NCBI RefSeq assembly: GCF_000315625.1
Contig: NW_005434446.1
Span: forward strand, 1-59,262
From: Guillardia theta CCMP2712
Lineage: Eukaryota; Protista; Cryptophyta
Length of the DNA: 59,262 nucleotides
Reading direction: 5' to 3'
Notes under the pieces: generated by a model
The model's database searches: none
The model's input: the letters and a program-made list of their open reading frames with translations, nothing else
What the model was told of the DNA's origin: nothing
Shown here: positions 1-59,262 of the stretch, in pieces
Position numbering within the stretch: the first letter of the stretch is position 1
Layout of the letters: each line of letters begins with the position of its first letter
Translations under genes and position numbers: made by a program

Positions 1-923
1 CTCTCTTGGCTCGAATTTTGAAAGATCGATCGTGCACGATGCTCACATGTACAGCTGTGAACTTGAGACCATCGATCGCGAAGTCCTCTCTTCCCTGCCA
101 GAGCTTCTCCGCTTGTGCATTGCGGAGGAAGGAAACAGTCACCGGGATCTCCTCAGCACTCGCTATCTCGGGTCTATACGGAGCCTTCCACATGATTGCT
201 TTACTCTCTTGCACTGAGTCTACGATCAGTCCGATCTCTTCAAATTTCTTCTTCAGCTTTTCTTCATGGTTGACATACACCGAGGAGATGCCCAGGAGAG
301 TCATGGAGATGAAGGAAGTCACCTCGTTGCCTGCTGAGGCGGTGTATGTCTCGACCTTCTCCTTCTTGGCTTCTTCAATCTGCTGCATAAACCACTCTCT
401 GGATGCGTCACTCCATCCAGTCATCGCTTCTTGCAGAAGCTCACGTCGTGCCTGCTGACATGTCGAGCGGATGGCTTCTGCGATAGCGTCGGGGGTGCAT
501 CCCTCCACAGCCTTGCAAGCCTGGGCTGTCCTGCTGTTCGGATAACGCTTCGCGAAGCTCTTCACCCTCTCGACGAGATCAGCTTCGAGGACAGAGGCAT
601 CCACAAGTCCGCTCTGCGTGTATTGGCATGATCTCCGATACAGCAGGTTGCGAACATTTTCATCATACTGAAGAACCATACTTAGAAAGCTATTTGAAGT
701 ATACAAACCTCTCGCTTGCAGCTTCCTTGGCGCCCTGGCAGCTTCCCCTACACCACGCGTGCAGCCATGGTGCCTGAAATAACCGGCGCTGCCTGAAATA
801 ACCGGCGCTGCCTGAAATAACCGGCGCTGCCTGAAATAACCGGCGCTGCCTGAAATAACCGGCGCTGCCTGAAATAACCGGCGCTGCCTGAAATAACCGG
901 CGCTGCCTGAAATAACCGGCGCT
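1..923 (-). mobile_element. Telomere-associated tandem element, copy A (5' part only; continues off the window to the left)
   Basis: Positions 1-~770 nearly match 2843-~3612 (offset 2842). Ends in 19-bp monomers abutting telomeric repeats. Confidence 0.75.
772..923. repeat. 8 x 19-bp tandem monomer GCCTGAAATAACCGGCGCT (3 copies of a 20-bp variant at 3614-3672)
   Basis: Directly visible perfect tandem repeat at the element 5' end. Confidence 0.95.
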
Positions 924-924
924 A

Positions 925-954
925 CCTAAACCCTAAACCCTAAACCCTAAACCC
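925..954. repeat. Interstitial telomeric tract (CCCTAAA)n followed by (TAT)5 at 955-969
   Basis: cctaaaccctaaaccctaaaccctaaaccc, the plant/algal-type TTTAGGG repeat. Confidence 0.95.
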
Positions 955-1131
955 TATTATTATTATTATGTGAGTTTATTAGAATGCTAGAATGTTGCTC
1001 GGCCTCGTTGTGGGCTTGTGCAATTGGATCCTAGTCTAAAGAGGCGCTCGAGCACTGGGAGTACACGGCCTACAATGCGAACCCTGCTTCTGAGGCGTCT
1101 TTCTACTCTCTACTTCTGCTGTCTTCTCTTG

Positions 1132-1350
1132 GCTTCCTCAGCCTCAGTCAGGAGAGTTGCCTCTCCTCACCTTGGCCTTCGGTCACCACCTACTCTACCT
1201 CCATTCAGCTTCCTCAGCCTCAGTCAGAAGAGTTGCCTCTCCTCACCTTGGCCTTCGGTCGCCACCTACTCGTCCTCCATTCAGCTTCCTCAGCTTCAGT
1301 CAGGAGAGTTGCCTCTCCTCACCTTGGCCTTCGGTCGCCTCCTACCTTCT
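1132..1350. repeat. ~3 x 76-bp tandem repeat in the element 3' UTR (also ~3914-4130)
   Basis: gcttcctcagcctcagtcaggagagttgcctctcctcaccttggccttcggtc recurs three times, with an AGGAGAG...CTCTCCT hairpin. Confidence 0.85.
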
Positions 1351-1375
1351 CTCCGGGCCTTACCTTGGGCTCAGC

Positions 1376-3548
1376 TCAAGCTCGGTACGGGCTCGCCCCG
1401 TCTTCTTCCTCGCCCTCGCCTTGCTCTTCCTCCATGTCTTCCTCTTCTTCGTCATCTTCCCTCATCTCCACTCGCAGTCGGTCCTTCTTGTCCACCTTCA
1501 GCGAGCAGGCCAGCACATGCATCTCTGCGAATTTACTCAGTGCTATGAACAGGAGGCTAAGAGATCGACGCTCTATGTCGTCGCTCTCCGCCTCCTGCTC
1601 AAGCTCAGCAGCTGCCGTTGCCCGTGGCGAGAACGCGCTGCCCCTCCTTGCCTTCTTGCTCTCTCCTTGCACGCGAGTCCAGCGCTTGCTCTGCAGCCAC
1701 TTCCCCAGCTTCTCCTTGAGCGCGTTGCGTCCCACTCCCTGCTCCTCTGGCATCTTCGCCCACTCTCCCAGCGCCATGAACTCCAGGCTCCCCGGAGAGT
1801 AGAAGGTGTCGTGGAGGTTGCCAACGGCCTTGTCCAGGACCAGCTTGATCGGCTCGCTCGTCCCTGCCTCGTTCAAAGAAGCTGCATCTTCGATGACTGC
1901 TGACAGCTCGCTGACGAGCTGCATGTCCTCTTGGCTTGACGGAGATGCTGCCTCCATTGTGATCCTCTCCAGGTCTGTAAACTCCAGCCACTCTCCCTCG
2001 CTCTCCTCCTGTCGCTGCGCTGCGTCGCTGGTGCCCCGCTGACCAGCCGCCTCAGAGTCGCTCCTTGTCGAAGCCGACTGCTTCGAGCTTGGTGGCTGCG
2101 CCTTCGAGATAGAAGGGCAGCTCCTTCATCATGCGTCGAGCATCCTCCGTGGAGCCGAGGAGGATGCATAGCTTGGACCCGTTCCAGGACTTGGTGTTCA
2201 AATCCTCCTCCATGTCGATGCCTTCAACGTTGATCTCGAGCCTGTTAGCGATCTCCAACAAGACTCTCTTGACTCTTGCGATAGACGTGTTGCCGCCGTT
2301 GCACAGCCCCTCCATCTCCTTCCTCGTGAAGCGACCAGATGCCGCCGTCGACTTGATGATGATCTTGATCTCCTTGCCGTCCTTGCCGCCTGCCTTCTTC
2401 TGCATCCTTGATGCCTTCTTCAACTTATTTCTGGACACAAAGCGATCAGCTGTCAACTCGACTGCGAGCGCCTCTCTGATCTTCGGGTCCTCGCTGAACA
2501 GAGTCAGGTGTACTCCCTCCATCGCTTCGCTCTCTCGGAAAGCTCGAAATGCTGTATCATTCGCCTCTGGGCAGCTCGAGGAGACGATCCACTCCACCTC
2601 CCTCTGTCTCCAGATGACGTTGGCCCCTACAGCGATGAAGCCTTTCTGACCTAAGCCTTTGTGGACTTGCTGTCCTGGCGCCCCAGCGACCAGCATGCCT
2701 GCCAGCGGCTGGAGTTGGACCGCTGCAAGGGACTGGCGCAGCAGCTGATAGCGATAGACGGCAGCTATCTCTGCTGTTGTCATGCCGCCCAAGGTTAGCA
2801 GGTGGGTCAGCTCTGCCAAGCTGCCCCCTTTGCCCCAGGGTCCTCTCTTGGCTCGAATCTTGAAAGATCTATCGTGCACGATGCTCACATGTACAGCTGT
2901 GAACTTGCGACCATCGATCGCGAAGTCCTCTCTTCCCTGCCAGAGCTTCTCTGCTTGTGCATTGCGGAGGAAGGAAACAGTCACCGGGATCTCCTCAGCA
3001 CTCGCTATCTCGGGTCTATACGGAGCCTTCCACATGATTGCTTTACTCTCTTGCACTGAGTCTACGATCAGTCCGATCTCTTCAAATTTCTTCTTCAGCT
3101 TTTCTTCATGGTTGACATACACCGAGGAGATGCCCAGGAGAGTCATGGAGATGAAGGGAGTCACCTCGTTGCCTGCTGAGGCGGTGTATGTCTCGACCTT
3201 CTCCTTCTTGGCTTCTTCAATCTGCTGCATAAACCACTCTCTGGATGCGTCACTCCATCCAGTCATCGCTTCTTGCAGAAGCTCACGTCGTGCCTGCTGA
3301 CATGTCGAGCGGATGGCTTCTGCGATAGCGTCGGGGGTGCATCCCTCCACAGCCTTGCAAGCCTGGGCTGTCCTGCTGTTCGGATAACGCTTCGCGAAGC
3401 TCTTCACCCTCTCGACGAGATCAGCTTCGAGGACAGAGGCATCCACAAGTCCGCTCTGCGTGTATTGGCATGATCTCCGATACAGCAGGTTGCGAACATT
3501 TTCATCATACTGAAGAACCATACTTAGAAAGCTATTTGAAGTATACAA
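1376..3548 (-). pseudogene. ~720-aa ORF of the telomeric element (ORF1/Gag-like, possible RRM-like folds), split by a 2-nt deletion at ~2060
   Basis: ORFs 2052..3548 and 1376..1957 are joined in one frame in copy C (GFDKEPDSEAAGQ). Copy B has gagtcgctcc where copy C has gagtcaggctcc. No RT or endonuclease motifs were seen; the RRM resemblance is by eye only. Confidence 0.6.
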
Positions 3549-3672
3549 ACCTCTCGCTTGCAGCTTCCTTGGCGCCCTGGCAGCTTCCCCTACACCACGC
3601 GTGCAGCCATGGTGCCTGAAATAACCGGCGCTTGCCTGAAATAACCGGCGCTTGCCTGAAATAACCGGCGCT

Positions 3673-3715
3673 CTAAACCCTAAACCCTAAACCCTAAACC
3701 CTAAACCCTAAACCC
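3673..3715. repeat. Interstitial telomeric tract (CCCTAAA)~6 followed by (TAT)12 at 3716-3751
   Basis: Directly visible. Confidence 0.95.
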
Positions 3716-3751
<36 letters not shown>

Positions 3752-5055
3752 GTGAGTTTATTAGAATGCTAGAATGTTGCTCGGCCTCGTTGTGGGCTTT
3801 TGCAATTTGATCCTAGTCTAAAGAGGCGCTCGAGCACTGGGAGTACACGGCCTACAATGCGAACCCTGCTTCTGAGGCGTCTTTCTACTCTCTACTTCTG
3901 CTGTCTTCTCTTGGCTTCCTCAGCCTCAGTCAGGAGAGTTGCCTCTCCTCACCTTGGCCTTCGGTCACCACCTAGTCTACCTCCATTCAGCTTCCTCAGC
4001 CTCAGTCAGAAGAGTTGCCTCTCCTCACCTTGGCCTTCGGTCGCCACCTACTCGTCTCCATTCAGCTTCCTCAGCTTCAGTCAGGAGAGTTGCCTCTCCT
4101 CACCTTGGCCTTCGGTCGCCTCCTACCTTCTCTCCTTACCTTGGGCTCAGCTCAAGCTCGGTACGGGCTCGCCCCGTCTTCTTCCTCGCCCTCGCCTTGC
4201 TCTTCCTCCATGTCTTCCTCTTCTTCGCCATCTTCCCTCATCTCCACTCGCAGTCGGTCCTTCTTGTCCACCTTCAGCGAGCAGGCCAGCACATGCATCT
4301 CTGCGAATTTACTCAGTGCTATGAACAGGAAGCTAAGAGATCGACGCTCTATGTCGTCGCTCTCCGCCTCCTGCTCAAGCTCAGCAGCTGCCGTTGCCCG
4401 TGGCGAGAACGCGCTGCCCCTCCTTGCCTTCTTGCTCTCTCCTTGCACGCGAGTCCAGCGCTTGCTCTGCAGCCACTTCCCCAGCTTCTCCTTGAGAACG
4501 TTGCGCCCAACTCCCTGCTCCTCTGGCATCTTCGCCCACTCTCCCAGCGACATGAACTCCAGGCTCCCCGGAGAGTAGAAGGTGTCGTGGAGGTTGCCAA
4601 CGGCCTTGTCCAGGACCAGCTTGATCGGCTCGCTCGTCCCCGCCTCGTTCAAAGAAGTTGCATCTTCGATGACTGCTGACAGCTCGCTGACGAGCTGCAT
4701 GTCCTCTTGGCTTGACGGAGATGCTGCCTCCATTGTGATCCTCTCCAGGTCTGTAAACTCCAGCCACTCTCCCTCGCTCTCCTCCTGTCGCTGCGCTGCG
4801 TCGCTGGTGCCCCGCTGACCAGCCGCCTCAGAGTCAGGCTCCTTGTCGAAGCCGACTGCTTCGAGCTTGGTTGCTGCGCCTTCGAGATAGAAGGGCAGCT
4901 CCTTCATCATGCGTCGAGCATCCTCCGTGGAGCCGAGGAGGATGCATAGCTTGGACCCGTTCCAGGACTTGGTGTTCAAATCCTCCTCCATGTCGATGCC
5001 TTCAACGTTGATCTCGAGCCTGTTAGCGATCTCCAACAAGACTCTCTTGACTCTT
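3716..5055 (-). mobile_element. Telomere-associated element copy C, 5'-truncated by a gypsy LTR
   Basis: Matches 955-~2277 until gactctt (5055), then switches to tgttg... Confidence 0.8.
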
Positions 5056-7088
5056 TGTTGTATACACAACACAGAGATTGTCAACGACACGAGTAAAGTA
5101 AGGATGAAGAAGATTGAGAAGCAGGAAATAGAAGTCTCTAAGTTTACTAGGAGGTAAACTACGCACAACCCCCACACTCACTGTGCATGCAAGTGGGGGA
5201 AATTCAGGAGGCCGTCCGCACGAGATGCGTCCGCCTATATAGGGAATATCCGGCAGAGTATCCGACGAGTATCCGAGGTTCCGGATCCTCATGGATACAA
5301 CATCGCTCCATCTGCGCTTGACAACTTAGTTCCAACTTGTCCTTCGCTCTTACCATGAGGAGATGAACGACAGGATTCAAAGTTCCACTTCGGACGAGTC
5401 GGAGGAGTCCAAGGCGTTGGAGGGTAAAGCTTGAAGAGCTTCACGTTCTTCGAATTGACGGATGAGTTCGCGAAGACCTGATTTCTTCTGCAATTCACGA
5501 GCAGGGAGCCAATTGTTCTCACTGACTTGATCATAGCCTGTCCACTTAACAAGGTACTGAATACCTCGACCGCGACGACGTTTGCTGAGGATGCTCTCGA
5601 TCTCGTATTCCAAGCCGTCTCTGGTGGCCAGAGGTTCGGGTGGTCGCTGGGGATCTTGATAGGCAGGGTCGCGCTCTGTATGCGGACGAAGCCACTTGAT
5701 GTTGATGACGGTGTTTCTGATCGATGCGAAGCGAGGAGAGACGTCGAGACGAACGGTGTTGTCTGAAACAAATTCCAGGATGCGGAAGGGACCAACGAAG
5801 CGAGGGTTGAGCTTCGAGGCGGCGTCGGGGATGTTGAGGTTGGCGGTAGAGAGCCAGACCAGATCTCCAACTTGATAGCGGCAGGGACGGCGGGCCTGCG
5901 CAAGGCGAGCTTCGGTGGCTCGCGCTGCAGCTTCGAGAGCAGCTCGGGCAGCTTCGGCGCTGACTTCGGTTGCTTCACGAATGGAGTCGAGGGTCTCGTC
6001 CTGATGATCGTCAGGTGAGGGCAGAGAGAGTTGTGTCCTGATAGGTTTGCCGAACATGACTTCGAAAGGGCTGGCACCGATGGGGCGGCGAACAGCGGAG
6101 TTTAGGTGAGTCTCCAGGATGGGGAGGTACCTATCCCAATCGGCTCGAGGATACTGCGTGGTGTAGATACGCAGAGCTTCGAGGACGACGGAGTTCATAC
6201 GCTCGGGTCGACCGTTGCTTTGAGGCATAAAAGGCGACGAATGCTTCACGTGAACGTTGAGCATCTTGAAGAGCGCGTTCCAGAATCTGGACGAAAAGAT
6301 GGCAGCGTTGTCGCTGATAAGGACTTGAGGAAGGCCTTGGGATCGAAACACGGTTTCGATGAATTTTTGAGCAGCTTGTTCAGACGTAATCGATTTACGG
6401 CAAGGGGTGAGATAAACTCGCCCTGTGAACTCGTCAATGAAGAGAAGAATTGCATCGTTCTTATCTCGAGTTCGTGGGAGTCCGGTCAGCAAGTCGAGAC
6501 TGACGACTTCGAAGCGTGTCGAGGGAACGGCGTGGGAATGAGGAGTACCCATTGGTCGTTGTCGATAAGATTTCCCTTGAAGACAATGCTGGCATGACAG
6601 GATGTAAAGCTCGGTATCTTTCCGAAGCTGGGGCCAATAAACAGTTGCTGCTAGCTGAAGGTAGGTTCTTGAAAACCCGAGGTGGGACTGAAGGTCGTGG
6701 GCGCGGAAGAGAACTTCTCGACGCAATGCTTGCGGAATGCACAGGCGGATGCGGCGCAGCGAATCTGTATAAAACAGAAGCTCATCATCCAGATGAAAAG
6801 AAGTGACGGAAGACTTGGCGCGGAGACGTTGGATAAGAGGACGACAGAAGTCGCACGTCTCGTAGGCGGCTTGAATCTGGTCCGACAAAGGCTGCAAGGC
6901 GCTGACGGTGAAGGCGAGCAAGAAGCCGTCCTCTTGACGGGAGAGTTGCTCGTGATGAGGAGCGACTGCAGTCGAGAGGGGAACTTCATCTTGACGGCTG
7001 AGAGCGTCGGGGACGACGTTCTGAGAACCTTTGACGTAACAGTACTCGGTGATTGCAAACTCGCTGAGCGTTTGAACTTGCGGCCAAC
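5056..7088 (-). mobile_element. 3' half of a Ty3/gypsy chromovirus-type LTR retrotransposon (putative short 3' LTR 5056-5167)
   Basis: TG at 5056 and CA at 5166-5167, with purine-rich gagtgtggggg just upstream of the LTR on the minus strand. The pol ORF carries integrase and chromodomain. Confidence 0.85.
5377..7088 (-). CDS. Gypsy Pol C-terminus: RNase H end, integrase (HHCC, DDE, GPF) and chromodomain; 5'-truncated
   Basis: NVVPDALSR; HDLQSHLG...CQHC; VSLDLL...ISDNA...PERMN; KLNPRFVGPFRI; YEIESILSKRRRGRGIQYLVKWTGY. Confidence 0.93.
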
Positions 7089-7578
7089 TGTAAGAACTCA
7101 GGTTCTGACAAACCTCTCAGAAGTTCTTTCAGACGCGATAAGTTCAAGGGATGCGTCTAATCAGGTTGTGAACCAAGTGAAGCCTGCAGGTCCAAGCTAG
7201 TGGGCTGGAGCTTAGTCTGTGACTTAGAAGATCCGGTTGGTTGGAGCCTGGGGAAGCTGAGGCGGCGCCGGAGGAATCAAGAGGCGCCGGCTGTCGAAGA
7301 GGCAGCACTCGTACAGTGGTGGAAGTAAGGCGGTGGTGTGTGAAGGGAAGCTGTTTGGTTGGTCTTGCTGCTACGAGTGTTGGGAATAAAGTGCTGGGGA
7401 TTGTTGGGAAGTTGATCTGAGTTATCTGAGGTGTTTGGTTGGCTGTGAAAGTCATTGGTGTCTTCGTGCGCACATCATCTGTGAGTCTTGGTCTTTGGAC
7501 TTATCAGTCAGCTGTTGAGCTGTTCTACTAGTCATTCATCTGTGCACAGACTCTAGGAGTCAGGAATTGATTCCAATA
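7089..7578 (+). repeat. Copia 5' LTR (490 bp, TG...TA)
   Basis: Appears identical to 12237-12726; both give the same 109-aa antisense translation in the ORF track. Confidence 0.92.
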
Positions 7579-7901
7579 CAAAAAGAAAATTTTCTTTTTG
7601 TATTCACGAACAGAGGAATACAAAAAGACTCTACGATAAGATTCCAAGGACAACGAGTTAAAGGGCTCTTGGTCTTTGTGCGTCGAATTGACAACGAGTT
7701 TGAAGGCTCTTTAAGGCTCCTGGTTGTTGTACTGTACGCTGTTACTCATTTTTTTTGGAACGGTATTGGTAACTCCAAGTTGACGATCATGAGCATGCCA
7801 GATCTGCAAGAGGAGTTGAAACGAAGCCATGGTGATGTTCAGGTCGACAAGCTGAAGCATGGGAAGGTTACCTCCAAGGAAAAACTCGAGGACCTGTTCC
7901 A

Positions 7902-8105
7902 TTGGAACGCTCATCGGCCCAGAATGCAACGGAATCTGCATCACAGGCTAATCGACGGCAAGGAGCGTGGAAAGCAAATTTCACATTTGGTCTCGATTCC
8001 ACGTCTACCATCGAGGAATTGCAGGAAATTGCATTGCAGGTAAAGGAGAAAGAAGGAGCTGGAGGCCATACGTTCTTGCTGGACTCTGGTGCTAATATCT
8101 CCATG
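7902..8105 (+). pseudogene. Copia aspartic protease remnant
   Basis: FLLDSGANISM motif, after which the frame shifts directly into the pre-RT linker. Confidence 0.65.
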
Positions 8106-8206
8106 GAAAAATTCCTGAGGAAGTTGCAACGTCTGGCAGGAAGCGACACTGTCAGGGAGGCTCTGGTCCTGACGCAAGTGAAGTTTCCGCGAGCAAGCGC
8201 CTCCAA

Positions 8207-10753
8207 TTGGAATTTCCACCTTCCTCGGTCCAAGGCCTGACATCTGGAGATCAACGGGAGGATACAGGAGAGCATCGGTTGAGGGATGATACCGAATATG
8301 TGCCTGACGGTGCAATGTCTCCAGTTCCTCCAGCAGGCAATCGAGATGTCGAAGTTCTTGTAAATGGTCAAGTAGAGCAAGGCAAAATTTTGCAGATGGT
8401 TTTCAAGGAGGGAAAGTTTCTCGCGCGGATTGTTTTCCCAACTCTCGAAAATTACTGGGTGTTACGGTCTGTCACTGATCCTGACATCAAGTTTTTGGAA
8501 CAAACCGAACAGAAGGCAATGGTGGTGCTTACAAGTGGGGAGACAATATCAGAGGTCTGCATGTTAGCAGATTATTACTCGTGCAGCTTTCCACCGAACG
8601 TCTTTGGTGATATGACCGACCATACCAAAGTTTTTAAACCCTGTCTTGATCGTGCAGCGGATGAGATCATGGATGTTGTCGAAGCTACAGTTGGGGGTTC
8701 GCCTGAAGTGGTTGTACTTTCCCAGCACAAGCAATTTTCGCAGTGTCTGCAAGTTACAGATATTGTGCAGGGGTCGACTGAATCTGAAGAGATCTTGTAT
8801 GTTTGGGACAGGGGGGAAGACAGGACAAGCCTTCAGCCAGCATCCCAGCGTTTTGTTCCAGTATGGAGGGATGAGATGTACAAAACTCGTTTACAGCATG
8901 TCGATCCTGTGTCATCTGCCCCACAGGTCAGTGCTAATGTGGACCCTACTTTCAGGGATACGCGTCTTCTTGTGGCGAATCTAGCGTTGGTCTCTCCCGT
9001 ATGGGACGCGGTGGAGCTGGCGTCTGACCTGTTATCTCTGATGTCTCCCGACGGTGACAATCCAGCTGCAATGCCTGAGAATCAGGCAGATTACGCTATG
9101 ACAGCGGCTTGCGATGCAGGAAATGTGGAAAACGAAAGTAGTTTTGACAAGTTACCAGATCCCAAGACAAGGTCAGAGATGTTACGTCGTCCGGATCGGC
9201 ATCTTTGGGAGCAGGCTGAAAAGGAGGAAATTGCGAAGATCGTAAGTCGTGGGGTCTGGGAAGTTGTTACGCGTGATCAGAAAAACAGGGAGTCAAATCA
9301 ATCTGTCCTTGCTCGCGGCTTGTGGGTCTATGCTTCAAAACGAGACTTGAAGGGCAAGATCTTGAAACGAAAGGGGCGGCTAGTTATCATGGGCAACTTA
9401 CTTCCTTCATCTGAAGAATTGTTTGCACCGACTACATCGTTGGACAATATCCGGCTCTTGCTGAGCATCGCGGCAGGCAACCGTTGGAGAATCACATTCA
9501 GGGATATCTCTGCTGCTTTCTTGTATGGTGACTTGGAGGTTCCTGTGTATTTGATTCCTCCAGATATCATGAGTCTTCCTCCTGAGTGCCTCCTCAAAGT
9601 CTTGAAGTCGCTCTATGGACTTCGCATTGCACCAAGGAGATGGTATCTTAAGTTCACGCAGGTGTTGAAGACGGTGGGAGCAAGTGGGATAGGACATGAT
9701 GAGATCATCTACCGATACTCCAACTGTGCGGGGGACGTCTTGCTTCTGACTGTCTTCGTGGATGACTTACTCATTGTCTCTCAAACTGAAGCAGTTAAGA
9801 TTGAGTTTCTTGAGAAGCTCAACACAGTATTCGACTTTTCGGGGAGTGAGGCAACAGGTACCTTCTTGGGCATTAAAATAGAACAGAATGACGATCAGGG
9901 TCGGATAACTTTGTCACAACAGCATTTCATTGAAAAGATTGTTGAACGCTTTGAAATCGTTGCCAGGGGTGTCAAAACGGTATTACCTGGTCACTATCTC
10001 AAGACTTATCACTTGGAGGGTAAGTTGTTGAACAAGAAGGAAGTCCGCACTTATCAGAGTCTTCTGGGGTCCATTCTCTACGTGGCAAATTGTACGCGGG
10101 TTGATATCGCATTCGCGACGAGCGTCCTTAGTCGCTTTGCTCGTGCTCCTCGGCAGTGTGATATGGATGCCTTAATTCATCTTCTACAGTACCTTTACAC
10201 TACTCGGGAGGTTCAGATCGTATACCATTGTCACGGAGTATATTACCACCAGGAGTGTTTTGTCAATGAGATGATTGCATTCAGTGATGCTGGTTGGGGT
10301 ACCGAGATTATTACGAGACGGAGTCAAAGCGGATATGGAATCGTTCTGAATGGTGGGGTAGTCGTCTTTGGTTCGAAAATGCAGAAGGTTGTTGCCCTGA
10401 GTTCTTCAGAAGCTGAAATTTATGCTGCCACCACATGCGCGAAACTAGTCAAGCTTTATAGAAATCTCTTGGGTCAGATGGGATTTACGCAGACTCGTCC
10501 TACTCTCTTGCTAATCGACAATGAACCATGTCTGAGGCTTTTGTGGGACAAGCGAAGTTATAGTCGACTCAAACACATTGATATTCGAACGAAGTATGCT
10601 GTTGATTTGGTAGAAAAGGACGAGCTCTATCCAGAAAAGATTCATACTTCTTATCAGCCTGGTGATTTGCTGACGAAAGTTCTGCCTTTGAATCGGTGGA
10701 GGCTCCTTGGTGAATTTCTCTTCGGAGACCCCTTACCGGATATGCTGCTCTGA
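8207..10753 (+). CDS. Copia reverse transcriptase and RNase H
   Basis: KRKGRLVIMG, DISAAFLYG, LKSLYGLRIAPRRWY, VFVDDLL; RNase H FSDAGW...SSSEAE...IDN...KHIDIR. Confidence 0.95.
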   Translation: MEFPPSSVQGLTSGDQREDTGEHRLRDDTEYVPDGAMSPVPPAGNRDVEVLVNGQVEQGKILQMVFKEGKFLARIVFPTLENYWVLRSVTDPDIKFLEQTEQKAMVVLTSGETISEVCMLADYYSCSFPPNVFGDMTDHTKVFKPCLDRAADEIMDVVEATVGGSPEVVVLSQHKQFSQCLQVTDIVQGSTESEEILYVWDRGEDRTSLQPASQRFVPVWRDEMYKTRLQHVDPVSSAPQVSANVDPTFRDTRLLVANLALVSPVWDAVELASDLLSLMSPDGDNPAAMPENQADYAMTAACDAGNVENESSFDKLPDPKTRSEMLRRPDRHLWEQAEKEEIAKIVSRGVWEVVTRDQKNRESNQSVLARGLWVYASKRDLKGKILKRKGRLVIMGNLLPSSEELFAPTTSLDNIRLLLSIAAGNRWRITFRDISAAFLYGDLEVPVYLIPPDIMSLPPECLLKVLKSLYGLRIAPRRWYLKFTQVLKTVGASGIGHDEIIYRYSNCAGDVLLLTVFVDDLLIVSQTEAVKIEFLEKLNTVFDFSGSEATGTFLGIKIEQNDDQGRITLSQQHFIEKIVERFEIVARGVKTVLPGHYLKTYHLEGKLLNKKEVRTYQSLLGSILYVANCTRVDIAFATSVLSRFARAPRQCDMDALIHLLQYLYTTREVQIVYHCHGVYYHQECFVNEMIAFSDAGWGTEIITRRSQSGYGIVLNGGVVVFGSKMQKVVALSSSEAEIYAATTCAKLVKLYRNLLGQMGFTQTRPTLLLIDNEPCLRLLWDKRSYSRLKHIDIRTKYAVDLVEKDELYPEKIHTSYQPGDLLTKVLPLNRWRLLGEFLFGDPLPDMLL

Positions 10754-12236
10754 GGATGCTCGCCTGTCATGCTCTCTGCGCTTCTGTCGGGGACAGTGCT
10801 ACTCTGTTCCCATGCCGTCAGTCGCCAAAGTTGTATGCCCCGTGTGTGATTGACGGTGATCCGAGCTCCAGTCTCCGACAAGGAGATTCAACCGATCCTG
10901 CTGCGGTGGCTTCCAGGCTTTATCTTCCGTCTTTTCTCCGATTCAGGGAGGGTGTCTCGGACCCTTGCCACCGAGTCCGTGTCGCTCGAGAATTGTCAGT
11001 CTTCCGTCTTCTATCCGATTCAGGGAGGGTGTCTCGGGTGATGTCACCGAGGAGACTCTCATGGAGAACGTGAAGGAATCGGATGAATCGGAAGGAGGAT
11101 AAAGACAGACACGTCTTCCTCAAGCCTGTGGCTAGCTGCAACCAAGACATCTGTTCTAGGTTAGTATCTTAGAAACTCGCTCATCCTGATCTATGGAACC
11201 CATGACGGTAGTGAACGATGAAATTGAATGGCCAAAAATGAAAATTGAGAAAGAAATGACGGATGAGTCGAGATCGATAAGTCATGTGGTTGAAATGAAA
11301 GCGCTGACGTCAAAAATGATTGTGCCTTGGCAAAACAATGATCCCCGGGGTAGATAGGATAGAAAGGGCCCATAGATTAGAAACGAGAAAATTGTGTTCA
11401 AAACAATCAGAGATCAATCAAGGAATTGCAAGAATTCTGAACCTGATCTCTGGAGCTTGATTGGAATTCTAAATTCTTGGCATCATCAATGGGTGGAGAC
11501 GTCTTCATTCAATTGCTCAATGTGCACGCTTCAGAGAGGTCACATGATGACCAATCCCATCATGAGGATCAGGTTGAAGAGGAGGAGGAGCTGTCTGACT
11601 TGAAAGATGCAGATGTGTTCAGGACTTAGTCTTGAGCTGACACTGCAGGCAGCTAGGAAGAGTTTATGATGGAAGATGAGGAGGAGCACAGGTGCATGCG
11701 GACAGCGCAGGCGGATGAGGAGCGTCTCTAGTGGCATGCGGATGGTACAAGCTGAGTGCACGAGCATCAGGATGCGCTAGAGGAGGACGGCGCAGGTGCT
11801 GCAGGAGTGCTGCTGAAGCGCAAGCGCTGGAGGAGCAGCGCAGGCCCTACGATGGTGGGGAGAAGCCGCAGCGCAGGTGGAGGAGCAGCACAGGTGCACT
11901 GTTGGCGGGGTGCGACTGCACTGCATCCGCAGCGCAAGCGGAGGAGGAGCGCAGGTGTCACAGGAGGAGAAACGCAGGTGCACCAGGGTGCACACTTGAA
12001 GCGAAGGAGGAGCGCAGGAGGCATGCAAGATGGGGGATGAGCCTGTGCAGAACGGTTGATGGAGTGGTAGCAGCAAGATGACCTTGGAGAGGAGAGCAGC
12101 ATGGAAGTCAGCTTGTAAAGCTTGAGCGAGCGTTGGAAAGGAGGACATCGCAAGGGACAGCTGCTTAGCTGTTAAGCAGATGATTTTGACAAGCTGAGAA
12201 GGTTGCAGACTTCTGACTTGCTTCCCAAAGGGAGGG

Positions 12237-12726
12237 TGTAAGAACTCAGGTTCTGACAAACCTCTCAGAAGTTCTTTCAGACGCGATAAGTTCAAGGGAT
12301 GCGTCTAATCAGGTTGTGAACCAAGTGAAGCCTGCAGGTCCAAGCTAGTGGGCTGGAGCTTAGTCTGTGACTTAGAAGATCCGGTTGGTTGGAGCCTGGG
12401 GAAGCTGAGGCGGCGCCGGAGGAATCAAGAGGCGCCGGCTGTCGAAGAGGCAGCACTCGTACAGTGGTGGAAGTAAGGCGGTGGTGTGTGAAGGGAAGCT
12501 GTTTGGTTGGTCTTGCTGCTACGAGTGTTGGGAATAAAGTGCTGGGGATTGTTGGGAAGTTGATCTGAGTTATCTGAGGTGTTTGGTTGGCTGTGAAAGT
12601 CATTGGTGTCTTCGTGCGCACATCATCTGTGAGTCTTGGTCTTTGGACTTATCAGTCAGCTGTTGAGCTGTTCTACTAGTCATTCATCTGTGCACAGACT
12701 CTAGGAGTCAGGAATTGATTCCAATA
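12237..12726 (+). repeat. Copia 3' LTR
   Basis: Direct repeat of 7089-7578 (offset 5148), preceded by the PPT. Confidence 0.92.
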
Positions 12727-13350
12727 AAGGGACCTTGTGATACCCCTTGGTACATCGACAATCCCTCTCCATTGTGCTCCTTGGACTTGATGCCGAGTGA
12801 TCGCAACAATCGTGACACCTCCACATGCCTGTTGCATTCCCATATGTATTCATGGGGCAATCCGTGCATGCCGTATTCCCATGCCCCATCGAGTACTCCC
12901 CCATCTGACAATCATGGCAAAGCGATGACCCTGTAGCATTCACAAAGCTGCCCGCGGGGCAGTCGCGACATGCATAGGACCCGGCAGCACCTGCATAGCT
13001 GCCCGCGGGGCAGGGGACACACCGGGGCATCCCCATGGCATCCCCGTAGCTGCCCAGGGGGCAAGGGCTGCAGGCGGTGGAGCCATCCCCCGATGAGTAC
13101 TCCCCAATCCCACACTCATAACACCCAGACAGCCCCGTATCATTCCCAAAGCTGCCCTCGGGGCAGGGGACACACCGGGGCATCCCCATGGCATCCCCGT
13201 AGCTGCCCAGGGGGCAAGGGCTGCAGGCGGTGGAGCCATCCCCCGATGAGTACTCCCCAATCCCACACTCATAACACCCAGACAGCCCCGTATCATTCCC
13301 AAAGCTGCCCGCGGGGCATTTGTATCCCGGGACGTCAATGCAGCCATGAA
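12727..13350 (-). pseudogene. Cys-rich repeat protein fragment (GCC2/GCC3, ephrin-receptor-like), cut by the copia LTR
   Basis: CxPCPxGSY/F repeats with a ~150-bp internal tandem duplication. The frame runs into the LTR at KGYHKVPL and has an in-frame stop upstream. Confidence 0.75.
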
Positions 13351-13601
13351 TATTTTACTCTGTTTCAGGGCACTCCCTGGAAGGCCTGGATTTCTGCAAA
13401 GACCATCGTATCATCACCCTCAGTAGTCGTTGACTATTGGGGGTCATCAAGAGAAACATTCATTTGTTCGCTCTTGGTGGGTATGCTCCCGATGGGGGTA
13501 CATACCATAGCCTGTAGACTTCAAACTTTTTGAGATCTCGAAATCTTTTTTAGTTTGTCGTTTATAGGTTATTCCTGCTTGTTGCTTTAATATTGTGTGG
13601 C

Positions 13602-14698
13602 ATGTTTGTAGAAGGGGACAATCTCAACCCAAATCCAAGGAAACATGGGGGGCGGGGCATTGTTTTTTATTCCATGCTCTACTGCACGATGCTATCGTTA
13701 GTGATCAGCATAAGGTTCATCTATGACATGGACTATCGGTTCCAATCGGCGATCGATCCCAGGCCCCTGTCCATGGGGCCGGGCATGTGCGGCCCACTCC
13801 CGGGGGGCAACTGTGGGGAACCGGATGTTTCACAGAACATTTCGCTGCGCCTGATCGTGTTGACGATGGACCGGGTTGGATCGCTGAGGAGGTTATTGAA
13901 GTCATTGCAGGGTGCGGAGTACAATGGGGACAGGGTGGACCTGGACATATGGGTGGACCGAAAGCCGGATGGAGACATGGACCAGGATGTATGGGCGGAG
14001 GCCGATGGGTGCGAGTGGGGACATGGGGGCAAGGCGGTGCATGTCCAGGGCACCAATGTTGGGCTGTACAGCCAATGGGTCCACAGCTGGAACCGATCCG
14101 TGGTGGGGGGCCTCCATCCGTGGTGGGGGACGACATGGAGGTCTCGGGCTTCTTTTGGATGTGGTTGAAGGCCGCCCATGCTGCTGTAGAGGGCAGGGGT
14201 GATGTTGCGGGGATAGCCCTGAACAGGGCCCACCTCTGTGCACGCTTCTGTGATGACCTCGATGGGGGCCCCGTGCTGGACGGCGAGAACTTCCTGTACC
14301 CAATCATAGGGACATGGGGGTACAGCCCCAGGGTAAAGAGCTGGATCGGTTTCACCGAGTTTGCCGAGGGGATGAGGGCCCGCGGCGAACATCCATACGT
14401 GGATGGGATCGTGCCCGGGCAGTGGTATCGCGATTTCCAGAGGGATGGGAGATGCCCGGGGAAGCGGTGCTTCTGGGAGATCTATCACCTGAGATATACC
14501 TCCGAGCACACCGATCGGAAGACATTGTATGTGAAGTGCCCCGATGGGAAGACGATGGGGTTGAATCATCAGGAGAGGGGCCTGCATTTCGATGGGTCTC
14601 AGAAGATCCCGATGGATTTATTGGATCGATGGGATGATAAGCTAATCGACTTTCGAGAGCTATGGGAGGTCGGCCTGGATGGGAGATTGATCAGTTAG
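13602..14698 (+). pseudogene. GT-A fold glycosyltransferase, type II membrane, frameshifted at ~14110-14130
   Basis: TM segment, then LIVLTMDRVGSLRRLLKSL...DLDIWVD...NVGL in one frame and GDDMEVSGFFWMWL in another. A short duplication (atccgtggtggggg) lies at the break. Confidence 0.75.
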
Positions 14699-14909
14699 TG
14701 GCTAACAACTAAGTGACACAAAGTTCGAGGAGATCTCAAGCCTTGTGTCTCAAGCAAGCCTTTCAAGACAGTCATGGTCTGGGGTCTTTTGTTCACCTTG
14801 TATTACCGCTTGAGGTATGCACCATGTTGTGATTTCGATGCATTTCTTCAGACCTGAGTTTTTGGGTCACTGCGGCCCATCACGCGTCACTTAGCCAGTA
14901 GCTGGCTCC

Positions 14910-16048
14910 TCAACACATCGATCTCCCCCTCCGGCCCGAGATCTTATTGCAGATCCTATCCCTCAGGCTGGAGAGATATGTGGAGTTCATGGAAGAGAGG
15001 GATCCATCATATTGTACATCCTCTGCAAGTGGGAAATTCCCCCACACCCCATCCTTTGGCATGGATGCAACATGCACGAGCCATCTCGACATTGCAGCGG
15101 GGACCACCGGCATCGAGCTCCCCGTCGAGATGAGGATGTCCGCGGAGAGCATGGTGCGGATAGAATCCAGGGGATCTTTCTGTGCGATCATGGAGCAGCT
15201 GCCCTGCCGTGTCCCGTTGCACAGCCGAGAGAGGCACGCGATGGGCGGCTTGGGGTCCTGGAACATGTACATTATCCTTGTGCATGCGGGCGATAGTATC
15301 TGGCGAGGGGTGGGTTGCCCTGGCATCCGACAGAGATATCACCCGTGCGGATGTGGGTTACCATAGATATGCACTGTGGGCCCATGGAGGGTATCATCCA
15401 ATCCCTGTGTTCTCGGCCCTCCCGTGAGAGATCGAACCTGGGCTGCAAGAAACGGGGCAGCATAGAGTAACCCCTCAATGTGGGCAGCATGAAGCACGAG
15501 GACGCGCCGATGCAGCAATCATCGCATGATTCATAGAGGACGTTGCATGTCTTGTTGTGTTTGAACAGGGATGCATCCTTGTTCCATCCCGGGATGAAGG
15601 TTCTATGCAGGCCTGGGGTATCTTTGATGAGCCCGCTGGCATCGATCATGCTGCCCCTTATGTTTGCAAAGGATGGGAAGGATGAGTATTGCCCATGCAG
15701 CCCCGAGATGTTGAACTTGGACATCTCGAACACGGGGGTTGCATCTAGCATCTGTGCGAATTCTAGGGTGAGCGCAAGGTCACCGACCCTGTGTCCAAGT
15801 CCTGCGGCTTGATTATGATGGATCTGTGCATATCTAGGGCATGTCTTGTTGATTTCTTTCGATGCATGCGAATCCCTTGATCCTTGTGGGTGTGATATCG
15901 GCGGTGTGCCTTGTTTTCTTATGATGATCTTGTGGCCTGTGTTGTTGTTCGATTTATCTTTGGATAATGAAAGAGCATAATTCGACGCAACAGTGTACAA
16001 CAAAACTGGATAAAGAAACAAGATCAAGAACATGGATCCCTTCTTCAT
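14910..16048 (-). pseudogene. Fucosyltransferase-like glycosyltransferase (GT11/GT23-like), frameshifted at ~15310
   Basis: N-terminal anchor MFLILFLYPVLLYTVA; AGLGHR; THIRTGDI; ADILISTGSSM in the second frame. Confidence 0.65.
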
Positions 16049-16129
16049 ACCCTTGATACCCCGATCTCTCTCTCTCTGACCTATAAACGACAAACTAAAA
16101 AAGATCCCTTCCTGTTTGGTTATTCTTTC

Positions 16130-19100
16130 TGGTTGGTTATTCTCTTTTACCTCGTCATCCCTGTAGTATCCTCGATCGCACAGGCAATCATGCCGAGCTC
16201 GATGTCCTGGGGGCTTCCATGGGCATGAACGAGCCGGCGGGGCATTCCATGCATGTGAACATTTCATCCGATCGGTCCTTGTAATAACCCTGATCGCACC
16301 TGCAATCGCCGCGTGCGGTCTTGGGTGCCTCGATCGGCATCGATGAATGTGCAGGGCATGGGATGCAAGAGCAGTTCTCCTCGGCCTGATAAGTGTCGCC
16401 TGGGCATTGCAGGCTGCTGATGGGGCATCTCTCGCAGTAACACGGGCCTGGAGATCCGGGCATGGAGTATGGTCTCGATGCGGGGCAATGCAGGCACTCC
16501 CCTATCCAGCGCACAATGACCACCCCGCTAGAGCCAGCCCCCCCAGGCTGTGGGAGTCCGGTCAGCACATCGCCCCCCCCGCCGCCGCTCCCCGTGTTTG
16601 CCACGGCATTCCTATAGTACAACATCTCCCCACCCCCACCGCCCACATCGACAAGCACGCCGTCCACGAGATAACCGCCGCCCGGGCCATCCGAATCCCC
16701 CCCATAATAATCATCGCCCGTGCCGCCCCCACCCCCACCGTACACCTCATCGACCCCCGTCAGGTTCACCAGTATGGCAGGCCCGCCCGCGCCGCCGCCC
16801 TGGTTCTCGTAATCGGCGCTGCCACCCACACCGCCACAGCCACCCCCACCGCCGCCCGATGCAGTACAGGTGGGCCCCGACAGGTCGGCTGGGGGTGGGA
16901 CCCTCTTGTAGCCATCCCCGCCGCCGTAACCATGCCCATCATAGCCCGTGTTGTCGGCCGATCCACCGCCATAGGCGGCCTCGGTGTCCCACGAGTAGCT
17001 GATCGTATTCTCCATGGCGCCCGCACCGCCCCCACACCCACCGCTGCCCCCACGTATGTTCTGATGGGGTGCCTCCGTGTGGTACGATCCACCCCCACCG
17101 CCCCCCCGCACCCTCCTCACACAGGTGGTGTTCGGGTATTCACGGATATAGGTATCCCCACCGCTCATGCCCCGCTCCTCCCCGGTTGCACCCGCACCCC
17201 CCGCGCCCACGATGACCTCGTACTCCACATTCCCCCGGAACGCGATCCTGGTGGATAGGCATGATCCGGCACCCCCGCCGCCCCCGTACCTGTACCCACC
17301 CCCACCGCCGCCGCCGACCATGAACACATCCGCGTCGACGTCCTCAAGGAATGTGATGCTCCCGGACGAGGTGAACTTGTGATAGACATAGGATGTCCCA
17401 GGGATCAATCTGGCGGCCATGGGTGCACCCGACATCTTGATGTTGACATTGCCCTTGTTGAACATGTTCTCTGGGCATTCACCCATGCTATCGCAGCCCC
17501 CTGCGTTCACCGCCGCCTTCCTGTTGGGCGACATGGTCCCAGCCGGGCATTGGACACACCTTGATGATGCCCTGTCATAGAAGGTGTTCAATGGGCAGGC
17601 ACCCCTGCAATCGCACGCCGTGTTATTCCCGGGGGGTGTCGCATGCCCTGCCGGGCAGGGCACGCACGATGTGCCATTGCTATATGTATCCCCTGGGCAC
17701 AGGCTAGAGTAACATTCGAAGGAGTCATCCTTGCCATACCTGTGGTATTTATCGTTGCAGAAGCAATCTGCCCTTGCCGTCCTGTTTGTCATGTTGCGCG
17801 TGCCTGAATTCATGGGGCATGGCTTGCACTGCAGGCTGTTCTCCTCGTCCTGGTATGTATCCTTCGGGCAGGCCGTGCACTGCCGGTCGATCATTGAGTT
17901 TCCATCCGCACATGGGGTTGATTCATACGAGCCCCTGGGGCATACAGCGCATGGCGCGCACTCCCGGTTGCTCGATGCAGAGTCCTCCCTGCATTCCTTG
18001 GTCATGTAATGGCCACCGGCACAGTCACGGCAGTTGGAACAGAACCTATCGGTCCTTGCGTTCCCATTCGCGCACGGCGTGGTCTCATAGGTGTCCCCCG
18101 TGCAATCCCCCCTGCATGGTGCACACCGGCGGTCCATCGAGCTCGGGACCTGCACACAATCGCTGACCATGAACTCCCCATCATTGCAATCTGTGCAGCC
18201 CGAGCATTGGAAGGATCCATCGGGGTATGTGCCTGTGTATTCCTTGTAATGACCCGGGTTGCATACGCAATAGGCCGTGGCGGGTGCATTCATCGGGCAC
18301 AGGTAGCAGAACTCCCCCGTGTCAACCACATCCTTGAACCGGATGATGATGATCCCCGACCCCCCCATGCCACCCCTGGCCTCCGACCATGCACCCCCCC
18401 CCCGCCGCCGCCCGTTGAGTTCCCGCCATCCCCGCCCCATCTGCAGCCGCTATAGGCCCAACCATTGTACATCCCACCGACGCCCCCGCTGGAATTTGCA
18501 AACGTCCTGTCGTTGCAAGGGTGCGGCATGCCCGGCTCGAGGCAGCCGCTCCTCCCACCCCCTCCACCCCCACCCATCCCTCCCCTCCCCCCCGTGCGAC
18601 CTGCGAATTGACCCCCACCCCACCCCCACCCCAGTAGTAGCCCCTCCCATCGATGTTGATCTGGATCCCATCCCCGCCGTGCGGGGGGCTGTCCTTATCC
18701 CCCGACCCATCGGCCCCCGGTGATCCCGCACCCCACCCCACCGGCGGACACTGCGGAGTAGTCATCATCGGCAATCCCCCTTAGGCCGCCCCTCCCCCAT
18801 GGTGACCATACCTTGCAAACGACAGGTCGCTCTGCGATGGCGTTGTGATCACCCCACCCCCATCGATCATGGCATTGATAAGGTCAGGGAAATAGGAGCT
18901 GGCCTGCGAGCCGCCCCCGGACCCGCCATCCCTCCCGCCTGCATAGGAATACCTCTCAAGAAAACCACCGCTCCCCCACCCCTCCATGGGCCATCTCCCC
19001 GAGGATGATGGAGTATTCGCCATCGGACCCCATGCCGTGCCCGGTCCCTCCGGCACCCCCCTCCCAACCAATGCACTATAGGCCCCCGTCCGACGGCTGC

Positions 19101-19955
19101 ACCCTGGGCATGGCTCACACCCCCACCCCCGCCGCCGCCACCCACATCGGCACCACCCCCACCCCCACCGCCCACGACCAGCACGTCGATGATCGCGTCC
19201 CGGTCAAAGATGACCTGATAGGCGGTGTGCGCCGCATGCGATTCATCCCGGTAGTCAAGGTAATAACCGGAGCATGCACTTGGGGTGTACACGGGCGTAC
19301 ACCCGCGGTCCACGTTGGCATCATTCCGGCACACGGCCGTCTCATACTCGGCCGCGTTGCATGGGCCCTTGCAGGGCAGGCACTTCCTCCCCTGCCTCAC
19401 GCTGCCATCCCCGCATCCCCATGCCATATAGGTCCCCACCCTGCATGTATCGCACGGGGCGCACACCCTGTCCTGGTCCACATGGCGCTCCCTGCAATCG
19501 ACCTGCATGTATTCGCCCGCCCCACAATCCTGGCAATCCGAGCATACCGTGTCCCACCCCCCCGTGCAGTTGAAGGATACATAGGTGGTATCCCCCGTGC
19601 AGACGGAGCAACTCTCACATGTCCCCGCACCGTTGGAACCGCCACAGCCCGATAGGAACTGGCCATCGTCACACCGCTCCGGGCTGCATGCGTGGCATGA
19701 GCCGTGGGCATCCACATAGGCCTGATCATCGTAATAACCAGGGTCACAGTCGCATTTCCAGACCCTGGTGCAGTCTGGATAACCGGGGGGTGCAAAATTA
19801 ACACAACCCGGTGCAATGTCATAGCTGTATCCATCATTATAGGCCGAATGATCGGGGCATGTGCAGCACATGCCCGTGACATAGGCATCCGATGGATTGG
19901 ATTGGCACAGGAGGCATGCGAGGAGCGCAGGTGCCAAGGGGATGATTCTTTTCAT
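16130..19955 (-). pseudogene. Large secreted Cys-rich (TNFR/GCC-like) protein with two glycine-rich domains, multiply frameshifted
   Basis: Signal peptide MKRIIPLAPALLACLLC; DRxCxPC repeats; DVLVVGGGGGGG...GGSGIIIIRF and DVFMVGGGGGGG...GSSGVVIVRW. ORFs 18867..19955 and 16188..18440 are linked by frameshifts. Confidence 0.75.
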
Positions 19956-20025
19956 TCTTTCCTTTCAAAAAAAATGTGTTTATATAAATCAATGTGGATT
20001 CTTTTTTTGAATCCACGCCCATGCA

Positions 20026-21375
20026 TCACTCCGAGAAATCTAGGACGAACTGCAGCCCCACGTGCTGGCAGAATGCGTACAACACCCTCATGTCATTGTT
20101 TTCCTGCCTCTGCGCAGCGTGCAACAGGCTCCCGATCTTGCTCCTTGTCATGTACTTGGGATCCTTTAGGCTTGAGCCCCATTTGGTTACCTTCAACCAA
20201 TCATCGATGTCCTCCTTGTGATCTTCCTTCCCCCTGAGGTTAGCCCTCCCCCTGAATGCATGGGATGCCGTTCTCTTGCCCGGTGCATGGTATGAATCCG
20301 TCGTGCTGCTATAGGTTGGATTTTTTTGGATTGCATAGATGCCATAGGGTCTATCCAGCATGATCCTAAAACGGTGCAATAGGATGGGCGCATTCTTCCT
20401 TGTATCGTTGTTGGCAACGTCGAGGTCCTTGTAGATCTGGCGCCATCTCCTGTGATCGTGGCATTTGAAGAGATGGGTTGAATTCTTGAACCAGACCTGC
20501 TGCATGTAGATGGGGAGAACAAAGTATTTGGTCCGGGGCACGTGGGACAGGTCGATGGGGCGCACAAAATAGGTGGGTGGGATCAAGAAGAATGGGTTGA
20601 AATCCACCCTGGTCATGCCCGATGGTTTCTTTTCTTTGTGCCAGAACCATTCCCAAAAATTGGCCGGCCGACTGAAATGCAGCTGGATGGTATCGGGGAG
20701 CGTGAGGTTGTCCGATTTGTTCCATCGGAGTCTGTCCCTTGCCTGCTCCTGCTTCAACCATTTCTTCACAAAGAGTTGGAACTCATCCCATACGAAGATG
20801 TATTCATCATGTTCACCCACGAATCGCTTTCCAAGATTCATGATCGATTCATCCATGTGCAGTGGAAAAATAGACTGGATGGTATAGATCTGTGATGGAA
20901 AGATACCCCTAAGGGGGTGGTTGGTTTGAAATCTGTCTTCCCAGTGCCAAAAAATCAGGACCATCCGATTTGTGTAATCTGGGTGCGCGCCACTGGATGT
21001 ATAGGTCGATCTAGATCCATGTGAGGACACGGATGGGGCTACATAGGAGGGGTGATATCTCATGTTTTGGATCATATCAAAATCGTCATCGTCGTCGTCG
21101 TGTTCACGCACACTGCTCGGTTGAGATTTCGAGATGGATTGGGATCTAAAACTATGCGCCGAACCATGTGAGGATCTGTAGCTCGGTTGTTTGCTGCTCA
21201 TCGATCTCATGTCATCCTCGAAGAAGGGGGGACCATAGGCAGAATCAAAAACATCCAAGTTATCATCACGTCGATGTCGAGGGGAGGGCAATGATTGGGT
21301 CTTTCTGGATTCTTCATAGGGGATTATTCTCAGTCCATTGTAGTTGGGCAATGATCTGGCATATGAAACTGACAT
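20026..21375 (-). CDS. Hypothetical 449-aa protein (Ser-rich N-terminus, aromatic-rich core)
   Basis: Long intronless ORF, with the island upstream motif CGTTTAAAGGTTAAAA just before the ATG. Confidence 0.7.
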   Translation of the reverse strand: MSVSYARSLPNYNGLRIIPYEESRKTQSLPSPRHRRDDNLDVFDSAYGPPFFEDDMRSMSSKQPSYRSSHGSAHSFRSQSISKSQPSSVREHDDDDDDFDMIQNMRYHPSYVAPSVSSHGSRSTYTSSGAHPDYTNRMVLIFWHWEDRFQTNHPLRGIFPSQIYTIQSIFPLHMDESIMNLGKRFVGEHDEYIFVWDEFQLFVKKWLKQEQARDRLRWNKSDNLTLPDTIQLHFSRPANFWEWFWHKEKKPSGMTRVDFNPFFLIPPTYFVRPIDLSHVPRTKYFVLPIYMQQVWFKNSTHLFKCHDHRRWRQIYKDLDVANNDTRKNAPILLHRFRIMLDRPYGIYAIQKNPTYSSTTDSYHAPGKRTASHAFRGRANLRGKEDHKEDIDDWLKVTKWGSSLKDPKYMTRSKIGSLLHAAQRQENNDMRVLYAFCQHVGLQFVLDFSE

Positions 21376-21714
21376 TTTTTCGGATCCTGTTTTTAACCTT
21401 TAAACGGCAAAGGGATTCCCCAGGGCGTTGCCAAATTCAAAGCACATTATATATACCAAATCATATCAAACAATTTACCCCCTCGCGTTATATTTTTTTT
21501 TTGTTTTGAGAGGTATGTACCATGTTGTAATTCCGATACAATTTTTCAGATTTGAATTTTTGGGTCACTGTGGCCCATCATGTGTCACTTAGAGCCATTT
21601 TAGTTTGAATCAATGCAATGCATCAATACATGACAAGTCCCAAAATGCATTTGGCATGTACCATCAATTCAAGGCAAGTCCAATATGTCAAGATCCACCT
21701 CCTCAAACAAAAGG

Positions 21715-22503
21715 TCAAGATATTGGCAATAAGGTGTTTGGTTTCTTATCATCATCGTTATCACTGCCGAACGCATCACCGTCACTATCACTGTCTTGCA
21801 CAATGCCTGATCTTCTTGATTTCAAATTGTTTTTCAAATGATTTTGTAGACTATTATTCTTTTGTTTTACTAGATCAATTCCGAATAAGGATTTTGATTG
21901 TTTCATCAGTGTTTGATTTTTCTCTTGTTCTTTCAGTCGTTTGCTTTCTGCCAACATTTCTTCGATGTTAACATTTCTCGGGTTCCTCGTTTTTGAACTT
22001 AACTCTTGCATGAGTGATATTGTTGGTGTTTTCTCTCTCCGTTCTTCTGGCTGCATTGCTGTTTGTGAGGAAATAACTGGAGCAATAGCTGACTTTTGAG
22101 AACGTTTAGGTGAAGGGTGTGAAGGATGTGAAAGAGGTGGAGGAGGTGGAGGAGGTGAAGAAAATGCTTGAGGTGGAGGTGGAGGTGGAGGTAGAGGTAA
22201 AGGAATATCTGAACGTGAAGGTGGAGGTAGAGGTGTATGAATTCTTTGATATAAGCTGTTTGCATAACAATTATTGTAACGTTTGTTCATAAGATATGAT
22301 GTTCCGATCCCACTGGCCACACCTGAGATTAATCCAGTAACAATTGGCAATACGTATGTCGGATGTGTTTGCATTGGATATACAATGAGAGATGGAAACA
22401 TTTTTGGAAATGTATTTGGTAAACGTTTTGGAGCTGGGTTGAGAATTGGGGGAGGTGGGATTGTTGGATATTTTGCTTGCACAGGAAACCATCTTTCAAA
22501 CAT
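21715..22503 (-). CDS. Proline-rich, membrane-anchored protein with a WASP/WAVE-like WH2-C-A tail (putative)
   Basis: Hydrophobic YVLPIVTGLISGVASGIG; poly-Pro; SLMQELSSKTRNPRNV; LQNHLKNNLKSRRSGI; DSDSDGDAFGSDNDDD. Confidence 0.55.
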   Translation of the reverse strand: MFERWFPVQAKYPTIPPPPILNPAPKRLPNTFPKMFPSLIVYPMQTHPTYVLPIVTGLISGVASGIGTSYLMNKRYNNCYANSLYQRIHTPLPPPSRSDIPLPLPPPPPPPQAFSSPPPPPPPLSHPSHPSPKRSQKSAIAPVISSQTAMQPEERREKTPTISLMQELSSKTRNPRNVNIEEMLAESKRLKEQEKNQTLMKQSKSLFGIDLVKQKNNSLQNHLKNNLKSRRSGIVQDSDSDGDAFGSDNDDDKKPNTLLPIS

Positions 22504-22788
22504 GTTTTTAACCTATAAACGATAAACTAGAAATAAATATCAGAATCTAAAAAAAAGTCTATACCGCGATGGGTACATTACTTGATATAAATTCGGTATG
22601 AACATTGTGATTTGAATTTTGATATGCCCTGGGGAATCCCTTTGTTGTTTGAAGGGGATAAAGGTGTTTGCAATGACTGCGGTCGGTAGCAGAGGTAACC
22701 CTGTTCCACTATCCCAGGGGTATGGTACCAAAAATACTACCCCCGGGGTTCAATTTTTTTTGATCACGTTACCAACACCGCGTCGCCG

Positions 22789-23004
22789 ACACCGCGTAAC
22801 AACGTCGCATTACAGACACCGCGTACCAACGTCGCATTACAGACACCGCGTAACAACGTCGCATTACAGGCACCGCGTACCAACGTCGCATTACAGACAC
22901 CGCGTAACAACGTCGCATTACAGACACCGCGTAACAACGTCGTATTACAGACACCGCGTAACAACGTCGCATTACAGACACCGCATAACAACGTCGAATT
23001 ACAG
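22789..23004. repeat. 8 x 27-bp tandem repeat ACACCGCGTAACAACGTCGCATTACAG
   Basis: Directly visible. Confidence 0.95.
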
Positions 23005-23618
23005 ACGTCTACAGCAAAACGCAAACTTTGGGTTTATTCTTCTTGTGGTGCAATCCTGTGCAGCAAAAACGCAAACTTTCGATTTATTTTGAAAAACAAC
23101 ATTTTTGCAAGTATCAAAAACACGCACCCCTTCTTCATATTGCAAACTCACACCCCTCCTTCGAAACGGTTACGCGAAGTTCACGATGAGTAACAGTCGC
23201 AATGCAATCTTGAGCAACAAAAAAACGCACCCTTTCGATAATATCTAGATGATTGGTTTCCGGTATTGTTTGATGATTGTTTCGCGCCCTTTATTCCGTG
23301 CGTATGATGTCTATCAAATGGAGTAGCAATCCCGATATTATGGTGGACTCTATGATGATCAATATGAGCATGATGAGCATGGCTGTGTTTATTGTATCCA
23401 TGGGATGGTGCGATATTGTGCAGAACACTGTTTCATTGTCGTCTGGATAGGGATATACTGTTGTTGCTCAAGAAACCGAAACATATGGGTGTGTAGTAAA
23501 CCCCATGTGAAGGCCTTCAAGTCAAACCACTGCCCAGATCCAGCAAAGGTAACCCTGTTCCACTATCCCAGGGGTATGGTACCAAAAATACTACCCCCCG
23601 GGGGTCAAAAATTTTTCA

Positions 23619-23745
23619 TCACGCTACCGACGTCACGTTACCGACACAACGTTGCAAACGTCACGCTACCGACGTCACGTTACCGACACAACGTTGCAAA
23701 CGTCACGCTACCGACGTCACGTTACCGGCACAACGTTACAAACAT
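23619..23745. repeat. 3 x 42-bp repeat built from 14-bp subunits (TCACGYTACCGAC-like)
   Basis: Directly visible; follows a second copy of the ~60-bp block at 22694-22752. Confidence 0.9.
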
Positions 23746-24108
23746 TACGTTACTAACAGAGGTTGTCAGGACACCCAGGAACGGGTGTCGGTTATTGGAT
23801 ATCGGTTAACGTTTTGGATAGGGATTATCGTCATGTTACCGGCCCACGTGACCGGCGTCACGCTACCGCATCACGTTACCAACGTACGTTTTCAAAAAAA
23901 ACAGGTATCGGTTATTGGATATCGGTTAACGTTTTGGATGAGGATAAGGATAAGGATAAAGAACGCCTGAGCGTGTGTAGTAAAACCCCTGTGGTAAACA
24001 TTGATATAGAGCCTTCACGTCCAACCACTACCCAGATCCACACACGACTTCAAAGCCAAAGTCAAAGCCAAAGTCAAAGCCAAAGCCAAAGCCAGAGCCA
24101 ACTTCAAG

Positions 24109-24711
24109 ATGACGAGGATGATGACTTCTGCTACTTCTACTGCTACTTCTACTGCTACTTCTACTGCTACTTCTACTGCTACTTCTACCGCCACCACCAC
24201 GGTGAGGGATGCAATCCTTTCAAGGATGAGGTTCAGCTCTATCCAATCGAGGGTGATTGTCAAGGGCATGGTTGGGGCGATTGCCGCGGCCCACTCGAGG
24301 GGTGAGATCGGCATCGAATTCATGGGTGGTGGGGCCTTCCATTTGGTTGGGAGCAGGGTGATCCTGAGGCATCCCGGGGGATCCTCGAGATCCGGGCCCG
24401 GCATGGATGCCCATGACATCGACCTGAGGGATAGGGATCTGATCATGGGCGCACGGATCGCCGCGGAGTTCCTTATGGTATGCAGGGATTCGAGGAAGTT
24501 CATCCGTGGCATGGATGATGTCCTCCTGGGGAGCGATGTCTACATCGATATCGATGAGTATGTGCCGGAGCGTTGGGCGCATAAGAACAGGAGGTTCTGC
24601 CATGCCGTCCTGCTTGCGGTCTACACCGTTGTGATGAACCCGGTCTTCGAGGGGTACTCTTGCATCTTCAACCTGCCATTGGATGTCTGCGAGTGCGATG
24701 CCGGATTCTGA
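24109..24711 (+). CDS. Hypothetical 200-aa protein with N-terminal (TATS)n repeat
   Basis: Intronless ORF with a 12-bp in-frame repeat and a globular-looking remainder. Confidence 0.6.
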   Translation: MTRMMTSATSTATSTATSTATSTATSTATTTVRDAILSRMRFSSIQSRVIVKGMVGAIAAAHSRGEIGIEFMGGGAFHLVGSRVILRHPGGSSRSGPGMDAHDIDLRDRDLIMGARIAAEFLMVCRDSRKFIRGMDDVLLGSDVYIDIDEYVPERWAHKNRRFCHAVLLAVYTVVMNPVFEGYSCIFNLPLDVCECDAGF

Positions 24712-25105
24712 GCGCCCCTCCTGGGTTTAGGGTTTAGGCTGTTGATTTTAATTTTCGAACTTTGTATCACTTAGTTAGCCAATAGGCTTCTCCAATCTTG
24801 TGTCGTTTTGTGATGAATACATTCAAACCCGAGAGCCGACCCATTTATTTGTTTTTCAAACAAGAAAGCAAATACGACCAAGCAGATATTACCAACGGTG
24901 TACACCGCTTGCCATGGGATTTGATATGTTTTTGTGGTTGCGAGCTCTGTGATGCCCCAAGGGGCCACATTGATATAGGTTGGTCTGTGGCATGTGCCCG
25001 CTTGGCGTGCAGGGGCGGCCCTGAGGGCCGCCATGCTACGCGGTCCTTTTGCCAGATTTGATGATTGTTCAAGTGATAGATTGCCAGGGTGTCCCTTGAG
25101 CCATC

Positions 25106-25324
25106 AGCTTGAGCTTGAGCTTGAGCTTGAGCTTGAGCTTGAGCTTGAGCTTGAGCTTGAGCTTGAGCTTGAGCTTGAGCTTGAGCTTGAGCTTGAGCTT
25201 GAGCTTGAGCTTGAGCTTGAGCTTGAGCTTGAGCTTGAGCTTGAGCTTGAGCTTGAGCTTGAGCTTGAGCTTGAGCTTGAGCTTGAGCTTGAGCTTGAGC
25301 TTGAGCTTGAGCTTGAGCTTGAGC
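25106..25324. repeat. (GAGCTT)~36 microsatellite
   Basis: Directly visible perfect hexamer run. Confidence 0.97.
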
Positions 25325-25337
25325 CATCATCTTGAGC

Positions 25338-25813
25338 TCTCCCAGCTGCCCGGGCTTTGGGGTCAATCCAGGCATCGCATTGGGCAATGCAAAAATGCGC
25401 CCACATCCAGTCATGATGATTTACCAACCGATAACCTTATCCTGCCCACAATCAACGGGGCGCATGATATCAAACGGTCAGCATTGATGATCTCAAGGGG
25501 TCATACCCATGACTCCCAGCTGCCCGGGCTTTGGGGTCAATCCAGGCATCTCATTGGGCAAATGCAAAAATGTGCCCACATCCAATCATGATGATTTACC
25601 AACCGATGATATCAAACGGTCAGCATTGATGATCTCAAGGGGTCATACCCATGACTCCCAGCTGCCCGGGCTTTGGGGTCAATCCAGGCATCTCATTGGG
25701 CAAATGCAAAAATGTGCCCACATCCAGTCATGATGATTTACCAACCGATGATATCAAACGGTCAGCATTGATGATCTCAAGGGGTCATACCCATGACTCC
25801 CAGCTGCACGGGC
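25338..25813. repeat. ~3.3 x 142-bp tandem repeat
   Basis: gactcccagctgc recurs at 25511, 25653 and 25795. Confidence 0.9.
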
Positions 25814-26081
25814 TTTTTGTGTCCAAATGATCCAAAGTGGGGGCGCATGATATCAAACGGTCACATACCAAATTTACACCCTCAGTAGTGAACGTCGGGG
25901 CGCATCATTTTAACGGGTCATACCAAATTTACACTTGCAGTACCGCATTCCTTTTCCACGTACCAACCATCATGGTGCTGAAAAAAACTTTAGAGGGTTA
26001 TTATTTCAAGGCCAGAGGATCGATCATCCTCGCATAGGACACGCACGCACACAAAGAACAATCAAAGACACGAGAGGCATC

Positions 26082-27017
26082 ATGAGCCAACACTCAAACG
26101 TCGACCCCAACCTCATCACCACCAAGTATCCATCCACCCCCTCAATCTATAATGTTCGGGGGGCGTGCGATGCATTGAACATCGAATGGTCATCCAAAGC
26201 CCCCAATGAATTGAACATCAGGGTCTTCACAAGAACGAAGCGTGGGGTGGCATACCTCTGGGACAAGAGAGGTTTGAAGTTCTTGACAAGGAGCAGGATG
26301 GATGCATTGATCATGTTCCCATTGGGGGATGTTGCAGGGATGCTGGGGATCTGTCGAACGACAATGAAGAGGGCCTGCAGGAGACTTGGGATCAAGAGGT
26401 GGCTATGCAGGCCCAATCCGGGGAAAGGGACGCCGTGGGATGGATCGTGTGAGGGAACCAACGATGGATCCTTCCAGGGATACTTCAAGGGATCCTCCCA
26501 GGGAGCCAACGAGGGATCCTTCCAGGGAGCCAACGAGGGATCCTTCCAGGGAGCCAACGATGGATCCTTCCAGGGAGCCAACGATGGATCCTTCCAGGGA
26601 GCCAACGATGGATCCTTCCAGGGAGCCAACGAGGGATCCTTCGAGAGATCCTTCCAGGGAGCCATCCATGGAGCCTTCCAGGGAGCCAACGATGGATCCT
26701 TCCAGGGAGCCGACGAGGGAGCCAACGATGGATCCTTCCAGGGAGCCGACTATGGATCCTTCCAGGGAGCCGACTATGGATCCTTCCAGGGAGCCGACGA
26801 GGGAGCCAACGATGGATCCTTCCTGGGAGCCGACGAGGGAGCCAACGATGGATCCTTCCAGGGAGCCGACTATGGATCCTTCCAGGGAGCCGACGATGGA
26901 TCCTTCCAGGGAGCCGACGAGGGAGCCAACGATGGATCCTTCCAGGGAGCCGACGAGGGAGCCAACGATGGATCCTTCCAGGGAGCCTACTATGGATCCT
27001 TCCAGGGAGCCGACTAG
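26082..27017 (+). CDS. RWP-RK domain protein followed by (GANDGSFQ)n repeats; repeat tail decays to ~27665
   Basis: FPLGDVAGMLGICRTTMKRACRRLGIKRWLCR fits the RWP-RK pattern, with RWP changed to RWL. Confidence 0.75.
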   Translation: MSQHSNVDPNLITTKYPSTPSIYNVRGACDALNIEWSSKAPNELNIRVFTRTKRGVAYLWDKRGLKFLTRSRMDALIMFPLGDVAGMLGICRTTMKRACRRLGIKRWLCRPNPGKGTPWDGSCEGTNDGSFQGYFKGSSQGANEGSFQGANEGSFQGANDGSFQGANDGSFQGANDGSFQGANEGSFERSFQGAIHGAFQGANDGSFQGADEGANDGSFQGADYGSFQGADYGSFQGADEGANDGSFLGADEGANDGSFQGADYGSFQGADDGSFQGADEGANDGSFQGADEGANDGSFQGAYYGSFQGAD

Positions 27018-27665
27018 GGATCCTTCCATGGATCCTTCCATGGATCCTTCCAGGGATCCACGATGGATCCTTCCAGGGAGCCAACGATGGATCCTTCCAG
27101 GGAGCCGACTATGGATCCTTCCAGGTGAGCCGACTATGGATCCTTCCAGGGAGCCAACGATGGATCCTTCCAGGGAGCCAACGATGGATCCTTCCAGGGA
27201 GCCGACGATGGATCCTTCCAGGGAGCCGACTATGGATCCTTCCAGGGAGCCGACGAGGGAGCCAACGATGGATCCTTCCAGGGAGCCCGACTATGGATCC
27301 TTCCAGGGAGCCAACGAGGGATCCTTCCAGGGGATCCTTCCAGGGAGCCAACGATGGATCCTTCCAGGGAGCCAACGATGGATCCTTCCAGGGATCCTTC
27401 CAGGGAGCCAACGATGGATCCTTCCAGGGAGCCAACGATGGATCCTTCCAGGGAGCCAACGATGGATCCTTCCAGGGGAGCCAACGATGGATCCTTCCAG
27501 GGAGCCAACGATGGATCCTTCCAGGGAGCCGACTATGGATCCTTCCAGGGAGCCGACGAGGGAGCCAACGATGGATCCTTCCTGGGAGCCGACGAGGGAG
27601 CCAACGATGGATCCTTCCAGGGAGCCGACTATGGATCCTTCCAGGGAGCCGACGAGGGAGCCAAC
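26440..27665. repeat. 24-bp (12-bp subunit) tandem array GGATCCTTCCAGGGAGCCAACGAT
   Basis: Directly visible, ~1.2 kb, with indels in the distal half. Confidence 0.95.
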
Positions 27666-28110
27666 ATCACAAAATTCATTCCCACTATCGGGATGTGAAA
27701 CTGGGATTCCCTGGGGAATCCTTTTGTTGTATATAGGTTAAAATCTCAAATCTTGTGTCCAATTCGCCATCATGCTATGCACCCCAAGCGGCCACGATGA
27801 TGATTCTCAAGACCTCAAGACAGTCATCGTTTCATGGTTGCATTGATGCCTCGAGATACCAACGGAGTCTCAACAGCGGCGCGGATGCCATCATTCTATG
27901 TCACACACAAGATTCCCTGCATGCCTTGTCCTGTTGCCGCTAACCCGCCGCGTAGCATGGCGGCCCTCCGTAAATCCACCTCCGTACATCCAGCCCATAT
28001 ATGCCACAAAATATTGGCTAAGTGACAATTGCCACAAAATATTGGCTAAGTGACACTCGATGGGCCGCAGTGACAAAAACAATTCAAAACACAAGATTTC
28101 AGATTTTATT

Positions 28111-28596
28111 TCAACTCCTGTCACTTAGATTACACACATCCTGCTCCCAACCAAACCTGTGTGGGTTCTCCATGAGATCAAAGAGCGTCTCTTGGCAGAA
28201 CCACGTATCGTTCAGCTCGATGTGCCATTGGACCTCCTCTTGCGCCTCCAATAGGAACGCCTGATCATCGAGCTCCTTGGCCGCTGCAGCCCTTCGCACG
28301 CTTGTAGACTCGGTCTTGACCCTGGCCTTGCGCAAGGTGCTCACAATGGCCATCTCCACAAACCCATCCAACATCTTGACCACACCCTCCCTATTGAAGC
28401 TCGAACCGGCAACAACAAACCTGGCACGCCTCCCATACACATGGCGGCTTCGACGCATAGCAGACGGCGCGATCATGATGGGGATAGATATTTTACAAGA
28501 CAAAAAAGGAACGTGAAACAATCTGCATGTGGGGCCCCAACATTCCCATTGCCCATAATAAGGGGATGGGGTCTTTACCACAGGGGGGAGCCCCAC
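28111..28596 (-). CDS. Hypothetical protein (~120-160 aa)
   Basis: ORF with a non-repetitive, protein-like C-terminal part, ending at a CTAAGTGAC motif. Confidence 0.5.
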   Translation of the reverse strand: MGLPPVVKTPSPYYGQWECWGPTCRLFHVPFLSCKISIPIMIAPSAMRRSRHVYGRRARFVVAGSSFNREGVVKMLDGFVEMAIVSTLRKARVKTESTSVRRAAAAKELDDQAFLLEAQEEVQWHIELNDTWFCQETLFDLMENPHRFGWEQDVCNLSDRS

Positions 28597-28689
28597 CCCC
28601 CCACCCCTTGATATTCAGCCTCACACACCCGCCAGGAGGGGGTAAAAAAAGACGGTTGGCTTATCCCAAAAACCCTATCCGTATTTTTT

Positions 28690-29997
28690 TTGCAACGCCC
28701 GTTTATATGCGGTTTGGATAACAAGGATAAGGTCAGCAACAACCGCCAACCGATCGGCTGCAATCATAACCGCCGCCCCTCCCTGTTTTTTACCGGGATG
28801 ATGTTTATAAACCCTAGGGGATACCCACACCACCAAAAAAACATGTGCCGTGTAAAGACAATCACACACCACAAGAACAAACGCACACTCGCCGATCTTG
28901 ATCCTGTCCTCACCCCCAATGATGACATCAACCTCGATATATTCCAACCCCCAATCACACGATCGAAACACAACCCATGCAATGATCTTGCAATCGATTT
29001 CTTGACCGGTAAAATCACACTCGATGATATCATGATACAATCCATCGATCAATACCAGCCCAAACAGCAACACATGCAACAACACATGCAACAACACATG
29101 CAACAACACATGCAACAACACATGCAACAACACATGCAACAACACATGCAACAACACATGCAACAACACATGCAACAACACATGCAACAACACATGCAAC
29201 AACACATGCAACAACACATGCAACAACACATGCAACAACACATGCAACAACACAAACACAATCACAAAATGCACAGTCACAACACCATCGATCAGATCCC
29301 CATGCACATGCAATACTCAAGCGATCCCGAGCAAGACACCGAAACACACCACGATTACATCACCGGAATTGTGCCCAATCCCGATCCAGATCACGATCCA
29401 GATCACAATCCAGATCCAGATCCCGATTCACATCCCGATTCAGGTCTCGATTCACATCCCGATTCAGGTCTCGATTCACATCCCGATTCAGGTCTCGATT
29501 CACATCCCGATTCAGGTCTCGATTCAGGTCTCGATTCAGGTCTCGATTCAGGTCTCGATTCAGGTCTCGATTCAGGTCTCGATTCACATCCCGATTCAGG
29601 TCTCGATTCAGGTCTCGATTCAGGTCTCGATTCAGGTCTCGATTCAGGTCTCGATTCAGGTCTCGATTCAGGTCTCGATTCAGGTCTCGATTCAGGTCTC
29701 GATTCAGGTCTCGATTCAGGTCTCGATTCAGGTCTCGATTCAGGTCTCGATTCAGGTCTCGATTCAGGTCTCGATTCAGATCTCGATTCAGATCCCGATT
29801 CAGGTCTCGATTCAGGTCTCGATTCAGGTCTCGATTCAGGTCTCGATTCAGGTCTCGATTCAGGTCTCGATTCAGGTCTCGATTCAGATCCAAACACAGA
29901 TTCTGATTCTGACACAGATTCTGACACAGATTCCCATCCATTTTCCGATCAATTTTCCGATCCATTTTCCGATTCCGAACCCGAGACCCTCCAATGA
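28690..29997 (+). CDS. Hypothetical low-complexity protein with (QQHM)n and (DSGL)n repeats
   Basis: 435-codon ORF kept open through two 12-bp repeat expansions. Confidence 0.55.
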   Translation: MQRPFICGLDNKDKVSNNRQPIGCNHNRRPSLFFTGMMFINPRGYPHHQKNMCRVKTITHHKNKRTLADLDPVLTPNDDINLDIFQPPITRSKHNPCNDLAIDFLTGKITLDDIMIQSIDQYQPKQQHMQQHMQQHMQQHMQQHMQQHMQQHMQQHMQQHMQQHMQQHMQQHMQQHMQQHMQQHMQQHKHNHKMHSHNTIDQIPMHMQYSSDPEQDTETHHDYITGIVPNPDPDHDPDHNPDPDPDSHPDSGLDSHPDSGLDSHPDSGLDSHPDSGLDSGLDSGLDSGLDSGLDSGLDSHPDSGLDSGLDSGLDSGLDSGLDSGLDSGLDSGLDSGLDSGLDSGLDSGLDSGLDSGLDSGLDSDLDSDPDSGLDSGLDSGLDSGLDSGLDSGLDSGLDSDPNTDSDSDTDSDTDSHPFSDQFSDPFSDSEPETLQ

Positions 29998-30059
29998 GGA
30001 GACCATAGATGGATGAACGAGGAATATGCAACCGACGCCATCACCCACGCAAACACCTG

Positions 30060-30987
30060 CGTTCTCACAAGCCCGATCTGAGCCGCCCCGGACGTGATTC
30101 GCTGCATATGTGTAATACTAGTACCCCGCCATACCCTATAAAAAAACTGCACACAAAACACACACGCCCCTCTCCCCACCCTATACAGGACTCTACTCTT
30201 TGATGGCCTCGAAGTTCTTGCCCCAAAGGCTGTCCGCTATCGTTGCGTATATGTAATCCACACACGTTCTTTACTCCAACCCATACATTCACGCATATTT
30301 ATTTGTTCCGTACACAGGACATTTTGGTGGTCTCGAAGTTTGTGAGCGATTCATTGAAAGACTGCGTTCTCGCCATGCCGTTCTGAGCCGCCCCGGACGT
30401 AAATCGCTCCCCCCCAGGCTGTCCGGCGATTTGCTATTAGTTCCGTACACAGGACATTTTGGTGTTTGTGAGCGATTCATTGAAAGACTGCGTTCTCGCC
30501 ATGCCGTTCTGAGCCGCCCCGGACGTAAATCGCTCCCCCCCAGGCTGTCCGGCGATTTGCTATTAGTTCCGTACACAGGACATTTTGGTGTTTGTGAGCG
30601 ATTCATTGAAAGACTGCGTTCTCGCCATGCCGTTCTGAGCCGCCCCGGACGTAAATCGCTCCCCCCCAGGCTGTCCGCTGTCGTTGGATATGTGTAATAC
30701 TAGTACCCCGCCATACCCTATAAAAAAACTGCACACAAAACACACACGCCCCTCTCTCTCCCGTATAACAGTACAGGACTCTTTGTATCGTTGCGTATAT
30801 GTAATCCACACACGTTCTTTACTCCAACCCATACATTCACGCATACTTATTTGTTCCGTACACAGGACATTTTGGTGGTCTCGAAGTTTGTGAGCGATTC
30901 ATTGAAAGACTGCGTTCTCACCATGCCGTTCTGAGCCGCCCCGGACGTAAATCGCTCCCCCCCAGGCTGTCCGGCGATTTGCTATTA
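30060..30987. repeat. 126-bp tandem repeat within a larger ~550-600-bp-offset duplication at the island's right edge
   Basis: tgtgagcgattcattgaaagac at 30341, 30467, 30593 and ~30888. Confidence 0.9.
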
Positions 30988-31176
30988 TACGTGTTTTAAC
31001 TTTCTTACATCCTATTGAAAATCAATTGTATACTATAAATTTTTTATAAAATCGAATCGTTCTCACCGGCATGATTCGAGTCCCCTGCCTCCCTCCTTCA
31101 TTCGACTACCCCTACCCGCTATTTGCCTACATCCCCAAATCTCCACCTACCCCACCCTCTGTTCTCAACCTCCGCA

Positions 31177-34100
31177 ATGCCGTACAACTGCCGTGATTGC
31201 CAGGCAAGGAGCAGCTGCGATGAGATGCTGTTACCTTGAGTGACATGCTTGATGATGGAGATGTTTCCTTTGCTCCCCCGCATCTGATCCTTCCATCATT
31301 CAACTCCTTTCTTGGCGGCTCCTTCACTTCCTCCTAACACTTTTTTTTGACCTTCTGACTTGTGTGTCTCCAGATCGTGATCGAAAATGATACCAACGAC
31401 AGCACAAAATGCGTAATTTGAATAGCTTCCAGTAGGCGTCACCTGACTTTGAGTGTTTTACGTTCTGCCGTGAATTGCAATGTTGTTATTCGGAAGGCGG
31501 TAAGCATCAGTCTGTGCAGCATATGCTCAGGGAATGTTTCGCTGACATTGGTTTTGCTTCTTGTCTGTGTTTGGTGTCGGATGGATGGGTTGCTGGATCG
31601 GATAGGGGGTAAGTATCTTGATCAAAATATGCGGTCAGGGAACGATTAGACTGACATGTACTTTGCAATCTCTGTCGTTGCTGCTCGGACGGATTGAACT
31701 TGGGCCTGGTAGCATGTAAGTTATGATTATGAAATATGCGGTCAGGGGACGATATGGCTGACATGCATCTTGCAAATCTTATCGATTACTGCTCGGATGG
31801 ACTGTCGATGATGCTGGATAGTGGGTGAGTGACGAATATGTACCATGCGATCAGGGAACGATTGGCTGACATTTCGTTTTGCAATCTCTGTTGTTTCTGG
31901 TTGAATGGATGAAATTTGGGCTTGATAGTTTGTAAGTAGCATATGCTATGATGCGGTCAGAGGATGATTGGACTGACATTTTCTTTTGTGTATATGTCGG
32001 TATTTGCTCGAATGTACTGTGGATGGCGCGGTATAGTCGGTAAGTGACGATGATGAAAGATGTGGTCAGGGGATGATTGGACTGACATGTATTTTGCAAA
32101 TTCCTGGTTTTTCCTTGCTTGCATGGATTAAATTCGTCTTCATAGGAAGTAAGTGTCATATCATATGATGCGGTCAGGGAACGATAGACTGACATGTATT
32201 TTGCAAATTCCTGGTTTTTCCTTGCTTGCATGGATTAAATTCACCTTCGTAGCACGTAAGTGTCATATCATAATGATGCGCTCAGGGGACGATAGACTGA
32301 CATGTATTTTGCAAATTCCTGGTTTTTCCTTGCTTGCATGGATAAAATTCGCCTTCGTAGTTCGTAAGTGTCATGTCATATGATGTGCTCAGGGATCGAT
32401 TGGGCTGACATTCTTCGTTTGTTTCTCGGTTTCTCATTGGTTGGGATGTTGATTTGTCCGGACAGTCGGTAAGTGATGATTATGAAACATGCGGTCAGGG
32501 GACGATTTGACTGACATGCAATTTGCAATTTGATCGGTTATTGCTTGGATGGATGAAACTTGGGCCTGATAGTATGTAAGTGACGCTTATGAAACATGCT
32601 CTCAGGGAATAATTGGACTGACGTCTGTTTTGCAAATTCCTGGTTTTTCATTGTTTGCATGGATTAAATTCGTCTTTGTAGAAAGTAAGTGTCATATCAT
32701 ATGATGCGGTCAGGGAAAGATTGGCTGACATGTATTTCTGCAATCATGATGTTTTTTGGCTTGGACGAATTGGTGATGGGACTCGATAGCCGGTAAGTAT
32801 CTTGATTGAAACATGCGGTCAGGGGATGATTGGACTGAATTTGTTTTTCAAAATTCCTGGTTTTTCCTTGTTTCGTTCTTCATAGGGAGTAAGTGTCATA
32901 TCATATGATGTGCTCAGAGAATGATTGGCTGACATGTATTTTGCCATTCGGGTCTTTGCTGGCATGCTCTGCATTGCGGCTGTTTTTTATCTAGTGCTGC
33001 GTTTGCTACTACGACGATGAACCTGAAGATAAAAGGCAAGAACACATGTGCCGGCACTGCAAGGATCGACGTTCCTGCGTGCACAACCTTGAGCAAGATC
33101 TTGTATCGTCAAGACCCAGTAGGCAGGACGCCATCGCCAAGATCGAGAAGGTCCGCGAGCACGTCAACAACGTGGGGAAGCCCTTTGCCGAGAGACTGGA
33201 TCTAGTCAAGTGCCACTACATCTTCGGGATGCAAGAGATAGATACTTCTGCTGTCGAAGGAGTGAAGCAGCTCCTGTCGGGCGGGGAGCTCGGGAGCTGC
33301 TACAACAGAAAGAAGGGCACGCTCAACATGTCTTTGCAGACAGATAGGATGAAACGATATGTGATACGAGATCTGAGGATGAAGAGCCTGCCTCGCTGGA
33401 TCTCCAAGCTCGGCGTCGCTTTCAAAGTCATCGACGTGTCCGGTAACCCCAGCCTCTCCCGCCTTCCCTTGGACGAGCTCTGCAGCATGGCAAAGTCAAG
33501 ATGGTGGAACATGAGACCTAGTCTGCAGGAGGTCAAGTGTGAGAGCTGCGTCAGGCTGCAGCTGCCTCCCCCTGAGATCGCCAGTCAGGGAGGGGCAGCT
33601 GCTTTCACGTACCTGCAGAGTGTCAAGAGAGACAGCGAGGCGAACAAGCGGATCAACCTCATCCTCATAGGCAACGGAGAGGCAGGCAAGACGAGCGTGC
33701 TGAGAGCTCTGAGGTCAGACAAGGACAAGGCGGACAAGATCGAGGTAGACAGAAGGACGATCGGGATAGACCTGCACGAGTGGAAGCCTGAGGACGCTGA
33801 CGGGCTGACGTTTGACGTGATGGACTTCGGGGGGCAGCAGATCTACGCCAAGACGAACCAGTACTTCATCGTGAGGCGGGCCTTGTACCTGCTGGTGTGG
33901 AGCGTGAGGGCGAAGCGAGACAAGGAGAGCAACGAGGATGGAGGGGAAGGCATGGAGGAGCTGAAGAAGATGATCTCTACATGGCTGCAAGCTACGCAAG
34001 CGCGAGTGCCGGGAGCGAGCGTGTTGCTCGTAGTAACGCACATTGATCTTGCCGGGGAGAGCGAGGTGACGGATCAGTGTGAGGAGGTGAAGGCATGTGT

Positions 34101-37098
34101 GGAAGAGGAGCTGAAGAAGATGGCAGAGGAAAACGATGAGAACATCCTGCCGTTACATGTGATCAACGGAGGCGAGAGCTTCCGGGTGAACTGTCTTGAG
34201 GGACAGGGAGTGGAGGAGCTGCGGCGATCTGTGTGTATGACTGCAAAAGAGCTGCTGTGGTGGGAGGAAAGAATCCCTGGACCTTATCTGAGACTGAGAG
34301 AGGCTGTGGAGAAGCGAAAGTCGGGGTCTGTCTCGTACGTCAAGGTAGAGGAGTACAAGGAGATGTTGAGAGAGTCAGGGGTCAACGAGAAAGAGCACAA
34401 GGTGGTGACAAGCTTCTTGCACGACATGGGCGTGCTCAAGTACTTTGGTCATGAGCTGAGTGCCGATGAAAGCAAGAAAGACCAAGGCAAGTACTCCGTC
34501 GAGGACACGGTCTTCATCGATCCCGTGTGGATGATCGACGTGTTCAAGGGCGTGATGCGACATGACTGGGAGCATCTGCTCGACTTCTTCCAGCTGGACC
34601 CAACCAAGTCCAAGAAGACGAAGAAGCTGCTGCACCTGGGTATCATAGACGAGGACATGTTGGAGTACTTGTGGCCCCAGCAAGGTAGGGACTTCTGGCG
34701 CAATGCGAAGACAGACAAGACATCAAGATCGAAAGAGGTAGGCTTTATCAAGAGCCATGTGGAGGTGCAGGAGGCGGTGGCTCTGCTTCGGGGCTGCGAT
34801 CTGGCGCACTTCCTGAGCGTGGGCATGAAGGACTTGAAGGATACAGACAACAAGAGCAGAGAGCTGCTGTGTCCCGGCATCATCCCGCCGTTCACGCATG
34901 AGCACAAGCGAGCAGTGACGGACAAGGACAAGCAGTCTCTGTGCGCATCTGTCGAGTGCGAGTACAACATCTTCCCCGCAGGCTTCATCGACAGGCTGGT
35001 CGTGCTGTGCGCTGCTCGACACTTTGAGGTAGACTGCAGCGGCTCTATGGCGGTGATGAAGGGCTGGGGCCGAACGCTGCTGGTGAGATGGCGAGAAGAC
35101 AATGACAAGCACGTGCTGAGAGCTGATGCGTCGACGAGGCAGCAGATCGAGAACTTGCAAGAGGACTTGAGGCGACTCGAGGCATTCTTCCCGGGGATGA
35201 AGCGAAGGAGAAGCGACGAAGAGAGCTCAGGCAAACAGGCCGTGCAGGTAGGGATCTTCACGCAAGGAGAGAGGTCAAGAGCATGTGGGCTGGATATTGA
35301 AAGAAAGTTGAAGGAGCTTTACAAGGCAGAGAACCTCCCTCTAGGTCTTACTTGTCAGATTCATCCGTGTGACGAACGTGGAGGTGCTGTTGATGAATGT
35401 CTCGTGAACATCTTGTGTATATCGACGGAGTGTGTTGATGAGCATGGAGCCATGCAAGGAGAAAGTAGCTTCAGCAAGCTATGGAACAGATTGACAACGA
35501 GCAAAGCAATTATCATCCCCGTCGTATTGACAGACTACTACGACAAGCAGATCAAGCCGAGGAACAGGTTCAACCATTGGTGGCCGCAGGAGATACAAGG
35601 GATGGAGCGATACCGGATCTTTCACGAGTACAAGAAGCAAGATGAAGTATCGAATGATGAATTATCGAAAGACAAAGTATCCGTATATGAAAAATCTATG
35701 CAAACATTGTACGACGGCGTCATCAAGAAGCTGCATCAGGGACGAGGAAGCTTCGAAGACTTGTACGAGGTCACCAGTCAGAACGAGCTTCTGTGCCAAG
35801 CTTGCTTGCATGATAGGTCTGAGTCTCCACCTGCCTCACAAGGCGATCGAGTCGTGGGCAGGTTTGATTTGTCGAAGATCAAGGAAGCGCTAGAAGGAGA
35901 AACCAAGGGTATGACGACATCCATTCAGCAAGGGTTGGAGCAAGAAGATGTCATAAAACACAAGATTATGATCAAAGCAATCACTTGCACAAGGGGTCAT
36001 ACGACAACCGTGAAGGAGGTGCTGGCGTTCAATGGCTCGAGCTCCCCGTGTCCGTCTTGCTTGAAGGACAAGAGAGTCCCGCACTTCTTCAGCCGACCCA
36101 CGTGCTTGAGCATGCTCGCTCGTGACCTGACGGCTAAGATTTACTGCGATCAATGTCAGAGGGAGGTGGACGTGCTGGACGTCACGCCGCCGCAGGTGTT
36201 CTTGAGCTACCAGTGGGGGCACGACAACTCGACGCAGAAGATGGTGAGGGATGTGAAGCGGGGGATCGAGGAGCAGACGAGCCTGCAGTGCTGGTTCGAC
36301 GTGGAGGGAGGGATCAACCCCGGGGAAGATCACATGCAGAAGATGGAGCAGGGAGTGTCTCGCTGCGAGGTGTTTGTGGTCTTTATGAGCGACAAGTACG
36401 TCAAGAGCGCCAACTGCAGGAGGGAGTTTGCTCGGGCGTGTGAGGCAGGGAAGTACATCATCCCTGTGCTGGTGCCGGTGCTGTTTCAAGAAGACAAGGC
36501 GAAGTCAGAGTCAGGCTGGAAGGGCGGCAACGGGGATGAAGACTGGTGGAAGAGGATCGCTGATATCGAGGGAAGCGAAGGAGCTGGGCAAGAGGTCAAG
36601 GTCGACTGGAAGTATCTCGCGTCATTCCCGAGGACTTTGAGGCTTCAAGCTGAGGTGCAAGGAGCAGAGGTGCGGGTGAGGGCAGGGCTGAAGGAGCTGG
36701 TGGCGGCTGTGCAGGCACGAGTTTACAGGGGAAGCGTGGTCTGGCACGAAACCATCGCAGACTCTTGTTCTAAGACACCTGAGAAGAAGGGACAGGTACA
36801 CGGAGATCGTGAACTGGGGAGCTCGCGGGGGGAGGAGGTAGATCGTAGGAAGAAAGAGCAGCTGGTAGAAGGGCTGGGAACAAAGGAGGCACTAGGCTCT
36901 GGGGGCGCACAAGAGGCGGAGCTTGCGGAGGCAAGGAGGGAGGCGGAGCGGGCAGAGACCTCGGGCACCAAGGGTCAGGGAGAGAGGAAGAGCTGGGAAA
37001 GCGCTGCTAGGGGAGGTGAGGGTGAGATTGACAAGAGGAGTCTCCAAGGGCGTCAGAGGGAGACGGTGAAGACCTCAGCTTGTTGTGTCGTGAGTTAG
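31177..37098 (+). CDS. ROCO protein: Cys/His-rich N-terminus, short LRR, Roc GTPase, COR, Zn motifs, TIR, CaaX; predicted ~1403 aa (exons 31177-31203, 31374-31412, 14 microexons, 32995-37098)
   Basis: IDVSGNPSLSRLP...PPPEIASQG; GNGEAGKTS; TIGID; DFGGQ; VVTHID; COR FLHDMG...VFIDPVW; TIR VFLSYQWG...CWFD...CRREF; ends CCVVS. The 5' exon model comes from splice signals and phase only. Confidence 0.88.
31497..32888 (+). other. Array of 14 three-nucleotide microexons separated by homologous ~93-106-nt introns
   Basis: AG-NNN-GTRAG at 31497, 31606, 31713, 31822, 31929, 32037, 32146, 32253, 32361, 32466, 32573, 32682, 32790 and 32886, with a CTGAC-type branch motif in every intron. Confidence 0.85.
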
Positions 37099-37186
37099 TC
37101 AGACGACCATGCTGATGGGACGTTAGGTAGCGGTTACAGCTTGATAAACATAGTGCGAAGCAGAAGCCTCTTGTCTGACGACTACC

Positions 37187-37490
37187 CTGATGTGCTTGAG
37201 CAGAGGACGACTCTGATGTGCTCGAGTCGAGCAGAGGACGACTCTGATGTGCTTGAGCAGAGGACGACTCTCATGTGCTTGAGCAGAGGACGACTCTCAT
37301 GTGCTTGAGCAGAGGACGACTCTGATGTGCTTGAGCAGAGGTCGACTCTGATGTGCTTGAGCAGAGGACGACTCTGATGTGCTTGAGCAGAGGACGACTC
37401 TCATGTGCTTGAGCAGAGGACGACTCTGATGTGCTTGAGCAGAGGACGACTCTCATGTGCTTGAGCAGAGGTCGACTCTGATGTGCTTGA
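37187..37490. repeat. 26-bp minisatellite GAGCAGAGGACGACTCTSATGTGCTT (~11 copies)
   Basis: Directly visible, with no unique spacers. Confidence 0.93.
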
Positions 37491-38017
37491 TCTCTCCTCG
37501 CAGTCGCTAAGTCGAGGACAGTGTTTCCAAGAAACACAAGAATCAGAGTAACTCACACAACAAGAGTCGGCAAAGCAAGAGGAGATCGGATCGAGAGAAA
37601 GAGAAATGAGGACGGTCAGCGATAGTGGAACAGCAATAGCTGAGTTGTCGTGCTTGTCTCCTTGTCTTTCTCCTCTTGTCCTGTGTTTTCATCACAGCCC
37701 GAGGCCTGCGAGCTTAGCTTATATGGTGTTCATCTGCCAGCACTGTCACCTCACCCGAGACGTGAGAGGAGGGGAGGGAGGCAGGGAGGCAGGGAGGCAG
37801 GAAACAGGAGAAACAAAGGGAGGGAGGAGAGGGAAAGGCAGGAAGGGAAAGCAAGGAGGGAGGGAGGGGAGGTAGGAGGAAGGAGGAGGGAGGGAGGGAG
37901 GGGACGTGGGAGGAAGGGAGGGGGGTACGGGTGTACAGACCTTGATGTCAAGTTTCTTCTGCATGGAGGACGAGGACCAGGCAGAAGTAGCAGGAGAGAA
38001 GGAGGAGGAAGAGGAAA

Positions 38018-38088
<71 letters not shown>

Positions 38089-38304
38089 CAGGAAGGAACG
38101 GGAAAAAGAAATGCAAGTACAAAGCAGGAGGAGATTTCGATGCTGGAAGACCCTTTTGGTAGGAAGAGGGGTTGGAGAAACGGGATTCGGAGTACAAGGG
38201 AGGAGGAGAAGGAGAAAAATAGAACGACGCAACAAAGGATGGTGTAAGAGGTATACCTTGGCAACCCTTGCTTCTGATGATTCTTCCTCCTCCTACATTG
38301 ACCC

Positions 38305-38922
38305 TCAAACTCTGTTCGTCAGCCCCACCTCTCCACCTTCTTCTTCTCCTTCGCCTCCTTGTATCTGCATCACAGCATCCTCATTTGGGGGAGAGCCAAG
38401 GTGAAGTCGGAAGGTGGAGCAGGAGCAGGAGCTGTGTTGACGAAGAGGCAAGTGGAAAACTGATCCTTCTCCTGCTGTCTGCTCAACCATCTCTTGAAGT
38501 GCAAGCAAGAACCTCACCTGATCCCTTGTGTTTGCAAACCTGTACAACCTGTAATCCTTCACTCGAGCATAACCACGACACCTACAATATGGAGAGCTCT
38601 TTGATCGTCGGGAATGCCTTTGACTGGGTCGCTGTTGTGCGGTATCACTAGCATTCCCATTTGGCGGTTGCCTAGAATCTGCATCATTCTTTTTCTCACG
38701 CTTCTTCTTCAAAGTGAACATGAAGGTCTTGACATTGATCTTGTGCTGAGTGAAATGGTCCACGTTTTCTTCATGCGACTTGATCTGATCCAGCAACGTC
38801 CTCGTGTCAGCTTCCTTGAGAACTTTATCGATCCCGCCTTGAGCTACGAGTTCCCCATGTGTTGGAACTATCCACTGCATCACAAGCTCCTCCTCCCGTG
38901 AAGCTCTCCTGGTCGCCTCCAT
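38305..38922 (-). CDS. Hypothetical protein or fragment
   Basis: ATG-initiated ORF whose first ~90 aa look protein-like; no recognised motif. Confidence 0.35.
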   Translation of the reverse strand: MEATRRASREEELVMQWIVPTHGELVAQGGIDKVLKEADTRTLLDQIKSHEENVDHFTQHKINVKTFMFTLKKKREKKNDADSRQPPNGNASDTAQQRPSQRHSRRSKSSPYCRCRGYARVKDYRLYRFANTRDQVRFLLALQEMVEQTAGEGSVFHLPLRQHSSCSCSTFRLHLGSPPNEDAVMQIQGGEGEEEGGEVGLTNRV

Positions 38923-39381
38923 TTCCTCTCTCGCAGAGTAGGCCTAGTTCAACCCATGTTGGAGCACAAGGCTAGAGGGTTAAATGACATGTGAATTATG
39001 GATGCATGCTTCTGTCACTTCAGCAGAACTCCCTGCGAGCGAGCTTGTCCTATCCGTATCTCTATCCTTCCGCAAGCTCCTGCCTCTCGCCCTGGATGCT
39101 GCTCTCTCCCGGTCTTCTTCCGAGGCTTCACCCCCATCGGGTGATCGCCCTTCCCTGCCTATCGTCTACTAGCCTCGACCCCTGTCGGGTTCTCATACGC
39201 GGCATTTATTCATGTTACGGCCCACGGCAATACAAACTGCACAACTGAGGTCCGACCTGTCCTGTACTATCCCAGAGATCATCAACCCGCAGGCTTGCGA
39301 TGCCATGCGGCTAAGACCGAGGACATGACGAAAAGAAGGCTGAGCATCACATTGAATTTGAAGCTCCCCTTGGAGTCGAGC

Positions 39382-40260
39382 TCATCCCTCTGGCCGGCGG
39401 TGAGCTGCCTCGGACTGACCGATGTTTGTCACGTTTGAGCCTGTTGGTTTGTTCTTGCTTCTTTGTCGCCTGGCTGTCTGGGTTGATGATGGTACTTTCT
39501 TCGCCTCTCGTGCAGTACGTGGAGCTTTTGGCTCTACATATGGAACATAGCACAGGTACACAGGTATCTCTGCCGAGTCACAAATCATCAGGCCACCATC
39601 ACGTGCATCAGTAAAGAACTGGGTCGCTACGCGACCAGCATCGTCAAACTGCTCTCGAGTGCCATTGAAGAATATTCCCATGGCTACAATCCTGGTATCC
39701 TTTCCTAACATGTCAGCTTTGACACTGAATGCTACGGACATATGGTAGATGACATGGAAGAGCTTCTCTGGGTCTTTGCAGAACTCAAAGTATATGTACT
39801 CTCCTCTCTGCATGTTGACTTCGGAGAAAGCTTGTTGGCATGTCCCAACACAGTATATATCTTTCTCTGGGTCTTGAATGAGATCCTTGAAGTATGTCCC
39901 GAGACGCATGTCATTCTCCTTCAAGGCAAGACACATTCCCAAGCTCAGCACATTCCCGGTCTTGTACTTCCTCGCCTGCTCTGATCCAATCAGCTGGTAC
40001 TTTGTCACTTGTTGATTGTTGTTGTAATCAGAGATCCTGGACAACACATGTCTTGACCTTGGACTAGCAAGCGCTATCCATGCTTGCATTTCGTGGTTGT
40101 TTGTGCTGAACGGATCCTCGGTAAGCGAGGGGTGAGCAAAAAAAAAAAGAAGCGCGGGAGACCTTGTTGGGATAAGCGTTGGTTTGCATTTACCCGCGCG
40201 GTTTGATTTAGAGACTGTAGGTGGGTAGGATTTGAAAAATGAGGGGAGGGTTTGGCACAT
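39382..40260 (-). CDS. Hypothetical protein (probable start ~40089)
   Basis: ~230 codons of complex, globular-looking sequence; no recognised motif. Confidence 0.5.
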   Translation of the reverse strand: MCQTLPSFFKSYPPTVSKSNRAGKCKPTLIPTRSPALLFFFAHPSLTEDPFSTNNHEMQAWIALASPRSRHVLSRISDYNNNQQVTKYQLIGSEQARKYKTGNVLSLGMCLALKENDMRLGTYFKDLIQDPEKDIYCVGTCQQAFSEVNMQRGEYIYFEFCKDPEKLFHVIYHMSVAFSVKADMLGKDTRIVAMGIFFNGTREQFDDAGRVATQFFTDARDGGLMICDSAEIPVYLCYVPYVEPKAPRTAREAKKVPSSTQTARRQRSKNKPTGSNVTNIGQSEAAHRRPEG

Positions 40261-40519
40261 CTCGATCAGATTTCAGCCTCGCCGCCTGCGGTAGGGAACG
40301 TTTAGGCAGAAGAAGGATGTTTCTAGGACAAGTAGCTTCGATTTGAATTTAGGCGAGATCTGAGAGGACGCATCAAAAACAACTTAAATGTATAGGAGAC
40401 ACCAGTTACGGAATCCCACTAAATCTTACACCTCTAATACTTAATTTGTTTTTTGGAACTGTTGATAAGTTGATCTTCCGTATCTTTGGCAAGCTATGCA
40501 CATGTCAACTGCGATTGGC

Positions 40520-40713
40520 ATGTTGAGCAATGCCTGACCTCCAATAACATGTTTAGTTGTCATGTTAGCAATGCCTGACCTCCAATAACATGTTTAGTTG
40601 TCATGTTAGCAATGCCTGACCTCCAATAACATGTTTAGTCATGTTAGCAATGCCTGACCTCCAATAACATGTTTAGTCATCAAGTTAGCAATGCCTGACC
40701 TCCAATAACATGT
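40520..40713. repeat. ~5 x 38-44-bp tandem repeat AGCAATGCCTGACCTCCAATAACATG...
   Basis: Directly visible. Confidence 0.9.
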
Positions 40714-41394
40714 AACTTGACAAGATCTAATGACATTCCCATACTTTCTATCGTCAGACGTCGTGCCCATGATCCTGTGTCTGAGTCACGACCAGCATGT
40801 CGAACCAATCTTGTTGCGATCATACCGTGACATCAAGTTGCTTGATCGTGCAAAGCTCCTCAATCTGTGATTCCATGATATGATCAAGTATCTCCATGGG
40901 GCTTTCGTCTTTACTTAATGAATGACACCTTGCACACCTAAAAAAAGCTAGATGCTGAATATAGTATCCTTCAACCTCTGATGTTGACATTAAAGATTCC
41001 GTATACCGTACAAGCGCTTCATACCCTTTCTTCCTAAAAACTTAATTCCCGGCAGGATCCTTCTCGGAATGAACTTCGGAAAAACGTGGCACTGTTAGCG
41101 GGTTAGGAAACTTTGATCTTCTAATAAAGTTCGCCCGGAGCGAATGCTTCTCGACAAGAAGACGTGCATGAGTCTAGGATACAAGGATACACTTGTTGCA
41201 CCCTAACGGTTTCGTGCCTTTTAAAAGTTCAGCTCTACGGCATGGACGACTTGCGCGCTCAATCCTGAGGCGGGCTCTGAAAATCCCGCAGTCAGCCCCC
41301 ACATGGCAGAACAAGCACTGCTCCTGCGCCTGCGCCTGCGCTTGCTCCAGCACCAGCACCAGCACCAGCACCAGCACCAGCACCAGCACCAGCA

Positions 41395-41430
<36 letters not shown>

Positions 41431-41437
41431 GCTGCTT

Positions 41438-41483
<46 letters not shown>

Positions 41484-41490
41484 ACCTGCA

Positions 41491-41524
<34 letters not shown>

Positions 41525-41652
41525 AGCCAGCTCTTACGGCTTCTTCTGCTCTTCTTCTGTCCATCATTCTGAGTGATGATCTGATCGCGGCATCACTTGA
41601 CTTGTGTGGCAGCGAATACCACAAGCTTACCTTATCCCCGCGAGCGGGCACG

Positions 41653-44580
41653 ATGGACGAGGACGTCTGTCTCGTCTGCTGCGAGCCCCTCGAGCACATC
41701 GCCATTGGTGCATGCAACCATCGAGCGGTAAGGACTTCTTGTAGTGTTCGTGATGTATGGATGTGATGTGATGTATGGATTGGACGTGACACGTGCAACA
41801 CGTGCGATGTATTCAGTATAAGTGACCTGGGGTATTTTGTGTGTATGCAGTATTTGTAGAACGTGTCTTCACAGAATATGCAGAATTCATCATGCATACC
41901 ATGCATGTGATGATTGCAATATTTGTAACATATGCAATGTTAATGACTTGAAGAATTTATGGTCTGGAGAATTTTGGATGCGTCCAGCATTTGTAACATG
42001 TGCAATATTTGTCTCATCTCAATCTTATCTCTCACTTTCCCGTGTTTCTCTCACTTTCCCGTGTTAGGTATGCGCTCTTTGCTCCGTGCGGATGCGACAG
42101 GTTCATAGAATGGAGTTTTCTCAGCTTGCTGACAAACAGGTCGTTTGCAGCTCGTCGGAGATCTCAACTGCATCCTCTGCAAGCAGCAGCTGGAGCAGGT
42201 GATCATCACCTCGGACAAGACCAGGAGCTTCGACGACTTCCCCATGTGGGGAGACATCTGCCGCGTGGATGGTGAGCAAGCAAGAGGAGGGGGAGGACAG
42301 TGAGAGTTGAGGCTTGGCGGCAGGGAGGGACCTGTCCTTCGACGAGCCCTCGCAGGCTTTCTTCCATGACCTGCAAGCTCTTGATCGCATCTCCTCTCTT
42401 CGCTCCTTTGCATGCGGCAAATGTCCTCCTCCTCCTTCTCGAGGAAGTTTCGTCGCCAAGGACAAGAAGGAACTCAAGGTGTTGTCTGCTCCTCGCGCCC
42501 TCTCTGACTTCTCCCTTCTTGCCTGCAGAGCCACATGCAGAGCTTTCATGGCGTCACTTTCTGTGATCTCTGCCTGGAGCATCGCAAGGTGAAGGAGGGA
42601 GGAGGTGGAGGCGAGGGAGCTGAGGAAGGGGCAGGTCTTTGTGCAGGAGCACGAGCTGCTTGATAAGCATCAGCTGAGGGTTCACGAGCGGGAGGGAGAC
42701 CAGGTGAGGGTCTGTCGCTGCTAGGACGAGTCTGACAGGAGCAGCATGGCGGCGCCTTCAAGGGACATCCTCTCTGCGAGTTCTGCATGGCGCGATACTA
42801 CGACGACGGGGGGCTGTGGGGGCATCTGAGGCAGGATCACTTCCAGTGCTTTCTGTGTGACCGCGTCCTCTCCTCTCTCAACTCGGAGTTCTACCGCGAC
42901 TACCCCGAGCTGGAGCATCACTTCCGCTCCTCTCACTTCCTGTGCGAGGAGCCTGAGTGTCTGTCCCACAAGTTCGTCGCCTTCTCCACCCACGAGGAAC
43001 TTCAGGCCCACCATGCTGCCCATCATCTCTCCAACGCTCCTCGTTCCAAGCGCCACGTCCCCATGGCTCTTCCCTTCACCTTCCGGCGCAGCGACCCTCC
43101 TCCCTCCTACCGCGGTCGATCTCGACCTCCCCAAGCCTCGACCCCCGGGCCAGCGCAGCAAGCGACGAGCTCCTCGATCTCTGACTCATCCAACGACCTC
43201 TCGTTGCACCCTCGCAACTTTGCGACTTCCAACGACAATGACTTCCCGTCTCTGCCGGCAGCTCCTCGAGTATCCCCCCCGTTTCTCTTGCCCAGTTTCC
43301 CTCTCCCCTCCCTCACCTTGTTCGAGCGGCTGCTTGACTCTCTTGTGCTGCAGGGAAAGAAGAAAGCAGCTCAGCCTCGAGCTTCGCGTCCTCCGCCTTC
43401 CAACTGGGCAGGTGTCACTCAAACCTACACGGAAGGAGCCAGCGAGCGCAGACATGCAAGAAGGGATCGCATGCAAACTCCCTCCTCCTCCGCTCTTGCC
43501 TCCTCCTCCCCTGCCATCGCCTCTTTGCCATACACCTCCGCGGAGGCCGGCATCGACCCCCCCTCCTCTACTGCTCCTTCTACCTCTGCTCCTTCCATCT
43601 CGAGCTGGGTCCCAGCAGTTGAGCGGCCCAGAAGGCAACGGACAGTGGGAGAGGAGCTGGGACAGGGGAGGTGAAGGAGTGACGTGGCATGTCACGAGGG
43701 TGACGAGGAGCAGGTTCAACCGGCTCAAGAACTCCATCCAACAGCTGTGCAAGGGCCGCGCGTCTGCTGATGACTTCGTGCTGGAGGTGGGCTGGGCAGA
43801 GTCTGAGCAGGCCGAGGGGGAAACAGAGACGTGGAGGGAGCAACAGCGGCAGGAGAGGAGCGAGAGAAGACCAGCAGCAGAGGAGGAGGGGGGGGGGGAT
43901 GGGAGGAGGAGGAGGAGGAGGAGGAGGCGGAGGAGGGAAGTAGGAGAGGGCAGCAGGGTCGATGGGGTGGGGTGATGGGTTGCAGAGACTGGGGAGGTTG
44001 GAGGAGAACCTGATTGATTGAGATGAAACAGCACGTGGAAGACATCTCGAGGCTGCAGGACAGCGGCCTCCTCACCGCCATGCTCAACCTGATCTCCAAC
44101 AAGGCTTCCCAACCTCTTGTGCTTGCGCTTGCCTGATGCTCCGAGCAGGCGAGCAGGATCCAAGTAGAGCAGATGGTGGCTGGTAACGCGAAAGGCGGCG
44201 AGCAAGCTATGCAGCAGGAGGAGGCGCCTTCGAGCTTGGGAGAGGCGCTTGGGGCAGCGATAAGGAGGGCGGAGGGAGGAGGAGAGGAGAGAGAGAAGAA
44301 GGCGGGGAAGGGGAAGAGCAAGAAGAAGCACGTCGGTCACTTTGGGATTGAGATGGAGGAGGAGGCGGTTCCTGCGATGGAGCAGAACAAGCAGACAGCA
44401 GCAACAAGTCGACACGAGAAGCTGACGGGAAGAAAAGCAAACGACAAGGCAAGCAGCAGTGGGGTAGGGGAAGAGGAGGAGGAGCTCGTTATGCTGACGG
44501 TTGTGCAGCAACAGGAACAAAGCGTGAGTGCGGATGATGTAGTCGCAGCTGCGGAAGCCTTTGCTCTGAAGCTCCTTTAA
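41653..44580 (+). CDS. ZNF598: ZNF598/Hel2-like RING and C2H2 E3 ubiquitin ligase (multi-exon)
   Basis: CLVCCEPLEHIAIGACNH / CALCSVRMR / CILCK RING; FCDLCLEHRK; KGHPLCEFC; HFQCFLCD; YPELEHHFRSSHFLCEEPEC. The 3' exon structure is approximate. Confidence 0.85.
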
Positions 44581-44759
44581 GCCCTTCCCATGCTTGCTCA
44601 CCCTCGCCTCCTGTCCTCCCTCTCCTCGCTTCTCGTCTCGTTCGAGGTAGAGGGAGACGTTCCATGCATGCTTCATCACTCTTGAGCCTTGTGGCACCAG
44701 CTTGCCATCCACTGGTGTCTTTTTCTCTTTCATTACACATCATGTAACACGCGCCATCC

Positions 44760-46271
44760 TCAGCGAGCCACGTCTTCCAGGAAGCGCAGGCTAGAGACGC
44801 AGCTCTGAATGAGCACAGAGCAGTCGAAGTCGGGGATGCGCTCGAGGAGAGAAAGAGCTTTTCGCAGCAGAGGCTTCGCCTGCTCGTAGAGGCCGGCGAG
44901 CATCACGAGCTCTCCTGCGGTCTTGTAGATCACCGCGATGGTTCCGAGGTCAGCCTTGAAGGGAGCAACGGGCGTCGCCTGATCAAGCTTCAGCTCGCAG
45001 ATCCGAACGTCGCAGCGCTCGATGACGGGCACGTATCTCCGGCATTTGCTGTTGAGAGCCGCGATCCCGATGTTGCTGCCTCCTTCAGTCCACAGCTCCT
45101 TGAGCTGGTTCAGCAGCCGCCACACGGTGTCGGGATGAAACGCGTCCTTGCAGGCCTCCAGCTCGAGGGCCTCCAGCAGCAGAGGCTCTGCCTCCTCCCT
45201 CCTGTCCTGCGCTACCAGAATGCGCCCGAGGACTCCCAGGGCGTTGGCGGTGAGCGGGGAGGAGTCGCCGACGGTCTTCCTGAAGATGCTGACCGCGTCT
45301 CTGATGTGACTCTGCGCCTCCTTGAGCTCCCCCAGCAGCTCGTGACATTGACCGACTGACATGTGAGCCTTGGCGATGAGCGACGTCGCGTCCTCTGACT
45401 TGTACTCCGCCTTGTAGCTGTCCAGAGCCTCCTGCAGGATAGGAAGAGCCTCTCTCGGGTTCCCCTGTCGCTCCTTCACCAACCCGAGACCAAGCAGGAT
45501 GCCTCCTTTCTTGCCGTAGGACCCTTGACCCAACAGCTCCATCGCCTTGCTGAAGTAGCTCGCTGCGTTGTCGTAGTCGCCGATGCTGTTGTAAGTGTGC
45601 GCCATGTTCTCATAAAGTGCCGAGCTTGGGCCGACCAAGTTTGCTTGCTCGTGGAAGAGCTCGAGCGCTTCTTTGAACCTGTACTGCTTGAAGTAGCAGA
45701 AGGCTCTGCTCTGAATCGCCTTGATGTAGAACTTTCCTCCCCTCGACTTGCACAGGCTCATGATCTCATCCAACACTTCATTCGTATCGTTCAGCTTGTA
45801 TCGCCCGATGTAGCAGCTGACAAGTCGCAGCGCCTTCATCAGCGTCTTGTCATGGTCTAGACCGAGCTTCTTGACAGCCTCCTGGTATTTCCTCTTGTAG
45901 TCCTGCTCCCTGCTGTCCTCCTCCTCTGCATCTGACTCATCACCCGATGCTCTCTCCTCCCCGGAAGACATGCCATCCTCAGCATCCTTAGCATCCGCTA
46001 CCTTCACATCCTCAGCATCCTTAGCATCCGCTACCTTCACATCCTCAGCATCCTTAGCATCCGCTACCTTCACATCCTCAGCATCCTTAGCATCCGCTAC
46101 CTTCACATCCTCAGCATCCTTAGCATCCGCTACCTTCACATCCTCAGCATCCTTAGCATCCGCTACCTTCACATCCTCAGCATCCGCTACCTTCACATCC
46201 TCTCTCTCCTTCATGCTCAGCCCCAGCATCCCTTCCCCCGCTGCATCGACCGGCTCCCGCCCGTCCTGCAT
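44760..46271 (-). CDS. TPR-repeat protein with N-terminal 11-aa (DAKDAEDVKVA) repeats
   Basis: Repeated ALYENMAHTYNSIGDYDNAASYFSKA, LGLGLVKERQGNPREALPILQEAL and TANALGVLGRIL helical pairs. Confidence 0.85.
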   Translation of the reverse strand: MQDGREPVDAAGEGMLGLSMKEREDVKVADAEDVKVADAKDAEDVKVADAKDAEDVKVADAKDAEDVKVADAKDAEDVKVADAKDAEDVKVADAKDAEDGMSSGEERASGDESDAEEEDSREQDYKRKYQEAVKKLGLDHDKTLMKALRLVSCYIGRYKLNDTNEVLDEIMSLCKSRGGKFYIKAIQSRAFCYFKQYRFKEALELFHEQANLVGPSSALYENMAHTYNSIGDYDNAASYFSKAMELLGQGSYGKKGGILLGLGLVKERQGNPREALPILQEALDSYKAEYKSEDATSLIAKAHMSVGQCHELLGELKEAQSHIRDAVSIFRKTVGDSSPLTANALGVLGRILVAQDRREEAEPLLLEALELEACKDAFHPDTVWRLLNQLKELWTEGGSNIGIAALNSKCRRYVPVIERCDVRICELKLDQATPVAPFKADLGTIAVIYKTAGELVMLAGLYEQAKPLLRKALSLLERIPDFDCSVLIQSCVSSLRFLEDVAR

Positions 46272-46443
46272 GACAGTGACGGCAGCTGGTTGTCCTGCTT
46301 CCAGAGAGTTTTACTCAAAAGATACTTTGAGTACAAACTTTAATCAATTCAAGTTCACCTCAGATAATTTCTACTATATTGTGCAGGACAGCAAATAGAT
46401 GTCCGAGACTGGACCAAGACAGAACACGAGGATCTGAGCGGGG

Positions 46444-49400
46444 ATGAGGACACTTTTTTCTGCCATGTCGGCAGTCGAACAAAGCGACATGGGAGTAGGA
46501 GCAGGAGAGCGGGCCGATGGCAGGAATGGAGAACCTTCAGTGGGTCAAGCTCCTCAAGCTACTCTCCCTAACCAAGCTCCCCTCTCACATCCCCCTCCTC
46601 TGCAAGCTCCACCTCTTCCACTCTCCGGCCATGATGAAATTCATGCCCCTACCCCTCCATCCTTTCCTCCGCCCTTCCCTTTGAATGCACCTTCCTCGCA
46701 TCCCCTGGCTCCAGCGGTCCCTCATCCTCCAAGCTCTGCCCCGCCTCCTAGAGCGATTCCCGTGCAAGCCCATCCTCTTCATTCCATGCAGGCCACGGCT
46801 CCGCAACCTCCTCCCCGGTTGCCTCCGAAGCAGAGCTTTCAGCCGTCAGCACCGCAGGATTCGATCAACCCTCAGGCGCCTGCACCTCCTGGACGAGACG
46901 CTCAGGAGTCAGAGAGGCAGGAAAAGAAGCAGACAGGAGGGCTGGGAGGAGGGCCGCTGGCTCGAGCTGGACCTGCAGGACTCTTCGACGAGGCTCCTCG
47001 CGTGCACACCAGCTCCCCGATCGCCAAGAGCGTCAAGGAGCAGCAGCCTCTCGCTCCTCCTCGTTCTACTCCCCTCACCCCCTCACCTCCTTCAGGAGCC
47101 CCGACTGCACAGATTCCTCTTCCTGCTCCTCCTACCCATCCCCTGGCTCCTCCTCCTACCCATCCCCTCGCTCCTCCTCCTACCCATCCTCTCGCTCCTC
47201 CTCCTACCCATCCTCTTGCTCCTCCTGCGTCCCATCCTCTCGCTGCGCCAGCCATTCATCAAGTTGCTCGTGACGGTAAATCTGAGGGAGGGAGGGAAGG
47301 AGAGGTGAAGCGATCAGCAGATGTCGGTCGAGGGGAGGAAGGAGGAGGCGTAGGAGGAGGAGGCGAAGGAGGAGGAGGCGAGCAGGTTGCGGTGGATCCG
47401 GAGGTGCAAGCGGAGCAGGTGAGCCACTTGCGTCTTCAGCTGCTGCTCAGCCTCATCCTCTCAGTTCCTCGGGCGTCAAGTCAACAGGCCGACACCAAGA
47501 CGGGTCACTTGCTCCACCCCCACACCTCCTCCACCCCCACATGATCATCCTTTACCCCTTCTCCCCCTTCTCTCCACCCCACCATTCCACTCTCATGCCA
47601 TCACCCCACCTTCCTTCTCTCCTCCCCCTCCTCTCCTTTCTTTTTCATCTCCCCCACCTTCTATTCTCCTCCTTTCCTCTTTCGTGAGTTTCAGCTGCTT
47701 CCTCCTCGAATGTTCTCAGCTGATATTCGCAGCGATCTCTCTATCTCCTTGCTCCTCCTCCCCCTGAGTGTCGCTTCCTTCCACGCTGACATCGTTTCCT
47801 CTCCAGGCCTCTGCGACTCTTTCGGGACTGGCTGAACTTGCGAGGGCAGGACAATGGCGGTTGCTGCTGTCAGTTTGCTGTCTCTTCCTCAGCTCTCACT
47901 GAATGACTGCTAGCTCGACCTCTGCCGAGATGCTCTCACCAAAGGCAGGAGAGAAGGCAACGCTCCCCTCTCCTCTCCTCTCCTCCCCCTCTCCTCCCCT
48001 TCGCTGCCTCTCCTCCGCTCTCCTCTCCCTGGCCCTCCCCCTCTCCTCTCCTCCCTCCTTTCCTAACTTCATGACTTTTCAGCTTTCGCGGCAATATCGG
48101 TTTCAAATAGCAGGTCTGTTTTCATCTTCGAGCTTTTGAACTCTTCTTTCCTTCTTTGTCTTTCTCCTTCTTTTGCGATTTTTGACTTCTGTCCTTTCTA
48201 CTTCCTCCAACTCTTCTTCCCTCCCCTCCCCTTCTCTTCTCTTCTCTTCTCTTCTCTCTTCCTGTCGCTGACGCAGAACTCAGCTTATCGAATTGCTGCA
48301 CATCTGCAGACACGATCAGTCAGGTACTCCCTATCGTTCCCTTCTCTCCCTTCCTCTTTCCCTTCCCTCTCCTGCTCCTTCATCTTCCCTCCTCCCTCTG
48401 CCCCTCTTGTCTTGTCTCACGTTCTTCTCTTCCTCCCTCCCTCTATCATCAGAGCTGCCATGGATGAGCTTTCGCGTTTGGGTCCTCTAGGCGATCCCAT
48501 GCTGGTGATCCCCCTGCCTCCCTTCCCCACCTCTTGCACCACTCCACCCCTCTCCTTCCTCTCCTCCTCCTCTGCCCCTCCTTTCCCCCTCTTCTCTCCC
48601 TTGCCCTGCACCTCCCTCTCCCATGGCCGTCCGGTCCTCCTTGTCCCCATCATGCCTATGTCTCCTTTCCCTCCTCCCCCTCGTCTGCATCAGCAGCAGC
48701 GACGACAACTATAACAACGTCATCAACGAACAAAGTGTCTTTCCTGAGACTTTTCTTCACTTCACATTACCCTCATATGTCTTCTTTGCACGTCTTTGTC
48801 TTCATAACATTTGAAATTTTGATCTTGCTCATCGTCAAGCAGGCTGAGCATCCGCCATTCATCATGTACATCCTTGAGGTTCTTGTGCCCCTCCCCTCCT
48901 CCCTACCATCTTGATCCCTCCTCCTCCTCCTCCTCCTCCTNNNNNNNNNNNNNNNNNNNNNNNNNNNNNNNNNNNNNNNNNNNNNNNNNNNNNNNNNNNN
49001 NNNNNNNNNNNNNNNNNNNNNNNNNNNNNNNNNNNNNNNNTCCTCCTCCCTCCTCTCCTCCTCCCTCCTTTCGCTCTCACGACGTCATCCTTCCTCCTTT
49101 CTCGCTTGTTCGTCCTTATCAAAAGCTTCAGGCTGAAGTCTTCTCAACCTCCGGCCAAAAGCATAAGGTACACCTCCCCCCACCACCCCCGTCCACCACC
49201 ACCACCACCACCACCACCTCCTCCTCCTCCTCCTCCTCCTCCCACTCGTTCTCCTTATGTTTGTTTGTCGTCCTCTCTGCTGTTCTCGCTTGTCTTGTTC
49301 TCGCACGAGGGTGACCAGCTCTCTCTCCCTCCTCCTTTCCCTCTCTGCTTCCTCTCTCCTCTCTCCTCTGGCAGGCGCAGGAACTGTTGTTCTCTCTCCT

Positions 49401-50200
49401 CGGAGCCCTGCAGGTCAAGATGAATCGGCAGGGCGAGGAGGAGGAAGAGGGGGGGGAGGAGCGCAAGTCGAACGAGGAGGAGTTTCAGGAGAAGGTCCTG
49501 AGCGAGGAAGGAGGAGATGAGAAGTCAGGACTATCGGGGGAGGAGGCGAATCAGGACGGAAGAGGACGAGGGCGGGAGGAGGAGGAGGAGGAGGACAACA
49601 TCGCGATGCTCTTGGACTCGCAACAAGATATCAGAAAGATTCCACTCGCACTCCTGCACACCTCGGTCCTCTCCTCCCTCCTCCGCCTCCTCATCGATCA
49701 AGGTTGAATCTCCGTCCTCTTCTCCTCCTCTTCTCCTCCTCTCACTCGCTGTAGGAGACTATTTGACCTGCGTTCACATTCTGGAGTCGCATGCTCGAGC
49801 TGGAGATCAGGCATGAAGCGGAGGAGGAGGAGGAGGAGGAGGGAGGGAGGGGGGAGGGGGGAGGGTTGGAGGGGGGAGGGCAGGGGCGAGGGGGAGGGGG
49901 AGAGGGCATGGGCAGGGGCAGGGATCAAGTTCTGACACTATCGAGCAGACTTTGTTGTGGTCACTTGTACGAGTACATATCACCTTCGGGAATGTGCAGG
50001 TAGACCGTCGTGGGCAGGGCGGAAGCAGACAGAAGAAGGGAGGAGAGGAGAAGAGGGGAGAGGAGAGGAGGGGAGGGGAGGGGAGGGGAGGGGATCGAAG
50101 GAGATACAAGGGAGGGTTGTGCAGAGGAGGGACAAAGTTGACAGTGGCTTCAGGCAGCGGAGAAGTTACTATCAGAGATGAAGGAGGAGGAGGTGTCTCC
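46444..50200 (+). CDS. Pro-rich N-terminus plus TRAPPC12-like region (many short exons; end uncertain, spans an N gap)
   Basis: Exon pieces TLSGLAELARAGQWRLL / LDLCRDAL / AYRIAAHLQ / RAAMDELSRLGPL / FEILIL follow the order recalled for TRAPPC12; by-eye match only. Confidence 0.5.
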
Positions 50201-50812
50201 CTCCAAGCTTCTTCTCCATCGGGCTCTCCTCGCTCTCTCCAAGAACCTTCCTTCCTCTGCTGATTTAGATAGATGAATNNNNNNNNNNNNNNNNNNNNNN
50301 NNNNNNNNNNNNNNNNNNNNNNNNNNNNNNNNNNNNNNNNNNNNNNNNNNNNNNNNNNNNNNNNNNNNNNNNNNNNNNNNNNNNNNNNNNNNNNNNNNNN
50401 NNNNNNNNNNNNNNNNNNNNNNNNNNNNNNNNNNNNNNNNNNNNNNNNNNNNNNNNNNNNNNNNNNNNNNNNNNNNNNNNNNNNNNNNNNNNNNNNNNNN
50501 NNNNNNNNNNNNNNNNNNNNNNNNNNNNNNNNNNNNNNNNNNNNNNNNNNNNNNNNNNNNNNNNNNNNNNNNNNNNNNNNNNNNNNNNNNNNNNNNNNNN
50601 NNNNNNNNNNNNNNNNNNNNNNNNNNNNNNNNNNNNNNNNNNNNNNNNNNNNNNNNNNNNNNNNNNNNNNNNNNNNNCCTCCTCCTCCTCCTCCTCCTCC
50701 TCCTCCTCCTCTCCTCCTCCTCTCCTCCTCCTCTCCTCCTCCTCTCCTCCTCCTCCTCCTCCCCTCTCTCCTCCTTGTCGTGCTACTCCATTCTCATCGT
50801 CTCCTTCCCCTC

Positions 50813-51465
50813 TCAACTTCTACCTGTTCCTGCCTCTACCCCGTACTGGAAGCCGATGGGGGAAGCGGCGAGCCCGGAGCTTTCTCTGCTGCTCTCGATC
50901 TCGTCCCCCTTGTAGTAGAGGCTGAAGTGAACTGTGCAGACGTCGCCGGGCTGGGGGGTGATGCCCTTGCCAATCAGCAGGTCCTGCACCACCAGCCCGT
51001 TCCCTAGCGTCACCTGCGCTCCTGCTCACTCTCGGTGCCGGCCATGTCGCTGCTTACCGGAGGGCTCTTGGCCTTGCCCATTGCCTTGCCAGTCTTCCTG
51101 CACTGCTTCCAAGTCGGATGCTTGTCGCAGAGGTCGTCGTTCACTTTGTAAGTGACTTCCCGCGGCACGGTCGGAGCCTCCACCTCTTCTGCGTCACTTC
51201 AGCCCCTCTCTCTCGAGCTCTCGCATGCCCTACCTTCCTCTTCCGCTCCTACAGCAGCCAGGGGTGCGAGCATCGCTCCTCCTGCTGTCAACAGCGCAGC
51301 TCGAACGAAGCTCCTCCTGCTCTCATCGGGAGTCTGAGGCACAAGGGAGGCCCGGCAAGACATCGCAGTGCTGGTCCTACGAGCAGACCCAACGAAAGGC
51401 GAAGAGAAGCCATGGGCTTGAAGCAGCAAGACTAGCAGGAGCGAACCTCTCAACAACGTTTGCAT
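50813..51465 (-). CDS. Plastid (thylakoid lumen) FKBP-type peptidyl-prolyl isomerase, 5' exons
   Basis: Signal peptide ending AHG-F, transit peptide, twin-Arg SRRSFVRAALL...AVGA, and FKBP GLVVQDLLIGKGITPQPGDVCTVHFSLY. Confidence 0.85.
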
Positions 51466-51948
51466 CTTGAGGCTCAGAAACTTCCTCGAGATCCTCCTGG
51501 TCGGACGTCAGCCAAACAAACAAACTCAATCAGCAGCATACTAATGACTTCGTTCCCTCCCTTCCTTTCCCTCCCTCCCTGCCTTCCTACCTGCCTCCCT
51601 CCCTCCCTCCCTCCCTCCCTCCCTCCCTGCCCCCCCTCTTCTCTTCCTCTTCTCTTCTCCCCCTCCTTCCTTCCCTGCCTCTTCTACACCATTGTCTCAA
51701 TCCGCTCTTTTCCGCTGGTTGATAATCGAATTTCCTGTTTCTCAAACATCTAGTGAATTTACATTTCAATTTTGAAATTTTAGAGTAATATTTGGATCAA
51801 TATTGATATTCACCCCCCATTGGCAAACACACCGGTTCTGACAAGTTTCCCCTTATGAGGGTTTTCTTTAAAATGTTTTATATAATAAACATATAAAATG
51901 AATCGTTGTGTTCTCGACGTGTAAACGACCCTGAAGGGGAACGGGGGA

Positions 51949-53930
51949 TCATGGACGTGGAAGATGCTTCGAGAGGTTCTGACTGAAGAAACTTCTCCAC
52001 TCCTCCTGCTGCTTTTCGTTGTACTCACACAGCAAGTCCGGAGCCTGCAGACTGTCAGCCCAACTTTCACCTACTCCCACCCACTCCCTACCTTGCAGAG
52101 CGTCGAGTCTATCTTTACATGCCCATCCCCGTCCGTCACGCACCTCCACCACGTGCTCTCCAGTTTCTGAGGATATGGTGAGGAGGGGACGAGAAGGAGG
52201 CGGGCAAGACCTCAAGGTGGATGCTGAGCAAGCGATTCTCTTCCACCGTCCAGAAGGAGCCCTCCACCTTGATTTTCTTGCGAGCAATGAGAGAAGCTGC
52301 GCCAGCAGAAACCTCACCTTCCACAGACGAGATTGGTTGAAGATGCTATCCCATCGCTTCTTTCCTCGCACCTTCACTGTGATCGCGTTGGGCTGTAAGT
52401 CGCACTTCACGTCCTCCTTGACGCTTCCTGCCATCCCGCGTGTCAAGTCCACCCAGTCGCCATCTCCCTCCACCTCTAGGGAGGACGATGGACACGTGCA
52501 GCTCTCCCAGCGTCTGCCCCCACGTGTAGCCCGGGCCGTGCGAGCCGTTCCGCTCGTTGGGCTCCGAACCGCCTTCAGGAGGAGGCTTGAGCGACAGCAG
52601 CCTCCCGTCCTCTCGTCCCTGTCGCCGGAAACTCTCCTCAAGCTCTCGCTTGTACTCCATGTACCTGACAGAGGAGCTGAGGGGAGGGGAGCGACAGGCT
52701 GCGAGTCACCTCTCGTACTCCGAGTAACGCGGGTGATGCGGGGGAAGAACCTTGGGGGGTCCAACCTTGCCGTGGCCTCGCTCTTCACACGGTCAACTAC
52801 ATGATCAGGAGGGAGCAGAAAACCTGCATGCTGCTGCCTCCTCGATGACTGAGACGGGGTTCGACTGACAGCCGCAGGGACCATGTCGAAGGTCGAGCCC
52901 ACTCGTTCTTCTATCGCTTCCCAATCAGATTCCTTGAGCCGGCTCCACTTGCTGAAATCAGTCTTCTTCCAGTCTCTGATTTCCTCGGCCACCCCCTGCC
53001 TCCTTATCTCATCTGACCCATGCTTCCTCGTCTCGCGCACGTCCCTCTCTCTCTCTGCTGCCTCAACTTTCGCCAGCCTGCAATGCTCAGGCACCTTTCT
53101 CTCTCCTCGAATCAACTCGAGGACTGCATGGTGGTTGAACAACTTCGCTACCTCCCCCGCAGCTCTTCCTTCTTCGTTCTTGATGCCCGGGTCTGCATCG
53201 TTTGCCAGCAGCAGCATGACACACTCCTCGTTCCCATCCACTGCAGCGAGGTACAGCGGCGTCCTCCCGTTCTTCGTCTGAGCATTCACATTGGAGCCCT
53301 GAGCGAGGAGGGACCTCAAGATGTCTGCCTTTCCATTCGCTGCCGCCTTATGCAATGCAGTCCATCCTTCCCTATCCGAGCAATCGACGCTCTCTGTCTT
53401 CGCCATACTCCTGTGCTCTCCCTCCTTCTGTTCTCTCTCTCCCTCCTTCTGTTCTCTCTCTCTCCCTCCTTCTGCTCTCACTCTCTCCCTCCTTCTGCTC
53501 TCACTCTCTCCCTCCTTCTGTTCTCTCTCTCCCTCCTTCTTTTCTCTCTCTCTCCCTCCTTCTGTTCTCACTCTCTCCCTCCTTCTGTTCTCTCTCTCTC
53601 TCTCCTTCTTTTCTCACTCTCTCTCTTCTTCTGTTCTCACTCTCTCCCTCCTTCTGTTCTCACTCTCTCCCTCCTTCTGTTCTCACTCTCTCCCTCCTTC
53701 TGTTCTCACTCTCTCCCTCCTTCTTTTCTCTCTCTCTCCCTCCTTCTGTTCTCACTCTCTCCCTCCTTCTGTTCTCACTCTCTCCCTCCTTCTGTTCTCA
53801 CTCTCTCCCTCCTTCTGTTCTCACTCTCTCCCTCCTTCTGTTCTCACTCTCTCCCTCCTTCTGTTCTCACTCTCTCCCTCCTTCTGTTCTCACTCTCTCC
53901 CTCCTTCTGTTCTCACCCTCCCCTCGCCAT
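51949..53930 (-). CDS. Ankyrin-repeat plus NudC-like CS domain protein (multi-exon)
   Basis: GWTALHKAAANG and GRTPLYLAAVDG; NGSHGPGYTWGQTLGELHVSI...SFWTVEE. A short first exon at 53930 splices in frame across the minisatellite. Confidence 0.8.
53415..53915. repeat. CT-rich minisatellite (TTCTCACTCTCTCCCTCCTTCTG-type) filling an intron
   Basis: Directly visible; bounded by GTGAGA...CACAG on the minus strand. Confidence 0.9.
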
Positions 53931-54358
53931 GATCTCTGCCTGATCTCCTGTCCTTCCCACCTGAGGCGGATTATGTGTTGGTTCTAGTAACTAAAATCTT
54001 GAGTACAATCGGGGGATGCGGGGCAAGTTTACGTCTCAATGTGAGGAGGAGGAGACGCAGAGAGACGCCAAGGGAAGGGAAGGAGCCGACATGCCGAGGA
54101 GCGACTTGCCAAGGAGCGACATGCCGAGGAGCGACATGCCGAGGAGCGAGCGAGGTGAGCGAGGAGAAGGGGGTGAGCGAGATGAGGCAGGGGTAGGGAA
54201 GGGAGGCAAGAGGGAGAGATAGGGAGAGTGAACATGTTGAGCAGTTTCGTAAAGCATGAATCTGAAACCTGAAGGAGGAGGAGGAAGATCGAGTAACTTT
54301 TTTGTGAAGGAGGAAGGGCGAGATGAGGAGTCGAGCATCTTGAGATTGTTGAATTGCC

Positions 54359-56087
54359 ATCGGAGTTCTCCGACATGTCGCGCATATGGCTGGTCCTCGT
54401 CATGTGTCTCGCTGCCTTGGGTCTTTCGCGAGGAGAGTGGAGGGCAGACACGCATGGACTTGCGATGCTTGAGGAGACGAAATTGTTGAGTCTGGACGCG
54501 AGACCCTCTGCACAGGTACAGCATGTGACGAGTGCGCCAAGTCTCACTCGCCATGGCAGCTCTGCCCGTCATGCTCGCAGACTCCTTCCGTGAAGATGAA
54601 CCGCAAGTTTCTCCCGACCAACACCGTCCTCGTTCCTCTGCGCGCCCGTCGAGATGACGGCAAGTTGGCTGGACCTCCTTGTCAGGTGAGAAGCTCGGTC
54701 AGCAGGTCTCCAGCTGACGGGTGACTGTAGCGATGCGTCGCCGACAGCGAGACTCGTTACGCCCTCCTCCACAAGCCCGCAGACCCTCCCAAGCAGCGGA
54801 TGCAGGAGCGAGACCAAGCTTCCTTCACCCTCCACCCTCTCGCCCTTGTGCGACGCTGCGTCAGTCTTGTGCTCCTCCGCCTGCTGAAGGCCGCGGCAGA
54901 GCTGCGCTGGGCGAGCAGCAAGTCGACGCTGCTCCTCGCGAGGGTGGTGGGGCATCTCATCTCGCAGTACCTGGAGGATGACGAGGCCAAGTCAAGGCCT
55001 GGCACCTGGTGGCAGCGCGTAACGAGCTCAAGCCACCTGCTCTACATGCGGGAGGCGGCGCTCATGGGGTTGCTTGAGCATGTCGACTGTCCGGTGGAGA
55101 AGGAAAGGAGGGAGCTGGACGTGGACGCGATTTGCGGGAGAACCCTCCGCCTGTGCGGACAAGACGCGGTGCGGAGTCTGGTGTCGCAGCTGTCGGGCAG
55201 TCTGCGGGTGTCCCTGGGCCTGCTCAACACTGCGCTGCTGTGCTTGAGCTTTGTGGGGGTGAAGGTGGCAGGAGGAAGATACACAGTGACAGAGACGAGC
55301 GTCAACGTCAACGGCATGTTCTGCCAGGGACTCGGCGAGGTGGGAGGGGGAGGGCACGACAACCCGCTGCCCAGCATCTTCGGACGACGAGACGACGACG
55401 AGATGTGCGCCCTGCATGCGCTGCTCGATGTGCCTTTCAACCTGGTGGACTCGCTGCTGGGGATGCAGGGGATCTTGTCAGCCTCTGGCCGCTGTGCGGT
55501 CAAGGACGAGCTGGTGATCCAGGTGACGAGCGAGCAGGCGCGAGGGGACCAGTGACGATTCGCAGGCTGCGAGGAGAGGAGCGCGTCTGGAGGGTCACAG
55601 CCTCGGGACGTTGGACGCTCGTCTGATGAAGGCGAGCATGGGATGGGCAGGTCCCGTCGTCTTGCTTGCTCCTCCCTTCCCTGGAGGTTGGGAGGCCGGA
55701 GTGCAGACTGTCTGCGCTCATAGCGATCCTGTCTGCTTCGGCCCAGCTGCTCCTGTGCTGGGCCTTGCTAAGGAGGTGAGAAGAGTTGGCAGAGGAGAAG
55801 GGCATGGGCGTGAGACGCGAGGCAGGTGCATCGGATCCCAGGACGAGGCATCGGGATCGTCCACAGCAGGAGGAGGTACAAGGACTACCTGAGGAGTCTG
55901 ACGTCGTGGGACGCAAAGGATGGCGAAGTCTCGACTCAGATGACTTCGAGCTGGCAAATGTCGTTCATGATGCTTCCTGGACGCCTGCTGGAATGGCTGC
56001 TCGGGTCCTTGTCGTGGAACTTGTCAAGCTCGGCAGTGGCTCGTCGCTTGTGAAGCCGCCAGGAGAGCTTGTTGTCCTTGTACATTA
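54359..56087 (+). CDS. Hypothetical multi-exon protein
   Basis: 251-aa open stretch 54800..55555 with host-like codon usage plus flanking exon-like pieces; boundaries uncertain. Confidence 0.45.
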
Positions 56088-56612
56088 GTGCACTTCAGTT
56101 TGCCTTTCAACGAACCCGCCTCAAAGATAATTATAATCAAATAAAAAGGCAGTAAATGTGCCCTTAGAATTCAAACCTTATTCTATTTGCTGCCCTGTCA
56201 GGATCAGCAAACCTACCTCAAACAGAAGGGGACGTAACGGTAGTAACTGCTCGGTATTTTCAGAATGGGATGGACATGAAGGAGGGAGAGAAGCGAAGGG
56301 AGAAGAGAAGAGAAGACGGGACGGGACAGGACAGGACGGGACGGGACAGGGCAGGACAGGAGAAGAGAGGAGAGAATAGAAGAGGGGAGGGGAGACAGAG
56401 CAGGAGATACGAGGAGAGGAGAAGACAGGACAGGCAAGGAGAGAAGAAGGAGACGACACGAGAGAGGAGAGGCGACAGTAGAGGAGGGTCAAGAGAGGAA
56501 GGCAGTAGTTGTGTTGCTCTTGCATCTCATCGAAGTGAAGGCGGCATAAGCAGGCTGATGCTCACTTGCGGCGATTGAGGGCAGGAGGAGGAGGTTGAAA
56601 GAGGGAGCAGCG

Positions 56613-58615
56613 ATGGGGGAGATCGTGCTTCCCATCACGAGTCCTCTGCACCTCACCAGGTGAGTCTCCAGTCGCATCAAGCTTGTTGGATGTTTGACGT
56701 GAGTCCAACAGCGCGCAAGACATCTCCGAGCTGAACATCCACCTGAGGTGAGAACTTCGCCGCTGAGGCAGCTGACGAGGGATGCAGGTACTCGCAGCTG
56801 GTCAAGGCGTATGAGAGTCTGCAGCACGAGAAGCAGGAGGCCGAGAAGAAGTACGAGTACCAGCTGAGCGCCATGCGGCAGCTGCTCAAGCGACGAGACT
56901 CGTCGGATCTCAAGGCTGGTCTCGCCCCGAGACAGGCGACCAACGCGAAGGAGGAGGGAGACGAGAAGAGGCTGGTGCAGGAGCTGCGGAGGCGACTGGT
57001 AGAGCAGCAGAACAAGATGGAAAGCTTGCAGGGCGATCTGCTGCTTGCGGTGGATCAAGGAATCAAATATCGGGAGAGCCTGCGGCGGATGGTGGAGTTT
57101 CAAGAAACGAGAGAGAAGGAGGAGGTGCTTGAGAGCGAGAGAGGTGAGAACAAGAGGCTGATGAGCAGGAATCTCCAGCTGAACTCCGAGCTGATGCGCT
57201 TGAGCCGTGCCAACGACGAGCAGCAGGAGCACATGGAGCAGCAGCAGCAAGACATTGCGGGTTTGCGCTTGCTGCTGGCAGGCACTCGGGAGCAGCTGGA
57301 GGAGCAGCTGAAGGAGGCGAGGGACCTGACCGTCACGCTCGCCGACGTCATGGCCCAGCTCGACCAGGACAAGTTCGACGCCACGTCAGCCAGAGAGAAG
57401 ACGCGCAAGATGGTGGACCAGGTCACTCAGAGCTGCTCAGCCATGATCGGGGAGCTGAGAATGTCCGTCCTCGAGTGCGTCGGCATGCGGACGCGCTTGG
57501 AAGCCGCTCACGAGTCCGAGAGAACCCCAGCTCAGCTGGACAGGCAGCAGGAGCAGATCCAGGCGGCCACAAACTTCCTACGAACTCTAGAGGGAGACAT
57601 CTACAGCATCTGCGAGCTGGTGAAAGAAAGCAAGCCAGACGTGAGCTGGTTCGAACGAGAATGGAGGCGAGTGAGCGAGGAGACGGAGGAGCTGGAGGGG
57701 AGGAAGGAGGAGAGCCGCCAGCTGATGGCCGCCTGCTCCGACAAGACTCAAACCATCGCTGACCTGCAGGCTGAGCTCGGCGAGGTGCGAAGCAGCCTAG
57801 ACCGCAAACTCACAGCGATGGCAGCGACGAACGAGAAACTGGAAGCGGAAAGAGCTGAGAAAGAGAAGCAGCTGGAGCATGCGCGGAGGGAGCTGGAAAA
57901 GGTCAGGGACGAGGCCTCGTGGCGCCTGCAGCAGCGACAGAAGGAGGCGGAGGTGCTGACACGCGAACGCGAGGAGCTCGAGCAGAAGCTGCGAGCCAAG
58001 TCGGTGGAATGCGAAGCGATGAAGATGAAGGCGAAGGAGGCGGAGGAGGCGAAGGCGAAGGTGATGGACGACTTGCACAAGCTGAGAAGCGAACAAGCTC
58101 GAGGGCGCGACGAGGAGGTCGAGAAGCTGCTGGAGATCGCGCGATGCAAGTCGGAGGTGAGCGAGAAGTTGGAGCGAGAGCTGGCGGAGGAGGCAGAGAA
58201 GCGCGAGGAGCTGGCGCAGGCGCTGCGAGAGGCTCAGGAGGAGACGTCGCATGTGAGGCTGCAGCGCCTGCGGGACGAGGAGGAGGGGAGGCGAGAGAGG
58301 CGAAGGCTTGAGCGCGAGAAGGAGCTGCTGACGAACGCGCGAGAGGAGTGGACGAAGAGGGAGGAGCGCTGGAGAAACGAGCTTGACATGCTGCTGCGAA
58401 GCAACGAAGAGCTGCGAGTGCAAGTTGAGACATTCAACTCCCAAGCAGCGAAGGCTAAGGAGGAAGAGAGGGAGAAGGAGGAGAGGGAGAAGGAGGAGAG
58501 AGAGAAGGAGGAGAGAGAGAAAACCCAACAGAATTCGGAGAAATCTCAATCAGATGCGTTACAAACACCAGCAAGACCTACAAGACTCTCGAAGATCGAT
58601 GATGAAGTGAGTTGA
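56613..58615 (+). CDS. Long coiled-coil protein
   Basis: 580-aa E/R/K/L-rich heptad ORF 56873..58615 with short upstream exons. Confidence 0.8.
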
Positions 58616-59262
58616 TGCTATTTCCCTTCCCCTTCCCCTCTTTGTCACTTTATCATGATTGTTCCTCCTCCTCCTCCTCCTCCTCTTCCAGCTTTGTCTT
58701 TCAGCATTTCACCTGTTCCTCCCCTCTCTTTGTCTTTCAGCATTTCACCTGTTCCTCCCCTCTCATCTCGCTTTCCTTCAGCTCCCTGGCATGGACGGAA
58801 CTTTTCTCCCCGACACCCCTGAGCTGGATCAGAGGGAGTGGGAGGAAGCGATAGCCCAGGTGCGAGCAGTCGGGCAAGGAGGGAAGAGGGAGGAGGAGGA
58901 GGAGGAGGAGGAGGAGGTGGAGGAGGAGGAGGAAGTGGTGGTGGTGGTGGTGGTGGTGGATAAATATGTCGACGACGTGGGAGGAAGAGGAGGAAGAGGA
59001 GCGTCAATAGGAGGGAGTCTTAGACCAAGCTACGCAACGTTAAGAGCGACCCCACATCACTAAAACAACAATTGGTAACGATAGGATGGGGTGTCTGGGC
59101 TGAAGAAAAGAAATTCGAGAGACTCAAGGAGATAACGAGTAAACAATTTTCATTCTCTTCAAGGAAGCGTTTGTTTGATTGACTAGTGCGATGCGCCTAA
59201 TGTCACCCCGATGTGAGGAATAATGGTGATCTCCTGCCCGTTTGTTCTGGTTGACTACTATC

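Follow-up and report, generated by a model that had tools for sequence, protein, structure and literature searches.

Tandem arrays of single-codon exons separated by homologous repeat introns in the cryptophyte alga Guillardia theta

To our knowledge, 3-nt exons are known only as rare, isolated curiosities, and the spliceosome is generally thought to require special help for them. The DNA analysed here raises the question of whether such exons can also occur in long tandem series. The window, i.e. the whole 59,262-nt stretch of contig NW_005434446.1 to which all coordinates refer, comes from the 87-Mb genome of the cryptophyte alga Guillardia theta CCMP2712. Upstream of an open reading frame (33046-37098) with Roc, COR-A, COR-B and TIR_2 domains (Pfam), Tandem Repeats Finder detects an array with a period of 107-108 nt. 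The original prediction had interpreted these repeats as 14 single-codon exons, each framed by an acceptor AG and a donor GT[AG]AG, lying between flanking exons of the same frame. All 14 triplets are found where it had placed them: AG-NNN-GT[AG]AG sites with canonical acceptor and donor at 14 of 14 microexons recur every ~108 nt between 31495 and 32893, and only 8 more plus-strand matches, none of them periodic, occur in the remaining ~58 kb. Exon 1, exon 2 and the exon from 32995 are mutually in phase and read as had been expected (Table 1).

Table 1. Exons, introns and single-codon microexons of the window gene, with the evidence for each.
Feature	Position	Strand	Details
Exon 1	31177..31203	+	ATG to CAG, MPYNCRDCQ; sequence and X2 contig junction to exon 2
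Intron between exons 1 and 2	31204..31373	+	170-nt GC..AG intron; starts GCAAGG, ends CCAG
Exon 2	31374..31412	+	39 nt, IVIENDTNDSTKC; tail joined to GCG GGG CAT in X1 record 2
First array intron	31413..31496	+	84 nt, GTAATT...AAG, diverged unit; removed in X1 record 2 (31413->31822)
Fourteen homologous repeat introns, with microexons 2-14 between them	31500..32994	+	introns of 93-106 nt
Microexon 1	31497..31499	+	GCG (A); in X1 record 2
Microexon 2	31606..31608	+	GGG (G); X1 record 2, letters CGGGGCAT between 31413 and 31822
Microexon 3	31713..31715	+	CAT (H); X1 record 2
Microexon 4	31822..31824	+	TGG (W); X1 record 2, piece 31822-31931 opens with TGG right after CAT
Microexon 5	31929..31931	+	TTT (F); X1 record 2, then spliced string TCGGAACACTTCTC; upstream intron 5 retained
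Microexon 6	32037..32039	+	TCG (S); X1 record 2
Microexon 7	32146..32148	+	GAA (E); X1 record 2
Microexon 8	32253..32255	+	CAC (H); X1 record 2
Microexon 9	32361..32363	+	TTC (F); X1 record 2
Microexon 10	32466..32468	+	TCG (S); X1 record 2; final G coincides with 32572
Microexon 11	32573..32575	+	TAT (Y); X1 record 2, piece 32572-32684
Microexon 12	32682..32684	+	AAA (K); joint 32684->32790 (skips 105, GT..AG) in X1 and X2; upstream intron 12 retained in X1
Microexon 13	32790..32792	+	CCG (P); target of joint 32684->32790 in X1 and X2
Microexon 14	32886..32888	+	GGA (G); joint 32888->32995 (skips 106, GT..AG) in X1 record 4
Last exon	32995..37098	+	Cys-rich start CCVCYYDD..., Roc, COR-A, COR-B, TIR_2, ends CCVVS and stop; translation, Pfam

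The order of a Roc GTPase followed by COR identifies the gene behind the array as a ROCO gene (Roc, 1.8e-12; COR-A, 1e-9; COR-B, 1e-3, a match below Pfam's curated cut-off). The proteins closest to it, GUITHDRAFT_121310, _108245 and _116126, have models that begin only at an internal methionine. The N-terminal part had been proposed to form a Cys/His zinc-finger-like domain, and no known zinc-binding family was matched: even with a threshold of E<=5, Pfam returned nothing for the mid exon or for N-terminal stretches of 62 and 212 residues of the last exon, so the term zinc-finger-like stays conjectural for this Cys-rich part. The spacing of its CxxC motifs suggests that the module may bind metal.

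The RNA evidence comes from Logan contigs of two runs, X1 and X2, which were taken as RNA by guess and whose contigs may be composite paths through paralogs; raw RNA reads (X17) placed only 5 reads on the window, too few for use. In X2, a joint 31199->31370 with 4 ambiguous letters is equivalent to 31203->31374, i.e. the exon 1 to exon 2 junction, and this 170-nt skip has a depth of 138.8. Record 2 of X1 (291 nt) carries the exon 2 tail followed by 13 of the 14 codons, ordered as in the genome, and 11 introns have been excised from it at the predicted bases: exon 2 tail, GCG GGG CAT TGG, retained intron 5, TTT TCG GAA CAC TTC TCG TAT, retained intron 12, AAA and CCG. It should be noted that this is the best contig for the window, at a depth of 4.9 and with two introns kept, and that the full-length spliced N-terminus is not in one piece. 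The remaining codon, GGA, is joined to TGCTGCGTT of the Roc-COR-TIR exon in X1 record 4 and in a loose end of X2, which past 32888 continues with TGCTGCGTTTGCTACT, the first letters of the last exon.

The spliced codon strings are not present in the genome assembly. Those of four paralogous loci (L032, L035, L036 and L043) were likewise recovered as loose ends in genomic order; for example, L032 gives ACT GGA ACG CAT CCG TCG GTT and then the mid exon, and L035 gives the mid exon followed by GAA GGA TTA CGA GGA TCG CGG CGA and on into the last exon. The longest fully spliced run in one RNA-derived contig, from a paralog, comprises 10 single-codon exons. As the original prediction had it, the triplets are thus real exons, spliced one by one and joined to their neighbour exons in the RNA-derived contigs. 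One joint considered as a case of exon skipping, 31608->32798 (letters AAATATGTAAGTAA), is explained by paralog L036, whose string reads GGG AAA TAT and which has 84 identical bases in common with intron 2 of the window.

Any subset of the 14 codons keeps the frame, and up to 2^14 inclusion patterns had been envisaged, in which cells or conditions would each use their own subset and diversity would arise at the RNA level. In favour of such combinatorial splicing, donor or branch motifs are aberrant in the introns retained in X1 (5, 12 and 14), so that splicing efficiency is unequal among units. Against it, every recovered spliced string, from the window and the four paralogs, is in full genomic order with none skipped, and the assembled contigs, which drop rare variants, contain no joint between non-adjacent microexons of one locus. 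With no skipped or subset isoform among the strings recovered, the 2^14 idea is left without evidence, and we consider combinatorial splicing unlikely.

A search within the G. theta genome itself found ~20 array loci. The strict unit pattern gives 124 matches, as compared with 2 for the control, and these lie nearly all in tandem arrays on ~20 contigs; among the 100 places listed, lone copies are found only on C33 and C92. The arrays of paralogs comprise 3-21 microexons, and annotated gene models miss them. Arrays with different codon strings do occur on ROCO/TIR paralogs, but they are not specific to this class: the gene bodies behind them encode Roc-COR-TIR, kinase-metacaspase, kinase-RING or kinase-PARP proteins. 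What the ~20 genes have in common is an N-terminal module in which the array sits between conserved cysteine motifs (CxxC ... C-[array]-CC.C ... CxxC) and encodes a segment of variable length that is rich in G, Y, R, A, N and D. In addition, exon 1 (MP[YWF][NK]CxxCQ) is conserved in frame in 8 paralogs and exon 2 in 10.

Comparison of repeat blocks bears out the earlier observation that the introns are mutually paralogous while the codons differ. In one block family with 33 members, 0.5-0.6 of pairs differ at the three exonic columns, as compared with ~0.1 in the flanks. For pairs picked by one flank (<5% divergent), the other flank differs at 0.20-0.25 and the codon at 0.42-0.53, so that the codon is the most variable spot within otherwise conserved blocks. 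The first microexon is GCG in 9 of 9 arrays of the block family to which the window belongs. Codons change far faster than the surrounding intron sequence, and diversifying selection may act on them; in place of positive selection on the codons, strong constraint on the introns or their gene conversion could account for part of this hypervariability. Whole arrays also turn over: L032 and L035 have 3-kb bodies that are 99.5% identical, and their arrays are non-collinear and unrelated. Since unrelated arrays sit on near-identical gene bodies and the codons vary as they do, diversification between gene copies is supported. In the proposed mechanism, a repeat gained or lost would change the protein by exactly one residue, regardless of intron length, and recombination among the homologous introns could therefore reshuffle the segment without a frameshift. 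The quick turnover of array length and content among paralogs fits the expectation that recombination adds, deletes or swaps residues, and recombination is the mechanism that we infer.

The introns themselves are built to a common plan. An alignment of the 15 introns of the window shows conservation of GTAAGT, TCAGGG, CTGACAT and a terminal TAG, and each repeat intron runs from GTAAGT/GTGAGT through TCAGGG to CTGAC, which lies ~60 nt from its 3′ end, and then through a tail free of AG to (T/C)AG. In the 170 array introns of the family, the donor is GTAAGT in 143 and the 3′ terminus is ATAG in 128. A conserved hairpin, GTCAG...CTGAC, was considered at the branch motif and rejected, as its upstream arm reads GTCAG in 66 units but CTCAG in 43, and no compensating change accompanies this difference. 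Family introns are 89-118 nt long, with no preference for multiples of 3, while the exon measures 3 nt at 104 of 104 junctions, counted with a junction rule that does not presuppose this length. Each ~105-nt repeat would thus act as a self-contained intron, with a strong GTAAGT donor, a G-run/TCAGGG, a branch-point-like CTGAC and an AG-free tail after which the first AG would serve as the acceptor. Because all of these splice signals lie inside the intron, the spliceosome could excise each repeat through intron definition, with exactly 3 nt left behind. Furthermore, with >200 candidate single-codon exons in one 87-Mb genome, the repeat intron must carry everything that defines them, and it lends itself as a compact, natural model system for how minimal exons are spliced by intron definition.

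Fifteen short introns in a row, every one of which has to be spliced out before the reading frame is open, might also be mainly regulatory, as a splicing-efficiency gate or timer on dangerous TIR, caspase or PARP effectors that works through premature stops in retained introns, with the array residues as an unconstrained linker. If retained, 132 of the 170 introns would introduce an in-frame stop and 111 would shift the frame, partially spliced forms are easy to find in the contigs, and beyond stop avoidance the codons seem unconstrained. Such a gate leaves unexplained why the codon changes faster than its flanking intron in young blocks, why the amino acids are biased to G, Y, R, N and D and why the array is constantly placed between conserved cysteines, and as the main function of the array we regard it as quite unlikely. 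A gating role is compatible with the single-codon-exon reading and does not exclude it.

Are the triplets translated? None of the 14 is a stop, as the original prediction had remarked for these in-frame triplets, and the avoidance holds family-wide: 0 stops are found in 217 candidate triplets, as compared with 14.1 expected (P about 5e-7), and 0 in 148, as compared with 9.0 expected (P about 9e-5), after related units are collapsed. Part of this avoidance, that of TAG, could be due to splicing. Across paralogs, exon 1, exon 2 and the CCVCYYDD stretch that precedes the internal methionine are conserved in frame, with the cysteines kept. Neither a full-length search nor one with the 100-aa N-terminus returned proteins with an array-coded peptide, only annotated models of G. 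theta and transcriptome proteins of Hanusia phi, which begin at or near the internal methionine (MC.HCK); a protein search without the array peptide says nothing either way on translation. Since the models start there, the case for translation is made by stop avoidance and conservation and not by peptides, and the array is probably translated. Peptides predicted to span it include C-AGHWFSEHFSYK and PG-CCVCYYDDEPEDK, and likewise ...STKC-A-G-H-W... and ...KPG-CCVCYY.

The same start sites, together with an X2 depth far higher past ~33056 than over exons 1 and 2, are what one would expect if the arrays lay in a spliced but untranslated 5′ leader, with translation from the methionine at 33046 and triplets that have no meaning for the protein. 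Roughly 60 nt past the start of the last exon this depth increases about ten-fold, which could reflect many transcripts starting downstream of the array or k-mers common to paralogs. An untranslated leader is hard to reconcile with the missing stops, with the in-frame conservation of exons 1, 2 and the CCVCYYDD stretch or with an exon length fixed at 3 nt, and we find it very unlikely. As for an ordinary intronic minisatellite, in which 31413-32994 would be one long intron removed in a single step and the AG-NNN-GTAAG sites and their spacing would be inherited by descent, the 107-108-nt satellite is real, but the idea is hardly tenable given that the triplets are joined to each other in RNA-derived contigs, that no 31412->32995 joint, whose constant use had been named in advance as fatal to the microexons, is reported in the X1 or X2 contigs, and that stops are avoided and exactly 3 nt kept at 104 junctions despite intron indels.

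Anatomy, splicing, family distribution, stop avoidance, fixed 3-nt length, codon hypervariability and array turnover among paralogs are direct observations, and we hold with good confidence the reading that these are genuine one-codon spliceosomal exons in tandem arrays, separated by self-contained repeat introns and encoding a hypervariable segment of variable length that would be reshuffled by intron recombination. The arrays uncouple the reading frame from indels and represent a new way of building a hypervariable protein segment. In practical terms, all current gene models of the array family are 5′-truncated, and standard aligners will miss 3-nt exon junctions.

TIR, metacaspase, PARP, Roc-COR and kinase domains are standard parts of the immune and cell-death machinery of bacteria, plants and animals. 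The presence of arrays on such bodies points to a possible, so far unexplored, recognition system in cryptophyte algae. By their domain content the array genes are candidate immune or cell-death genes, to which the term pathogen sensor, used at the outset, would apply on the same grounds, and the segment may confer specificity for ligands or partners in these processes. A bolder proposal, possible but doubtful, is that the arrays are a dedicated device for codon-cassette diversification, in which frequent gain, loss or exchange of single residues, promoted by the homologous introns and possibly also somatic or by regulated subset splicing, would yield an individualized repertoire of recognition loops on TIR, caspase, PARP and kinase effectors. 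If true, a unicellular alga would have a counterpart of receptor diversification that works at the resolution of single residues.

The original prediction knew of no equivalent, and our searches of the literature on Guillardia microexons and introners and on tandem, consecutive or 3-nt exons found no such array described. The micro-exon genes (MEGs) of Schistosoma and other flatworms have exons of 3-81 bp between long unrelated introns of up to 5 kb, and encode small secreted proteins varied by documented exon skipping (PMC10526429; PMC4015677). Both systems place tandem symmetric (multiple-of-3) microexons in one gene of a fast-evolving family thought to vary the protein, and 3-bp exons occur in MEGs as well. 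Unlike in MEGs, the Guillardia exons are all one codon long, the introns are ~105-nt tandem paralogs and no skipping is seen in the contigs, from which rare variants are dropped. Nor do microexons supply most of the coding sequence: 14 of ~1,400 codons of the window gene come from them, and the remainder from one 4.1-kb exon. The products are not small secreted proteins but large, intracellular-type multidomain proteins of ~1,100-1,400 aa (Roc-COR-TIR, kinase-metacaspase or kinase-PARP), with no sequence homology to MEGs and no MEG-related match.

Isolated 3-nt microexons are found in Drosophila hth (PMC7392893), in RPS24 (PMC12207440) and in plants (PMC8831610). There too, a single codon is recognized between canonical AG and GT and is often missed by annotation, but those microexons are single, deeply conserved and fixed in sequence, whereas the Guillardia ones are hypervariable, lie between repeat introns and number up to ~20 in a row. 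The brown-algal ROCO and NB-ARC-TPR genes shuffle LRR exons, the cassette being a 24-residue LRR exon (PMC3341825; PMC11378527). They resemble the present family as algal candidate immune receptors with Roc-COR, in which frame-neutral exon cassettes between similar introns are duplicated or shuffled; the Guillardia cassette differs in being one residue, in a cryptophyte and not a stramenopile, and in a Cys-rich N-terminus and not in LRRs.

The mRNA keeps 0 nt from a ratchet site, or the exon formed there is later removed. Recursive splicing at such sites (AG|GTAAGT) is reportedly a feature of long Drosophila and vertebrate introns, in work attributed to Hatton 1998, Burnette 2005, Duff 2015 and Sibley 2015. 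The likeness is that a 3′ splice site adjoins a strong GTAAGT donor. The AG and GTAAGT of a ratchet site are not independently occupiable, so that a long interval is removed stepwise. Unlike at ratchet sites, 3 coding nt remain at each of the 104 Guillardia junctions and the triplets are kept in RNA; moreover, removal is not strictly 5′ to 3′, as introns 5 and 12 are still present in a contig from which later ones have been excised.

Introners are dispersed singly across unrelated genes. They are said to form families of near-identical introns that derive from transposons and occur in algae and fungi, in work attributed to Worden 2009, Huff 2016 and Gozashti 2022. The Guillardia units share with them the presence of many near-identical introns with their own splice signals in one genome, and differ in lying nearly all in tandem arrays at ~20 loci of related N-terminal modules. 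Neither terminal inverted repeats nor target-site duplications were evident in the alignments viewed. Identical adjacent codons, which would be a trace of unit or target-site duplication, occur in 9 of 170 pairs, as compared with 9.8 expected; this is no excess and hence no sign of target duplication.

Finally, snake venom PLA2 and conotoxin genes are known for accelerated exon evolution next to conserved introns. As in those genes, coding positions in the Guillardia arrays diverge faster than the adjacent intron; there the rapidly evolving units are whole exons of ordinary size that encode secreted toxins, and here they are single codons within repeat introns.

A scan for the pattern AG-NNN-GT[AG]AG, together with a reading of window positions 31000-33400, located 14 sites that lie 96-109 nt apart and reproduced exactly all 14 triplet coordinates of the original prediction. 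The same pattern has 8 matches on the + strand in the other ~58 kb of the window, none of them periodic, and Tandem Repeats Finder reports a 107-108-nt period at the array. When the 15 introns obtained by cutting at the proposed splice sites were aligned, 14 of them proved to be homologous units of 93-106 nt. Each starts with GTAAGT, replaced by GTGAGT in one unit, and continues in a fixed order with ATGCGGTCAGGGAACGAT, CTGACAT, a tail rich in T and (T/C)AG. Exon 1, exon 2 and the exon at 32995 are also in phase.

Features of the window gene, and sequences found downstream of the arrays (L, paralogous array loci of the G. theta genome; C, contigs)
Feature	Position or locus	Strand	Description
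Exon 1	31177-31203	+	reads MPYNCRDCQ; in phase
Exon 2	31374-31412	+	reads IVIENDTNDSTKC; in phase
First array intron	31413-31496	+	GTAATT...AAG; shorter, diverged copy of the unit
Microexon-coded peptide	between exon 2 and last exon	+	A G H W F S E H F S Y K P G
Last exon	32995-37098	+	starts CCVCYYDDEPEDKRQEHMCRHC; in phase; Roc, COR-A, COR-B, TIR_2
Roc-COR-TIR downstream	window, L032, L035, L037, L038, L043, L047, truncated L033		
Tyr/Ser-Thr-kinase + metacaspase downstream	L031, L034		
Kinase + RING downstream	L036		
Kinase + PARP downstream	L039, L044		
PAN-domain downstream	L041		
No recognised domain downstream	four loci		
6-nt TGCTG[CT] + 3-nt AAT ending	L036:3200-3330 (C206), L034, L039, L044, L046, L048, L049		

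Splicing was examined by aligning the reads or contigs of four sequencing runs, presumed to be RNA, to window 30800-33600. Runs X1 and X2 consist of assembled contigs, which may be composite paths, while the raw reads of X17 are too sparse (5 on this stretch). In X1, record 2 is a 291-nt contig whose letters 1-19 match window 31395-31413. Eight letters, CGGGGCAT, then lead to 31822-31931 (TGG, intron 5, TTT), and fourteen more, TCGGAACACTTCTC, to 32572-32684 (G, TAT, intron 12, AAA), after which the contig makes a clean GT..AG skip of 105 nt from 32684 to 32790 (CCG...). Decoded, it reads exon 2 / GCG GGG CAT TGG (intron 5) TTT TCG GAA CAC TTC TCG TAT (intron 12) AAA / CCG. Of the 14 microexons, 13 are thus present in the order of the genome, and 11 introns have been excised at the predicted bases. 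Record 4 of X1 contains CCG, intron 14 and GGA, followed by a 106-nt GT..AG skip to 32995. The 105-nt skip recurs in X2, in which the loose end that follows 32888, TGCTGCGTTTGCTACT, is the beginning of the last exon, and exons 1 and 2 are joined by a 170-nt skip equivalent to 31203->31374 (a GC..AG intron). No single piece from the four presumed RNA runs shows the window's transcript with every intron removed. All three introns retained in the X1 contigs have deviant signals: a GTGAGT donor in intron 5, CTGACGT in intron 12, and CTGAAT with a length of only 93 nt in intron 14. The order in which the introns are removed is not strictly 5' to 3'. The microexons are real, in that their triplets are joined one by one in these RNA-derived contigs. 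The combinatorial splicing proposed along with them is unsupported.

Other loose ends do not fit the window and fit paralogous arrays exactly. One, ACT GGA ACG CAT CCG TCG GTT GCTACTTTT, corresponds to seven microexons of L032 (C23) followed by the 87-nt mid exon that separates two arrays. Another, TGCTAC GAA GGA TTA CGA GGA TCG CGG CGA, continues into the last exon of L035 (C149); with the aligned ATC TAC it represents ten single-codon exons, fully spliced, in one contig. GGG AAA TAT TGCTGC gtaag... matches L036 (C206), and CGG CGG AAT GAT GGG TAT CTG matches L043 (C221). The spliced strings of these paralogs occur neither in the array loci examined nor anywhere in the 87-Mb assembly, which leaves RNA as the only place where they exist. 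About 60 nt inside the last exon (window 33056 onward), the depth of the X2 contigs climbs from ~1,000 to ~10,000, which reflects either k-mers of more highly expressed paralogs piling up or an internal transcription start 3' of the array.

The closest proteins to the ORF are GUITHDRAFT_121310 (85%), _108245 and _116126, all from Guillardia theta CCMP2712, and Hanusia phi transcriptome proteins follow at 53-55%. The annotated models all begin at or near an internal Met (MCQHCKDRRS...), and the arrays are therefore unannotated. A 426-nt piece of the array has 73 matches on ~20 contigs of its own genome. The strict unit pattern (AG NNN GTRAGY ... TCAGRG ... CTGAC) has 124 matches versus 2 for a reversed control, nearly all of them in tandem and on the contigs already found with the 426-nt piece. 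The window and 18 other loci together yield 217 candidate single-codon exons, 3-21 per array. The predicted ROCO-TIR setting stands for eight loci, including the truncated L033, and is not general: kinase-metacaspase, kinase-RING, kinase-PARP and PAN genes carry arrays as well. The last of these, L041 (C21:783000-792999), has two copies 3.5 kb apart, each with a two-unit array (TAT, AAC) before PAN-domain ORFs; the unit has thus reached a gene type with neither kinase nor TIR.

Across these differing architectures, exon 1 (MP[YWF][NK]CxxCQ) and exon 2 (I[VPE][IVF].....[TD]S[TL][KR]C) are conserved and keep both their reading frame and their cysteines. On the 3' side, TIR genes continue with CCVCYYDD..., and kinase genes with a 6-nt exon TGCTG[CT] (Cys-Cys) and then a 3-nt exon, AAT. 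The introns flanking these short exons have no relation to the repeat unit; exons of a single codon therefore exist beyond the repeat context too. Several genes have two arrays split by an 87-nt exon coding ...CKIC...YCY. The variable segment is thus always framed by conserved cysteines. The Cys-rich N-terminal module has no Pfam match, and its CxxC spacing suggests that it may be zinc-finger-like. In L036:1780-1880 (C206), a mutation has turned the acceptor AAG of the first unit into ATG, which is also the sequence of the following microexon; translation of this copy may begin elsewhere, or the copy may be in decay. Several array loci lie close to contig ends, no more than a few kb away (C23, C118, C146, C150, C206, C308), so the family may be subtelomeric.

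Stop codons are absent from the 217 triplets, against 14.1 expected from position-specific base frequencies (P about 5e-7) and 10.2 under a uniform model. The depletion persists when units with the same block family and codon are merged (0/148, 9.0 expected, P about 9e-5). Avoidance of TAG could be caused by splicing, as a TAG triplet would be a competing acceptor; avoidance of TAA and TGA has no splicing explanation of that kind. To measure exon length without presupposing 3 nt, the donor was taken as the GTRAG that most closely precedes the TCAG...CTGA core, and the acceptor as the nearest AG located 20 nt or more beyond CTGA; exons defined in this way are 3 nt long at 104/104 junctions. The 170 introns between two microexons span 89-118 nt, with lengths even across residues modulo 3, and retention would introduce an in-frame stop in 132 of them. 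The median distance between the CTGA[CT] motif and the 3' end is 60 nt, and the interval from this motif to the acceptor lacks AG in 148/157 introns. No covariation was found in support of a hairpin around the branch motif.

Over all units, the exonic positions have an entropy of 1.84-1.95 bits, compared with zero for the flanking splice signals and 0.8-1.7 for much of the flanks. In pairs picked on one flank only (<5% divergent), with the remainder measured so as to avoid selection bias, the other flank shows 0.20-0.25 differences per site and the codon 0.42-0.53. The largest block family (33 blocks from 12 loci, aligned over ~60 nt upstream and ~45 nt downstream) contains 12 different codons, and its mean pairwise difference is 0.5-0.6 in exonic columns versus about 0.1 in the flanks. 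Exonic columns are the most variable of the block, except for some columns in the less securely aligned TCAGGG-CTGAC stretch. For the window's GAA, CAC, TTC and AAA blocks, 6-15 of 84 flank sites differ, as do 1-3 of the 3 codon sites. This pattern fits diversifying selection on the codons; it also fits homogenisation of, or constraint on, the introns, combined with selection that maintains differences between the codons. Under both readings, it is the identity of the residue that can vary freely or is pushed to vary.

The predicted array diversification is real at the germline level. L032 (C23:5000-14999) and L035 (C149:88000-97999), both Roc-COR-TIR genes, have 3-kb bodies that are 99.5% identical, whereas identity falls to about 94% in the 5' regions and the microexon arrays differ completely; the window shares about 95% identity with L032, L035, L038 and L043. 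L032 has 8 microexons, the mid exon and 3 more, and L035 has 2, the mid exon and 10 more, with different codons. The two arrays are non-collinear, with no aligned block of >=93% identity and >=90 nt past the first unit. Near-identical TIR paralogs have unrelated array peptides (AGHWFSEHFSYKPG, ATGTHPSV...GGR, ...EGLRGSRRIY, AANDVYANY, AYRGILGDV). Identical adjacent codons number 9, versus 9.8 expected by chance, so the arrays do not mainly bear the mark of neighbouring units having simply been duplicated in recent times. The pattern requires either that arrays exchange units with one another or that codons change fast. Taken as a whole, the original observation is confirmed and its interpretation partly supported.

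Every repeat contains all of its own splice signals and is excised individually, leaving one codon; the arrays are hypervariable, in frame and stop-free, and their exon length is constant at 3 nt. A 3-nt exon would offer no space for exon definition or exonic enhancers, and U1 at the next donor would span it and abut the preceding acceptor, so that recognition would have to proceed by intron definition. This would rely on the strong donor, a G-run ~30 nt downstream, the distal branch motif and an AG-exclusion zone that would make the first AG the acceptor. G triplets are enhancers of small introns. The homologous introns would be substrates for unequal recombination or conversion, events that would be frame-neutral because each unit gives exactly one codon. 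The product would be a variable loop in a Cys-framed N-terminal module, attached to bodies that look like typical immune or cell-death effectors. That this loop sets specificity in recognition or partner binding is possible rather than probable.

At recursive-splicing ratchet sites an acceptor is juxtaposed to GTAAGT and 0 nt are left; the G. theta arrays likewise place an acceptor near GTAAGT but leave 3 nt at every junction scored. Introner elements are near-identical introns that are dispersed, whereas the similarly near-identical G. theta units are nearly all in tandem arrays. The closest concept is that of flatworm micro-exon genes, which differ in that their introns are long and unrelated, their exons measure 3-81 bp, their products are small and secreted, and skipping of exons has been documented (PMC10526429). 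Isolated 3-nt exons are already known (PMC7392893, PMC12207440, PMC8831610). The closest functional analogue is LRR exon shuffling in brown-algal ROCO genes, where the cassette is 24 residues, compared with one in G. theta (PMC3341825, PMC11378527). In the literature searched, whose coverage is incomplete so that absence is not proven, no paper links Guillardia to microexons or describes tandem single-codon exons. The arrays belong with microexons and micro-exon genes and have features that lack a described counterpart: arrays of one-codon exons only, tandem paralogous introns, the codon as hypervariable core inside a conserved block, and recurrence on several immune-type architectures.

Other repeats are present in the window. 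A 126-nt tandem repeat (2.7 copies, 100% identity) occupies 30338-30677, ~500 nt 5' of the gene's ATG, and AGTTTGTGAG has two matches (30337, 30885) at or close to it. Directly 3' of the ORF stop, at 37100-37500, a tandem motif (...EDDSDVLEQRTTLMCLSRGRLSCA*...) occurs at least four times in the ORF frame; it is 3' UTR or a downstream repeat. Finally, AGAGAGTGAG occurs 15 times on the minus strand at 53486-53898, with most copies spaced exactly 23 nt apart and a few farther from each other, and is a separate short-period satellite.

Follow-up and report, generated by a model that had tools for sequence, protein, structure and literature searches.

Introns that end at one-codon exons in Guillardia theta carry a distant candidate branch point and an AG-free spacer

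Introduction

Few tasks can be harder for a spliceosome than an internal exon of 3 nt, where one intron's acceptor nearly touches the donor of the following intron. The window analysed here, a 59,262-nt stretch of the Guillardia theta CCMP2712 genome (contig NW_005434446.1), contains fourteen GT..AG introns of 93–106 nt on the plus strand (31500–32994) that are parted by single codons. How are neighbouring introns of such an array recognised, and how is the codon between them kept? This free-living alga solves the problem 14 to about 20 times running in one gene, and again in several paralogs, always with the same layout. The arrays form a natural replicate series for questions mostly studied in animals and yeast: what the minimum distance of a branch point from the next donor is (the observed floor is about 44 nt), whether the acceptor is simply the first AG after the branch, and whether a pyrimidine tract works adjoining the branch rather than the AG. 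A literature search found no paper on microexons in Guillardia or on series of 3-nt exons. AG-exclusion zones and extended distances at vertebrate microexons make the kind of architecture known; the extreme and uniform version described here is new.

Architecture of the array and its RNA

Two exons and two introns precede the array, and a large exon follows it (Table 1). The first intron was set at 31204–31373 from a contig joint (X2, 31199->31370) with four ambiguous bases. Its CTGAC has the A 15 nt before the acceptor, and the intron serves as an internal control for ordinary introns. In the second intron (31413–31496), the A of CTGAC at position 31446 is 50 nt from the acceptor, and the sole AG past it is a GAG 6 nt downstream. 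The first microexon precedes intron 1 and the other thirteen separate the fourteen introns. Intron 14, upstream of the large exon, has a T-run immediately before its CTAG acceptor. For the large exon, the best relatives are GUITHDRAFT_121310, GUITHDRAFT_108245 and GUITHDRAFT_116126 of Guillardia theta; an exact look-up of six window ORFs found none of them in the protein collection.

The 3-nt exons are real and are included together, because RNA-derived contigs contain the joined chains TGC-GCG-GGG-CAT-TGG (X1) and TTT-TCG-GAA-CAC-TTC-TCG-TAT (X1/X2), the latter with seven adjacent microexons in one contig. The RNA basis consists of a few assembled contigs (X1, X2) and four reads from the raw RNA run X16; no lariat junction is among them, and the four reads carry neither splice nor lariat information. 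One contig retains introns 4 and 11 while the neighbouring introns are spliced out, and introns of the array are removed in no fixed order. Among the matches listed, there is no joint for intron 4, which is retained in an X1 contig, or for intron 11, which is retained in RNA contigs; intron 13 is retained in an X1 contig. At intron 14, a loose end of X2 at 32888 runs on into the start of the large exon. Mutual exclusion of neighbouring microexons is refuted by their joining in single contigs, and the first-pass annotation was right to judge it unlikely. Contig joints between repeat units and one joint that "goes back" were considered as lariats or exon skipping and are read as repeat or paralog effects. 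None of these joints starts at a branch A or ends at a donor, and the additional letters in a 1189-nt "skip" joint come from a paralog.

Table 1 Exons, introns and candidate branch points of the microexon array
Feature	Position	Strand	Details	Evidence
Exon 1	31177..31203	+	from ATG (MPYNCRDCQ); ends at GC donor	X2 contig joint and reading frame
Ordinary GC-AG intron	31204..31373	+	170 nt	RNA: X2 contig joint
Exon 2	31374..31412	+	39 nt, IVIENDTNDSTKC	X1 contig: ..TGC joined directly to GCG GGG CAT TGG
Intron before first microexon	31413..31496	+	84 nt; GTAATT donor, AAG acceptor	removed in X1 contig
Microexon GCG (A)	31497-99	+		positions from sequence; in X1 contig
Intron 1	31500..31605	+	106 nt; candidate branch A 31545, 60 nt from acceptor	removed in X1 contig
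Microexon GGG (G)	31606-08	+		in X1 contig
Intron 2	31609..31712	+	104 nt; candidate branch A 31654, 58 nt from acceptor	removed in X1 contig
Microexon CAT (H)	31713-15	+		in X1 contig
Intron 3	31716..31821	+	106 nt; candidate branch A 31761, 60 nt from acceptor	removed in X1 contig
Microexon TGG (W)	31822-24	+		in X1 contig
Intron 4	31825..31928	+	104 nt; GTGAGT donor; candidate branch A 31869, 59 nt from acceptor	sequence
Microexon TTT (F)	31929-31	+		in RNA contig chain
Intron 5	31932..32036	+	105 nt; candidate branch A 31976, 60 nt from acceptor	removed in X1 contig
Microexon TCG (S)	32037-39	+		in RNA contig chain
Intron 6	32040..32145	+	106 nt; candidate branch A 32085, 60 nt from acceptor	removed in RNA contig
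Microexon GAA (E)	32146-48	+		in RNA contig chain
Intron 7	32149..32252	+	104 nt; candidate branch A 32192, 60 nt from acceptor	removed in RNA contig
Microexon CAC (H)	32253-55	+		in RNA contig chain
Intron 8	32256..32360	+	105 nt; candidate branch A 32300, 60 nt from acceptor	removed in RNA contig
Microexon TTC (F)	32361-63	+		in RNA contig chain
Intron 9	32364..32465	+	102 nt; candidate branch A 32408, 57 nt from acceptor	removed in RNA contig
Microexon TCG (S)	32466-68	+		in RNA contig chain
Intron 10	32469..32572	+	104 nt; candidate branch A 32514, 58 nt from acceptor	removed in RNA contig
Microexon TAT (Y)	32573-75	+		in RNA contig chain
Intron 11	32576..32681	+	106 nt; candidate branch A 32621, 60 nt from acceptor	sequence
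Microexon AAA (K)	32682-84	+		donor side of joint 32684->32790
Intron 12	32685..32789	+	105 nt; candidate branch A 32728, 61 nt from acceptor	GT..AG joint 32684->32790 in X1 and X2
Microexon CCG (P)	32790-92	+		acceptor side of joint 32684->32790
Intron 13	32793..32885	+	93 nt; CTGAA; candidate branch A 32838, 47 nt from acceptor	sequence
Microexon GGA (G)	32886-88	+		donor side of joint 32888->32995
Intron 14 (last)	32889..32994	+	106 nt; candidate branch A 32932, 62 nt from acceptor	joint 32888->32995 in X1
Large last exon	32995..37098	+	frame open from 32995 (CCVCYYDD..)	Roc, COR-A, TIR domains in product

A conserved branch motif far from the acceptor

Thirteen of the 14 window introns carry the motif CTGAC; the 93-nt intron has CTGAA instead. 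The A of the motif lies 44–46 nt after the donor G and 57–62 nt before the acceptor G (only 47 nt before it in the intron of 93 nt), in agreement with the positions of about 44 and 60 nt given by the first-pass annotation. Five paralogous Guillardia theta arrays, with 73 introns in all, share a common design. The branch A is the sole invariant internal column in the 67 aligned long introns of the five arrays, and the motif is composed of C (96%), T (99%), G (93%), A (100%) and C (88%). The distance from A to the acceptor in 68 long introns has a median of 59 nt and an interquartile range of 57–61 nt; indels have spread it from a floor of 44 nt to 114 nt. The corresponding distance in ordinary introns of this genome is 12–26 nt in a small sample of a handful of introns, which fits the figure of about 20 nt proposed earlier. 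Introns of 47–59 nt are spliced in this genome. Judged from the sequence, no other motif comes close to CTGAC as a candidate branch point.

The pyrimidine tract adjoins the branch motif, not the acceptor. From A+5 to A+31 the pyrimidine fraction has its peak of 0.7–0.9, with most values above 0.5, whereas most values are 0.2–0.4 in the last 26 nt, which are G-rich and contain no pyrimidine tract. The acceptor is ATAG in 48 of the 73 introns.

Short forms of the same intron family are 53–59 nt long, and their A is 12–13 nt from the AG. They make up five of the nine introns before large exons and none of the 64 before microexons (Fisher 8e-6, a value that overstates the association, as the units are related by tandem duplication). 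The presence of a long intron before a microexon is also partly definitional, since an AG newly arisen near the motif would convert the unit to a short intron followed by an exon of about 50 nt. The remaining four introns before large exons are of the long form, which therefore also occurs where no microexon follows. The long form had been tied to the preceding microexon; it tracks the following exon instead, as introns that come after a microexon but before an 81- or 87-nt exon are short.

AG avoidance between the branch motif and the acceptor

The zone from A+7 to the acceptor contains no AG in any of the 14 window introns, as had been noticed from the sequence. The depletion is upheld against mononucleotide shuffles, which contain 25.4 +/- 4.0 AGs and never fewer than 11 (5000 shuffles). 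All 57 long introns together contain two AGs, both GAG, against 117.5 +/- 8.5 expected; as the units are tandem duplicates, these counts are not independent. The few AGs directly past the branch A all lie within 6 nt of it. Depletion begins at the branch motif, and the observed/expected ratio of AG upstream of the motif is 0.62. The AG-free stretch is 50–60 nt long in array introns, compared with 12–26 nt in ordinary introns.

AG is selected against in this zone. Sequence identity between units is 56% in the window zone (50–56% overall), and parsimony requires at least 98 substitutions there (98–186 over the sets tested). As 13% of the possible zone substitutions would create an AG, the probability that none survived is about 1e-6 for the window; the same substitution test gives about 4e-13 over all long introns. 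The zone is free of AG, the branch A is invariant and the donors are strong across five diverged arrays, which bears out the earlier proposal that selection maintains the splicing signals. The same annotation held that the slot of an ordinary acceptor often reads CAA. This is true of the window, where CAA lies 9–19 nt past the branch A in 10 of the 14 introns, but not of the paralogs, where it is present in only 12 of 54.

Alternative explanations

The long distance and the lack of AG could be by-products of the tandem duplication of an A-poor unit, with no role for 3-nt exons. The units share one ancestor and inherited a length of about 108 nt, the zone contains only 14–15% A, and long forms also occur in front of large exons in four cases. 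However, the observed/expected ratio of AG in the zone is 0.00–0.02 (0.0 in the window), while AA, AC and AT reach 0.56–2.11, and the dinucleotides other than AG range over 0.28–2.11 in the window. No usable AG has arisen despite the divergence of the units, and the 44-nt floor has held against the indels. We therefore consider the by-product explanation unlikely. It is likewise improbable that branching takes place at a weak motif near the acceptor (for example TTGAT or TGAAT, about 13 nt before it) and that CTGAC is kept for another reason, for instance because it belongs to a conserved 35-nt element or survives from a short ancestral intron. In favor of this reading, about 11 introns have a TTGAT whose A is 13 nt from the acceptor, the exact spacing of the short forms (mostly in L001; the one in the window is intron 9, which also has CTGAC), and the conserved block reaches from about 25 nt upstream of the branch A to 3 nt beyond it, further than the motif itself. 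Nevertheless, YTNAY at 8–40 nt from the acceptor is absent in 9 of the 14 window introns. Among the 68 long introns, a loose YTNAY lies closer to the acceptor than CTGAC in 36 (31 expected in shuffles) and a strict CTRAY in three (5.3 expected by chance). Moreover, the avoidance of AG extends 55 nt upstream to CTGAC, which a near branch point would not need, and the last 26 nt are without a pyrimidine tract.

The first-pass annotation had placed the branch motif in the 3' arm of a (G)TCAG...CTGAC stem. The complementarity stands, as TCAG lies 12–13 nt upstream of CTGA in all 14 window introns and 80% of the stem cells are paired across 67 introns. The stem itself fares poorly in the comparison across units and paralogs that was suggested as a check. 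There are no compensatory changes in the 67 introns, each departure from pairing being an unpaired cell, and the covariation score of 0.023 is below the shuffled mean of 0.032. Of the 68 long introns, 31 have lost the 5' arm but keep CTGAC (the arm is kept in 2 of 13 in L002 and 4 of 10 in L003), and the same arm is present in short-form introns. The stem is part of the minimum-energy fold of only two of the 14 window introns, with a pair probability of at most 0.17 in 13 of them. It is thus very hard to credit a hairpin that masks the branch point and tunes the inclusion of microexons.

Folding of whole window introns gave z-scores from -2.3 to +1.05, with a mean of about 0. A structure between branch and acceptor that shortens the effective distance, as in yeast, is unsupported beyond base composition: the mean z against dinucleotide shuffles is -0.06 (n=65), and the effective distance of 13.7 nt does not differ significantly from the 12.5 nt of the shuffles. 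A C/D snoRNA or another RNA family in the conserved 5' half was rejected, as a search of Rfam at E <= 1 gave one sub-threshold match, outside the array, and the ATGATG-to-CTGA spacing of about 30 nt is too short for a C/D snoRNA. Introner elements, near-identical intron copies scattered through unrelated genes, were also rejected, because within the 59-kb window the core motif is found only in this array; the occurrences retrieved from elsewhere belong to tandem arrays in paralogous genes of the Roc-COR-TIR type. A pattern scan of metagenomes for the unit matched four contigs at one site each, with no array, a number expected by chance.

Proposed mechanism of intron removal

We propose that these are intron-defined spliceosomal introns, whose branch point probably lies about 59 nt upstream of the acceptor wherever an intron ends at a one-codon exon. 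A module of the donor GTAAGT, about 45 nt, CTGAC and a T-rich tract of about 25 nt would suffice to assemble U1 and U2. The acceptor would then be the first usable AG downstream of the module, and for that reason the roughly 55 nt between them would have to stay free of AG. The U1 site of the next intron starts only 3 nt past the acceptor, and the spacer may hold the U2 complex on one intron about 60 nt away from it. The spacer would thereby take over the job normally done by the body of an exon, so that neighbouring introns could be removed independently and in any order, each leaving one codon. It is plausible that the distance relieves a steric clash, given that A and acceptor are at least 44 nt apart in the 68 long introns and that short forms occur only before large exons.

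Comparison with known splicing systems

Some human introns are known to combine a distant branch point with an AG-dinucleotide exclusion zone (Gooding et al. 2006, PMC1431707). They resemble those of the array in the far branch motif with an adjoining pyrimidine tract, the AG-free stretch, the use of the first usable AG (as proposed for the array), and the tolerated exceptions, which are AGs very near the branch and GAG (PMC1431707). The human introns are scattered and linked to alternative or mutually exclusive exons (PMC1431707). In contrast, the array introns are 14–22 consecutive introns of one gene in a cryptophyte, are apparently intron-defined and have a G-rich spacer, and their zone of about 55 nt is near-constant in length, against an ordinary 12–26 nt in the genome. 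Gooding and colleagues reportedly picked the human cases of 2006 by zones of about 100 nt, and the zone here is shorter. The choice of the 3' splice site by scanning for the first AG is a model said to stem from Smith, Chu and Nadal-Ginard.

Dependence on SRRM3/4 (eMIC domain) is dependence on an animal-specific factor. The architecture of SRRM3/4 microexons has been described (bioRxiv 10.1101/2024.09.17.613571), and vertebrate neural microexons have an extended branch-point-to-acceptor region upstream (Randazza et al. 2026 preprint, PMC12871342), which its authors propose to give physical room for spliceosome assembly (PMC12871342). Very short exons follow a longer branch-to-acceptor distance in both systems, and both have strong donors. 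The vertebrate shift is modest (a predicted median of 45 nt instead of 34 nt), and it is linked with UGC motifs and the animal factor SRRM4. In the Guillardia arrays, by comparison, the exons measure 3 nt, the distance is lengthened about fourfold in every array intron, and joint inclusion of the microexons appears to be constitutive.

Recursive splice sites (ratchet points, AG|GTAAGT) occur in long Drosophila and vertebrate introns. There, as here, an acceptor sits next or almost next to a consensus donor, and a long segment is taken out in steps. At a recursive site AG adjoins GT without a gap and the mRNA retains nothing in between, whereas 3 nt separate AG from GT at all 14 sites of the array and stay in the mRNA as a codon; the contigs suggest no obligatory 5'-to-3' order of removal. 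Exons 2 and 3 of alpha-tropomyosin are mutually exclusive for steric reasons. The array introns share with them a distant branch point and a short donor-to-branch distance (44–46 nt here), but neighbouring microexons are joined in the same RNA, and the genome splices introns as short as those of 47–59 nt.

Any donor of the array could pair in frame with any later acceptor, because each microexon is one codon, the introns are of phase 0 and the signals are interchangeable. It is conceivable, albeit doubtful, that the arrays are a splicing-based diversifier that produces combinatorial N-terminal peptides in an immune-type Roc-COR-TIR receptor; the distant-branch, AG-free design would then allow each 3-nt exon to be included or left out on its own. 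The contigs at this locus contain co-inclusion only, and as they are few and assembled, rare skipping forms could escape them. Public gene models of this Roc-COR-TIR family omit the microexons, and one model begins inside the last intron; the annotation of such genes therefore needs microexon-aware RNA evidence.

Organization of the microexon array and its paralogs

Donor-based parsing divides the tandem array of the window gene into 14 GT..AG units of 93-106 nt each. The spacers between the 14 units are exactly 3 nt long, and read ggg, cat, tgg, ttt, tcg, gaa, cac, ttc, tcg, tat, aaa, ccg, and gga. Every array boundary is in phase 0 relative to the long open frame from 32995, which encodes the Roc, COR-A, and TIR domains. 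The closest proteins to the product of the window gene are three paralogs from Guillardia theta CCMP2712, with identities of 86, 77, and 63%, followed by Hanusia phi transcripts, which assigns the window to G. theta or a very close relative. We retrieved the three paralog loci, which together with the window provided 73 curated introns, and the analysis is confined to these four regions. All three loci contain arrays of the same type upstream of a large exon, and locus L001, that of GUITHDRAFT_121310, has a second array ahead of another gene. The second L001 gene begins like the window gene, with MPRNCQDCK followed by GCAAGG. The public model of GUITHDRAFT_121310, the nearest paralog, starts at MYFAIR, with an ATG shortly downstream of the branch motif in the last array intron. 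Therefore, public models of this gene family lack the true N-terminus and the entire microexon array.

Features of the window gene, its upstream region, and paralog locus L001
Feature	Locus	Position	Description
12-nt tandem repeats	window	29061-29973 and 30338-30677	long, perfect or near-perfect; CAACACATGCAA x15.6 and GATTCAGGTCTC x39.6; immediately 5' of the gene
126-nt repeat	window	29061-29973 / 30338-30677 region	x2.7, 100% identical, immediately 5' of the gene
First intron of the gene	window	31204-31373	170 nt, GC-AG, CAG/GCAAGG; joint in a contig of run X2
Fifteenth array intron	window	31413-31496	donor GTAATT; followed by an additional 3-nt exon, GCG (31497-99)
Tandem array	window	31500-32994	~108-nt period
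Fused intron (putative)	L001	3479-3643	165 nt
Larger in-frame exon	L001	4141-4227	87 nt
Larger in-frame exon	L001	5234-5314	81 nt
Last array intron with model ATG	L001	5956-6100	
Larger in-frame exons, second array	L001	12982 and 13457 onward	

Splicing of the microexons in RNA

The 3-nt microexons of the window array are real and joined in RNA. Contigs assembled from public runs (X1 and X2) were aligned to the window; they are RNA-derived, because they carry splice joints. One X1 contig reads TGC-GCG-GGG-CAT-TGG, retains intron 4, continues as TTT-TCG-GAA-CAC-TTC-TCG-TAT, retains intron 11, and then joins AAA to CCG (32684->32790; chain letters CGGGGCAT and TCGGAACACTTCTC). In a second contig, GGA (32886-88) is spliced to 32995. 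The same two joints occur in X2, as joints or loose ends. Altogether, the contigs document the removal of 12 of the 15 array introns, and introns 4, 11, and 13 appear only in retained form among the contig rows listed. Introns 5-10 are absent from a contig that still contains introns 4 and 11, and introns are therefore removed without a strict order. The first-pass annotation had considered mutual exclusion of the microexons possible and judged it less likely; this judgement was correct, as neighboring microexons are spliced to each other in the contigs, which rules mutual exclusion out.

The microexon triplets vary widely among units, and the flanking splice signals are conserved. None of 65 triplets in the window (31497-32888) and paralog arrays is a stop codon, which has a chance of ~0.04. 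At loose ends at 31499, 31608, 32576, and 32989, some contigs that match the window over an exon or intron run on into different codon chains, such as GGG-AAA-TAT-TGC-TGC followed by GTAAGA. These contigs look like transcripts of near-identical paralogs outside the window.

A distant candidate branch point

CTGAC is present in 13 of the 14 window introns and is replaced by CTGAA in the 93-nt intron. Its adenosine (A) is found 44-46 nt past the donor and 57-62 nt ahead of the acceptor (47 nt in the 93-nt intron), in agreement with the ~44 and ~60 nt first noted. Among the 68 long introns of all arrays, the median donor-to-A distance is 46 nt; the A-to-acceptor distance has a median of 59 nt and an interquartile range of 57-61 nt, and is never below 44 nt. 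In an alignment of 67 long introns (75-130 nt), the A is the sole invariant column; variation is slight at the donor, at the CT and C of the motif, and at the acceptor AG. The donor is GTAAGT and the acceptor ATAG in 50 and 48 of the 73 introns, respectively. A pyrimidine tract spans A+5 to A+31, immediately behind the motif. Over their last ~26 nt, where this tract normally sits, the long introns of all arrays carry a conserved G-rich block (consensus ..TCGGATGG..GGGCTGGATAG), which may act as a splicing enhancer or bind a protein.

A branch point closer to the acceptor would be the alternative. Strict CTRAY motifs 8-40 nt from the acceptor show no excess (3 of 68 introns vs 5.3 expected), and the loose form YTNAY occurs there in 36 of 68 vs 31 expected. 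A subfamily of ~11 introns, one of them in the window, has a TTGAT whose A is 13 nt from the acceptor, which is a caveat to the assignment of CTGAC. We infer that CTGAC is the candidate branch point from its invariance, the adjoining tract, its position at the start of the AG-free zone, its short-form relatives, and the absence of a competing motif close to the acceptor.

The short-form relatives are five introns of 53-59 nt within the arrays, in which the A of the same CTGAC-type motif is 12-13 nt from the AG. Each lies ahead of a large exon: the 87- and 81-nt exons of L001, two exons of its second array, and the exon after the last intron of paralog locus L003. None of the 64 introns ahead of microexons is of the short form (Fisher 8e-6, a value inflated because the introns share ancestry, for an association that is partly definitional). 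Four last introns ahead of large exons are of the long form. In a small control set of nearby ordinary introns, the A is 12-26 nt from the AG. The larger in-array exons of L001, each preceded by a 53-59-nt intron, are Cys-rich, with C-x2-C-like motifs resembling CRDCQ and CRHCK of the window gene.

Exclusion of AG between motif and acceptor

The 14 window introns contain no AG in 710 nt between A+7 and the acceptor, and the depletion first noted is significant against shuffled sequence (25.4 +/- 4.0 AG, lowest 11). The observed/expected ratio of AG in the zone is 0.0, and those of the other fifteen dinucleotides are 0.28-2.11. Because the units are duplicates, we also counted the substitutions absorbed by the zone: there are at least 98, at a mean identity of 56%. 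Thirteen percent of the possible substitutions would create an AG, and the chance that none survives is ~1e-6. The long introns of all arrays have two AGs in the zone vs 117.5 +/- 8.5 expected (substitution test, 4e-13). Both are GAG, the poorest acceptor, and the few remaining AGs sit no more than 6 nt from the A. Depletion of AG is only mild upstream of the motif (observed/expected 0.62), which places the start of the exclusion zone at CTGAC. In 10 of the 14 window introns, CAA stands where an ordinary acceptor would be (A+9 to A+19), matching the earlier "often".

A (G)TCAG...CTGAC stem had also been proposed to tune microexon inclusion. The complementarity is indeed present in all 14 window introns; a selected hairpin is not supported. 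Among the 68 long introns, CTGAC is kept in 54, plus near variants, and the 5' arm in 37, with losses in the paralogs. Across units and paralogs, no compensatory changes were counted in the named stem, and the covariation score was below the shuffle mean. The stem belongs to the minimum-energy structure of only 2 of the 14 window introns, its pair probabilities are mostly <=0.17, and whole-intron z-scores are ~0. One chance TCAG in the ancestral unit, inherited thereafter, is enough to explain the complementarity.

Proposed role of the spacing

We propose that the donor, branch motif, and tract would together suffice, as one module, for intron definition, and that the acceptor would be the first usable AG, selected late. 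The AG-free G-rich spacer would keep U2 on intron n and the U1 site on intron n+1 ~60 nt apart, replacing the separation normally given by the exon body. The 44-nt floor agrees with this model, as does an acceptor that lacks a tract of its own, and the rationale for the spacer is plausibly steric. A similar spacing idea has been proposed for neural microexons of vertebrates, with a predicted branch-to-acceptor distance of 45 vs 34 nt (PMC12871342). Distant branch points with AG-exclusion zones are known as a kind, being established in human genes (PMC1431707). What is new is that single-codon exons of a protist show it in an extreme, uniform, and serial form; the literature searched contained no report of microexons in Guillardia or of consecutive 3-nt exons.

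The 165-nt L001 intron contains two CTGAC motifs and is AG-free over 119 nt; judging by its sequence, it looks like two units fused after the loss of the intervening microexon.
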